From positions 1 through 44,772 of the forward strand of contig JAZQTI010000010.1 in NCBI GenBank assembly GCA_045630665.1: DNA of 44,772 nucleotides, given 5' to 3'. Numbering within the stretch: the first letter of the stretch is position 1; every line of letters starts with the position of its first letter. The notes under the pieces are model-generated. The model saw only the letters and a program-made list of their open reading frames with translations. It was not told the origin of the DNA and did not search any database. Both the position numbers and the translations under genes were made by a program. Positions 1-44,772 of the stretch are shown here, one piece after another. Source of the DNA: Candidatus Scatovivens sp. (GTDB lineage: Bacteria > Bacillota > Clostridia > TANB77 > CAG-508).

Positions 1-32
1 AAATATCTATAATTATGTAAAAAGGAAGAAAG

Positions 33-1883
33 ATGGCAGATATTAAAGAAATTTTTAAAGATAAAAACTTTGAAGATGGAACGTTAAAATTAATTGAAAA
101 TTTTATAAATGAGTTTGATGATTTATTTGGAAAATATGTAACAAGAGAAGAAATAATAAACAGAATAAAAAATAACTTAGATGCTGAAGTTGAGTTTGTT
201 GATTTTATGAAGCCAACTCAATTAGGAAGATATAATTTAAATGACAAACGAATTTTATTAAAAAGAGGAATGTCAGAAGAAGAAACTAAAAGTGTATTTT
301 TTCATGAAATGATTCATTGTATAACAGCAAAAGAAAACTTTATAGGGTTTCCTATGGGGTTTGATGAAGTTGCATATCTAAATGGTGAAGAACAAGAATT
401 TAAACATACTGCTATAGGGTTAACAGAAGGCTTTACCGAATATGTAACTAAAATTAGAAATCAAAAATATGGATATACAAGCAGATCATATCCTATTTTG
501 AGTGAACAAACAGAGAATTTAGCTGAAGTCATTGGAGAAGAAAAATTTTTAGATATAGGTTTTAACAAACCAGAAGAAATTTTTACAGTAATGGTTGAAG
601 AAGAAATTGTACCTTTTGAATCTGATGTAGATGATTTTTTAAAGCAATTTAATGAATTATATAAATACGAAGATGAAATATTAATAGATAAATTTATTAA
701 AGATTCAGCTAATACAGGGAAAAGTGGAACAGAAGCCTTAATGCTAGATATATTAGGTGTTAGAGATTCTAAAAAATTGAAATTAGATAAAATTAAAGCA
801 TATATTGTAAAAACCTTACTTAGTAAAGTAAAAAAAATGGATGTTAACACTAAAGAAGATTTAATGAGTATTCAAGAGCGAATAGCAAAATACACAACTC
901 AACTTGGAATGGGAACAAATTATGAAGCAAGTAGTATTCTTTTTGATAAAATTGCTGAACTTGAAGAAACTGGAAAAAGTAGAGAAGAAATTTTAGAAAT
1001 GTTACCAAAATCAACAAGAAAATTAGCTGAATATGAATTCAAATATAGAGAATTTATGGAATTACCTCCAGAAGAAATGCTAGAAAAAATGGCAAATTCT
1101 GAGGTGGATATATATGATGAAGTAATTGCAGGCCCATTTGAAAAAAAATATGGAAGTGAAATAGTAAAAAAGATTTTTCAAGGTATTCAAGATGATGAAC
1201 TAGCATATGAATTATCATTACAATTAACAGATAAATTTGCAAAAACAATATTAGATAAAGGATGGAATCCTCAATTAATGTCATTTGAGTTTATTGAATT
1301 GGATTATCCAACAGGTTTAACATTTAATATATATGAAGCTGATGGAGAAAATTTAAAATATTTAGCAACTTTTTCAGATGCAAATGATGACTATAAAATG
1401 GAAGAAATGAGAGTTTGTTTAGCGACAGAAAAATTAAAAATATTAGAAGAAAATCCAATATTAGATTCTAATAGTGTTTTAATGAAAGGAAAGTCAGGAA
1501 CAATATTATCTTATAATGGAAATAATGATTATACATTTATAAATGACAGCAAAGAAATTTTTGTTAATAATGAAGAAACAAGTATCTTTTTCAGTGAAGC
1601 AGAAATTACTCAAAAAAGGTTAAGAGCAGCAGCTGAAAGATATCAAAATATGGAACGTGTGGCACCAGGAACGGTTATACTAAAAGATATAGGCAGAAGA
1701 GTAAGTACATTAGAAATGCAAAGAGACCAAATAAGAGGAAAAAGAAAATTTACTCCTATTGATATAGAAAAAGCGACTGAAGAAGTAACATTAGAAAAAG
1801 TTCAAAAAATATTAGAAGAAATAGGGGAACCAGAGCAATCAATACAAGAAACTTTAGAGAAAGGAATCGGATATAATGAGTAA
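33..1883 (+). CDS. Large acidic hypothetical protein with an HExxH (HEMIH) metallopeptidase-like motif. Paralog of 15144..17570 and 37613..38884.
   Basis: 616-aa ORF with a purine-rich RBS upstream. FFHEMIHC is followed ~40 aa later by GLTEGFTEY, a possible third-ligand Glu (gluzincin-like). No signal peptide. Its stop overlaps the next start (ATGAGTAA). Confidence 0.6.
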   Translation: MADIKEIFKDKNFEDGTLKLIENFINEFDDLFGKYVTREEIINRIKNNLDAEVEFVDFMKPTQLGRYNLNDKRILLKRGMSEEETKSVFFHEMIHCITAKENFIGFPMGFDEVAYLNGEEQEFKHTAIGLTEGFTEYVTKIRNQKYGYTSRSYPILSEQTENLAEVIGEEKFLDIGFNKPEEIFTVMVEEEIVPFESDVDDFLKQFNELYKYEDEILIDKFIKDSANTGKSGTEALMLDILGVRDSKKLKLDKIKAYIVKTLLSKVKKMDVNTKEDLMSIQERIAKYTTQLGMGTNYEASSILFDKIAELEETGKSREEILEMLPKSTRKLAEYEFKYREFMELPPEEMLEKMANSEVDIYDEVIAGPFEKKYGSEIVKKIFQGIQDDELAYELSLQLTDKFAKTILDKGWNPQLMSFEFIELDYPTGLTFNIYEADGENLKYLATFSDANDDYKMEEMRVCLATEKLKILEENPILDSNSVLMKGKSGTILSYNGNNDYTFINDSKEIFVNNEETSIFFSEAEITQKRLRAAAERYQNMERVAPGTVILKDIGRRVSTLEMQRDQIRGKRKFTPIDIEKATEEVTLEKVQKILEEIGEPEQSIQETLEKGIGYNE

Positions 1884-2340
1884 TAGTTCATATGCTTATG
1901 CAGAAGTGTTAGATGTATTAGAAAATATGGAAGACATTTATGTTCAAAAAATTCCGGAAAAATTTATAAGTTTTTTAAATAATAATGCAAGTAAAGATTA
2001 TAAAAAACACGTAGTAACAACAAAACCTTTAGAGAGTCAAGGTTTAAATGAGAAAACTTTAACTATTTTAGCATTAATAAACTTAAAATATTGGGTAGAA
2101 TCAGAAGAACATAAACAAGAACTGCTAAAAAAATATAAAGAAAATGAGATAAAAGAAATTGAAAAATTAAGTCAACATTTTGATTCAAGCAGTATATTCG
2201 AAAATAATAAAAATGTAAAAGAAACTGATAATAAAAATATAGTATCAAGGGAAAGTGAAAATACAAATTTACCAATAGAAAGAAAAACAGTATTTAGAAG
2301 ATTTGTTGATTTTATTAAAAGCAAAATATTTGAAAATTAA
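1876..2340 (+). CDS. Small (~154 aa) partner protein of unknown function. Clear paralog of 44247..44714.
   Basis: Translationally coupled to the upstream ORF. Blocks shared with the 155-aa ORF at the window end: E.L.VL...D....KIP..F, L..Q.(L/I).E, IFEN.K.VKET.N, and the C-terminal F...I..IK. Confidence 0.7.
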   Translation: MSNSSYAYAEVLDVLENMEDIYVQKIPEKFISFLNNNASKDYKKHVVTTKPLESQGLNEKTLTILALINLKYWVESEEHKQELLKKYKENEIKEIEKLSQHFDSSSIFENNKNVKETDNKNIVSRESENTNLPIERKTVFRRFVDFIKSKIFEN

Positions 2341-2352
2341 CCAAAAATATAC

Positions 2353-2383
2353 CTAGTTTATAATTAATAAACTAGTTTTTTTT
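2353..2383 (+). terminator. Rho-independent terminator of the 33..2340 operon
   Basis: CTAGTTTAT / ATAAACTAG 9-bp stem followed by T8. Confidence 0.75.
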
Positions 2384-2432
2384 ATTAGGAACAACTCTTC
2401 GACAAAATATGACAACAAAAGACAAAAATCCC

Positions 2433-2461
2433 TTGTAAAGGGGATTTTTTCATGTTATAAT
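2433..2461 (+). promoter_or_regulatory. Putative sigma-A promoter for glgP (TTGTAA-17-TGtTATAAT)
   Basis: -35 TTGTAA at 2433-2438, 17-nt spacer, extended -10 TGTTATAAT at 2453-2461. Followed by a ~160-nt structured leader. Confidence 0.5.
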
Positions 2462-2623
2462 ACGGCTGAAATAACTAGCTTATTTCAGGTAACTGCAAGT
2501 TTTGCTAGAATTCTAGCAGTTCTTGTTTAAACACTTATGTCTCTCTTCGAAAAGGAGGTTTTTTCAATAAAGAGAGATGCTCGTAACTATTGTATTTGTA
2601 GACCTTGAAAGGAGTGTTTTCGT

Positions 2624-5026
2624 ATGCCTTTTACTAGTACCCAGATGGCACTTAAGGCTCATTACGAGGATGCGGCCCGGACCTTGTTTAACAAGAATTT
2701 GGGAAGCCTCAATCCTTATGAGCTGAACAATGTCATCGCTAAAGTGGTAAAAGAACATGTGATTCCTAAGAACTGGAATCGTTCTCGTAACCTGTATTCT
2801 CGAAAGAGAATCACTGTCTATTTCTCTGCTGAGTTTCTGAACGGTCGTGTTGTTCTCGATCATCTGAACAACGCTGGCCTCCTGAAGGCAACCGAGAAGA
2901 TCTTCAAAAGAGAAAATATCGATATTAAATGCCTGGAAACCATCGAAGATCCCGCATTGGGAAATGGTGGCCTTGGTCGTCTGGCTGCATGTTTCATCGA
3001 ATCTGCAGCAACCCAGGGCTTGCCTCTGTTTGGTGTGGGCCTGTACTACAAGTACGGTCTGTTCAAGCAGAAATTCGATGCCAATGGCTACCAGCAGGCT
3101 GAGCCTGATATCTGGGATGCCAACATGGAACCTTGGTTCGAACCTCATTATGAGGATGAGCAGATTATCACCTTTGCAGATACTCGTGTTCGCGCAGTGC
3201 CTTATGAAATGCCTGTCCTTGGCTATAATGCTGATGAAGGTGAGTATAATGCACCTGTATTCCCGTTCAGAGTGTGGAAGGCTGAGCCTATTGAAGGTGT
3301 AACCAATGCCTCTGCAGCTGCAATTTCTGATTGGCTCTATCCGAATGATGAAAACGAAGATGGCAAGATTCTGCGTCTGCGTCAGGAGTACTTCTTCGTG
3401 AGTGCTGAAATGCAGACTCTGATTAACCGCCATCTGAAGATCCACGGTACCCTCGACAACTTTGAAGAGTACTATTTCTTCCAGATGAACGATACCCATC
3501 CTGTTATGGGCTGTCTGGAGTTTATCAGACTCTTCGAAAACCATGGCTACACTTTCAACGAAGCTTTCGAAAAAGCATGCAAGTGTTTCGCTTATACGAA
3601 CCACACTATCATGCCCGAAGCTCTGGAGAAGTGGAACCGCGTTATGTTCAAGAATCTGCTGCCTGACATCCATCAGGTCATCAATGACATCAATAAGAGA
3701 CTCATTGATGAATTGTCTGCCAAGGATGAGTTCAGTAAGATCAAGTATGAGAACGGTAGCTATGTGAGCGAAGCAGACTGGGACAAGATCAATCCTTACG
3801 AAATGTTCCAGGATGGTAGTATTCATATGAGCCGTATCGCATGCTATGTTGGTTCTAAGATCAACGGTGTTGCGAAGGTTCATACTGATATTATCATGAA
3901 AACTCTGCTGGCAAACTGGTGCGAACTGTATCCCGAAAAGTTCATCAATATTACCAATGGTGTTACCCCGAGACGTTGGGTTAGCCTGTCCAACCCGGAT
4001 CTGGCTGAATTCCTCGACAAGTACGCTGGTAATGGATGGATCACCAACATGAGTATGCTGTCCAGACTGGAACAGTATAAGAATGATCATGCGGTTCTTA
4101 CTGAATTTGCTGGAATCAAGATGAATGCCAAGGTAAAACTGGCAGAAGAAATCTACCAGCGCGAAGGTATCAGAATCGATCCGAACAGCATTTTCGACAT
4201 CCAGGTAAAGAGAATCCACGAATATAAGCGTCAGCTGATGAATGCTCTGAGAATTCTGAGAATTTATCAGCTCATCAAGCAGGGCAAGTTGCCCGACTTC
4301 TACAAGACCACCTTCATCATTGCAGGTAAGGCAGCAATGTCTTACAAGAAGGCAATCCAGACCATCGCTCTTATTAAAGACATTCAGAATCTGGTCAACA
4401 ATGACCCTGATGTCAGAGATAAGATGCAGGTTGTGTTCCTGACCAACTTCAATGTTTCTTACGCTGAAAAGATTTATGCCGCAGCTAACTTCTCTGAGCA
4501 GATTAGTACTGCTGGTACTGAAGCTTCCGGCACTGGCAACATGAAGTTCATGATGAACGGTGCACCTACTATCGGAACCTGGGATGGTGCGAATATCGAA
4601 ATCATCCTCGCATCCGGTAGAAAGAACAACTACGAGTTCGGCGCTCGAGTCGAACAGCTGAAAGCTATTGAGAAGCAGTATCAGCATGAACAGGGACGTT
4701 TCGTCAAATCCTACATGTATGATGTTGCTCGTCTCCTGAAGGATAAAACCCTTCTGCCTAATGCATATTGGGAGCTTTACAGCACGATTACTCTGGAAGA
4801 CAAGTATTACGTTATGCTTGATCTGGAAGCATATATCGAGACTACGCTTCGTGCAAATGCCGATTATGCTGCAGAACAGAGAACTGGCGATCTGTCTCAC
4901 CATACCAGAAAGGCTATGAAGAATACTGCCGCATCTGGTGTGTTCTCCTCTGACCGTACTGTTCAGGAATATGCTAAGCATATTTGGCATATTGAGCCGA
5001 TTTGCTGGGAAGATTTGACCGAATAA
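2624..5026 (+). CDS. glgP: Glycogen/maltodextrin phosphorylase (GT35)
   Basis: 800 aa. Contains EDPALGNGGLGRLAACF and the PLP-lysine motif EASGTGNMKFMMNGA. RBS AAAGGAG. About 48% GC against the AT-rich background. Confidence 0.95.
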   Translation: MPFTSTQMALKAHYEDAARTLFNKNLGSLNPYELNNVIAKVVKEHVIPKNWNRSRNLYSRKRITVYFSAEFLNGRVVLDHLNNAGLLKATEKIFKRENIDIKCLETIEDPALGNGGLGRLAACFIESAATQGLPLFGVGLYYKYGLFKQKFDANGYQQAEPDIWDANMEPWFEPHYEDEQIITFADTRVRAVPYEMPVLGYNADEGEYNAPVFPFRVWKAEPIEGVTNASAAAISDWLYPNDENEDGKILRLRQEYFFVSAEMQTLINRHLKIHGTLDNFEEYYFFQMNDTHPVMGCLEFIRLFENHGYTFNEAFEKACKCFAYTNHTIMPEALEKWNRVMFKNLLPDIHQVINDINKRLIDELSAKDEFSKIKYENGSYVSEADWDKINPYEMFQDGSIHMSRIACYVGSKINGVAKVHTDIIMKTLLANWCELYPEKFINITNGVTPRRWVSLSNPDLAEFLDKYAGNGWITNMSMLSRLEQYKNDHAVLTEFAGIKMNAKVKLAEEIYQREGIRIDPNSIFDIQVKRIHEYKRQLMNALRILRIYQLIKQGKLPDFYKTTFIIAGKAAMSYKKAIQTIALIKDIQNLVNNDPDVRDKMQVVFLTNFNVSYAEKIYAAANFSEQISTAGTEASGTGNMKFMMNGAPTIGTWDGANIEIILASGRKNNYEFGARVEQLKAIEKQYQHEQGRFVKSYMYDVARLLKDKTLLPNAYWELYSTITLEDKYYVMLDLEAYIETTLRANADYAAEQRTGDLSHHTRKAMKNTAASGVFSSDRTVQEYAKHIWHIEPICWEDLTE

Positions 5027-5046
5027 ACGACAAGACATAAGAATGT

Positions 5047-5079
5047 CCCCCGGAGCATTGCTCCGGGGTTTCATTTTAT
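5047..5079 (+). terminator. Rho-independent terminator after glgP
   Basis: CCCCGGAG-cattg-CTCCGGGG stem followed by TTTCATTTT. Confidence 0.8.
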
Positions 5080-5120
5080 GCAAATAAAACTTGAAATTAA
5101 AATTATAGCATGTTACGTAA

Positions 5121-5149
5121 TTTACAATTTACATAAAATGTGTTATAAT
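5121..5149 (+). promoter_or_regulatory. Putative promoter TTTACA-17-TGtTATAAT for the 5190..6201 operon
   Basis: -35 at 5121-5126, -10 at 5144-5149, with TG at 5141-5142. Shares sequence blocks with the promoter at 30934..30962. Confidence 0.55.
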
Positions 5150-5189
5150 AGGTTGGATAAAAAATTATGGAAAGGTTGGCATAACTTAT

Positions 5190-5612
5190 ATGAGAGATTT
5201 CTACAAATTTATGCGGCACTTTCAGTTAATTAACTGGCGGATTGTGGTCCACTCGATTAATGAACTGAAATGTATCGCAAAAGGAGATGACTTGAAGCCT
5301 AGCTTCAATCCTGATACCATTCCGGAGTATATAGAAGACTTGAAAGAAGGGATTGTAAGAGATTTGCCAATGGGGGCTTATGAATACAATTCCTGTGTCG
5401 AATATCTGAAAATGATTAGACGCAAACTTTGGGAAAACAGAAGAAACTTTGAGAGCTTCACGTTAGTATTTAGCAAGTTGGATTGCTATAACTTACTGAT
5501 TGCTCCGGTAGAAGACTGTTTGGAGATGGTGGCAAAAGAAGTCGGATTTAAGATTGTTAGCGAAACTGACACCGGTGTAAGCTACAATTATGTCTTGAAA
5601 AGCGAACTATGA
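5190..5612 (+). CDS. Hypothetical protein (140 aa), moderate GC
   Basis: ORF with a weak RBS, so the start is uncertain. Lies directly upstream of the P-loop gene, with a 13-nt gap. Confidence 0.5.
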   Translation: MRDFYKFMRHFQLINWRIVVHSINELKCIAKGDDLKPSFNPDTIPEYIEDLKEGIVRDLPMGAYEYNSCVEYLKMIRRKLWENRRNFESFTLVFSKLDCYNLLIAPVEDCLEMVAKEVGFKIVSETDTGVSYNYVLKSEL

Positions 5613-5625
5613 AAGAGGGAATAAG

Positions 5626-6201
5626 ATGGGAAAAACATCCATTGGGCAGACTCAAATCAAGATTCCAGATGATACCTTGGTTCTGATCTGTGGTTCACAA
5701 AACAGCGGTAAAACAACATTTACCAAGAAACATTTTACAGGCAAAAGCATACTTACAACAGACGAGATTTTTGAAGAAATCGTAAATACAAGATCTAATA
5801 TATTCGATACTCAGAAATCTTTAGCAATGCGGACACAAGAAGTTTTTGAAGAAAGACTATTTCAGATGAAAAAAGATGGCGCCTCCATTGTTGTTGTGGA
5901 TGCAGCACCAATTGAATTTGATGCAAGAATGGCTCTGCTTACTCGTTTTAAAAGAGTATATTCAAATGTGATTCTTATTGTTCTGGATGTAAAATATCCA
6001 ACTTTGAAGGCACGTCCTAAAAAGAAGGTGAACAAAAAGAAAAAACATTTTGGAATAACTCCAATAAGTGACGAGGAACTGTTGTATAACTCATTGATCA
6101 TAAGGGAACAAATCCTAAAAGGTCAGTTTGGTTTTAAAGTAAATCAAGCATATATTCTTTCAGAAAATGATGTTGGAAAATGTGAAGTATTGTTCGAGTA
6201 A
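5626..6201 (+). CDS. P-loop NTPase/kinase-like protein (AAA_33 or polynucleotide-kinase-like)
   Basis: Walker A GSQNSGKTT, Walker B-like IVVVDA, RBS AGAGGGA. 191 aa. Confidence 0.6.
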   Translation: MGKTSIGQTQIKIPDDTLVLICGSQNSGKTTFTKKHFTGKSILTTDEIFEEIVNTRSNIFDTQKSLAMRTQEVFEERLFQMKKDGASIVVVDAAPIEFDARMALLTRFKRVYSNVILIVLDVKYPTLKARPKKKVNKKKKHFGITPISDEELLYNSLIIREQILKGQFGFKVNQAYILSENDVGKCEVLFE

Positions 6202-6212
6202 TCACAAAAAGA

Positions 6213-6247
6213 AGCGGAATCCTATGCACTAGGATTTCCGCTTTTTT
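6213..6247 (+). terminator. Rho-independent terminator
   Basis: AGCGGAATCCTA-tgcac-TAGGATTTCCGCT stem followed by T6. Confidence 0.8.
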
Positions 6248-6376
6248 CATTATTATATTTTTGATATGCAATAAAATTGATATTAATATCATTATTAATA
6301 TTATATATAATCCTATACGAATATCACATATAAAATAAAAATTAGAGTAAATATTTTTTGAAATATAAAAAAATTC

Positions 6377-6406
6377 TTGACATTTTTTTACAAAGGAACA
6401 TATAAT
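6377..6406 (+). promoter_or_regulatory. Putative promoter TTGACA-18-TATAAT for the trp leader and trpB
   Basis: TTGACA at 6377-6382 and TATAAT at 6401-6406. Confidence 0.6.
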
Positions 6407-6430
6407 ATTAGTATAGCAAAGGAGAACGCC

Positions 6431-6514
6431 ATGTTTAATGTAAAGAACGTTAAATTAAATAACTGGTGGCAAGTATGGGTAAAAAATTACTCATACAGTT
6501 TTTGCATGCTATAA
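6431..6514 (+). CDS. Trp-rich leader peptide (27 aa, MFNVKNVKLNNWWQVWVKNYSYSFCML)
   Basis: RBS AAAGGAGAA 6 nt upstream. Three TGG codons: a tandem pair at 6464-6469 plus one at 6476-6478. Sits between the promoter and a terminator hairpin upstream of trpB. Confidence 0.7.
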   Translation: MFNVKNVKLNNWWQVWVKNYSYSFCML

Positions 6515-6551
6515 AATATAAAAATATTATATTATTAGTTTTGTTTCAAAG

Positions 6552-6594
6552 GCGCATGTATGAGTAATTGAGCTCGTATGTGCGCTTTTTGTTT
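6552..6594 (+). terminator. Attenuator terminator upstream of trpB
   Basis: 13-bp stem GCGCATGTATGAG (6552-6564) / CTCGTATGTGCGC (6573-6585), including 3 G-U pairs, then TTTTTGTTTG. Its 5' arm TGTATGAG can instead pair with CTCATACA (6490-6497) inside the leader ORF. Confidence 0.7.
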
Positions 6595-6703
6595 GCAAAA
6601 ATAAAAGGAGGTGGCACTATGGAATCTGACTGGCACTGGGAAAGAAGTGCAAATAAAAATTTAAAAGAAAAAAATCAATTAAAAAAGAAAGAAGGAATTA
6701 ATT

Positions 6704-7858
6704 ATGGAATTTGGAAAATTTGGTGGACAATATGTGCCACAAAACTTAAAAGAAAGATTAAATGAAATTGAAAGAGAATTTGAAAAAGCAAAAGAAGATG
6801 AGAATTTTAAAAAAGAATATTTATATTATTTGAAACAATTTGTTGGAAGACCAACTCCATTGTATTTTGCTGAAAACTTAACAAAATATGCTGGTGGGGC
6901 AAAAATATTTTTAAAAAGAGAAGATTTGAATCATACTGGAGCTCACAAAATTAATAATGCTATAGGCCAAGTGTTACTTGCAAAAAGAATGGGAAAAACA
7001 CATATAATTGCAGAAACTGGAGCAGGGCAACATGGAGTTGCAACAGCAACTGTATGCAGTTTATTTGGATTAGATTGTACTATATTTATGGGAAAAGAAG
7101 ATATAAAAAGACAAAAAGTAAATGTAGAAAAAATGAAACTTTTAGGTGCAAAAATACAAGAAGTAACAAAAGGAGAAGGAACATTAAAAGAAGCAGTAGA
7201 TGAAGCATTTGAATATCTTATAGAAAATGATGAAATCTTTTATTTGATAGGTTCTGCTGTTGGACCTGCACCATATCCAATGATTGTTAAAGAATTTCAA
7301 AAAATAATAGGAGAAGAAACTAAATCTCAAATTTTAGAATTTGAAAACAAATTACCAAAAGCAATAGTGGCATGTGTTGGAGGCGGAAGTAACAGTATAG
7401 GTCTATTTACAGATTTTATAAAAGAAAAAGATGTAGATATTTATGGAGTAGAAGGCGCAGGAAATGGAATAGAAACAGGAAAACATGCGGCTGCAATACA
7501 AAATAATACAGTAGGAATCATGCATGGAATGAAAACATTTATAATGCAAGATGAAAAAGGAAATATAAAAGATGCATACTCAATATCTGCAGGACTTGAT
7601 TATCCAGGAATAGGACCAGAACATGCATATTTAGCAAGCATAGGAAGAGTAAAATATGATTCAGTAACTGATAATGAAGCAATAGAAAGTTTTAAACTTC
7701 TAACAAAATTAGAAGGAATTATTCCTGCATTAGAAAGTTGTCATGCAATAAGTTATGGAATAAAAATAGCCCCCAAATATAATAAAGAAGATTCTATAAT
7801 TGTTAATTTGTCTGGAAGGGGAGATAAAGACATTGAAACAATATTGAATTTAAGTTAG
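6704..7858 (+). CDS. trpB: Tryptophan synthase beta chain
   Basis: 384 aa. Contains FGGQYVP, the PLP-Lys motif HTGAHKINN and GGGSNSIG. No trpA or any other trp gene is nearby. Confidence 0.95.
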
Positions 7859-7925
7859 ATATTTATAATAATTAATAAAATTAATTACATAAATGCTGAT
7901 AACACCTTAATATGGGATCTAAAAT

Positions 7926-7954
7926 TTGAAAAATTATGTAAATTGTGCTATAAT
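7926..7954 (+). promoter_or_regulatory. Putative promoter TTGAAA-17-TGcTATAAT
   Basis: -35 at 7926-7931 and -10 at 7949-7954. The core 7933-7957 matches 33094-33118 at 23 of 25 positions. Confidence 0.6.
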
Positions 7955-8058
7955 AAAATGTGATGAACTTATTGTTTACTCCTATTTTACATCAAGGTAA
8001 TGACAATAGTTTATCGTCGTAGTCAGTCATCGAGAAAAATTTAGGGAGGAAAAAGACG

Positions 8059-8259
8059 ATGAAGGAAACCTATTCTAAGCACTGGGACAACAAGCATGGA
8101 TTTACCTACAAGGAGGCTCTCGAGAAAAAGGCGAAAGTCGAAGAAGGATTGGATCTGAATGATCCTAAGTGCAAGTGGAACCCCGCTGTGATTGAACCTG
8201 ATCCTGATCGTGTTGATGGCTACCGTGTAGTCAGAAAAACCAAGTCTGAAAAAGACTAA
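8059..8259 (+). CDS. Small hypothetical protein (66 aa), moderate GC
   Basis: RBS AGGGAGGAAAAAG and its own terminator. The antisense 78-aa ORF has no signals. Confidence 0.6.
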   Translation: MKETYSKHWDNKHGFTYKEALEKKAKVEEGLDLNDPKCKWNPAVIEPDPDRVDGYRVVRKTKSEKD

Positions 8260-8263
8260 GTGT

Positions 8264-8299
8264 AAAGCAGCTCGCATCCGTGAGCTGCTTTACTATTTT
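8264..8299 (+). terminator. Rho-independent terminator
   Basis: AAAGCAGCTC-gcatccgt-GAGCTGCTTT stem followed by a T-rich tail. Confidence 0.75.
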
Positions 8300-8439
8300 C
8301 AAAGATAAATAATAAATAATAAAAAATTTAAATTAGTACTAGAAATTATAAAAAAAGTGTGTTAATATATATACTGTGCTTGTTAAAAACAGGTATACAA
8401 AAGACAACAGCTATTTAGATATTATTTAGGAGGTCTAGG

Positions 8440-8556
8440 ATGTCGATAGGTAATAAATTAATTTATCTATTAATAAAAAAGAAAAAAGGTCCTAATAAAA
8501 TACTATCTAAAATAGCATCAAAAAGAAAATATGGAAACAGTATAAGTGCAAGTTAA
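8440..8556 (+). CDS. Candidate small basic peptide (38 aa, MSIGNKLIYLLIKKKKGPNKILSKIASKRKYGNSISAS)
   Basis: Not in the ORF track because it is under 60 aa. Perfect RBS AGGAGG 7 nt upstream of the ATG. The stop abuts a terminator hairpin. Confidence 0.4.
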   Translation: MSIGNKLIYLLIKKKKGPNKILSKIASKRKYGNSISAS

Positions 8557-8592
8557 AGAGAAGGGTGTATCATATCAACCTTCTCTTTTTTG
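8556..8592 (+). terminator. Rho-independent terminator
   Basis: AAGAGAAGG / CCTTCTCTT stem followed by a T-tract. Confidence 0.7.
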
Positions 8593-8670
8593 TTTGCTTT
8601 AAAAATAAAAAAGCAAGCAAAAGAAAAAATTTGAAATTGTCTAAAAAACTGCGTTTGTTTACAATAATAG

Positions 8671-8699
8671 TTGACAATAATGTTTGACCGTGATAAAAT
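8671..8699 (+). promoter_or_regulatory. Putative promoter TTGACA-17-TGaTAAAAT
   Basis: Consensus -35 at 8671-8676 and extended -10 at 8691-8699. Confidence 0.6.
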
Positions 8700-8762
8700 T
8701 CGCTTGCAGCAAGTGCTGTAGAATCCATTCAATATAATTATATGATAGGAGGTATTTGTGCT

Positions 8763-9938
8763 ATGCATGGGAAACCAAGACCAGGAGTGATTTCGAAAGG
8801 AATCAGAACTCCAATCATCATGCCGGGCAATGATGTTGTAAAAATCGTTGTTGACTCGGTAATCGCTGCGGTGGGTGTCGATGGTGTTCAGGAAAATGAC
8901 GCAATCGGTACTACTGAAGCAGTAGTGGCCATCGGCCAAGGAAACATCGTTACACAAGAGGAGGTTGTAGCTGATCTGAGTGCTAAGTTCGCAGGAGCAA
9001 AAGCAATCGCAGTTGTTGACCCGATCCAGAGCAGAAACAGATTCATGGCAATCTTGAAAGCCGTGGCTGCTATGCCTGAAATCAAGACTATTTACGTGGT
9101 TATGACTTACCCTACTGACGAAGTGGGTAACCGTCTGGTTTCTGAGGAAACTATGATGGAAAGCGGAGTAAATCCGTATCGTGATCTTCTTTCTCAAGAA
9201 GAGTTCTACAGAAGACTTGGAAAACCTTGTCATCCTTTCACTGGAAAGGACTACATGGAAATGTACAAGGAAATCTGTGGAGAAAAGGGAAAAATCCTGA
9301 TGTGCAACGACTTTTCTCAGATTCCTGCAATCTGCGGCGATGTGCTTGTATGCAGTATTCACAGAAGAGCGATGACTAAACGTATTCTTTTGAAGAATGG
9401 GGCAAACCGTGTGCTTGTCCTTTCTGAAATTATGAATGCACCTGTGAACGGCAGCGGCTACAATGCAGAATTCGGTCTGTATGGTAGCAACATTCAGGAC
9501 AATGATGATCTTAAATTGATGCCTAGAGACTGCGACAAGTTTGTCAAAGACGTTCAGGCAGAGATGTACAAGAGAACCGGTAAGCATGTTGAAGCCTATG
9601 TGTTTGGCGATGGAGCTTTTAAGGATCCTGTTGGAGGAATTTGGGAGTTGGCTGATCCGACTACTACTCCTGCAGCAACTGAAGGACTTCGCGGAACCCC
9701 TGAAGAGGTTAAGCTGAAGTACATCGCAAGTGTACACAAGGACAAATCTGCTGAAGAAATTGAGGAGATCGTGGCTGAGGAGAAGGCCGCAAGAAAGGCA
9801 GCAAAGGATATTACTGGAGCTGCATCTTTGGGAACTACTCCGAGACAGATCACTGACCTTATTTCTTCCCTTTCTGACCTTACTACCGGCAGCGGAGATC
9901 GTCAGACTCCGGTCGTGTTGGTACAAAATTACCTGTAA
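8763..9938 (+). CDS. CofE-like (F420-0:gamma-glutamyl ligase family fold) protein of unknown role
   Basis: The ORF is open from 8742. ATG 8763 lies 11 nt after AGGAGG. The pattern YGSN...DDLKLMPRD...TGKHVEAYVFGDG resembles the CofE (A)GID.SN...LLP.DPD signature. About 48% GC. Confidence 0.5.
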   Translation: MHGKPRPGVISKGIRTPIIMPGNDVVKIVVDSVIAAVGVDGVQENDAIGTTEAVVAIGQGNIVTQEEVVADLSAKFAGAKAIAVVDPIQSRNRFMAILKAVAAMPEIKTIYVVMTYPTDEVGNRLVSEETMMESGVNPYRDLLSQEEFYRRLGKPCHPFTGKDYMEMYKEICGEKGKILMCNDFSQIPAICGDVLVCSIHRRAMTKRILLKNGANRVLVLSEIMNAPVNGSGYNAEFGLYGSNIQDNDDLKLMPRDCDKFVKDVQAEMYKRTGKHVEAYVFGDGAFKDPVGGIWELADPTTTPAATEGLRGTPEEVKLKYIASVHKDKSAEEIEEIVAEEKAARKAAKDITGAASLGTTPRQITDLISSLSDLTTGSGDRQTPVVLVQNYL

Positions 9939-9972
9939 CAAGAAAAACCTATGAATAGGATTTTCTGACTTT

Positions 9973-10010
9973 GGGAGTATGCGTAAAAAACATACTCCCT
10001 TTGTTTTTTT
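9973..10010 (+). terminator. Rho-independent terminator
   Basis: GGGAGTATG / CATACTCCC stem followed by TTTGTTTTTTT. Confidence 0.8.
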
Positions 10011-10089
10011 AAAAATAAATATTGAATATAATTTTTTGTATTGATACAATATTAAAAATAGAATTATTTTACTAAAGAAAGGAGAAAAA

Positions 10090-10605
10090 ATGAAAAAAAC
10101 AGAAGTAGTACAAGAACCAAAAGAAAGAAAAGATTTAACAGCAAAAGCTTTTATGAAGATTGTTGTAGAAAATTGTTTTGTAAATATTATATTTTTTGGT
10201 TTTTTTCTAGGAATGATACAAATGCTAGCAAAAGAACATTTAAATGGAATATTATTAATTATAGCAACATTAATAATAACATATTTTGCCATTAAAAAAA
10301 TATTTGTAGATGCAGTTAGAGAAACTTTTTATAAAGGGAGAATTATAAGAAGTGAAATAAATAAAGTTGTACATGGTATTACAAAAATATTAGCAATTCT
10401 AATGCTTATTGAAATAGGAATGGATCTTTTCGATTTCTTTATTGGCTATGGAGCAGCGACTATATTAGCAATAAGAAATTTATATATAATTACAACATTG
10501 ATAGTAATAGTATTTGATATTTTGACATATGGATTAATAATGTTTTTTTGTAGAAAAAATTTCTTTGAACAATGTAAAAATCCTGAAAATATAGCAGAAG
10601 GGTAA
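10090..10605 (+). CDS. Hypothetical integral membrane protein
   Basis: 171 aa with several hydrophobic segments. RBS AAGGAGAAAAAA. Confidence 0.6.
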   Translation: MKKTEVVQEPKERKDLTAKAFMKIVVENCFVNIIFFGFFLGMIQMLAKEHLNGILLIIATLIITYFAIKKIFVDAVRETFYKGRIIRSEINKVVHGITKILAILMLIEIGMDLFDFFIGYGAATILAIRNLYIITTLIVIVFDILTYGLIMFFCRKNFFEQCKNPENIAEG

Positions 10606-10653
10606 AAGTTCGAAAAAGATTTTATATCGATAATTTATTGTTATATAAAAAAT

Positions 10654-10697
10654 AAAAACTATATTTATACCAAAAGGTTATAAATATAGTTTTTTTA
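10654..10697. terminator. Bidirectional terminator between convergent genes
   Basis: ACTATATTTATA / TATAAATATAGT 12-bp stem flanked by A- and T-tracts. Confidence 0.7.
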
Positions 10698-10709
10698 TTT
10701 TAAAAATAA

Positions 10710-11294
10710 TTATTCTTCATGTGTTTCTCTAGGGAAAACAAAACGAATTTCACTATCATAAAGTTGAAGTTTATATAAACGTTCGGTTCTTTTTGCAGCA
10801 TTGTTTAACATTAAAACTTCACACATTTCCCAAAGAGCAACCCAACCAGCAATATATAAAAACTCTAAGAAAACTTCTAAAAGAATATTTTCTAAAGCGT
10901 ATGATAAGATTAAAATAAGAATTCCTATTACGAATAAAGAAATACATTTTCTATTTGCAACATGAATATCATAATCTCTATCATCAATTTCCATACCATA
11001 ATTGTTTTTTATAACTTTTTTTACTCTTAATTGTTGTTCTTCTGGAATTTCAGGACAATGAATTTCAAGTAAAATAGGGTATTTTAAAGGTATGATATAA
11101 GCGATTTCTTCTATATAGTTACATACTTCATCAGACATTGCAAGTTTGATATGATCATGTTTCATATATAATTCATCAATTGAATTTAAATGAATTGGTA
11201 TTATAGCTTTACCATCTTTAATATAATGTTTTTCAATATAATCAGCTTCTCTAAATTTTATTTTACGATTTTTGAATCTGAATTTTGGTTTCAT
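10710..11294 (-). CDS. Hypothetical protein with C-terminal transmembrane helices
   Basis: The ORF track starts at 11408. The internal ATG at 11294 (MKPKFRF...) is preceded by GGGAGG with 6-nt spacing, giving 194 aa. Confidence 0.6.
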   Translation of the reverse strand: MKPKFRFKNRKIKFREADYIEKHYIKDGKAIIPIHLNSIDELYMKHDHIKLAMSDEVCNYIEEIAYIIPLKYPILLEIHCPEIPEEQQLRVKKVIKNNYGMEIDDRDYDIHVANRKCISLFVIGILILILSYALENILLEVFLEFLYIAGWVALWEMCEVLMLNNAAKRTERLYKLQLYDSEIRFVFPRETHEE

Positions 11295-11467
11295 AAAATC
11301 CTCCCTTGTATAATTCGAATTTATTATATCAATTAAAATTTTTAGTGTCAAAGCAAGTTTTAAGTAGAAAAATAAATTAAATACGAATATATTAGTTATA
11401 GATGGCATTGTAAAACAAAATATGATATAATATTTAAGAAATTTACAAGAATTTTAGAGAGGAAAAC

Positions 11468-11962
11468 ATGAAACCGCTAGATGAACTTATGGCTGACAAA
11501 ATTTACGAATTAGTAAACTACATGTTAGCTAAAAAAATAAAACCAGATATGAAGTTAGAAAGAGTAACATCATTAACAAGAGAAGATGTACGAAAGTTGA
11601 AAGAGAATCTTGGAATAGAAGGTGTTATTTTAGATATAGATGAAACTGTAAGAAAAGACATGAAGTCAATTCCAAAATGTAATCAAGAATGGATTGAAAT
11701 GCTAAAAAATGAATTAAAAGTTATAGTAGTTTCAAATGGAATAGATAGAGGAATTGAAGATTTCTTTAAATTGCAAGGAATAGATTATATTGGTTTTGCC
11801 CATAAACCAATGAAAAAGAATTTCATTAAAGCCTGTGAAAAAATGGGAATGCATCCAGAAAAAGTATTAGTAATAGGAGATAGCCTATTTAGTGATATTT
11901 GGGGTGGAAAAAGAAATAATATGAAAACAGCATTAGTAAAAAATGTAGACGAAGGAAGATAA
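11468..11962 (+). CDS. YqeG-type HAD-IIIA phosphatase
   Basis: DxDxT motif (ILDIDET), VVSNG, KP, and GDSLFSDIWGG. Confidence 0.75.
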   Translation: MKPLDELMADKIYELVNYMLAKKIKPDMKLERVTSLTREDVRKLKENLGIEGVILDIDETVRKDMKSIPKCNQEWIEMLKNELKVIVVSNGIDRGIEDFFKLQGIDYIGFAHKPMKKNFIKACEKMGMHPEKVLVIGDSLFSDIWGGKRNNMKTALVKNVDEGR

Positions 11963-11982
11963 AGTTGTACAAAGGAGTTATT

Positions 11983-13668
11983 ATGGAAAAACAATCTTTA
12001 AAAGAAATATTTGAACAAATTAATGCACCAGAGCTTACAGACGAATTACTTCAAGTAATTCAAAATAATGTATTTAGTCCTTATTTTTATAATTGTATTC
12101 AAAGAATAAATGCTTTAGATAAATCAGTATCAACTCAAATAAGTGATGCGGATCAAGCTAAAATTACAAAAAGTTTAGGAAGTGTTTGTCATAAACAATC
12201 AACATTTGATCATTATAAAAGTAAAGATTATGTGGCAGAAACAAATAATAGATTGTATATAAATTGTCCAAAACAAAATATAGCAGATATAATAATAACT
12301 TTTGCAGAAAAATGTAAGGAACAAGGATTACCATATTATTTCAAACATTGTACAGATAATGAATCTGTAAATGCAAGAAGAGCTGATCAAATTGTAATTT
12401 ATAGCAACATAATAGATACAGCAGATTATGTACAAATATTAAGAGAAATGGCACAAGAAAATCCACAATTGGTACAAAGTTGTGGAAATCCACCAGTGTT
12501 AACTGGAAATATAGATGGATGGATTGGATTTGGTGATGAGCCACTTAGATCTCAAAAGAAAGAACTAGGAAAAAAAGATGTTAGTTATTCATCTTTTAGA
12601 ACAGCAATTATAACAGAATTAATGGCTAATAGATTTATAGAAGATCCAGAAGAATTAAGACAAGCGATTTTAAGTGAATATGAAAAATATGGATTATCCG
12701 CAGAAAACCCTTGTGTAGGAACTGCTATGACAAGAGCTTATAAAGATGAAGACGGAATAATGCAAAAATTCGAAGAATCTTATGATAGACAAGTAAAGAG
12801 TAGTAAAAGCAGATCTAATTTACAAAAAGAAAGAGATATGCTTTCTGTTATAGAAATTTTAGAAAAGCATGAAGGAATATCTCCAGAATTAAGACTTGCA
12901 ATAGACAGTATGCTTGGAATTAGAAAGAATTATTTAAGTGATCTCACAAAAGAAAGTGCAAGTATGACAAAAGAAAATTTAGAATTTGAAGATTTACCAG
13001 AAAATGTTATTTTGTTTACATCATCAAATGAAATACAAATTGGGGAACAAAGAGCACTTGCTTGGGGTGTTGGTGCTGAAAATCGTTTAGATGAGCTTGA
13101 TCCAGATGTAAAAAAAGACACAATGCAAATATTGCAAAACGGAGTAATTAATCACTTTAAAAACAATGTTTTAGAAGATATACAAATAATAGAAGAATTA
13201 AAATCGAGATATCAAGAATTAGATGCATTAGATTTTTCTGGAAATTTAGATCTTGGAAAAGAACATGCAGATTTATATTCAAGAATTCAGATGGTATCAA
13301 GATCAAAAGAGTTTTTAATACAAGTTGGAGTTGATGAGCAAACAATAGGAGATGTATGCGAACAAACACAAGAATATTTAGATGAAATGAGTAAACTTGA
13401 TCCAGAAGTAGGAAATGAAATAGCAGAAAGAACAGGAAAAGAATTGCTAGAAACAATAGTAGAAGAGTTATCACAATATCCTACATTTGAATTTACACCA
13501 GATGTTGTAAAAGAATTAATAAAAGAAACTGGAATTGGTTTTGATGATGTTAATGCTACTATTGAAAAAATTGCTGAACAAACAAAAGCTTTAAGAGAAG
13601 GACAACAAGTAAATATAGAAGGAACAGAACAAGAAAACAAAAAACAAGATGATGAACCAAGTTTATAA
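11983..13668 (+). CDS. Large hypothetical protein. The N-terminal region possibly resembles the HopA1 / class-III lanthipeptide-synthetase lyase-like fold (low confidence).
   Basis: ATG 11983 lies 5 nt after AAGGAG. The pattern LYINCP...FAEKCKEQGLPYYFK...RRADQIVIY matches my recollection of the HopA1-family signature. The C-terminal half is acidic and helical. Confidence 0.45.
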   Translation: MEKQSLKEIFEQINAPELTDELLQVIQNNVFSPYFYNCIQRINALDKSVSTQISDADQAKITKSLGSVCHKQSTFDHYKSKDYVAETNNRLYINCPKQNIADIIITFAEKCKEQGLPYYFKHCTDNESVNARRADQIVIYSNIIDTADYVQILREMAQENPQLVQSCGNPPVLTGNIDGWIGFGDEPLRSQKKELGKKDVSYSSFRTAIITELMANRFIEDPEELRQAILSEYEKYGLSAENPCVGTAMTRAYKDEDGIMQKFEESYDRQVKSSKSRSNLQKERDMLSVIEILEKHEGISPELRLAIDSMLGIRKNYLSDLTKESASMTKENLEFEDLPENVILFTSSNEIQIGEQRALAWGVGAENRLDELDPDVKKDTMQILQNGVINHFKNNVLEDIQIIEELKSRYQELDALDFSGNLDLGKEHADLYSRIQMVSRSKEFLIQVGVDEQTIGDVCEQTQEYLDEMSKLDPEVGNEIAERTGKELLETIVEELSQYPTFEFTPDVVKELIKETGIGFDDVNATIEKIAEQTKALREGQQVNIEGTEQENKKQDDEPSL

Positions 13669-13680
13669 AATAGGAAAAAT

Positions 13681-14256
13681 ATGAAAGAAAATAAAGTATT
13701 ATATAAAATTTTAAAATTAATATATTTACCATTATTAAAAATTTTGTACAGACCAACAGCGAAAGGTTTAGAAAATATACCCAAAGATGGTCCGATCATT
13801 TTTGCAGGAAATCATCGTCATGCATTTGATCCAGTTGTTGTAATGTCACATACAAAAAGAACTGTACATTATATGGCAAAAGAAACATTGTTTAAAGGAA
13901 TTCATGGATTTTTATTTAAACAAATAGGATTAATAAAAGTATATAGAACAAAAAGTAATCCAGAAGCAATTTTAGAAGCAGAAGAAATATTAAAAAATGG
14001 TGGGACAATAGGAATTTTTCCAGAAGGAACTAGAAATAAAACAGAAGAAGAACTTTTAAGATTTAAGCGCGGAGCAGTAACAATTGCACAAAAAGCAAAT
14101 TGTAAAATAGTACCTTTTGCAATTAAAGGAGAATACAAATTATTCAGAAAAAAACTTGTAATAGAGTTTGGGAAACCAGTAGATGTAGCTCAAATGGAGC
14201 TAGAAAAAGCAAATGAATATATAAGAAATGAAGTTTTGAATTTACTTAGAAAGTAG
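13681..14256 (+). CDS. plsC: 1-acyl-sn-glycerol-3-phosphate acyltransferase
   Basis: HX4D motif (NHRHAFD) and FPEGTRN. Confidence 0.85.
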   Translation: MKENKVLYKILKLIYLPLLKILYRPTAKGLENIPKDGPIIFAGNHRHAFDPVVVMSHTKRTVHYMAKETLFKGIHGFLFKQIGLIKVYRTKSNPEAILEAEEILKNGGTIGIFPEGTRNKTEEELLRFKRGAVTIAQKANCKIVPFAIKGEYKLFRKKLVIEFGKPVDVAQMELEKANEYIRNEVLNLLRK

Positions 14257-14262
14257 GAATTT

Positions 14263-15129
14263 ATGAAATATATTTTTATTGTAAATGAAGGTGCTGGAAA
14301 AGGAAAAAGCCAAAAAATATTACCTAGAATTGAAGAAGAATGCCAAAAAAGAAAATATGATTATGAGATAAGAAAAATTACTAAAGAAAAAAGCGGATAT
14401 GATATAGCACTTGAATATAAAAATCAAGAAAATGTTATTTATGTAGTAGGTGGAGATGGAACTTTAGCTATCACATTACCAGCATTAGTTGGAACTAAAA
14501 ATAAATTAGGAATTATACCTGCAGGTTCTGGAAATGATACATACAGAACAGTAAAAACAATGGAAAATGGGGAACATTTAATAGACCTTGGAAAAATAAA
14601 TGATACATATTTTATAAATGTAGCATGTACTGGAATTGATGCAGAAGTAGGGAATAATATAGAAAAATTTAGAGATACAATAGTTCCAACAAGTCAACTT
14701 TACAATGTAAGTATAATATATACATTTGTAACTTTTAAATGTAAAAAAATAAAGATAAAAACAAGTATAAAAAATATAGAAGATGCTTATACCATTTTAA
14801 GTATTTGTAATGGGTCATATTATGGTGGAGGTTTCAAAATAGCACCAAAATCAAGATTAACAGATGGACTTTTAGACATTTACTATGCAGAAAAAATGTC
14901 AAAAGTAAAAATGATACCATTAATTTTAAAATTAAAAAATGGAAAACATGAAGGAAAAAGAAGAATACATAAATTTAGAACAAACCATGTTGAACTAGAA
15001 TTAGAAAAAGAAGTAACATTTAATGTGGATGGAGAAAGATTAACTGATAGAAAATTCATAATAGATGTGTTACCAAAAGCAATAACACTTTATAATGATA
15101 AAGAATTTGTAGAAGAAATAATGAACTAA
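14263..15129 (+). CDS. Diacylglycerol/lipid kinase (YegS/DagK family)
   Basis: VVGGDGTL and GIIPAGSGNDT motifs. Confidence 0.85.
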   Translation: MKYIFIVNEGAGKGKSQKILPRIEEECQKRKYDYEIRKITKEKSGYDIALEYKNQENVIYVVGGDGTLAITLPALVGTKNKLGIIPAGSGNDTYRTVKTMENGEHLIDLGKINDTYFINVACTGIDAEVGNNIEKFRDTIVPTSQLYNVSIIYTFVTFKCKKIKIKTSIKNIEDAYTILSICNGSYYGGGFKIAPKSRLTDGLLDIYYAEKMSKVKMIPLILKLKNGKHEGKRRIHKFRTNHVELELEKEVTFNVDGERLTDRKFIIDVLPKAITLYNDKEFVEEIMN

Positions 15130-15143
15130 TTTAGGAGGTTCTT

Positions 15144-17570
15144 ATGGATATAAAACCAATAGTTGAAAAGTATAAAATAGAAGATACTAAAGGACTTTGG
15201 GATAAAATAGGAAGAATAATTGAAGAAAAAGAAGGCAAATGGGATACAGGGCTTGATGATAGCACTTCAGAATTAACACAAATGCTAGTATATGAATATG
15301 CAACTTCTTTAGAAGCAATAACAGAAGGAAAATTAACAGCAGAATTTGTAATAGATAAATTATCAAAATTGATGGGAACATTTAGACTTGGAGACTTTAA
15401 ACAAGGACAAGATGATAATATTAAATATGACCAAGAGTCAGTAACATCAGAAGCATATAAAAAACATGCTAGAATTGATGGTAATTTTGGTGCACACCAA
15501 GTGGATTATGAAGAAGATGGAAAAAAATTATTTTCTGTTGTAATGTTTGATAAAACACAACAATATCAAACAAGTGACGGAGTAATGCATACATTAAAAG
15601 GTGGAGACTTAACAAATTTAGATGATATAAGACAAACACTTTTCCATGAATGGACACATGTGATGGAAAAATGTTTTGTAAAATCTTCAGAGCTAACAAG
15701 AGATGATATTATAAAACAAAATGGAGATTCTACATATATAAATAGCAGTGTAAGTGCAGATTGGAGAATGGAAGAGTATAAAGCATATATTGCAAATGTA
15801 GATAAAATGCTAGAAACTGAAGATGAAATATTATTTAATGGAATTTCAACTATAGAAATAAATGAAAGAAAATCACCAAATAGAAGAATAATGCATAACA
15901 AAATAAGTGAAGGTGGAACAGAATTAATATCTCAAAAAATAATGGAACATTTAGGAAGACCATATGAAAAAGGAAGATATGAAAATCAAGCTAAATTTGT
16001 AGGAAAAGTTTTTGAATCACTTGGAACACCTTCAGCAATAGCAACATATTTAACATCTTCAAGAGATATAGTTTCATATATAGAAAGTAAAAATCATGAT
16101 GGAAAAGATGTGCTAAGATCATCAGATGACTTTATAGAAGCACTTGGAAGATTTGAAGGTGCTGTAAGAAACATGATTAGACAAGCTGGAAACAATCCAG
16201 GAAAAGAATTTGAAGGATTAAAAAAACAAATAATTGAGTTTTGGAAACAAGGGAAAAAAACAAGTCAAGAAGATATAGAAAATGTATTTAAACAAGTACA
16301 AGGTGTTGCTAATATTCCTCAAAGAGAGGAAGAATATGTAAAAGGAATGTTAGGTTTTGCACTTGATTATCCAAATAAAGAAAAAAGATTTCAAGAAGAA
16401 ATAGATGAGTATTTTCCATCTAGAAAAAAAGAATTTTCAAAAGATGTTGTAGAAACAATAGAACAAAGTGAGCAAATAACACAAAAAGGAATAGATGAAG
16501 AAACTTCAGAAATTGCGAGAATTTCGAGAGGTGAACCACAAAAAATTGGAGAAGAGCAAAAACAAGCAATAGAAGCAGCAACAAGACGTTGTATTGCAAG
16601 AATGGGAGAAGGGAAAGTTCCAGAAGAGCAAATTCAAAGACTACTTTTAAGAATGTATGATATGAAAGATGTTAAAGAAGCAATGGATTCTTTAATAATG
16701 AATGTAAATAATATATTTGGAACACCTGGAGCAGAAGAATTATACAATGCGTGTTTAGATGATATAATGAAAATTGATCCAACAGTATATAGCTCAAGAG
16801 AAGAAATGTTATCACAACTAGAAAAAAACATATATACAAATTATACTCCTGGAAATATATCAATAGAAGAAAACCATGCATTAATAGAATCAACATTAAA
16901 AACAGTATGTGATAGACTAAATGAACAAGGTGTAGATTATTATATAGTAGGAGCATTATCAACATTTATAGGAACAAACACGCCACTTTTTAGATATCAT
17001 GGAGATATAGATTTTATGATATCAGAAGCAGACATGCCAAAAGTTCAAGATGCAATGGTAGGAACCGATTATGAGTTTTCAGATGATAGATTAGACAATA
17101 AAAGAAGATTAGCTAAAGATGGAAGCCATGCACAAGGTGAACATGAAGTAATTGCTAATCATAAAGATAATGAATTCCATTTAGGATTTTTCTTATTTAG
17201 AAGAGAGAAAGATGGAGCAATAACAGGAAGAGAATATTTTATGGAAGAAAATAAAAACGGCCAAAAAGTTCCAAGAATTCTAGAAAGATATATACCAAAA
17301 GAATTAGCAGAATTAGACTATACAAGTGAAGAAGTAGAATTTGCAGGAACAAGATTTAGAGTTTCAACACCTGAATCTGTAATTTCTAAAAAAGAATTCA
17401 CAAGACATCCAAAAGATCTATTAGACATAGAAAAATTAAAAGGAAAATTAGATCCAGAAAAGGTAGAAGAAAGAAGAAAGTATTGTACAACATTAAAAGT
17501 TGTAGAACCTGACGAAGTTTCTAAAAACTTACCAAAAGAACAAAGAGAAGGTCAAAGTTTAGATGATTAA
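15144..17570 (+). CDS. 808-aa multidomain protein: N-terminal HExxH (HEWTH) metallopeptidase-like domain plus C-terminal Pol-beta-type nucleotidyltransferase-like domain
   Basis: LFHEWTHVMEK followed by ISEGGTELIS. The C-terminus has YYIVGALSTFIGTNTPLFRYHGDIDFMISE (G-X-S ... DxD). RBS AGGAGG. Confidence 0.6.
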   Translation: MDIKPIVEKYKIEDTKGLWDKIGRIIEEKEGKWDTGLDDSTSELTQMLVYEYATSLEAITEGKLTAEFVIDKLSKLMGTFRLGDFKQGQDDNIKYDQESVTSEAYKKHARIDGNFGAHQVDYEEDGKKLFSVVMFDKTQQYQTSDGVMHTLKGGDLTNLDDIRQTLFHEWTHVMEKCFVKSSELTRDDIIKQNGDSTYINSSVSADWRMEEYKAYIANVDKMLETEDEILFNGISTIEINERKSPNRRIMHNKISEGGTELISQKIMEHLGRPYEKGRYENQAKFVGKVFESLGTPSAIATYLTSSRDIVSYIESKNHDGKDVLRSSDDFIEALGRFEGAVRNMIRQAGNNPGKEFEGLKKQIIEFWKQGKKTSQEDIENVFKQVQGVANIPQREEEYVKGMLGFALDYPNKEKRFQEEIDEYFPSRKKEFSKDVVETIEQSEQITQKGIDEETSEIARISRGEPQKIGEEQKQAIEAATRRCIARMGEGKVPEEQIQRLLLRMYDMKDVKEAMDSLIMNVNNIFGTPGAEELYNACLDDIMKIDPTVYSSREEMLSQLEKNIYTNYTPGNISIEENHALIESTLKTVCDRLNEQGVDYYIVGALSTFIGTNTPLFRYHGDIDFMISEADMPKVQDAMVGTDYEFSDDRLDNKRRLAKDGSHAQGEHEVIANHKDNEFHLGFFLFRREKDGAITGREYFMEENKNGQKVPRILERYIPKELAELDYTSEEVEFAGTRFRVSTPESVISKKEFTRHPKDLLDIEKLKGKLDPEKVEERRKYCTTLKVVEPDEVSKNLPKEQREGQSLDD

Positions 17571-17603
17571 GAAAATTTAAAATATACAAATGGAGGATTT
17601 AAA

Positions 17604-18965
17604 ATGAAAAATGAAAGAGGAAAAAGTTTAGTTTCGTTTTTATTATTTGGTTCAATTATAGTTATAATCATGGTTGTAGTATTTTTTTATATCAATAATA
17701 TAAAAAGACAAACTGAAATTGCAAATGCAGAAAACAAAGATAGCAATTTAGTAAAAACTGAAACTGTAGAAGAGCCAGAAAAAGTCGAAGAAATTGAAAA
17801 TGTAGTAGATGAAGATGCAATTGTTTCTGAGGAAAAAGAGCCTCAAGATGAATCAAAAGATGCTGTAGTAATAAACAATGGAGATTATTTTGTAAAATAT
17901 AATGAAGACGTTTATTATTGGAAATTAAATGAATCTAGCATGGAAAAAACAGCTTTATATGGCAATTACAAATATTTAGAAACAGATTCAAATGAACTTG
18001 TAAAAAGAGATTCAGATGGAAACGAAGAAACTATTTTTAAAGGAAATGGTTATGGAAAAATATATATTTCTAATAAAAAAATATATACATCAGAACAACT
18101 AGCAAATAATAATGAACCAAGCATAATTTGTATAGATTTAAATACAGGAAAAAAAGAAAATATTTGCTTAGGTGAAATAAAATTTTTTCAAGAAGATAAT
18201 TTTGATGTAGATTATTTAATAGTAGGAACAAATAAAGCAGAAATTATAAAAATTAATACAAAAACAAATAAAAAAGAAACTTTAAAGGAAAATGCATGTT
18301 ATTTAGGAGTTTTAGATGATAAAATTTATTATCTATCAATAGATTCAAAAAAATATAGTAGTCTTTTAAGATTAGCCGCTTCAGAAGTAAATATTGGTGT
18401 TTTAGATGGAAATCAAGATAAAGGTGTTATTGCAACATTTAAAAAAGATATTTTTGAAAATGCATCAGAAACAGATTTAATAGATATAACAAGTTTTAGA
18501 ACAGAATCTAATATAATTAAATTTGAATTAACTTATGTTGGTGGTTCAGCAACTGTAGATCAAGAAAAAGTTGCAGTTTCAATGAATAAGGATGGAAAAA
18601 TTATAAACCAAGTTGCTTTAGATATGAAAGAAGGCGGCGAATTTATAAATGAATACAAAGAAGAAAAGTTAGTAGAAACAAAATATATAGATGCTAAAAG
18701 TGTAATAACATATAATGGAATTCAAATCTTTGAAGAAGATGATGTTTACCAAAAATATAATTTAGAAAAGAGTAGAACAGGTGATTATCAATTATCTTTT
18801 GAATATTCAAGTATAGTTGATGATGATATATATTTTGTATATAATTATGATAAATATTCTGAAGAAGCATCTATAGGATGGAGAGATGGATACGAAAGAG
18901 TAAAAACTATAGTATTTAAATATAATTTTAATGAAAAAGAAATTGCAGAGGTATATAGTTTCTAA
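17604..18965 (+). CDS. Membrane-anchored hypothetical protein with possible beta-propeller-like repeats
   Basis: N-terminal transmembrane helix. Recurring (K/D)(K/D)IYY/IYF motifs. RBS GGAGGA. Confidence 0.5.
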   Translation: MKNERGKSLVSFLLFGSIIVIIMVVVFFYINNIKRQTEIANAENKDSNLVKTETVEEPEKVEEIENVVDEDAIVSEEKEPQDESKDAVVINNGDYFVKYNEDVYYWKLNESSMEKTALYGNYKYLETDSNELVKRDSDGNEETIFKGNGYGKIYISNKKIYTSEQLANNNEPSIICIDLNTGKKENICLGEIKFFQEDNFDVDYLIVGTNKAEIIKINTKTNKKETLKENACYLGVLDDKIYYLSIDSKKYSSLLRLAASEVNIGVLDGNQDKGVIATFKKDIFENASETDLIDITSFRTESNIIKFELTYVGGSATVDQEKVAVSMNKDGKIINQVALDMKEGGEFINEYKEEKLVETKYIDAKSVITYNGIQIFEEDDVYQKYNLEKSRTGDYQLSFEYSSIVDDDIYFVYNYDKYSEEASIGWRDGYERVKTIVFKYNFNEKEIAEVYSF

Positions 18966-18970
18966 AAATT

Positions 18971-19000
18971 AAAAGAGGTTACAAAAGTAGCCTCTTTTTT
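18971..19000 (+). terminator. Rho-independent terminator ending the 11468..18965 operon
   Basis: AAGAGG ... CCTCTT stem followed by T6. Confidence 0.65.
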
Positions 19001-19065
19001 GTTTGCTAAGCGCGGAATGTGTGATATAATTTTTGCATAAAAATAAAACAAGGTGAGGTGATTTT

Positions 19066-19914
19066 ATGGAATTCAAAAAATATGATGATCCAAACGAATT
19101 TATAAAGGAAAATGAAAAATTCATTCTGGAAAAAGAATGGCTAAACAACTTGATGGCAGGAAACTACAAAGATGCAGCATTAGAAGGACTAAATGAAAAT
19201 TGGTTACTAGCAAGAGTAACTGAAGGAGAACAAACAGAACTAATAATGCTTTTAAGAAAACCATGGAGATTATTAATGTACTCTCCAACAAATAACAAAT
19301 CTGAAGAACTATACAGATTTGCTGCAGAAGAAATTTATAAAATTGATCCAACTTTAGAAGGAGTAAACACAGAAAAAGAAATTAGCCAAATATTCGCAAA
19401 GGAATTCTGCAAAGTCGCTGGAAAAACACCTAAAGTAAGATTTGAAATGAGAATATTAGTTTTAGATAAGATAAAAGAAACTACATTAATAGATGATGTT
19501 ATATTTAGAAAAGCAACAATGGAAGACAAAGAAACATTATTAAAATATAGAAGAATGTTTTCAGAAGAAGCTTTGCATGAAACAGTTAGTGATGAGGAAT
19601 TAGAAAAGAAATTCCAAAGACATTTTAGTATGGGATATTATTTACTTGAAAAAGACGGGAAAATTGTTGCAACAGCTAGCTCAAATAGACATCTAACAAA
19701 AGGAAAATCAATAGGAAATGTATATACACCAAAAGAAGAACGTGGTAAAGGATATGCTTATAATTTGGTTTATAGAATATCAAAAGAATTTTTAGATAGT
19801 GGACTTGAATATTGTGTATTATTTACAGATGATTCAAATCCAATTAGTAATCATGTATATGAAAAAATAGGATATGAAAGAAGAGCAGACACAACAGAAA
19901 TTTTATTTGTATAA
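19066..19914 (+). CDS. GNAT family N-acetyltransferase
   Basis: The C-terminal domain has RGKGYAYNLV (acetyl-CoA loop) and YEKIGYE. Confidence 0.75.
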   Translation: MEFKKYDDPNEFIKENEKFILEKEWLNNLMAGNYKDAALEGLNENWLLARVTEGEQTELIMLLRKPWRLLMYSPTNNKSEELYRFAAEEIYKIDPTLEGVNTEKEISQIFAKEFCKVAGKTPKVRFEMRILVLDKIKETTLIDDVIFRKATMEDKETLLKYRRMFSEEALHETVSDEELEKKFQRHFSMGYYLLEKDGKIVATASSNRHLTKGKSIGNVYTPKEERGKGYAYNLVYRISKEFLDSGLEYCVLFTDDSNPISNHVYEKIGYERRADTTEILFV

Positions 19915-19939
19915 GTAAAATAGATGAAAAATAACGCAC

Positions 19940-19973
19940 AAAATGAAAACAGCGCCACGAATGAGTGGCGCTG
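19940..19973 (-). terminator. Terminator of the RyR-domain gene (minus strand)
   Basis: CAGCGCCAC / GTGGCGCTG stem. On the minus strand it is followed by TTTTCATTTT. Confidence 0.7.
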
Positions 19974-20022
19974 AGGATACAGATTAGCTAATGAAACTTC
20001 TCCGTATGCCGTTAATTAGGGA

Positions 20023-20634
20023 TTAGGCGGTGCAAGATGCAGTGTCGAGCTGGAACTTGGCAAGGCTCTGGATGATAGGGAAGACATCGTTGTTGGAGAT
20101 CATCTGGACGATAATCTGACGAGCGGTGTCCACATCATATGCGATGTCATCTTTCAGCTCAGGAGTGGTAGCCAGTACTTCGAAAGGAACAAGGTCACGG
20201 TGGATCTTATTGGCTTTGTCGGTAACAGGGCCCCATTTCCAACCTGCGAGAATCTTTTCGCGAGACCATTCATCGTGGATCTGTTTTGCCAGAGGGTACA
20301 GGATAACCTGAGTGAAGTTCACAAAGGAGCAACCCTTGTCACGAAGAATACGGATAACTGCTACGGCGTTTGCAATGTTGCTCTTCTTGGTAGCATCGTC
20401 CAATTCGTCGTAAGAAACGAGCAGAGGGTTGGTGAGAGGACCATTGGCAGGATCGTCATTGGTAACGGGACCGTAAACGTAGCCTTTTGCAATCTTACCG
20501 GCCATCCAGCCTTCGTGACTTGCACGAGCTTGCTGCTCTGCGATGATCATGAGCTGAGGCTCGAGTTCTACTGCAAGAGGTTTCTTAACCACTTTGTCTG
20601 CGTACTTTGCTGCTGTTGTTGCGTTAAATTTCAT
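20023..20634 (-). CDS. Tandem RyR (ryanodine-receptor repeat, PF02026-like) domain protein
   Basis: Two repeats of the pattern HE.W...K...GW.YGP......K..P.LV.(Y/F).(E)L: ASHEGWMAGKIAKGYVYGP...NPLLVSYDELD and QIHDEWSREKILAGWKWGP...HRDLVPFEVL. RBS AGGAGG. About 50% GC. Confidence 0.75.
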   Translation of the reverse strand: MKFNATTAAKYADKVVKKPLAVELEPQLMIIAEQQARASHEGWMAGKIAKGYVYGPVTNDDPANGPLTNPLLVSYDELDDATKKSNIANAVAVIRILRDKGCSFVNFTQVILYPLAKQIHDEWSREKILAGWKWGPVTDKANKIHRDLVPFEVLATTPELKDDIAYDVDTARQIIVQMISNNDVFPIIQSLAKFQLDTASCTA

Positions 20635-20792
20635 ACTGTTTTACCTCCTAGCCATTTCGGCAAATATATTGAAAATCTTACGATTCAATAATATTATATC
20701 ATGGTTTACATAAAAACACAATTACAAAGCTGTGAAAACTAAATGAAAAACAGTGTTTTTAATATAAAAAATTATAAAGAAAGAGGTGTAAT

Positions 20793-21215
20793 ATGAATAA
20801 GTTTGAAACAATAAGACCAGTTGTACTTGCAATAATAAGAAGAGGAAATAAGATACTAGTTAGCGAAGGATATGACAAAGTAAAAGACCAATATTTTTAT
20901 AGAAGTTTAGGCGGAGGAATAGAGTTCCAAGAAAAAAGCGAAGATGCATTAAAAAGAGAATTTAAAGAAGAATTAGATATAGATATCGAAGTGGGAAAAT
21001 TCTTGGGAATTTCAGAAAATATATTTGTTTTTAACGGAAAAAAAGCACATGAAATAGTGCTATTTTATGAGGCTGAAATAAAAGAAGAAGACTATAAAGA
21101 AAAATACCAAATAATGGATGAAGAGAATAGCTACGCAATGTGGATGGATGTAGATAAATTTGTAAATCATGAATTAATACTATATCCAGAACAAGTTTTA
21201 GAATATTTAAAATAA
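20793..21215 (+). CDS. NUDIX hydrolase
   Basis: Nudix box GGGIEFQEKSEDALKREFKEELDI. Confidence 0.85.
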   Translation: MNKFETIRPVVLAIIRRGNKILVSEGYDKVKDQYFYRSLGGGIEFQEKSEDALKREFKEELDIDIEVGKFLGISENIFVFNGKKAHEIVLFYEAEIKEEDYKEKYQIMDEENSYAMWMDVDKFVNHELILYPEQVLEYLK

Positions 21216-21233
21216 AGTATTTAGGAGACTAAA

Positions 21234-21998
21234 ATGCAAGAAAAAGAATATGAGTATTATGATAATATAGGCGATTGGAATTTTGATGAAATAAAATATA
21301 GTGTAGAAAGATTAACAAACTGGGAACTTTATGAAAAGATAAAAGAACATACAAATAAGGAATCAATCTGTTTAGATTTAGGAACTGGTGGCGGAGAAAT
21401 GGTTTTAAAATATTATCCTGAAGTAGGGAAAATATATGCAACAGATTTCTCTGAAGAGATGATTAACACTGCAAAAGAAAATTTAAAAATGTATCCAAAC
21501 AGAAACATTGAATTTTTACAAATGGATAGTTTGGACATGACATTTCCAGAGAAAACTTTTGATTTAATATCTGCAAGACACACTGTAATAGATGCAAGAC
21601 AAATTTATAAAGCTTTAAAAGATGACGGAGTTTTAGTTATTGAAGGTGTAGATAAAAAAGATTGTTGGGAACTAAAAGAATTATTTGGAAGAGGACAATG
21701 TTTTAATGATGAAATTGCAATTTCAGAAAAAGATTATACAGATTTAAAAGCAGCTGGATTTACAAAAGTAGAATTAGTTGAAATTTTAGAAGATGAATAT
21801 TATGAAACAGAAGAAGATTTACTAGCTCTTTTACTTAAGGCTCCAATTTTGGATGATTTTTCTGAAGAGGATAATTCTGAGTTTGTGCATAGAAAAGAGA
21901 GTGAAAATGATTTGTTTCATGAGTATGTGAATAGATACAAGACAGAGAAAGGGATACTTCTAAAAAGAGTGCTGTATGGAATTGTGGCTAAGAAATAA
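21234..21998 (+). CDS. Class I SAM-dependent methyltransferase
   Basis: Motif I CLDLGTGGGE, then the acidic residue in YATDFS. Confidence 0.75.
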   Translation: MQEKEYEYYDNIGDWNFDEIKYSVERLTNWELYEKIKEHTNKESICLDLGTGGGEMVLKYYPEVGKIYATDFSEEMINTAKENLKMYPNRNIEFLQMDSLDMTFPEKTFDLISARHTVIDARQIYKALKDDGVLVIEGVDKKDCWELKELFGRGQCFNDEIAISEKDYTDLKAAGFTKVELVEILEDEYYETEEDLLALLLKAPILDDFSEEDNSEFVHRKESENDLFHEYVNRYKTEKGILLKRVLYGIVAKK

Positions 21999-22097
21999 AA
22001 AATATAATAAAGCTACTGCAAACGAAATAAAAATATTCACAAATTTACATAATTGTGATAAAATATATAACGTAAATTAATATTGGAGGAAAAAATA

Positions 22098-22172
22098 ATG
22101 AATAGAAAAGAAAAATTAATGGAGGAAATCAAATATAGAGATTTCGGCTGCAAAACTATTACAACGAGATAA
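22098..22172 (+). CDS. Leader peptide (24 aa, MNRKEKLMEEIKYRDFGCKTITTR) of the ABC-F gene
   Basis: RBS GGAGGA 7 nt upstream. Its 3' end is embedded in mutually exclusive hairpins. Confidence 0.55.
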   Translation: MNRKEKLMEEIKYRDFGCKTITTR

Positions 22173-22225
22173 TTGCTATAGGGTTGTAATAGGTTAAGTT
22201 TATAGCAAATATATCTCGTTATTTT
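22156..22225 (+). promoter_or_regulatory. Translation-dependent attenuator with alternative hairpins
   Basis: Hairpin 1 is CTATTACAAC (22156-22165) / GTTGTAATAG (22183-22192). Hairpin 2 is AACGAGATA..TTGCTATA (22163-22180) / TATAGCAA..TATCTCGTT (22201-22220), followed by ATTTT. The two hairpins share nucleotides. Confidence 0.55.
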
Positions 22226-22255
22226 AAAAATAGTAAGATAAGGAGATATAGAAAA

Positions 22256-23807
22256 ATGATAGAAATAGAATTAAATAATGTAAAAAAGAATTATGGTCTA
22301 AAGAATGTTTTAGATGGAGTTTGCTTTGAAGTTAAAACAGGAGAAAGAATTTCATTAATAGGTGAAAATGGATCTGGAAAGTCAACTGTTTTAAAAATAA
22401 TTAGTGGAGTAGAAAAACAAGACTTGCGGAAATGTAAATATAAGAAAAGGATCTACTATAGGATATTTAAAACAAGTATATGAAAAAGAGCAAGAGGATA
22501 TTATAGTAGAAGATTATTTAAAAGAAAGCTTCAAAGAATATACACTTATTGAAAACAGGTTAAGAGAATTAGAACTCGCAATGGCAAATAATGACCATGA
22601 TTTAGAATTAGTACTTCAGAAATATGGAAAATTACAAGAAAAGTATATTGCACTTGGTGGATATGAATTAGAAGAGAAATTCAAAAAGATTTGTTCAGGA
22701 TTTAAGTTTGATAATGATTTCTTAAAGAAAGAATATAATAGCCTAAGTGGCGGAGAAAAGACTATAGTTAATTTAGCTACTATTCTTTTAAAGAATCCTA
22801 GTATATTACTATTAGATGAGCCAACAAATCACTTAGATATAGAAACACTTGAATGGCTAGAAAACTTTTTAATTGAGTATAAAGGAACAATACTTTTAAT
22901 ATCACATGATAGATATTTTCTAGATAAAGTTGTAACAAAAACTATATTATTAGAAAATGGACATACAAAAATATATTTTGGTAATTACTCATATTTTTTA
23001 GAAGAAGATGAAAGAAGAACATTAGCAGAGTTTGAAATGTACAAAACTCAACAAAAACAGATAGAAAAGATGCAAGAATCTATAAAGAAGCTTAGAGAAT
23101 TTGGAAGACTTGCAGGAAATGAAATGTTCTTCAAAAGAGCCAAATCAATAGAAAAAAGATTAGAAAAAATAGAAGTATTAGAAAAAAGAGAAACTAAGAA
23201 GCTGCCAATTAAAATAAATTCTTGTAGCAAAACAGGAAAAGATGTATTAGTTATAAAGAACTTAAATAAAAGTTATGGAGATAATGTAATATTTAAGAAT
23301 TTCAATATGGGAGTTTTCGGTGGAGAAAAAGTACAACTAAAAGGGAAAAATGGATCAGGAAAATCAACACTAATAAAAATTATTTTAGGAAATGATAATG
23401 ACTTTAGTGGAGAGATAAAAATAAATCCATCAGTAAAAATTGGTTATATTCCTCAAGAAATAAAGTTTGAAAATGAATCTAATACAATATTAGAATATTT
23501 CTTAGAAAATCATAGCGGTAGTGAAACGCAAGTTAGAACTTTTCTAGCTAAATATATGTTTTATGGAGAAAATGTATTTAAGAGATTAAAGGAATTATCT
23601 GGTGGAGAAAGAGTTAGACTTTTAATTGCTAAATTAGTATTAAAACAAACAAATTTCTTAATATTAGATGAACCTACTAATCATTTAGATATTTCAACAA
23701 GAGAGTTACTTGAAGAAAATTTAAAAGAATATAAGGGAACTATATTATTTGTTTCACACGATAGATATTTTGCAAATAAAATTGTAGAAAGAGAAATAAA
23801 TTTATAA
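22256..23807 (+). pseudogene. ABC-F family ATPase (ARE/ribosome-protection-like architecture), interrupted by a 1-nt frameshift near 22424-22427
   Basis: ORF 22256..22483 carries Walker [10 protein letters not shown], then reads out of frame. The frame containing 22581..23807 already reads [16 protein letters not shown] from 22428. The second half has LSGGE, a second Walker A GKNGSGKST and a second LSGGE. Confidence 0.7.
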
Positions 23808-23813
23808 AATAGA

Positions 23814-23848
23814 ACAAGTTACTTTGACTAGTAGCTTGTTTTTATTTT
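23814..23848 (+). terminator. Rho-independent terminator
   Basis: ACAAGTTACT / AGTAGCTTGT 10-bp stem followed by TTTTTATTTT. Confidence 0.7.
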
Positions 23849-23921
23849 ACTCATAACCCGAAGGTAAAAATAATATACTAACAAACCACTTTATATGATA
23901 TAATCCCCCTAGGAGGTGCCT

Positions 23922-25613
23922 ATGAAAATTGTAATAATAGGAGGAGTAGCAGGAGGAGCAACAGCTGCAGCAAGATTAAGAAGACTAAATGAAGAGGCAG
24001 AAATAATAATTTTTGAAAGAAGTGGCTATGTTTCTTATGCGAATTGTGGACTACCATATTATATTGGTGGAGAAATTCAAGATAAAGAAGAACTAACATT
24101 GCAAACTCCAGAAAGTTTTTGGAGAAGATTTAAAATTGATGTTAGAACTTATCATGAAGTAACAAAAATAAATCCAGAAACAAAAACAGTTTCTGTAAAT
24201 AATATAAAAACAAATGAAAACTTTGAAGAAAGCTACGATAAACTTATTTTATCGCCTGGTGCAAACCCGGTGAAACCAAGCTTTTCAGCTATGGATTCAG
24301 ACAAAGTATTCACACTTCGTACAGTAGAAGATACTTTCTGTATTCGTGAATTTATAGACAGAAACAATCCTAAAACAACTGTAGTAATAGGTGGTGGATT
24401 TATTGGTTTAGAGATGGCTGAAAGTCTTAAGTCTAGAGGCATTGATGTTACAATTCTTCAAAAAAATCATCAACTATTAAATGTTATAGACCAAGACATG
24501 GCATCATTTATACATTCTAAATTTAGAAGAGAGGGAGTAAATCTTCTTTTTGGTGTAAATGTAAATGATATAAAATTAGAGGAAAACAAGCCTGTAATAT
24601 ATGCAGATTGCATGGAACCAATTGTAGCAGATATGGTAATTGTTTCAATTGGTGTTGTGCCTGAAAATAGTCTTGCAAAAGATGCTGGATTAGCTCTTGG
24701 CACAAGAGGCGCAATTTCTGTAAATGAAAGAATGCAAACTTCAAATGAAGATATTTATTCTGTTGGTGATGCAGTAGAAATAAAGCACTACATAACAAAC
24801 GAAAAAGCAGTTATCGCTTTAGCAGGACCAGCAAACAAACAAGGTCGTATTGCTGCTGATAATATTTGTGGAATTGATAGTAAATACAATGGTTCACAAG
24901 GCTCATCAGTTATAAAACTTTTTGATATGACAGCAGCTTCAACTGGAATTAATGAAACACAAGCAAAGATGGCTGGTATAAATTATGAAAAAGTAATTCT
25001 TTCACCATTATCTCATGCAGGTTATTACCCTGGAGCCAAAGTTTTAACTTTAAAGGTTTTATATGAAAAAGAAACTTTAAAAATTTTAGGAGCTCAAGGA
25101 ATTGGATATGAAGGCGTAGACAAGAGAATAGATGTACTTGCTACTGCAATGTATGCTGGTCTTACAGCAGACAAGCTTAAAGATTTAGATTTAGCTTATG
25201 CACCACCATATTCATCTGCAAAAGATCCTGTAAATATGGCTGGATTTATTATAGATAATATTGAAAACGGAATTGTTAAACAATTCTATTATGAGGATCT
25301 TTCAGAACTTACAAATAGAGATGATGTTATTTTATTAGATACAAGAACAGAATATGAATTTTCAAGAGGAGCAGCTGAAGGTTTCATAAATATTCCACTT
25401 GATGATTTAAGAGATAGACTTGATGAACTTGATAAAACAAAACCTGTATATGTAATGTGCCAAAGTGGATTAAGAAGTTATTTAGCTACAAGAATTCTTA
25501 ATCAAAATGGATTTGATTCATATAATTTTGCTGGTGGATATAGACTTTACAGTAGCATTCATTATGACCGTTTAGCTTCAAGTAATTCTTTTGCTTGTGG
25601 AATGGAAAAATAA
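23922..25613 (+). CDS. cdr: CoA-disulfide reductase with a C-terminal rhodanese domain
   Basis: FAD motif GGVAGGATAA, redox Cys in SYANCGLPYY, rhodanese loop CQSGLRS. ATG 23922 lies 5 nt after AGGAGG; the track starts at GTG 23916. Confidence 0.85.
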   Translation: MKIVIIGGVAGGATAAARLRRLNEEAEIIIFERSGYVSYANCGLPYYIGGEIQDKEELTLQTPESFWRRFKIDVRTYHEVTKINPETKTVSVNNIKTNENFEESYDKLILSPGANPVKPSFSAMDSDKVFTLRTVEDTFCIREFIDRNNPKTTVVIGGGFIGLEMAESLKSRGIDVTILQKNHQLLNVIDQDMASFIHSKFRREGVNLLFGVNVNDIKLEENKPVIYADCMEPIVADMVIVSIGVVPENSLAKDAGLALGTRGAISVNERMQTSNEDIYSVGDAVEIKHYITNEKAVIALAGPANKQGRIAADNICGIDSKYNGSQGSSVIKLFDMTAASTGINETQAKMAGINYEKVILSPLSHAGYYPGAKVLTLKVLYEKETLKILGAQGIGYEGVDKRIDVLATAMYAGLTADKLKDLDLAYAPPYSSAKDPVNMAGFIIDNIENGIVKQFYYEDLSELTNRDDVILLDTRTEYEFSRGAAEGFINIPLDDLRDRLDELDKTKPVYVMCQSGLRSYLATRILNQNGFDSYNFAGGYRLYSSIHYDRLASSNSFACGMEK

Positions 25614-25653
25614 ATGATAAAGTATAAATATCAAATATAGAAAGGAAGCATTT

Positions 25654-26823
25654 ATGAAAAAAGACATTACAATATCAGAGAATATAAAATACATAGGAGT
25701 AGATGATCATGACATAGATTTATTTGAAGGACAATATGTTGTGCCAAATGGAATATCATATAACTCTTACATAATTAAAGATGAGAAAATAGCTGTTATG
25801 GATACTGTAGATAGAAGAAAATCTGAAGAATGGTTAGCTAATTTAGAAAAAGAATTAGCAGGAAAAGAACCAGATTATTTAGTAGTATCTCACATGGAAC
25901 CAGATCACAGCTACAATATTGGTGTTTTAGCAGAAAAATATCCTAATATGAAAATAATAGCAAATGATAAAATATTTGATTTTATGAAACAATTTTTTGA
26001 AATTTCTAATTTAGATGAAAGAAAAATTGTTGTAAAAGAAGCTGAAGAAATTAGTTTAGGAAAACACACTTTACAATTCTTTATGGCTCCAATGGTACAT
26101 TGGCCAGAAGTAATGGTAAGTTATGAGAAAACAGAAAAAATAGTATTTGCTGCTGATGGTTTTGGAAAATTTGGAACATTAGATACAGACGAAGAATGGG
26201 ACTGTGAAGCTAGAAGATATTATTTCAACATAGTAGGAAAATATGGTGTTCAAGTTCAAATGCTTCTTAAAAAATTAGCGACATTAGATGTTAAAATGAT
26301 TTGTCCTTTACATGGTCCAATTTTAAAAGAAAATTTAGGACACTATATTGGAAAATATGATATATGGAGCAAATACGAAGCAGAAGATGATGGTGTATTT
26401 GTTGCTTATGCTTCAATTCATGGAAATACAAAAGATGCTGTTTCAGAATTAGTAAAAATGTTAGAAGAAAAAGGGGCTAAAAAAGTTGCTGTAGCAGATT
26501 TAACCCGTGATGATATGGCTGAAGCAATTGAAGATGCATTTAGATATGACAAAGTAATTTTTGCTGCTGCAAGTTATGATGCATCAGTATTTCCTGTAAT
26601 GGAAACTTTCTTAAGAAAATTACTTAATAAAAATTATCAAAACAAAAAAGTTGGAATTATTGAAAATGGTACTTGGGCTCCAACAGCTGGAAGAGTGATG
26701 AAAGATATAATTTCTGGAATGAAAAATATTACTGTATGCGAAAACCAAGTTACAATTAAATCTAGATTAAACAATAGCTCTAGAGAGCAAATGGAAAATT
26801 TAGTTACTGAAATTTTAGGATAA
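25654..26823 (+). CDS. fprA: Flavodiiron protein (FprA-type O2/NO reductase)
   Basis: Metallo-beta-lactamase-like di-iron motif HMEPDHS plus a C-terminal flavodoxin-like domain. Confidence 0.85.
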   Translation: MKKDITISENIKYIGVDDHDIDLFEGQYVVPNGISYNSYIIKDEKIAVMDTVDRRKSEEWLANLEKELAGKEPDYLVVSHMEPDHSYNIGVLAEKYPNMKIIANDKIFDFMKQFFEISNLDERKIVVKEAEEISLGKHTLQFFMAPMVHWPEVMVSYEKTEKIVFAADGFGKFGTLDTDEEWDCEARRYYFNIVGKYGVQVQMLLKKLATLDVKMICPLHGPILKENLGHYIGKYDIWSKYEAEDDGVFVAYASIHGNTKDAVSELVKMLEEKGAKKVAVADLTRDDMAEAIEDAFRYDKVIFAAASYDASVFPVMETFLRKLLNKNYQNKKVGIIENGTWAPTAGRVMKDIISGMKNITVCENQVTIKSRLNNSSREQMENLVTEILG

Positions 26824-26831
26824 AATTAAAG

Positions 26832-26862
26832 CCCCTATAAGAATTTCTTATAGGGGTTTTTT
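26832..26862. terminator. Bidirectional terminator
   Basis: CCCCTATAAGAA / TTCTTATAGGGG stem followed by T6, between convergent genes. Confidence 0.8.
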
Positions 26863-26873
26863 ATAAATTTATT

Positions 26874-28052
26874 TTAACGTTGCCATTCATCTTTTGAACC
26901 AGAATGCGAAAGTGTTTTATCATTATTTTTTAAAGCTGTATCTGGAACATTTTTGCTTGTTTCATCATTATGAACTATGTATTTGTCTAATCCATTTGTT
27001 TCAACTTCATCAGGTGTTTTTTCTTTTCCAGCTTTAAGTGCTTTTCTGTTTTTGAAGAAATTTTCTAATCGAGATGTTATAGAAAAGAACCATTTTTTGG
27101 AGGTTAGAAATGCTTTGCTGAAAAATCCTTTTATTTTTTTATTATTTATAACATTTATTGCAGATGTTGCAAGTGGAATTTTATGTCCTTCAAATGCTTC
27201 TTCTTTTGAGCATTGAACAAAACTTCCTGTTTCATCTAATTCACAAGCTTCTACTAAATGATTTCCAATAGCATTATTTACATTTTTCTTGTTATTTCTT
27301 ACATAATGTATATTTTCGGCAAATAGTTCTGGCTTATTTATTGATGATACATAATCACCACCACTTACAAAGCAACTAAATTTTTCTTTATTATTAATTG
27401 CATCGATTTTTTCTTTTGTATCTAATGATTGGCTATTTATATGTAATGGGTTTATAACAAATGCATTTGATACATCTTCATAATTTTGTAGATATATACT
27501 TTCTGCTAAAAATCCACCTAAAGAATGTCCATACAAATAGTTTTTACTAGAGTGATTTTTGTGTTTATCAAATAGTGTTTGTGCTTCATCAACTTGTTCT
27601 GTATGGTTTGTTAAAAAAGCTTCAACATCAGCCAATCCATCTGTGGCTAAACTATAAAATGTTTTTGGATCAGTTCCTCTAAAAGAAAAGCCTGTATTTC
27701 TCATTGAATCTCTAAAACAAATTCCATTAAATCCAGAATATAAGTCGTTAGCTAAGTCAATAACTTCAAGTTCTCCAAGACCTGAGTTTTCTATTTCTTC
27801 AACAAATTCCATATTTGTAGTTGTAACTCCAGTTATAGCTTTTTTTAGTTGTGGTAAATGCAAACAACCTAAATATGAATCATTTGGATCTGATAATAAA
27901 AATTTTAAATCAGAAATTGTAATTTTTGTTTGCATTTCTTTTACTTTATGAAATCTATTATAGTCAACATTCAAATATGCTAATCTAGTAAGTAAGGATT
28001 TTTGATATTCAGTTAAATTACTTAAAAGAATGTTATTCAATTTATACCTCAC
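26874..28052 (-). CDS. Alpha/beta hydrolase, lipase class 3 / Mbeg1-like (DUF2974-like)
   Basis: Nucleophile elbow YGHSLGG. The start is uncertain: GTG 28052, or TTG 28040 preceded by GAGG. Confidence 0.65.
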   Translation of the reverse strand: MRYKLNNILLSNLTEYQKSLLTRLAYLNVDYNRFHKVKEMQTKITISDLKFLLSDPNDSYLGCLHLPQLKKAITGVTTTNMEFVEEIENSGLGELEVIDLANDLYSGFNGICFRDSMRNTGFSFRGTDPKTFYSLATDGLADVEAFLTNHTEQVDEAQTLFDKHKNHSSKNYLYGHSLGGFLAESIYLQNYEDVSNAFVINPLHINSQSLDTKEKIDAINNKEKFSCFVSGGDYVSSINKPELFAENIHYVRNNKKNVNNAIGNHLVEACELDETGSFVQCSKEEAFEGHKIPLATSAINVINNKKIKGFFSKAFLTSKKWFFSITSRLENFFKNRKALKAGKEKTPDEVETNGLDKYIVHNDETSKNVPDTALKNNDKTLSHSGSKDEWQR

Positions 28053-28336
28053 AAATAATATGTTTTCAGAAAAATGATACTACAAAAATCGTTTTATGTC
28101 AATTTATCCAAAGGCCATAAAACAAAAAGTATTAATGTAGTTTATGATTATTTTTGATTTTTGTGAAATTTTGTTTTAAACTATTTTTTGTAAAGAAATT
28201 GAAATATAAAAATTAGCCAAAATTGTTGAAAAAATAGAAATATATTTATATAATAAAATATGTATTCTTATAGAATAATAGTAGAAATAATTGAAAAAAT
28301 AAATAGATAAAAAACATAGAAATTATAGGAGAATTT

Positions 28337-29374
28337 ATGGGAGAAAAATTAGACTTTCCAACCAAGCTAGAAGAAAAACTTAGTATTTTTGATCAAATAA
28401 GAAAATTCATGAAAAGAACAAGTATAGCTGTAGATAAAAAAGGAAGAATAAGTTATATTTCATATCCACCTAGAATGGGATTTTCAAAAAAACAAGCTGA
28501 AAATATCGAAACTCTAGAAGTAAATGATGTATTAATACTTGGAGATGATAGAGATAGATCTTTAAATGAACTTAAAAATTTAAAAACTTTAGTTTTAGGT
28601 AATGGTGTTGTTGCTGTTACAGAAGGAGCAATTCCTTCAACTACTGTAGAAGAGTTAGTTCTTTCAGATCAAGCAAGACAAATACCAAGAGGTGCAATTG
28701 CTGATACAAAAATAAAAAAAGTTAGAGGTACAGATTTTACAGTAGCAACTGTTTCAGGACATTCAAAAACAGATATATTTTTTGATCAAGATGAAAGATT
28801 AAATTTTATTGAACACGATCATAATAGCTTGGGCCAACTAGATGATATGGCTGAAAAACAACAAAATCCAGTTTTAAAAACTGAAGCTAAAATTCGTGCT
28901 TTATCATGGGATATTTTACGTGAATCAAGTAAAGAAAACAATGAAAAAAGTATATACGTATATTCAGAAGCCTTAGGAAGAGATAGAAATTATTCTGTTC
29001 ATGCTATTGTAGATACATTTCCAATTCCTGCTAGTAGGTCAGAAAAAATTGATGATGATAAATTAATTGGAATTTTCGTTACTGGAAAAGAAGAAGTTGA
29101 TTTATCAGCATTTACTCAATATCCAAATCTTACTCAAATAGTTGTTGGTAAAGATGTTTCAAGAGTAATTGGAGCTCCAGATTTAGCTGAAAATGGAGTT
29201 GTAGATCAAGACAAAACACCTCAAAGAACACAAAAAAATGTAGATGGAAAAAGCCAATTAGTAACAATAATGTCTGGTAATACAGTTGTTTTAAAACCTA
29301 TGCAAGTTGCTACACCAGAGCTAACACATCAACCAGAAAAAACAGTTCAAAAAGAAGATAGAGAAATGGAATAA
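28337..29374 (+). CDS. Hypothetical protein (345 aa), possibly with leucine-rich-repeat-like segments
   Basis: RBS AGGAGA. Contains LKNLKTLVLGNGVVAVTEGAI and LTQIVVGKDVSRVIGA. Intermediate GC of about 38%. Confidence 0.5.
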   Translation: MGEKLDFPTKLEEKLSIFDQIRKFMKRTSIAVDKKGRISYISYPPRMGFSKKQAENIETLEVNDVLILGDDRDRSLNELKNLKTLVLGNGVVAVTEGAIPSTTVEELVLSDQARQIPRGAIADTKIKKVRGTDFTVATVSGHSKTDIFFDQDERLNFIEHDHNSLGQLDDMAEKQQNPVLKTEAKIRALSWDILRESSKENNEKSIYVYSEALGRDRNYSVHAIVDTFPIPASRSEKIDDDKLIGIFVTGKEEVDLSAFTQYPNLTQIVVGKDVSRVIGAPDLAENGVVDQDKTPQRTQKNVDGKSQLVTIMSGNTVVLKPMQVATPELTHQPEKTVQKEDREME

Positions 29375-29384
29375 TATAATAAAA

Positions 29385-29411
29385 AAAGAACCAGTTTTCT
29401 GGTTCTTTTTT
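29385..29411 (+). terminator. Rho-independent terminator
   Basis: AGAACCAG / CTGGTTCT stem followed by T6. Confidence 0.8.
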
Positions 29412-29513
29412 GCTTCCTTTAATATTTAAAGTTAGCGAAGATTACAATAGCTACAATGGGTTTGTAGCAGGTATTATTGGGATTCTCTTTGGGGAAAGAG
29501 AACTTAAGGTTTA

Positions 29514-30167
29514 TTATTCGCCGAAAACAGCGATATAATCTTTTTTAAATTTTTCAATTCCTGCATCTGTTAATGGATGTTTTAGGCATTGTTCAATTAC
29601 TTTATATGGTACTGTAGCAATATCTGCTCCAGCTTTTGCACAGTCAATTATATGTATAGGATTTCTTACACTTGCACAAATAATTTCTGTATCTATATTT
29701 TGCATTGCAAATATTTCTGAAATTGTTCTTATTAAGTCAATTCCAGGTGTTGCAATATCATCTAATCTTCCTAAAAACGGAGATACATATGTTGCTCCAG
29801 CTCTAGCTGCAAATAATGCTTGTGATGCATTAAATATTAGAGTTACATTTGTTTTTATTCCTTCTTTTGATAATACTTTTACAGCCTTTAAACCTTCAGC
29901 TGTCATTGGAATTTTTACTACCATATTTGGATGGATTGCAGCAATTTCTCTTGCTTCTTCAATCATGTCTTCAGCTGTAACTGTTGTTGCTTTAACTTCT
30001 CCGCTTATAGCTCCATCTACAATTGAAGTTATTTCTTTAATTACTTCTTTGAAATCTCTTCCTTCTTTAGCAATTAATGATGGGTTAGTTGTAACTCCAC
30101 AAATTATTCCCATGTCATTTGCTTTTCTGATTTCATCTACATTTGCTGTGTCAATAAAAAATTTCAT
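29514..30167 (-). CDS. Fructose-6-phosphate aldolase / transaldolase (TalC/Fsa subfamily)
   Basis: [15 protein letters not shown], and the Schiff-base Lys in VVKIP. ATG 30167 is preceded by AGGAGG; the track start at 30218 is unlikely. Confidence 0.9.
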
Positions 30168-30428
30168 ATAATACCTCCTAAATAAATATTGCAAATTTAT
30201 TTTAAAATTAAATATCAATTAATTATAAAAATTAAAAAGATGATGTATATAATTAATCATAAAATTATGAAAATAATATTTTTTTTTCGTGAAATATTTT
30301 ACACATAATATTCACAAAGAATTTACTTGAAACTAGTGCTTTTTGTGGAATTCTATGGTATAATAGCTTTTACGAAAATATAGACACCGTACTAATGAGC
30401 GAATGCTCAAGAAACTTTGGAGGTAAAA

Positions 30429-30806
30429 ATGACCAAGCAAGAATTTTTGCAGGACAGAAGCAACGGAGTAACCATCGTAAGAATCAGTGCAAGCGATCTT
30501 TATGATCATGACGGAGGAGTTCGGCATCTGAACAAGACCGACGTTAAGCGCCTGATCAAGCAGATGAACCTCATCGATAAGGTCTGCGGACAAATCGACA
30601 GGATCATCAAGAGAGATAAGCGAAAGGGGGCCGAGTATAAGGAAGGGGAAATCTGTAAATCTCCTTTTGTATTCCCTCAGAATGAGGATCTCATGCCTGA
30701 TGCTGTAGCATATGCAGAGAGCAAAAATCTCGAAGTGTACAGCAAAAATGTTGAGGGAAACCGAGCAACTTATATTTTTGTGAGAGAAATTGGAGTCAAA
30801 TCCTAA
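30429..30806 (+). CDS. Hypothetical protein (125 aa), moderate GC
   Basis: ATG 30429 lies 5 nt after GGAGG. A GC-rich hairpin terminator follows at about 30818-30840. Confidence 0.6.
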   Translation: MTKQEFLQDRSNGVTIVRISASDLYDHDGGVRHLNKTDVKRLIKQMNLIDKVCGQIDRIIKRDKRKGAEYKEGEICKSPFVFPQNEDLMPDAVAYAESKNLEVYSKNVEGNRATYIFVREIGVKS

Positions 30807-30933
30807 TCTCTTTTTAAGTGGGGGCGACCCCGCTTTTTCTTTTATTAAATTAACAATGAATAAAGTAGTTTGAAACAAAATATTAAATAAAATTGTAAAA
30901 GTGATATTAAAATAAAACTTGATTTACATAATA

Positions 30934-30962
30934 TTGAAAAAGTGGATAGAATGTGTTATAAT
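30934..30962 (+). promoter_or_regulatory. Putative promoter TTGAAA-17-TGtTATAAT
   Basis: -35 at 30934-30939 and -10 at 30957-30962. The upstream block AAATAAAACTTGA (30910-30922) is identical to 5082-5094. Confidence 0.55.
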
Positions 30963-31001
30963 GGTAAATGTCAATATAAACACAACGTAGGAGGAAACTA
31001 T

Positions 31002-31997
31002 ATGAAGAAAATCGTAGAACACCCAGAACAGATCCGGTTAAACGGATTTGCAGAAAGTAATGGTGTTGGATTCTTGCCTTCTAAGAAGGAGGGCATATTG
31101 ATTGTCCAGACACCAGGATTTTTTGCATCCCCAGATGGAAGAAACCATCTCAAGACGAAGTACATCAACCCCGACATTCGCGACAAGAACTCTGAGGACA
31201 AGGATGTCCTGAAAACAGAACAGAAGCTTAAGAAATATACAAAAGTCTTTGCGATAATCATTGCGGTTCTCGCTCTGGCTTGTATGGTTCTTAGCTTTGT
31301 AAGCGTAAAATGGGAGGATTCCAATCTCTGGACCGACCTTTTTGCAACAGCAATGTTCGTTCTGTTAGCAATGATTTGCCTTGCAAAACCTTGTGTAATT
31401 GCAATTCTGAAATTCTTTGGAAACAAGGAAATTCGGAGTTTCAGCAAATTCTTGGCTGCAAAGAACTCAATCGAAAACGCATACTACGATCTTGGAAAAG
31501 TACCCACAATCGAGGAAGCAAAACAGTATTCCACTAGATCGCTGAAATGCCCATACACAAGATACGGTCACTTTGCCTTGATCTGCTTGTTTATTGGTAT
31601 CATCAGAAACCTAGATGGTATTTTCTACTGGATCGTTGCTGTTGCAGCAATTGCTTTGGTATGGGTTCTTGAAGAGAAAAATCATCTGACATTCTGGCAG
31701 AAACCTATTCTGTCCAATCCTGATACCAAGCATTACCAGGTAGCAATTAAGGCGCTTGAAGAAAGTCTTGAAGTTATCGGTCATGTACATATTGGATATA
31801 AGGAGATAAATTTCGAGACAGAGGGGTTCACTGGAGAGAATTGCAACATGTGCGAAAAATACGATTTTTGCAAACAACTCAATCAGGAACGTAAAGGTAT
31901 GAATGCTCAAAGCCACGATGAAAATGGCGACAACATTCCGGCTGATAAAGCTGTTGATAAAGACGTCAAAGAGGGCTTAAATCATGACCAGAAGTAA
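31002..31997 (+). CDS. Hypothetical multi-pass membrane protein (331 aa)
   Basis: ATG 31002 lies after AGGAGGAAAC. Has 4 or more hydrophobic helices. The C-terminal tail is Cys-containing (GENCNMCEKYDFC). Terminator at 32047-32080. Confidence 0.65.
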   Translation: MKKIVEHPEQIRLNGFAESNGVGFLPSKKEGILIVQTPGFFASPDGRNHLKTKYINPDIRDKNSEDKDVLKTEQKLKKYTKVFAIIIAVLALACMVLSFVSVKWEDSNLWTDLFATAMFVLLAMICLAKPCVIAILKFFGNKEIRSFSKFLAAKNSIENAYYDLGKVPTIEEAKQYSTRSLKCPYTRYGHFALICLFIGIIRNLDGIFYWIVAVAAIALVWVLEEKNHLTFWQKPILSNPDTKHYQVAIKALEESLEVIGHVHIGYKEINFETEGFTGENCNMCEKYDFCKQLNQERKGMNAQSHDENGDNIPADKAVDKDVKEGLNHDQK

Positions 31998-32176
31998 TTA
32001 CAACTTGATTGATACAGTTTCTATTTCGCTGTTTCGCGAAAAGTACAAAACACCACAGAGATGTGGTGTTTTGGCTTTTTATAAGATAAATAAAACGAAA
32101 AAGGCCTTAAGTGCAAACTGTTGCAACTTAAGGCTTTGTACCATCTGAGGTATTTACAAAAATTACTGGGAAAACT

Positions 32177-32938
32177 TCATTTGTAAAGACAAGGACAATT
32201 TGCGTCTACACAACAACTTGGAGGAGTACTCGTGGGTTGAGTGTAGTAGTAGTAGCTCGTTCCGATGTGAGATTGAAATGCTTCTGCAAAAACAACATAA
32301 TCGATGTCAACATAGCCAACTTTTCCGGTGGCAAGTTCTTTAACAAGGATATAATTATTTTTGATTTGAGGATTAACCACCTGGAGAACATCTCCATAGA
32401 GAAGATACTTGATTCTGTCTCCATTGCGGTTAGATCTTTTGCGAAGATTTAATTTTCTTTCGGAAGTTACCACAAGAGTTGCATTCTCCGGAACAGTGCC
32501 GTTAAGCTGACTGAGCGGAAGAAAAATTGAGGTGTCCATTACAGGTTGGGTTTCCGGGATCGGGATCTGAATTTGCGGCGGAGGAGTTACCTGAACCGTG
32601 GGTTCAGAAATCTCACCAGGCAGCCGGAGCAGCTTCAGGAATTCACCATACACGTAGCAGGTTCGATTGGTTTTGTCTACTTTCACAAAGTAATAACCAT
32701 CACGGTCAACTTCTTTGAGAATAGTAACAGTTTCACCTTTCGGAACTCCACCGATGATGTTACCCTGAGGGCGGTCTCTCATGTTGAGTTCAGTGTCTAC
32801 ATTAGCATAGGCAACGCTTCCAACAGGAAGGCCAGCAGCATATGCATTGGTCGAGGTTACAAAGAGACTAGCGAGAAGTACCACAGCGATGATGAGTACT
32901 CTCACAGAGCAAACCAGGAAATTCCGTTCCGTCTTCAT
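32177..32938 (-). CDS. Secreted protein with two bacterial SH3 (SH3b) domains
   Basis: Signal peptide ending in NAYA|AG. Two units of SH3b pattern: LNMRDRPQG..IGGVPKGETVTIL....DGYYFV and LNLRKRSN..GDRIKYLLYGDVLQVV..NYILV. RBS AGGAGG. Confidence 0.7.
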   Translation of the reverse strand: MKTERNFLVCSVRVLIIAVVLLASLFVTSTNAYAAGLPVGSVAYANVDTELNMRDRPQGNIIGGVPKGETVTILKEVDRDGYYFVKVDKTNRTCYVYGEFLKLLRLPGEISEPTVQVTPPPQIQIPIPETQPVMDTSIFLPLSQLNGTVPENATLVVTSERKLNLRKRSNRNGDRIKYLLYGDVLQVVNPQIKNNYILVKELATGKVGYVDIDYVVFAEAFQSHIGTSYYYYTQPTSTPPSCCVDANCPCLYK

Positions 32939-33085
32939 TTTTATACCTCCTAAACATAATGACGGTCTCCATATTAATTATACCAAAAATATGAAAAAAA
33001 GTAAACTTTCTTATGTAAATAACATAAATGATATGTTTTGAAAATAGAAAATTGATTGTTAAATTTGTTATACAATAATACAAAA

Positions 33086-33115
33086 TTAGACTTATTATGT
33101 AAAATGTGGTATAAT
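33086..33115 (+). promoter_or_regulatory. Putative promoter TTAGAC-18-TGgTATAAT
   Basis: -10 at 33110-33115 with TG. The core is near-identical to 7933-7957. Confidence 0.55.
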
Positions 33116-33171
33116 AAAGGGTATAGCGATGCTATAATTGAAGCCAGAGAAAGGTAAGGAGGAATATATTT

Positions 33172-33963
33172 ATGGCTTTAAAACGGACTATAGTCATTAT
33201 GCTTGTTATTTTAGGAGTGTTCCAGTTCTCTCGTGTTGCAATGGCGCAGCATACTGAAGAACAAACTGCTCCAGTGAATAACCTGTCAATGCTATACGAA
33301 GAAGAACAAAATACCACAGCATCATCCGTTGAAGAAACCAAGCTTGCCTTAGCAAGTGAGGAACCTGCTAGTTTTGCAGTATATAGCAATGAGGTTCCTG
33401 AAGAAACCGAGGAGAGTACTATTGCCACTGAAGGCGAAGAAATTCCTGAAGAGACTAAACCTGAAATCGTGCATAGCGGCTTAATTGAGCGCTTAGTACC
33501 AAAGAAAGAAGAGTCTCATGAAATGTCCGAAGAAGAAATAATTGCAGCAGAATTAGCAGAAAAAGAAGCATCCCAAAAGGGTGAAGAAAGTAAAAAAGCC
33601 GAAAATATTATAGATGATCCAAGTAATCCATATGGTGTTGAGCTAGAAGATTATGTCTGGGAAGGCAATGTTCTTAATAAACGTAATGGAACCGTACGTG
33701 GTCCTAGCGGCAAGGAAACTTACTATAATTTAGATATGACTGGCGTTGTATGGATTATGGAAGACCTTGGCTATACCTATGAATATCATGTCCGTGAAGA
33801 CGGTGTGAAAATGTATGGTCCTTACATTATGTGTGCAGCGAATCTTGAGATAAGACCTCGCGGTACCATTTTGAAGACTAGCCTTGGCTGGGCTATGGTT
33901 TGTGACACTGGCGGTTATGCCAAAGTTGATCCGACCTGGCTTGACATTGCGGTTACTTGGTAA
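33172..33963 (+). CDS. Secreted 3D-domain (MltA-like / cell-wall-active) protein with an acidic linker
   Basis: Signal peptide ending in VAMA|Q, an E-rich linker, and a C-terminus with GPSGKETYYNLDM ... CDTGGYAKVDP.WLDIAV, which resembles the 3D domain. Confidence 0.6.
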   Translation: MALKRTIVIMLVILGVFQFSRVAMAQHTEEQTAPVNNLSMLYEEEQNTTASSVEETKLALASEEPASFAVYSNEVPEETEESTIATEGEEIPEETKPEIVHSGLIERLVPKKEESHEMSEEEIIAAELAEKEASQKGEESKKAENIIDDPSNPYGVELEDYVWEGNVLNKRNGTVRGPSGKETYYNLDMTGVVWIMEDLGYTYEYHVREDGVKMYGPYIMCAANLEIRPRGTILKTSLGWAMVCDTGGYAKVDPTWLDIAVTW

Positions 33964-34030
33964 TAAAACTCCGCTTGAAAACAGATTCCAAAAGTGCTAA
34001 CTTTTGGGTCTGTTTTTCTTTTATAATGTA

Positions 34031-34061
34031 AAAGAGAGGCAAGGTTTGCCTCTCTTTTTTA
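34031..34061. terminator. Bidirectional terminator between convergent genes
   Basis: AGAGAGGCAA / TTGCCTCTCT stem flanked by A4 and T6. Confidence 0.8.
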
Positions 34062-34697
34062 GCGACATGCGATTATTAATATCTGTCCAATAGGGTAGAA
34101 AATCCAAACGAGTTTACGAAGGATATCATTTTTAATCTTGAAAACGGTTTCAACTCCGATAATGAAATCAGAAATCAAAAACGACAATGCCCCGATGAAA
34201 GAGGCAGAAACAAAACTAAAACTATAGGAACAGATGGTAACGAAATTGATTCCGATGACCAATGTATATATGCTAAAAATAAGTAAAGTTGTACTGCTAG
34301 GAGAGGTGTTTGCTCTACTTGTGCAGATAACAGAAACTGTAAATAAAGTTAGCATAAAAATACAGGCTAAAATCGCACCAAGGTTAAAGAATGCTTTTTC
34401 GCTGTTTTGGATGAGAGTAAAGTAGGCTGATGCATAGGCTAAATGTGCAAACATGAAAAGCCCTGCACCGGCATACAAAAACGAACTAGGCCTATTCTTT
34501 AAAGGCATAGAGTTTAATGCAATATCTCCTCCAAATGAAAAAAGCATTGCTAAAAAACAAATAGTGCTGTCGATGCTGTTTTGACGGATATAGCTTACTA
34601 TGAATGCAAAAGCGAGAAGTAAAGAGCTAATAATAAGTTTGGTCCGATTGGAAATGAGTGGAATGCGAGCCATTATTTGTTCAAACCGTGTTTTCAC
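34059..34697 (-). CDS. YhhN-family (lysoplasmalogenase-like) membrane protein
   Basis: Polytopic. Contains FSFGGDIAL and FMFAHLAY motifs reminiscent of YhhN. GTG 34697 lies 8 nt after AAAGGGG; the track uses TTG 34703. Confidence 0.55.
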   Translation of the reverse strand: MKTRFEQIMARIPLISNRTKLIISSLLLAFAFIVSYIRQNSIDSTICFLAMLFSFGGDIALNSMPLKNRPSSFLYAGAGLFMFAHLAYASAYFTLIQNSEKAFFNLGAILACIFMLTLFTVSVICTSRANTSPSSTTLLIFSIYTLVIGINFVTICSYSFSFVSASFIGALSFLISDFIIGVETVFKIKNDILRKLVWIFYPIGQILIIACR

Positions 34698-34913
34698 TTT
34701 CAAAACCCCTTTCTAAAATTATTTTTTCTAGGTGATATAGCGGTTTTATTTAGTGAAATTATACAACGAATAACCTCTAAAGTCAAAGAAAACCAAGGAA
34801 TTTTAGCAATAATGTTTCTTTTGGTTTACATTTTAATTACGATAATAGAATTTGAAATTAATAGTGTTATAATTATAATGAAATATTTTATAATAATGGG
34901 AGAATAGGATCTT

Positions 34914-35081
34914 ATGGATGACCAAAAAATTGTGATAAATGGTAAAGAAGTTGATATCAGTAAGATGAGCGATGATGAATTAGTTGAATTTTTTACTGAA
35001 CTAAAAGAAAGAGAATTAAAACTTACTGAAAATCTTACAAAAGCAGAAGCTGTTGTAGAAAAATATGAAAGCCATGAGTAA
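34914..35081 (+). CDS. Small ORF A (55 aa, MDDQKIVINGKEVDISKMSDDELVEFF...). Paralog of 35983..36138.
   Basis: Below the ORF-track cutoff. First gene of an operon. Shares I.INGK.(V/I).(D/N) followed by an acidic helix with small ORF B. Confidence 0.55.
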   Translation: MDDQKIVINGKEVDISKMSDDELVEFFTELKERELKLTENLTKAEAVVEKYESHE

Positions 35082-35970
35082 AGGAGATAAAAAAGTGGAA
35101 AACACATTATCAGAAGAACTATTATCAAGAATTGAAGAGATTTCAAATATAGAAGTAAATGAAGCTGCTTTATTAATATCTATTATAAAGAAAAATATAA
35201 CAGATTTAATAGAGAAAAATTTGAAAATTGTTGAAGATGATTTTGTTTCTAAATGTTCATTTTATAATAAAAAAATAGAAGAAGTTTCAAAAGAGAAAGA
35301 AGAAATCTTAAATGGATATAAAGAACAATTTTATAATATAGCTTCAAAACTAGAAGAAGAGTATATGAATTTTGCGTTAGAACTACAAGAGGCTCAATCA
35401 AATCAAAAAATAGCTATTGTAAATTTAAAAAAAGTATCTGATTCGAAAATTGCATATTTATCTTCTGGTGAGTATGAGATTTATAAAACAAAAATTAAAA
35501 ACCTTGAAGATAAAATGAATAATTGTTTAGTAAAAGAAGAATTCGATAAAATTGCAGATTATCTTGATAATGTTGTAGATCCTATTGATGGATATAATAA
35601 AAAGTTAGATGCATATGCTCAAAAATATGTAGAATATTGTGGGCTTGAAGAAGCTTGTATAATAAATTTAAGAAATTGTAATAGCAAAATTGATGATGCA
35701 ATAAATAGTGTTATGCAATATGATTTTGGTACATTAGAAATTGCAAAAAAATCTTCTATTTTAACTATTTTTTCAAAAATTTTGAATAAATTAGTTGGTT
35801 CAAAAAAATTTGAAAAAGAATATGTATCTAAAAAAAGAGAAGATTTAGAAAAAATAAGAGTTAATTCAATAACAATTATTGAAAATTTAGATAAAGAAAT
35901 AGACAAAGCTTTAATTGTACTAAATGTATATAATTCAAGAATAAATCAAGCTTTTAAACAAGCGATTTAA
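35065..35970 (+). CDS. Coiled-coil-rich hypothetical protein (~291-301 aa)
   Basis: Long K/E-rich helical ORF. The real start may be GTG 35095, which lies 8 nt after AAGGAG and just after the stop of small ORF A. Confidence 0.6.
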   Translation: MKAMSKGDKKVENTLSEELLSRIEEISNIEVNEAALLISIIKKNITDLIEKNLKIVEDDFVSKCSFYNKKIEEVSKEKEEILNGYKEQFYNIASKLEEEYMNFALELQEAQSNQKIAIVNLKKVSDSKIAYLSSGEYEIYKTKIKNLEDKMNNCLVKEEFDKIADYLDNVVDPIDGYNKKLDAYAQKYVEYCGLEEACIINLRNCNSKIDDAINSVMQYDFGTLEIAKKSSILTIFSKILNKLVGSKKFEKEYVSKKREDLEKIRVNSITIIENLDKEIDKALIVLNVYNSRINQAFKQAI

Positions 35971-35982
35971 TAGGAGATGAAT

Positions 35983-36138
35983 ATGGAGAATTTAGGAGAA
36001 ATATCTATAAACGGAAAAAGTATTAATTTAGATACAACAGATGTTAAAGATTTAGAGAATTTATTAACAACTGTTCAAAATCAAAAAAGGACTTTAAAAG
36101 ATGATTTAGATACTATTTTAGAAGAAATTTATAATTAG
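35983..36138 (+). CDS. Small ORF B (51 aa, MENLGEISINGKSINLDTTDVKDLENLL...)
   Basis: RBS AGGAG 6 nt upstream. Paralogous to small ORF A. Immediately precedes the 490-aa ORF. Confidence 0.55.
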   Translation: MENLGEISINGKSINLDTTDVKDLENLLTTVQNQKRTLKDDLDTILEEIYN

Positions 36139-36147
36139 GAGATAAAT

Positions 36148-37620
36148 ATGAAAGATAGTAATAAAAGCGATGCAGAAAGAGCTAAATACTTTAATGAAAT
36201 TTTTGGTTCTAAAGAGAAAAAAGAAGAAGAGTATGGAGAAGGTTTTGATATATCATTTAAAGAATTTGTAAAAGATGTATTGCCAGAAGATAAAGTTAAA
36301 GCTGCTAAAAAGATTATAGAGAAATGTAAACCAGCTGTAGAAGAGATTAGAAATGTAACTGAAAAAATCTTAAAAAGCAGTCAAATGAGACCTGTATACA
36401 ATAAATTATTAGAAATTCAAAATGCTTATAATAAAAAAATAGAGTTGATGAGACCAGTAAAAGAAACATCAGAAAAAGTTGGAAAGCAAATAGATAAAAC
36501 ATTAAAAGAAGAATATATAAAAATAGAAAAATTCGAAGAAAAATACAGAGATGATATACAGAGCTCTGATTTAGAGGGGGCTGTATTTTTAAGAAATTCT
36601 ATTGCTGCAGGAAAAATATTATTTGGAAGAATTTCTGTAAGATTAGCAAAAGCACCATATACATTAGCTGCTAGATATCAAGCGTTAAAAGGTGATACTA
36701 AAAAACAAAATCAAATGCTTATGAAAGGTTCTATGGCAGCAAGAAAAGTAATAAAAAATATTCAAGCTGAAAATAGAAGATATGCAAAAGAAACAGGAAA
36801 AAGAATAAAAACATTTAATAACGTGGATGAGTATACAACTAATTATAAAGAAAGAGAAGATAGAGTTGAAGAAATAGATAGAAAAAACACTGAATATTAT
36901 GAAGCAACTAAAACTGCAGATCCTAAAAAAAGATCAATTTATAGAGCTGCTATAAATGAGGTGAATTCAAGAACGTATAGAGGAAATAAATTAGCAGAAA
37001 CTATTGAAAATCTTGGTAATGGACTTGCAAGAACATCTGCAATAATTGGACAACATAAATTAGCAGGAATTGTGGCTGATAAAGCAGTATCAATTTCAGA
37101 AGATGTAATCAAAAAAGTTGCTCAAAAAAATGCAGAAACATTAACTAAAGCAGATCCAAATAGAAAACAAACAACAAAAGAAAGATTAGGTGCTATTGCA
37201 CAAAATCTTGGTGGAGATATTTGGGAAACTGCTCAAATAGCAAGAAGAGAATTTAAATTTAGAGAAAAAAGAACAGTAAATGCTAAAAAAGCTAGAACAA
37301 TTTTTAGTGAAGCTGGTAAAGAAGTGGCAGAAGAACTTTCTGAATCATGGAAAGAAACCAGAGATGTTTTTAAAGATTTAGTTTCTGAAATGGAAAGCAA
37401 AAGAGCAGAAAGTAAAATGCAAAGAAAATACACTAGAGAAAAAGCTGAAAGTAAACCTCTAGTATTATTAAAAACAAATGCTAGAAGAGTAAATGATTTA
37501 ATTAGACCACAATTATTAAGAGTACAAAATGTAGCTGCACAAATTGATATATCTATGAATCCAGAAAAAAATAGAAGAAAAAATAAAGAAAAAGAGTCAG
37601 GTGATAGAACACATGAATAA
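36148..37620 (+). CDS. Highly charged, basic, helical hypothetical protein (490 aa)
   Basis: RBS AGGAGA. K/R/E-rich with no recognisable motif. Overlaps the next gene's start. Confidence 0.6.
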   Translation: MKDSNKSDAERAKYFNEIFGSKEKKEEEYGEGFDISFKEFVKDVLPEDKVKAAKKIIEKCKPAVEEIRNVTEKILKSSQMRPVYNKLLEIQNAYNKKIELMRPVKETSEKVGKQIDKTLKEEYIKIEKFEEKYRDDIQSSDLEGAVFLRNSIAAGKILFGRISVRLAKAPYTLAARYQALKGDTKKQNQMLMKGSMAARKVIKNIQAENRRYAKETGKRIKTFNNVDEYTTNYKEREDRVEEIDRKNTEYYEATKTADPKKRSIYRAAINEVNSRTYRGNKLAETIENLGNGLARTSAIIGQHKLAGIVADKAVSISEDVIKKVAQKNAETLTKADPNRKQTTKERLGAIAQNLGGDIWETAQIARREFKFREKRTVNAKKARTIFSEAGKEVAEELSESWKETRDVFKDLVSEMESKRAESKMQRKYTREKAESKPLVLLKTNARRVNDLIRPQLLRVQNVAAQIDISMNPEKNRRKNKEKESGDRTHE

Positions 37621-38884
37621 TAAAGAAAAAGATAAAATGCTTTTTAAAGATTTAGTAGTGTTATATCATAAATTAGGGTTTGGAGATATTGCCAAATCAT
37701 ATTCAGTTGAAGAAGAAAACAAATTTTATAGTTTAGTTGTAAGTAAACTTGCTAATAAATATTCTAAGCACGTGAACTATAAGGAAGCATATGAACTTTT
37801 AAAAGATAATGGACAAATATTTACAGTTTCAACAATTGGAAAAAAAGGTTTTTATGATGAAGAAAGAAACATTATAGGAATAAGACATTTTTTAAATAGA
37901 CTAACAACAACAATTTTTCATGAAATTGTTCATAAGTTAAGTTATTTAATTGGAAAAGGAGAAATAGCTAAATTACCTGAAGTTTACAAAGAAGCCGGAA
38001 CTGAATATATTACAGCAGAAACACTAAAAACACGAACAACAAGAGCTTGTGTTTTTAGTAATATATGGGGAAAATTTCCAAATACAATTTCGAGCTATTA
38101 TCTAGATTATATTTTTGTAAGACAATTAAACACAATAATTGGTGGAGATGCATTAGAAGAAACTATTCTAAAAGGAAATTTAACTTTTGAAAATAAACTA
38201 AAAGAACAAATTGGAATACTAAAATATAATGCAATTACAAAAAAGATGACAGAAATAGATAGAGATTTTTATAGTTATGCTGCATATTATGATGCAAACA
38301 CTGCTAGAGAAAATATTGAATTAAGAGATAATTTAATATATTCAATAAAAACACTACAAAATACAATTTTAAGAGCTGGTTTTGATGATAAAATTAAAAA
38401 AGTAAATTCTCCAGAAGAAGCTCAAAATGTTTTAAATTTACTGCTTGTTTTTTCAGATTTAAGATTAAGGGAAGAAGAAGGAGGAAAATATACAGATAGA
38501 GAATTTGAAAAGTATTTCAATAATACGAAAAATGATTTTTCTGCAAGATTTCCGAAGGAAAGCTTTAATCAAGAATTTAATCCAAATGATTGGAGAAAAA
38601 AATATAAAAGACTAGGAAAAATAGAACAAATTCCATTGGATGAAGAGGAAGAAATTGAAAGAATAGGAAAAGAAAATTATAGAAAATATAAAGAGTCTTT
38701 ACTAAAAAGAATTTTTTCTAATATGCATCCAGAAGATAATTTAAAAACTAGAATTCCAAAACAGTCTAGACAAGCAAGAAATTTTAATGAAGAATTAAAG
38801 GTAGGAAAAACAAGAGTTAGTAAAGCAAAAAATCAAGTTCATAAAATTAGAAATACAATAGATAAACCACGAGATGTGAATTAA
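37613..38884 (+). CDS. HExxH (HEIVH) metallopeptidase-like protein, third paralog of the family
   Basis: IFHEIVHKLS followed by KEAGTEYITAE. The start is ATG 37613 or GTG 37601, overlapping the upstream stop. Terminator hairpin at about 38866-38905. Confidence 0.6.
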   Translation: MNNKEKDKMLFKDLVVLYHKLGFGDIAKSYSVEEENKFYSLVVSKLANKYSKHVNYKEAYELLKDNGQIFTVSTIGKKGFYDEERNIIGIRHFLNRLTTTIFHEIVHKLSYLIGKGEIAKLPEVYKEAGTEYITAETLKTRTTRACVFSNIWGKFPNTISSYYLDYIFVRQLNTIIGGDALEETILKGNLTFENKLKEQIGILKYNAITKKMTEIDRDFYSYAAYYDANTARENIELRDNLIYSIKTLQNTILRAGFDDKIKKVNSPEEAQNVLNLLLVFSDLRLREEEGGKYTDREFEKYFNNTKNDFSARFPKESFNQEFNPNDWRKKYKRLGKIEQIPLDEEEEIERIGKENYRKYKESLLKRIFSNMHPEDNLKTRIPKQSRQARNFNEELKVGKTRVSKAKNQVHKIRNTIDKPRDVN

Positions 38885-38954
38885 TCACAGTTCGTGGTTT
38901 TTTTGTGGAAAACTATATGCAAATTTTCAAAAGTTTGTGAAAAAAAGATAGAAA

Positions 38955-38984
38955 TTGGACTAAATTAAATAAAAATGGTATAAT
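38955..38984 (+). promoter_or_regulatory. Putative promoter TTGGAC-18-TGgTATAAT
   Basis: -10 at 38979-38984 with TG. The downstream leader is homologous to 33120-33200. Confidence 0.55.
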
Positions 38985-39038
38985 ATAATTGGAGCATTTT
39001 TTGCTTAAATCGAAGCCGAAAGGCAAGGAGGAATATTT

Positions 39039-40052
39039 GTGAAAAAACGGACTTTAATCATCTGGCTGGTACTGACTTTAATCATGAGCTTTGCAATTTC
39101 TATTACAGCATTGGCGAAAGCCGCTGAAGATATTGCAGAAGAGCTTGATATTTTGGAAGCCAATTTCAATTCAGTAACAACAGATGAGGTTCAGCCCATC
39201 ATCCTAATCGCAGAAGAAAATTTAAAATCCGAAGAAGCTATTGAAGAATTTGTTTCTGCCGTTGCAGAAACTGAGCCTGTATTGGAAGAAATTGTTGTTG
39301 AGCGTCTTGGCGCAGAAAACGCAGAATCTGAAAATACAGTGGAGATGACAATCCCTGGCGAAAATATTGAGGAAACTACGGAAAGTGATGCCGAAGAAGA
39401 GTTTAATCCTGATATGTTTGAGTATGAAGGAATGAAATATGTTGTTCCTACCATTTCTTTAAACAGAGATCCTGTGATAACCGAATCTGGTTACATTGAG
39501 AAAATCACTGAGGTACCTCATTATTTTCAGAGTTATTATCCCAAAGTTCGCTATGGTGATAGTGATCTCAGAAAAAGTGGCTGCGGCATTACTTGTGTAG
39601 CCATGGTATTTAGCTATCTGCTGGATAGAGAAATATCTCCTGCAGATTTGGCTGCAGAATACACCAGATACAAAGTAGATGGTGGTTCTAGTTACACTCT
39701 TTTCCCCGATAGTGCAGAAGATTATGGTATTACCATTGAAGATCAGGTCTATAAATGGGAACCTGTTGTTGAAGCATTAAAAGAGGGTAAAGTTGTTATT
39801 GCAAACGCAAAAGAAAAAAGCGTATTTACCGAGGGCGGTCATTTTATTGTCCTTTATGGCATCACTGAAGATGGCAAGATTTTGGTAAAAGATCCTAACC
39901 TGTATAATTATGGCATTTGGAGTAATCCTATCCTTAAAGAAGGATTTAAAAATGGTTTTGATGAGAAAAGCATCAAGTATCATTGTTTCCCGTGCTGGAT
40001 TTATCAGGCAAAAGACGTTGACGCAGTGGCAGCTGCAGCAGAGGTGGCATGA
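39039..40052 (+). CDS. Secreted papain-like cysteine peptidase (Peptidase_C39-like) with an acidic linker
   Basis: GTG start after AAGGAGGAATAT. Signal peptide ending in ALA|KA, E-rich linker, catalytic-Cys context KSGCGITCVAMV and His context GGHFIVLYG. Confidence 0.65.
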   Translation: MKKRTLIIWLVLTLIMSFAISITALAKAAEDIAEELDILEANFNSVTTDEVQPIILIAEENLKSEEAIEEFVSAVAETEPVLEEIVVERLGAENAESENTVEMTIPGENIEETTESDAEEEFNPDMFEYEGMKYVVPTISLNRDPVITESGYIEKITEVPHYFQSYYPKVRYGDSDLRKSGCGITCVAMVFSYLLDREISPADLAAEYTRYKVDGGSSYTLFPDSAEDYGITIEDQVYKWEPVVEALKEGKVVIANAKEKSVFTEGGHFIVLYGITEDGKILVKDPNLYNYGIWSNPILKEGFKNGFDEKSIKYHCFPCWIYQAKDVDAVAAAAEVA

Positions 40053-40100
40053 GATGAAAATCCTAAAACAAGTATTTTATCGATTGAAACTCCGAAGAAA

Positions 40101-40137
40101 AAGACCTGAGAGTGTTAAACTCTCAGGTCTTTTTTTA
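40101..40137 (+). terminator. Rho-independent terminator
   Basis: AAGACCTGAGAG / CTCTCAGGTCTT stem followed by T7. Confidence 0.85.
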
Positions 40138-40225
40138 TTTATAAAAATATTAAATTAAAAATATACATTTATACAAAGTATGATATAATGATTTCAAACA
40201 AATAGTAAAAAATAGAGGTGTAGAT

Positions 40226-40564
40226 ATGGTAGGAAATTATAAAGTTGTTACATTATGTGGTTCAACAAGATTTAAAGATGAATTTATGAAAGCACAAAAA
40301 GAATTAACATTAAAAGGGTATATAGTTATTTCTGTGGGACTATTTGGACATTCAGGAGATTCTGAAGTGTGGGAAAACATGGACGAAGGAACATTAACAA
40401 AAACAAAAGAAATGTTAGATGATATGCATAAAAGAAAAATAGATATGGCAGACGAAATATATGTAATTAATGTTGGTGGATATGTTGGAGATAGTACAAA
40501 ATCAGAAATAAACTATGCTAAACAAACAGGAAAAAAAGTTAATTATTTAGAAAACATAGATTAA
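40226..40564 (+). CDS. Nucleoside 2-deoxyribosyltransferase-like / DNPH1(Rcl)-like small Rossmann-fold protein
   Basis: 112 aa. Contains VVTLCGSTRF at the N-terminus and ADEIYVINVGGYVGDSTKSEINYAKQTGKKV. Assigned by pattern recognition only. Confidence 0.45.
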   Translation: MVGNYKVVTLCGSTRFKDEFMKAQKELTLKGYIVISVGLFGHSGDSEVWENMDEGTLTKTKEMLDDMHKRKIDMADEIYVINVGGYVGDSTKSEINYAKQTGKKVNYLENID

Positions 40565-40592
40565 TTCACAAGTAAAAGGTAGGTGGATTATA

Positions 40593-40931
40593 GTGAAAAT
40601 ATATAATAAATTAGTTAGAGATAAAATTCCAGAAATAATAAATAATGATAATAGAGTTGCAGTAACTAGAGTACTAGATAACGAAGAGTTTTTAAAAGAA
40701 TTAAATACAAAATTACAAGAAGAAGTAAAAGAATATCTAGAAGATAATAATGTAGAAGAATTAGCCGATATTGTTGAAGTTATATATGGAATTTTAGATT
40801 CTAAAAATGTATCAATAGAAGATTTTGAAAAAGTGAGATTAGAAAAAGTAAATAAAAGAGGGGCATTTAAACAAAGAGTATTTTTAGAAAAAGATTTAAC
40901 CCAAGAAGAAGCCCAAAAAGAAGATAACTAA
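40593..40931 (+). CDS. MazG-like all-alpha nucleoside-triphosphate pyrophosphohydrolase
   Basis: KLVRDKIPEII N-terminal signature and the acidic metal-binding helix EELADIVEVIY. GTG start after AGGTAGGTGG. Confidence 0.7.
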   Translation: MKIYNKLVRDKIPEIINNDNRVAVTRVLDNEEFLKELNTKLQEEVKEYLEDNNVEELADIVEVIYGILDSKNVSIEDFEKVRLEKVNKRGAFKQRVFLEKDLTQEEAQKEDN

Positions 40932-40960
40932 AAAAAGCATCTTTAAAAGATGCTTTTTTT
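40931..40960. terminator. Bidirectional terminator
   Basis: AGCATCTT / AAGATGCT stem flanked by A6 and T9. Confidence 0.8.
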
Positions 40961-41968
40961 TTAATCTTTATATTCTATTTTCATTTCAGATAAGTAATCA
41001 GTTATATCTATTAAGGCTCTATCAATAATTTTATGATTTTTATAATTTCCATTTTTATCTTTAAATAGTTCTAAATAAACGTCTACATTTTTAATAGAGA
41101 GTTCGTCAGTTGATTTATAAATTGGATAAATATATTCTTCGTCATCTTTGTCATAAATTGATTCATATGGATCAAAAACAAATATAGTTCCTTTTAGAAT
41201 TATATTGTAATTTACTTTTACGACAAGACTTTCACAATCTTCTTGGTCAAAAATAATTTCACAACTATTTAAATGATAGTGATCAATTTCAATATCTATA
41301 ACATCATTAATATTTGCTGATTCGAATTCAAGAAGAGTTTTTCTTTTTAAGATATTGTTTTCTTTTAAATAATCTTCAACTAGTCTATATTCATAAGTGC
41401 TAAAATCAAAGAATTCACTTAAGATTGTTTCCATTTTATTTACAATAATACAATCAATTTTTGATTTTATAGCTTCATTAAATCCTTTATCTTCTGAAAC
41501 AATATATACATTTGAATAGTTATTTTCTTTCAAGAAATTTACAATAGCTGAAATTATCATGGCATCAGGAAATTCTTTTGGTTTAGAAGTTTCAAATGGT
41601 TTTTCCTTATTAAAATACCATTTATTTACATCTGATATATCTAAGTATTTTTCACAATCAAGAACTATGATATTATTTCTTTCAATAAATTCATCTAGTT
41701 TTTGTAAATTCTCTTTTAAAATTTCATCATAAAAAGTAGCTGATAATTTTCTTTTTACATAAGTTGATTTTATATTGTTTTGATCATTATCAATACTTTC
41801 TTTTATATGTTTTTTAAGTTCTTCTACAACTATACTTGGAAGACAAACTTCAATATTGGAATATCTTTTAAGCATTGCTAAAATATTATTTCTATAAGTA
41901 TGTTCAAAGTCATACTTTTCTTTTCTTCCAAATACATTTGTATCTAAAATTATAATATCTTTATCCAT
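40961..41968 (-). CDS. PIN-like nuclease domain protein (DUF4935-like)
   Basis: N-terminal IIILDTNVF, then VVEELKKH, EFPDAMI and VSEDKGF blocks. 335 aa, stand-alone. Confidence 0.6.
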   Translation of the reverse strand: MDKDIIILDTNVFGRKEKYDFEHTYRNNILAMLKRYSNIEVCLPSIVVEELKKHIKESIDNDQNNIKSTYVKRKLSATFYDEILKENLQKLDEFIERNNIIVLDCEKYLDISDVNKWYFNKEKPFETSKPKEFPDAMIISAIVNFLKENNYSNVYIVSEDKGFNEAIKSKIDCIIVNKMETILSEFFDFSTYEYRLVEDYLKENNILKRKTLLEFESANINDVIDIEIDHYHLNSCEIIFDQEDCESLVVKVNYNIILKGTIFVFDPYESIYDKDDEEYIYPIYKSTDELSIKNVDVYLELFKDKNGNYKNHKIIDRALIDITDYLSEMKIEYKD

Positions 41969-42190
41969 ATACTTACCACCTTAATATGAATTTTTAATAA
42001 GTTATAAGTAAACTGATATATATTACTTTTATTATACCATTTTTATTAACTAAAATCAAAATTTAGACACTATATTATGATGGATAGATTAATTTGTTAT
42101 TTACAATAAAAATAAAGAAAATATTTTGTTGTAAATATTTTTAATAAATGATATTATTTTGATAAGTACAATTAATAGGAGGAAATAAAA

Positions 42191-42994
42191 ATGAATGGAT
42201 CTATGAATCAAAGAGGTATAACACTAATTTTTATGATATCTATCGCTATATTGTCACTTATTTTAGTTTTTTGTATAATCGCTTATGCTCTTATACAAAC
42301 ATTTGCACCAGTAGAAGAAACAAAGAAAACTACAAAAGAAGATATAAGTTATGAAGAAAAAGAAGTTTATGAAGATGATGTAGATGAAATAGAAAATACT
42401 ACAAATGAAGTAAGTGAAAAAGTAGAAGATAAAAATGAAGTTGTAGAAGATGATGAAGACGAAGTAGTAGAAGAAACAGAACAAACAAACACAGTTCAAG
42501 ATTCTACAGAAAATACTGTAGAAAATACACTTCAAGATGGAACTACAATTCAAGTAGAACAAACTTATAAAAAACCTTCAGAATATGTAATAGGTGAACA
42601 AATTGCTGAAGGATGTAATGTTATTGGTTTTATAGAAATACCAAAAATAGAAGTTAAATTTCCAATAGGATCAGCTGTAAAAAAAGATTCAATATTTGAT
42701 GTGGCTATATGTTATATGTACGGAAATGGAATAAACCAAGTAGGACGTACAACAGTTACAGGAACAAATGCAGCTTTTGAACGTGTTGGAGAATTAGCTG
42801 TTGGTGATACATTCCAATTGCTAGATGAAAATAATGAAACTGTAAATTATAAAATTACTGAAATATTTACCACAACACCTACAGATGTTAATTTTATGAT
42901 AGCAGATACAGAAAATAGAGAATGTGTTTTATATTACAACAATTTAAACGATATATATAATAAAACAGTTATTATAGGAACAGAAGTAAAATAA
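42191..42994 (+). CDS. Membrane-anchored sortase A-like fold protein lacking the catalytic His
   Basis: Transmembrane anchor plus acidic linker. IGFIEIPKIEVKFPI matches sortase (Y)IEIP..I..P. The C-terminus ...C.......TEVK aligns without gaps to the S. aureus SrtA end (Cys184 ... ATEVK). The AGH position reads TGT. Confidence 0.55.
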   Translation: MNGSMNQRGITLIFMISIAILSLILVFCIIAYALIQTFAPVEETKKTTKEDISYEEKEVYEDDVDEIENTTNEVSEKVEDKNEVVEDDEDEVVEETEQTNTVQDSTENTVENTLQDGTTIQVEQTYKKPSEYVIGEQIAEGCNVIGFIEIPKIEVKFPIGSAVKKDSIFDVAICYMYGNGINQVGRTTVTGTNAAFERVGELAVGDTFQLLDENNETVNYKITEIFTTTPTDVNFMIADTENRECVLYYNNLNDIYNKTVIIGTEVK

Positions 42995-43010
42995 TATTGT
43001 GGAGATATTA

Positions 43011-44228
43011 ATGGAAGCTAAAATTGGAGAAGAAAAAAGAATTAAAAATTATGAGACTTTCAAGAAATTCTTAAAAACAGATATGAGGATAAAAGAAAGC
43101 CTTTTAAGAGATGCTCCATCAGAATTAGATGGATATAGTGAAGAATCAAGAATCGAATACACAGATAAATTAGAACATGAATTAAAAGATTTTGAAGGTG
43201 ATTTACAAATAATAGCAGATGGTTTTGAATTTGGAGATGTAGTTTCAGAAGCAATCAAAAAATTTTTTAATCAAGCTAAAGGGAAGCTAGCCATTGGAAA
43301 ATATGAACCAGGTGTTGAAACAGAAGCATATCAAAAAGCATTTTCACAAATGAGACCAGACTTCGTAACTGAAGTAAAAAAGAGATGTGTTGGGCATACT
43401 ATGGCTGGACCAGGAAGATTGGCATCATTGATGAGCAAAGCTGTTAGTGTGAATGAAGTGCTTCATGTAATGCATTCATATATAATGAACAATGAACAAA
43501 TAATGAGTTCAATGCCAAAACTAGGTGAAAAAATAGGAATGGCAAAAGAGCCAATAACTCTATACGGTGAAGAAACGCCACTTGCAAAAGAAATTTTTGA
43601 TAAATTTCCTGATGATTTAGATGTAGGAATTACAGAAATTGTTGCTATGCCAGAAAATATTTTTATGATGATTCGTGATAGAGGACATGCTTTAACTATT
43701 GCTATGGATACTAGCAAGGAAGAAGAAGTTGATGTAAAATATTTCGTACCAAAAATTTGTAATGATGATATGGTAAGAGCACTAAAAGGTATAGATAAAT
43801 CAAGTATGCAAACAGGTGGTGCAAAAGGTGCTTTTACAACTACAAAAGAAGGTTTAGCAGAAGAAATATTTGGATTTATAGATAAAGTTCCAACAGATCT
43901 AGATATGCCAAGACCTGATTGGAATCAAATAGAAGCAGAAATAAGAGCACAAAATTCTGCAAGAAAAGCTGCAGAAGAAGCAGCAAGAGCCGCGCAAGAA
44001 GCACAATTTAACCAAACTATTCAAGCAAATCAACCTATTCAACATGCAGGCGAAGAGAAAACATTTTCTTCACGAGATGCAGAAGAAGTATCAAAAGCAC
44101 CAGAAATAAGAATGGGAAGATTACAAGCTCTACAAAACAAGATATCACAATTATTGTCTCCAATTTTAAATAGAGGAAAAGGAAATAAAGATCAAAGAGA
44201 AGATAATTCTGATGAAAGAGTTGATTAG
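43011..44228 (+). CDS. Hypothetical protein (405 aa) with a Q/A-rich C-terminal tail
   Basis: ATG 43011 lies 6 nt after GTGGAG. Followed by the 155-aa partner-family gene. Confidence 0.6.
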   Translation: MEAKIGEEKRIKNYETFKKFLKTDMRIKESLLRDAPSELDGYSEESRIEYTDKLEHELKDFEGDLQIIADGFEFGDVVSEAIKKFFNQAKGKLAIGKYEPGVETEAYQKAFSQMRPDFVTEVKKRCVGHTMAGPGRLASLMSKAVSVNEVLHVMHSYIMNNEQIMSSMPKLGEKIGMAKEPITLYGEETPLAKEIFDKFPDDLDVGITEIVAMPENIFMMIRDRGHALTIAMDTSKEEEVDVKYFVPKICNDDMVRALKGIDKSSMQTGGAKGAFTTTKEGLAEEIFGFIDKVPTDLDMPRPDWNQIEAEIRAQNSARKAAEEAARAAQEAQFNQTIQANQPIQHAGEEKTFSSRDAEEVSKAPEIRMGRLQALQNKISQLLSPILNRGKGNKDQREDNSDERVD

Positions 44229-44246
44229 ATTACAAAGGAGAAAAAA

Positions 44247-44714
44247 ATGGAAGCTAACTCAGCAATAAATTATACAAATGTTTTTAAAGAAACTTTAGAA
44301 GTATTAAAACACTTTGATAGTGAATTTTTATCAAAAATACCAAATGAATTTTTAAATGCAATGAAAGAATTTGCTTCAAAATCCACAATAACTGTAAATA
44401 TAGACACTTCTAAAAATTTAATTGAACAAGACATTTCGGAAGAATGTAAAGAAATGATTTCATTAATTTTTTATAGCTATATTGCTACAAAAGAAGAAAA
44501 AGAAGAACTTACAGAACTTTGGAATGTAAATGAAGAAGTTTATCAAAAAGGGTTAAAAGAAAAATATAATGTAGATAATATATTTGAAAATTCAAAAAAA
44601 GTTAAAGAAACTGAAAATGCTAAAGACTCTAAAACAGAACTTGTCGAATATAAAGAAAAAAACTTTTTCCAAAAAATTATAGAAAAAATTAAAAATTGGT
44701 TTATAAAAAAATAG
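44247..44714 (+). CDS. Small (~155 aa) partner protein, paralog of 1876..2340
   Basis: RBS AAAGGAGAAAAAA. Shares the same motif blocks as the 154-aa ORF. Confidence 0.7.
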   Translation: MEANSAINYTNVFKETLEVLKHFDSEFLSKIPNEFLNAMKEFASKSTITVNIDTSKNLIEQDISEECKEMISLIFYSYIATKEEKEELTELWNVNEEVYQKGLKEKYNVDNIFENSKKVKETENAKDSKTELVEYKEKNFFQKIIEKIKNWFIKK

Positions 44715-44772
44715 TAGTTTGAGTAGAAATTTTATACAAATTAAGATTCAATTTTACATAGATTTATTATAA

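Follow-up and report, generated by a model that had tools for sequence, protein, structure and literature searches.

Control of tryptophan (Trp) genes in Firmicutes-type bacteria is usually described as proceeding through TRAP, whose sites comprise 9-11 (G/U)AG triplets 2-3 nt apart, or through T-boxes (RF00230); the latter, marked by a stem I with its specifier codon and by the T-box sequence/antiterminator bulge, read uncharged tRNA directly, require no translation and act through an intrinsic terminator. In the E. coli and enterobacterial trpL leader (RF00513), which controls trpEDCBA, charged tRNA-Trp is sensed through a 14-aa peptide with tandem Trp codons in or near segment 1 and through a ladder of alternative helices (1:2, 2:3 and 3:4). 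Among Firmicutes, His leader peptides have been predicted in Bacillus (B. cereus group), Peptostreptococcaceae and Erysipelotrichales (PMC2965389, PMC9413887), and a Leu-rich attenuator peptide has been shown for the ilv-leu operon of S. aureus (PMC5794164). The trpB motif RF04312 (Narunsky et al. 2024, PMC11109978), another Firmicutes element that is sometimes found upstream of trpB, consists of two hairpins, the second being a terminator and the first carrying the antiterminator in its right arm; its authors proposed a ligand- or protein-binding riboswitch-like attenuator and could not exclude a classic attenuator (PMC11109978).

Here we describe the region upstream of trpB in a stretch of 44,772 nucleotides (hereafter the window) from an uncultured, low-GC Clostridia bacterium of gut or rumen. 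The trpB leader spans positions 6377-6703 on the forward strand and consists of a promoter and a short upstream ORF (uORF1), followed by three mutually exclusive helices (1:2, 2:3 and 3:4); a second upstream ORF (uORF2) runs from the leader into trpB. The features are as follows:

6377-6406, + strand: sigma-70-type promoter, TTGACA (6377-6382) and TATAAT (6401-6406) separated by 18 nt, matching the consensus at 12/12 positions
6419-6514, + strand: uORF1, leader peptide, Shine-Dalgarno sequence (SD) AAGGAG at 6419-6424, ATG at 6431, 27 codons, stop at 6512-6514
6464-6466, 6467-6469 and 6476-6478, + strand: Trp codons of uORF1 (codons 12, 13 and 16)
6473-6496, + strand: hairpin 1:2, putative anti-antiterminator and probable pause hairpin, segment 1 at 6473-6482 and segment 2 at 6487-6496(7)
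6487-6567, + strand: antiterminator 2:3, segment 2 (6487-6497) with segment 3 (6557-6567), 11 bp
6552-6595, + strand: intrinsic terminator 3:4, 14-bp stem of 6552-6565 with 6572-6585, then TTTTTGTTTG
6604-6765, + strand: uORF2, extended SD AAAGGAGGTGG at 6604-6614, ATG at 6619, stop at 6763-6765
6631-6633 and 6637-6639, + strand: Trp codons of uORF2 (codons 5 and 7)
6691-7858, + strand: trpB, SD GAAGGAA at 6691-6697, ATG at 6704, 384 aa, PALP fold (PF00291)

An earlier note on this DNA had proposed a ribosome-mediated Trp attenuator with trpL logic at this site, and computationally all defining elements of such an attenuator are present in the window and conserved in relatives. Its promoter, its 27-aa leader ORF with a good ribosome-binding site, and its tandem and third Trp codons were all found at the positions it had given. 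The product of uORF1 is MFNVKNVKLNNWWQVWVKNYSYSFCML, and the AAGGAG SD sits 6 nt upstream of the ATG. In the 60 distinct upstream regions of the leader family, AAGGAG precedes the uORF1 ATG by 6-10 nt in 50, and a near-consensus -35/-10 pair with a 17-18 nt spacer, placed 21-32 nt 5' of the uORF1 ATG, is present in 45. Trp represents 0.52% of the residues encoded by the genes of the window, and at this frequency the probability of at least three Trp in 27 codons is about 4 × 10^-4; besides uORF1, only one ATG-initiated ORF of up to 45 aa with at least three Trp codons occurs in the whole 44.8 kb.

Relatives, all of them metagenomic, were obtained in two ways. TrpB-anchored leaders were gathered via TrpB alone, with no pattern imposing Trp codons; they comprise L001 (a Ruminococcaceae MAG, TrpB 71% identical), L081-L090 and L095 (81-97%) and L209/L210, and promoter, uORF1 with W-x-V-W, hairpin 1:2, terminator and uORF2 are present in all of these. 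A metagenome pattern scan yielded 112 loci, of which about 62 were true leaders, and brought the set to 49 distinct leaders; its query imposed the Trp codons and segment 1, and evidence free of this bias comes, for both features, from the 10 other distinct TrpB-anchored leaders only. The best species-level genome match to TrpB was 71% identical among the matches listed for a universal TrpB motif. Trp-rich short ORFs located 5' of trpB in L021, L034, L046 and L060 were rejected as they lie out of frame inside trpF or another upstream gene. Two side observations on gene content are that Spo0A adjoins trpB in L088 and that a sortase is encoded in the window.

Homologues of uORF1 with 18-30 aa and the motif NN[WLIR]WxVW occur in every TrpB-anchored relative except one lineage, as well as at the approx. 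62 pattern-scan loci. W-x-V-W is retained in 10/10 other distinct TrpB-anchored leaders, and the first tandem Trp is replaced by L, I or R in three TrpB-anchored leaders. The N-terminal residues vary among relatives, with SD, ATG and a reading frame of 18-30 codons kept. Loss of the Trp codons or hairpins in relatives had been named as evidence against an attenuator, and both proved to be conserved. Wherever the downstream DNA sufficed, the leader was located on the same strand as trpB and directly upstream of it. The one lineage without a uORF1 homologue is a human-gut sister lineage (L091-L094, TrpB 83% identical), in which a tRNA-Trp T-box replaces the leader-peptide attenuator (L091: 88.8 bits, E = 6e-20, specifier UGG); this T-box also provides a positive control for the same search in the window.

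The Trp codons of uORF1 are located just 5' of and within segment 1. Hairpin 1:2, which the earlier note had overlooked, pairs GTATGGGTAA (6473-6482) with TTACTCATAC (6487-6496) over 10 bp, includes the third Trp codon and leads into a U-run (6499-6503); the terminator scan picked it up. Across the family it has 7-10 bp and a 4-8 nt loop, and its 7-bp core GTATGGG/C[CT]CATAC is paired in 49/49 leaders; the query prescribed segment 1 and left segment 2 free, and covariation was therefore scored for 2:3 and 3:4. We consider it likely that this hairpin serves as a transcription pause site.

For the antiterminator, complementarity had been described between CTCATACA (6490-6497) and TGTATGAG (6557-6564); the pairing is correct, but the perfect match extends over 11 nt rather than 8, from TTACTCATACA (6487-6497) to TGTATGAGTAA (6557-6567). 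An AT-rich spacer of 33-61 nt separates segments 2 and 3 across the leader family. None of 200 shuffled segments 2 matched the terminator arm equally well, and segment 2 was the best partner of the terminator 5' arm in 48/49 leaders, with a mean dG of -13.3 kcal/mol for 2:3 as compared to -7.8 kcal/mol for the best other upstream window (49 leaders). Compensatory changes were observed at several positions of 2:3, one of which shows UA, CG and AU, and neither the covariation score nor the count of doubly changed cells was reached in any of 500 shuffles; in a structure-aware register, five positions show two or three Watson-Crick pair types. A candidate inner extension of the antiterminator, in which GTGCTT at the 3' end of uORF1 would pair with AAGCAC at the terminator base, was rejected, since its covariation was not above that of shuffles (82.7% of cells paired).

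The terminator hairpin (6552-6585) and its T-run were likewise found as described, except that the stem has 14 bp, including 4 G-U pairs, rather than 13; A-U and G-U pairs can extend it to 17 bp. Changes on both sides occurred in 8/14 pairs, 95.9% of cells were paired, and the covariation score was matched by 0/500 shuffles. A comparison with relatives for compensatory changes, which had been suggested as a check, thus found them in both the antiterminator and the terminator. The leader as a whole has a GC content of 25% and a folding z of -5.85, with an equally good fold in 0/200 shuffles. Overall, the conservation of a translatable ORF with an SD, of suitably placed Trp codons, of alternative helices and of a covarying terminator supports the reading of the leader before this lone trpB as a conserved E. 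coli-style leader-peptide transcription attenuator, its function being predicted from sequence.

Mean dG values across the 49 leaders form a ladder of -8.2, -13.3 and -19.9 kcal/mol for 1:2, 2:3 and 3:4, respectively. At equilibrium the terminator (-20 kcal/mol) is thus more stable than the antiterminator (-13 kcal/mol), and because it outcompetes the antiterminator, the switch must be kinetic. Folding with the ribosome footprint masked, another check that had been suggested, still favored the terminator in most sequences; minimum free energy cannot decide a kinetic switch, and this equilibrium folding was replaced by per-helix energies and partner tests.

The anatomy of this first stage can be read directly from the leader, and the course of events would be as follows. 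Transcription would start at about 6413, and polymerase would make hairpin 1:2 and its U-run, likely pausing there; a ribosome translating uORF1 would then melt the hairpin. When charged tRNA-Trp is scarce, the ribosome would stall with codon 12 or 13 (6464-6469) in the A site, and footprint arithmetic agrees with the earlier proposal in that a stall at this position covers segment 1 and spares segment 2. Free segment 2 would pair with segment 3 once the latter is made, no terminator would form, and transcription would read through. When Trp is plentiful, the ribosome would travel across both segments and reach the stop codon, hairpin 1:2 would re-form behind it, and without translation this hairpin would never melt; in either case segment 3 would pair with segment 4, with termination at the T-run (6586-6595). 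A ribosome at the stop codon had been thought to mask segment 2 (6490-6497), which is doubtful, as it covers roughly 6497-6525 and barely reaches the segment; the anti-antiterminator is more likely to be hairpin 1:2 as it re-forms. Synchrony of ribosome and polymerase in a Clostridia-type host is only assumed here, as in B. subtilis transcription reportedly outruns translation.

The locus resembles trpL in its short ORF, in its tandem Trp codons in or near segment 1, in its three-step ladder with a similar energy order and in its charged tRNA-Trp logic. It differs from trpL in its longer peptide (27 vs. 14 aa), in a stop codon placed 15 nt past segment 2, such that a terminating ribosome does not mask this segment, in the spacer of 33-61 nt between segments 2 and 3 in this family, in the control of a single stand-alone trpB rather than trpEDCBA, and in a second Trp-codon uORF behind the attenuator. 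In the window, RF00513 (Trp_leader) gave no hit either at its gathering score or with the cut-off relaxed to E ≤ 10; with neither sequence nor Rfam similarity, the locus is an independent invention, i.e., an analogue and not a homologue of trpL. The His and Leu leaders of Firmicutes share the phylum and the mechanism class (sensor-codon ORF, alternative hairpins, intrinsic terminator), but they concern other amino acids, genes and lineages and show no homology to the Trp leader. The expectation that such a mechanism would be unusual in Firmicutes, where TRAP and T-boxes regulate trp genes, thus overstated its rarity; in the literature searched, no Trp-codon leader peptide is described for Firmicutes, and both the Trp family and the two-stage layout described below appear to be new within a group where leader-peptide attenuation is already known.

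A riboswitch-like attenuator that binds a ligand or protein, with uORF1 as an incidental open frame, would share the outline of RF04312 (PMC11109978), i.e., hairpin 1:2 and terminator, with the antiterminator in the right shoulder of P1, and the window indeed weakly matches this family. At 19.2 bits, however, the match falls well short of the gathering score (59) and aligned only the terminator, and the gathering score was reached by 0/8 searched relatives with the leader; RF04312 is a separate sequence family whose usual partner is an ABC transporter and not trpB. Hairpin 1:2 is too small for an aptamer, the position of the Trp codons is precisely that at which a stalling ribosome would lie over segment 1, and the uORF1 SD, ATG and 18-30-codon frame have been kept at 25% GC while the N-terminal residues vary, all of which makes this explanation very improbable. 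Control of trpB by a T-box sensing uncharged tRNA-Trp, or by a TRAP-like Trp-activated RNA-binding protein, would find a precedent in the T-box of the sister lineage (TrpB 83% identical, 88.8 bits), which does the same job through the same kind of output. Both had been named as discoveries that would explain the regulation otherwise, and neither was found in the window: there was no T-box match even at E ≤ 10, and no run of at least five (G/U)AG triplets as a TRAP site (7 triplets in total in 298 nt of leader). No Rfam family reached its gathering score in the window or in the eight relatives with the leader. As the leader measures only approx. 180 nt from promoter to terminator and is already occupied by uORF1 and the three helices, we regard such control as extremely unlikely. 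Finally, at equilibrium no other fold is as stable as the terminator, which would also be expected of a constitutive, leaky terminator, or of the 3' terminus of a small RNA, with fortuitous alternative pairings. That segment 2 is the best partner in 48/49 leaders and changes together with the terminator arm, in an element always found on the same strand directly upstream of trpB, leaves this explanation with very little credibility.

Behind the predicted attenuator lies uORF2, overlooked by the earlier note although part of it (from 6619) falls within the coordinates given there. Reading in the +1 frame, it passes over the SD and ATG of trpB, and it terminates 62 nt into the gene. Its motif, M-[ED]-x-[DE]-W-x-W or ..G-W-W, was identified in 49 distinct copies; 43 of these carry a Trp codon at position 5 and 36 carry one at position 7, and uORF2 is called as a gene by gene callers in relatives. 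It starts 58-139 nt upstream of the trpB start, and this distance equals 1 modulo 3 in 40/43 leaders, across 12 different lengths. Moreover, uORF2 represents the sole frame open across the trpB start in 46/46 AT-rich sequences, the other two being closed within 45 nt. The linker between uORF2 and trpB is A-rich and unstructured, with z = -0.79 in the window and no consensus pair across 33 sequences, and a search for a hairpin sequestering the trpB SD, in the window and in relatives, found none. The extended SD, the maintained phase and the single open frame suggest that the uORF2 frame is under selection and that uORF2 would be translated, and it probably acts as a translational Trp gate for trpB, the direction of its effect being drawn from physiological logic alone. 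A programmed frameshift from uORF2 into TrpB, and hence a fusion, is unlikely, as a stop closes the trpB frame 8 codons 5' of the ATG and no slippery sequence would shift ribosomes in the required direction. Rho-dependent attenuation after uORF2 was also rejected (the linker is A-rich, C-poor and not rut-like), and the terminator scan found no intrinsic terminator within early trpB.

In this second stage, ribosomes would enter read-through transcripts at the very strong uORF2 SD. With Trp available, they would cross the linker and the trpB SD and ATG in the +1 frame, hindering trpB initiation, and would reach their stop codon some 60 nt into trpB, a distance too great to permit re-initiation. 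The repression exerted by such elongating ribosomes may amount to no more than a few-fold. With Trp absent, they would stall or abort at codons 5 and 7, at least 50 nt upstream, and would leave the trpB ribosome-binding site free. It is conservation that points to this gate. An out-of-frame overlapping uORF that blocks its main ORF is represented in eukaryotes by ATF4 uORF2. Bacterial parallels are provided by repressive overlapping uORFs and RBS occlusion (PMC13285730) and by the Cys-codon uORF attenuators of mycobacteria (bioRxiv 10.1101/834739). Such overlapping-uORF systems resemble uORF2 in that they lie out of frame over the main start and end well inside the gene, and in that sensor codons gate the access of ribosomes to the main start region. 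The putative gate differs from them in using two Trp codons (5 and 7), in following a transcription attenuator that responds to the same signal, and in that elongating ribosomes coming from 58-139 nt upstream, rather than ribosomes parked on an adjacent RBS, would occlude the start.

Even with the first stage valid, uORF2 might have another role, as a ribosome loader or mRNA protector (a stalled ribosome acts as a 5' stabilizer in ermC), as an alternative start or as a decaying remnant. In a minority of sequences (P0056, P0062, P0085, P0120 and P0106) uORF2 is in frame with trpB, where it would simply yield an N-terminally extended TrpB, and in-frame versions have been called as TrpB proteins of 402-418 aa in several lineages. 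The T-box lineage retains a single Trp codon in its uORF2 (MDVDWIC), and a small hairpin around the second uORF2 Trp codon is present in only about half of the family. A loader or stabilizer, however, would not need an open frame over the trpB start, yet the +1 frame is kept in 40/43 leaders and the remaining two frames are closed within 45 nt in 46/46 sequences; two early Trp codons have also been kept even though Trp represents 0.5% of residues. We thus regard a role other than a Trp gate as unlikely, and first-stage attenuation together with a second-stage translational gate as quite probably the best explanation of these sequences. Only tentatively do we entertain the further possibility of a two-tier sensor of one amino acid on one mRNA, composed of the attenuator and an ATF4-like overlapping uORF2, with the second tier travelling with trpB independently of the first and with TrpB itself purged of Trp; in the sister lineage this tier is recognizable, fused in frame, behind the T-box.

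No other trp genes were found in the window by Pfam scans of the listed ORFs of at least 120 aa and of a 66-aa ORF, a set that left out trpB itself and antisense shadow ORFs. As trpB stands alone, its likely role in gut and rumen Clostridia is the formation of Trp from indole and serine (indole salvage). The TrpB of the window contains no Trp, nor does any of 45/45 complete TrpB proteins, so that TrpB can be made during Trp starvation.

These data add a well-supported family of Trp leader-peptide attenuators to the Firmicutes-type bacteria. The T-box and the leader peptide of sister lineages represent a sensor swap on orthologous genes, and the T-box lineage, with 83% TrpB identity, allows a direct comparison of this swap. 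Transcription-translation coupling is thought to be loose in this phylum, and a ribosome-timed terminator combined with a pause-like hairpin and a long spacer represents a useful test case for synchrony. If the uORF2 gate is real, one mRNA would sense the charging of tRNA-Trp at two levels, transcription and translation, and the two-uORF layout is simple and easy to mutate. With a lone trpB under its control, the element is probably a regulator of indole-to-tryptophan salvage by Clostridia of gut and rumen, and it bears on the flux of indole and tryptophan in their communities.

The leader of trpB (6377-6703) and its neighbours comprise the elements listed here; segments 1 to 4 are the pairing segments of the leader, hairpin 1:2 being the probable anti-antiterminator.

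5626-6201, kinase-like gene, the upstream neighbour, closed by a terminator hairpin at 6216-6238
6377-6406, promoter: TTGACA (6377-6382), 18 nt, TATAAT (6401-6406), matching the consensus at 12/12 positions
6431-6514, uORF1, the leader-peptide ORF: SD AAGGAG at 6419-6424, ATG at 6431, stop codon at 6512-6514, 27 codons, product MFNVKNVKLNNWWQVWVKNYSYSFCML
6464-6469 and 6476-6478, Trp codons of uORF1 (two and the third, respectively)
6473-6482 with 6487-6496, hairpin 1:2, 10 bp, including the third Trp codon and followed by a U-run
6487-6497 with 6557-6567, antiterminator 2:3, 11 nt complementary, core CTCATACA (6490-6497) with TGTATGAG (6557-6564)
6552-6585, terminator 3:4, 14 pairs including four G-U, followed by TTTTTGTTTG
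6619-6765, uORF2, a second ORF with Trp codons: extended SD AAAGGAGGTGG at 6604-6614, ATG at 6619, stop codon at 6763-6765, 48 codons, MESDWHWERS...
6704-7858, trpB, 384 aa, tryptophan synthase beta (PF00291), the downstream neighbour of the leader

Reading the sequence confirmed the promoter, uORF1, its Trp codons, the complementarity of 6490-6497 to 6557-6564 and the place of the terminator hairpin (6552-6585), as described in an earlier note; the complementarity is longer than the 8 nt given there, and the terminator hairpin has one pair more than the reported 13. Hairpin 1:2, which the earlier note overlooked and which both the folding program and a terminator scan detected, completes with 2:3 and 3:4 a full set of mutually exclusive helices. 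This anatomy exceeds chance expectation: the leader fold has z = -5.85, with 0 of 200 shuffles equally stable, and, as Trp represents 0.52% of the residues of window genes, three Trp in 27 codons have a probability of ~4e-4 (only one other ATG-ORF of up to 45 aa in the 44.8 kb contains three Trp).

Loci anchored on TrpB were retrieved without reference to the leader and are thus unbiased for leader features. A protein search found >100 TrpB proteins with 80-100% identity, all from metagenomes or MAGs, and contigs were retrieved for nine of these; the best species-level genome match among the matches listed was a rumen Ruminococcaceae MAG (L001; TrpB 71% identical). All lineages but one share the layout of the window, i.e., a consensus promoter, uORF1 with NN[WLIR]WxVW, a GTATGGG / C[CT]CATAC hairpin, an AT-rich spacer, a terminator 5' arm complementary to segment 2, and a T-run. 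The comparison of trpB upstream regions proposed earlier thus found W codons and hairpins kept, with compensatory changes; L001 has the antiterminator CCATACA:TGTGTGG where the window has CTCATACA:TGTATGAG, i.e., it is altered on both strands. Separately, L210 carries the attenuator terminator duplicated in tandem (1360-1480; two hairpin and T-run units) between uORF1 and uORF2.

A metagenome scan with the query pattern AAYAAYTKGTGGNNNGTATGGG yielded 112 loci, in which the query dictated both the Trp codons and segment 1 but left segment 2, spacer, terminator and all downstream features unconstrained. Approximately 62 of these are leaders of the same family (consensus M..L.N.KLNNWW.VW..NHPY.FVVL), and all with enough downstream DNA precede a TrpB 70-97% identical to that of the window. 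The other loci are unrelated, mostly belonging to a Cys-rich ORF family from gut metagenomes (~92 aa, CCRCCRCCNCGNNCG...DNNWWPVW...YRAGFNEGYRVGFEDGRRNWRP; L097, L098, L102, L104, L105 and ~35 more).

Structure tests were based on an alignment of 49 distinct leaders. For the terminator, 95.9% of cells were paired, both sides had changed in 8 of 14 pairs, and the covariation score was reached by 0/500 shuffles; shifting the partner by 1-3 columns reduced pairing to 21-60%. The 7-bp core of hairpin 1:2, one side of which is fixed by the query, was paired in 49/49 leaders. For the antiterminator, 84% of cells were paired in the gap-naive alignment, with 25 doubly changed cells as compared to 11.3 +/- 2.4 in shuffles (0/500 reached this number), and the structure-aware register showed two or three Watson-Crick pair types at five positions (e.g., UA 13 / CG 23 / AU 3). 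Moreover, in 48/49 leaders no other upstream 14-nt window was a better partner of the terminator 5' arm than segment 2. Mean dG values of -8.2 (1:2), -13.3 (2:3) and -19.9 (3:4) kcal/mol form the same energy ladder as the helices of E. coli trpL. Since 3:4 exceeds the other helices in stability, the switch between them must be kinetic, and equilibrium folds with a masked ribosome footprint therefore carry no information. Nucleotide conservation is strong over the last part of uORF1 (6498-6514; consensus of the family TTTGTCGTGCTTTAA, encoding ..FVVL*), without an obvious cause; pairing of this stretch with the foot of the terminator 5' arm is possible in 82.7% of cells but does not covary beyond shuffles, and the stretch may signal pausing or act through the encoded peptide.

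All sequence-testable features of a ribosome-mediated attenuator were found in this leader, as the trpL-type reading of the earlier note would predict, and its anatomy makes transcription attenuation by a translating ribosome very probable. A T-box or TRAP site would offer another explanation for regulation of trpB; however, an Rfam search of the window gave no family at gathering score and no match to T-box or Trp_leader even at E <= 10, and the leader contains no TRAP-type triplet repeats. The only suggestive match, at 19.2 bits against a gathering score of 59 and with the terminator alone aligned, was to the 'trpB motif' (RF04312), a candidate riboswitch of Firmicutes and Fusobacteria that mostly precedes ABC transporter genes and for which a classic attenuator was left open by those who described it (PMC11109978); this motif and the window leader are separate sequence families. 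Judged by these searches, known RNA sensors do not account for the window leader. The exceptional lineage (L091-L094; human gut, TrpB 83% identical) does carry a tRNA-Trp T-box in place of the uORF1 leader (L091, 2657-2879, downstream to 3000; 88.8 bits, just below gathering score, E = 6e-20, specifier UGG); by sequence, orthologous genes have exchanged one sensor for another here, as documented elsewhere in Firmicutes (PMC2965389). The terminator unit occurs there in two or three tandem copies (L091-L093), with an N-run at this place in L092.

The leader has no homology to enterobacterial trpL. The mechanism had been called unusual for Firmicutes. A literature search that covered subscription journals sparsely revealed neither a Trp-codon leader peptide described from this group nor the two-uORF arrangement. 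The kind of attenuator is not new, however, as His leader peptides have been predicted in Firmicutes (PMC2965389, PMC9413887) and a Leu leader peptide was characterized experimentally in S. aureus (PMC5794164).

A ribosome stalled with its A site on Trp codon 12 or 13 would cover ~6449-6482, i.e., the whole of segment 1 and no part of segment 2, so that 2:3 would form and polymerase would read through. An unstalled ribosome would move past segments 1 and 2. The earlier note had this ribosome mask segment 2 at the stop codon, which is doubtful since its footprint there (~6497-6525) would leave segment 2 just uncovered; re-formation of the local hairpin 1:2 behind the ribosome more likely withholds segment 2 from segment 3. 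A few relatives (e.g., L154, MNYLNNLHLNNWWTVWEK) have the stop codon within the 1:2 loop; in these, masking of segment 2 by the ribosome at termination would be expected, as happens in E. coli. Hairpin 1:2 and its U-rich sequence resemble the E. coli pause hairpin, and we speculate that this hairpin and the spacer of 33-61 nt between segments 2 and 3 could let the ribosome catch up. Time for catching up is relevant where polymerase outruns ribosomes, as reported in this phylum.

uORF2, overlooked in the earlier note and predicted by gene callers in relatives, has its extended SD directly 3' of the T-run and spans the SD (6691-6697) and ATG (6704) of trpB in the +1 frame. Its 49 distinct copies start with M-[ED]-x-[DE]-W-x-W or ..G-W-W, with Trp at codon 5 in 43/49 and codon 7 in 36/49, followed by a variable, Lys-rich peptide. 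The start codons of uORF2 and trpB lie 58-139 nt apart, in 12 distinct spacings that are all 1 mod 3; this was observed in 40/43 leaders, the three exceptions being start mis-calls or a poor contig. In 46/46 sequences the uORF2 frame is the only one open across the trpB start, each of the other two having a stop within 45 nt upstream. In sequence this AT-rich, such frame conservation strongly indicates that ribosomes translate uORF2 and that selection maintains its passage across the trpB start. A small hairpin within uORF2 (6633-6637 with 6646-6650), which contains or borders the second Trp codon, recurs at this position in roughly half the family, with a compensatory change between L101 and L121; it is absent from many members and thus not family-wide.

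One way in which uORF2 might act is as a translational Trp gate on trpB, to which we assign slightly less than an even chance. With Trp present, heavy uORF2 ribosome traffic over the trpB ribosome-binding site would reduce TrpB synthesis, and termination 53-83 nt downstream would be too distant for re-initiation; with Trp absent, ribosomes would stall or abort at codons 5-7, leaving the site free. TrpB contains no Trp in 45/45 complete proteins (window 6704-7858 and L081-L208), so that it could be synthesized while tRNA-Trp is uncharged. The layout resembles that of uORF2 of eukaryotic ATF4. For bacteria, both repression by overlapping uORFs and occlusion of a main RBS by ribosomes are on record (PMC13285730). 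Counting against a gate, uORF2 is in frame with trpB in several lineages, and the T-box lineage (L091-L093) has a uORF2-like start, MDVDWIC, joined to TrpB in frame and with one Trp left. The linker shows no structure (z = -0.79 for the window; 0 consensus pairs across 33 sequences), which rules out SD sequestration as trpB control. Our confidence in the two-stage picture as a whole is lower than that in the transcription attenuator alone.

Downstream of trpB, a separate near-consensus promoter (TTGAAA, 17 nt, TATAAT with TG; 7926-7954) precedes a conserved 66-aa ORF (8059-8259) with no Pfam match, which ends at a bidirectional terminator with a perfect 14-bp stem (8262-8293); the gene recurs in relatives at 64-67 aa. 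Window GC is 22-30% overall, with a few genes at 38-46% (2624-5026, 8742-9938, ~20.0-20.7 kb, 31-34 kb and 39-40 kb) that are shadowed by very long antisense ORFs (839 aa at 2564-5083; 579 aa at 8553-10292). Among these genes, which also flank trpB in relatives, are one for glycogen phosphorylase (PF00343) and one resembling F420 ligase (PF01996); their composition could reflect horizontal transfer or a strong codon bias. The window also encodes a sortase, and Spo0A adjoins trpB in L088; with the labels of the MAGs, both point indirectly to a Clostridia-type Firmicute. Other trp genes were found neither in the window (Pfam; listed ORFs of at least 120 aa outside trpB plus the 66-aa ORF, antisense shadow ORFs left out) nor within 3 kb of trpB in relatives. 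As trpB stands apart from other trp genes, its likely role in these organisms is the formation of Trp from indole and serine.
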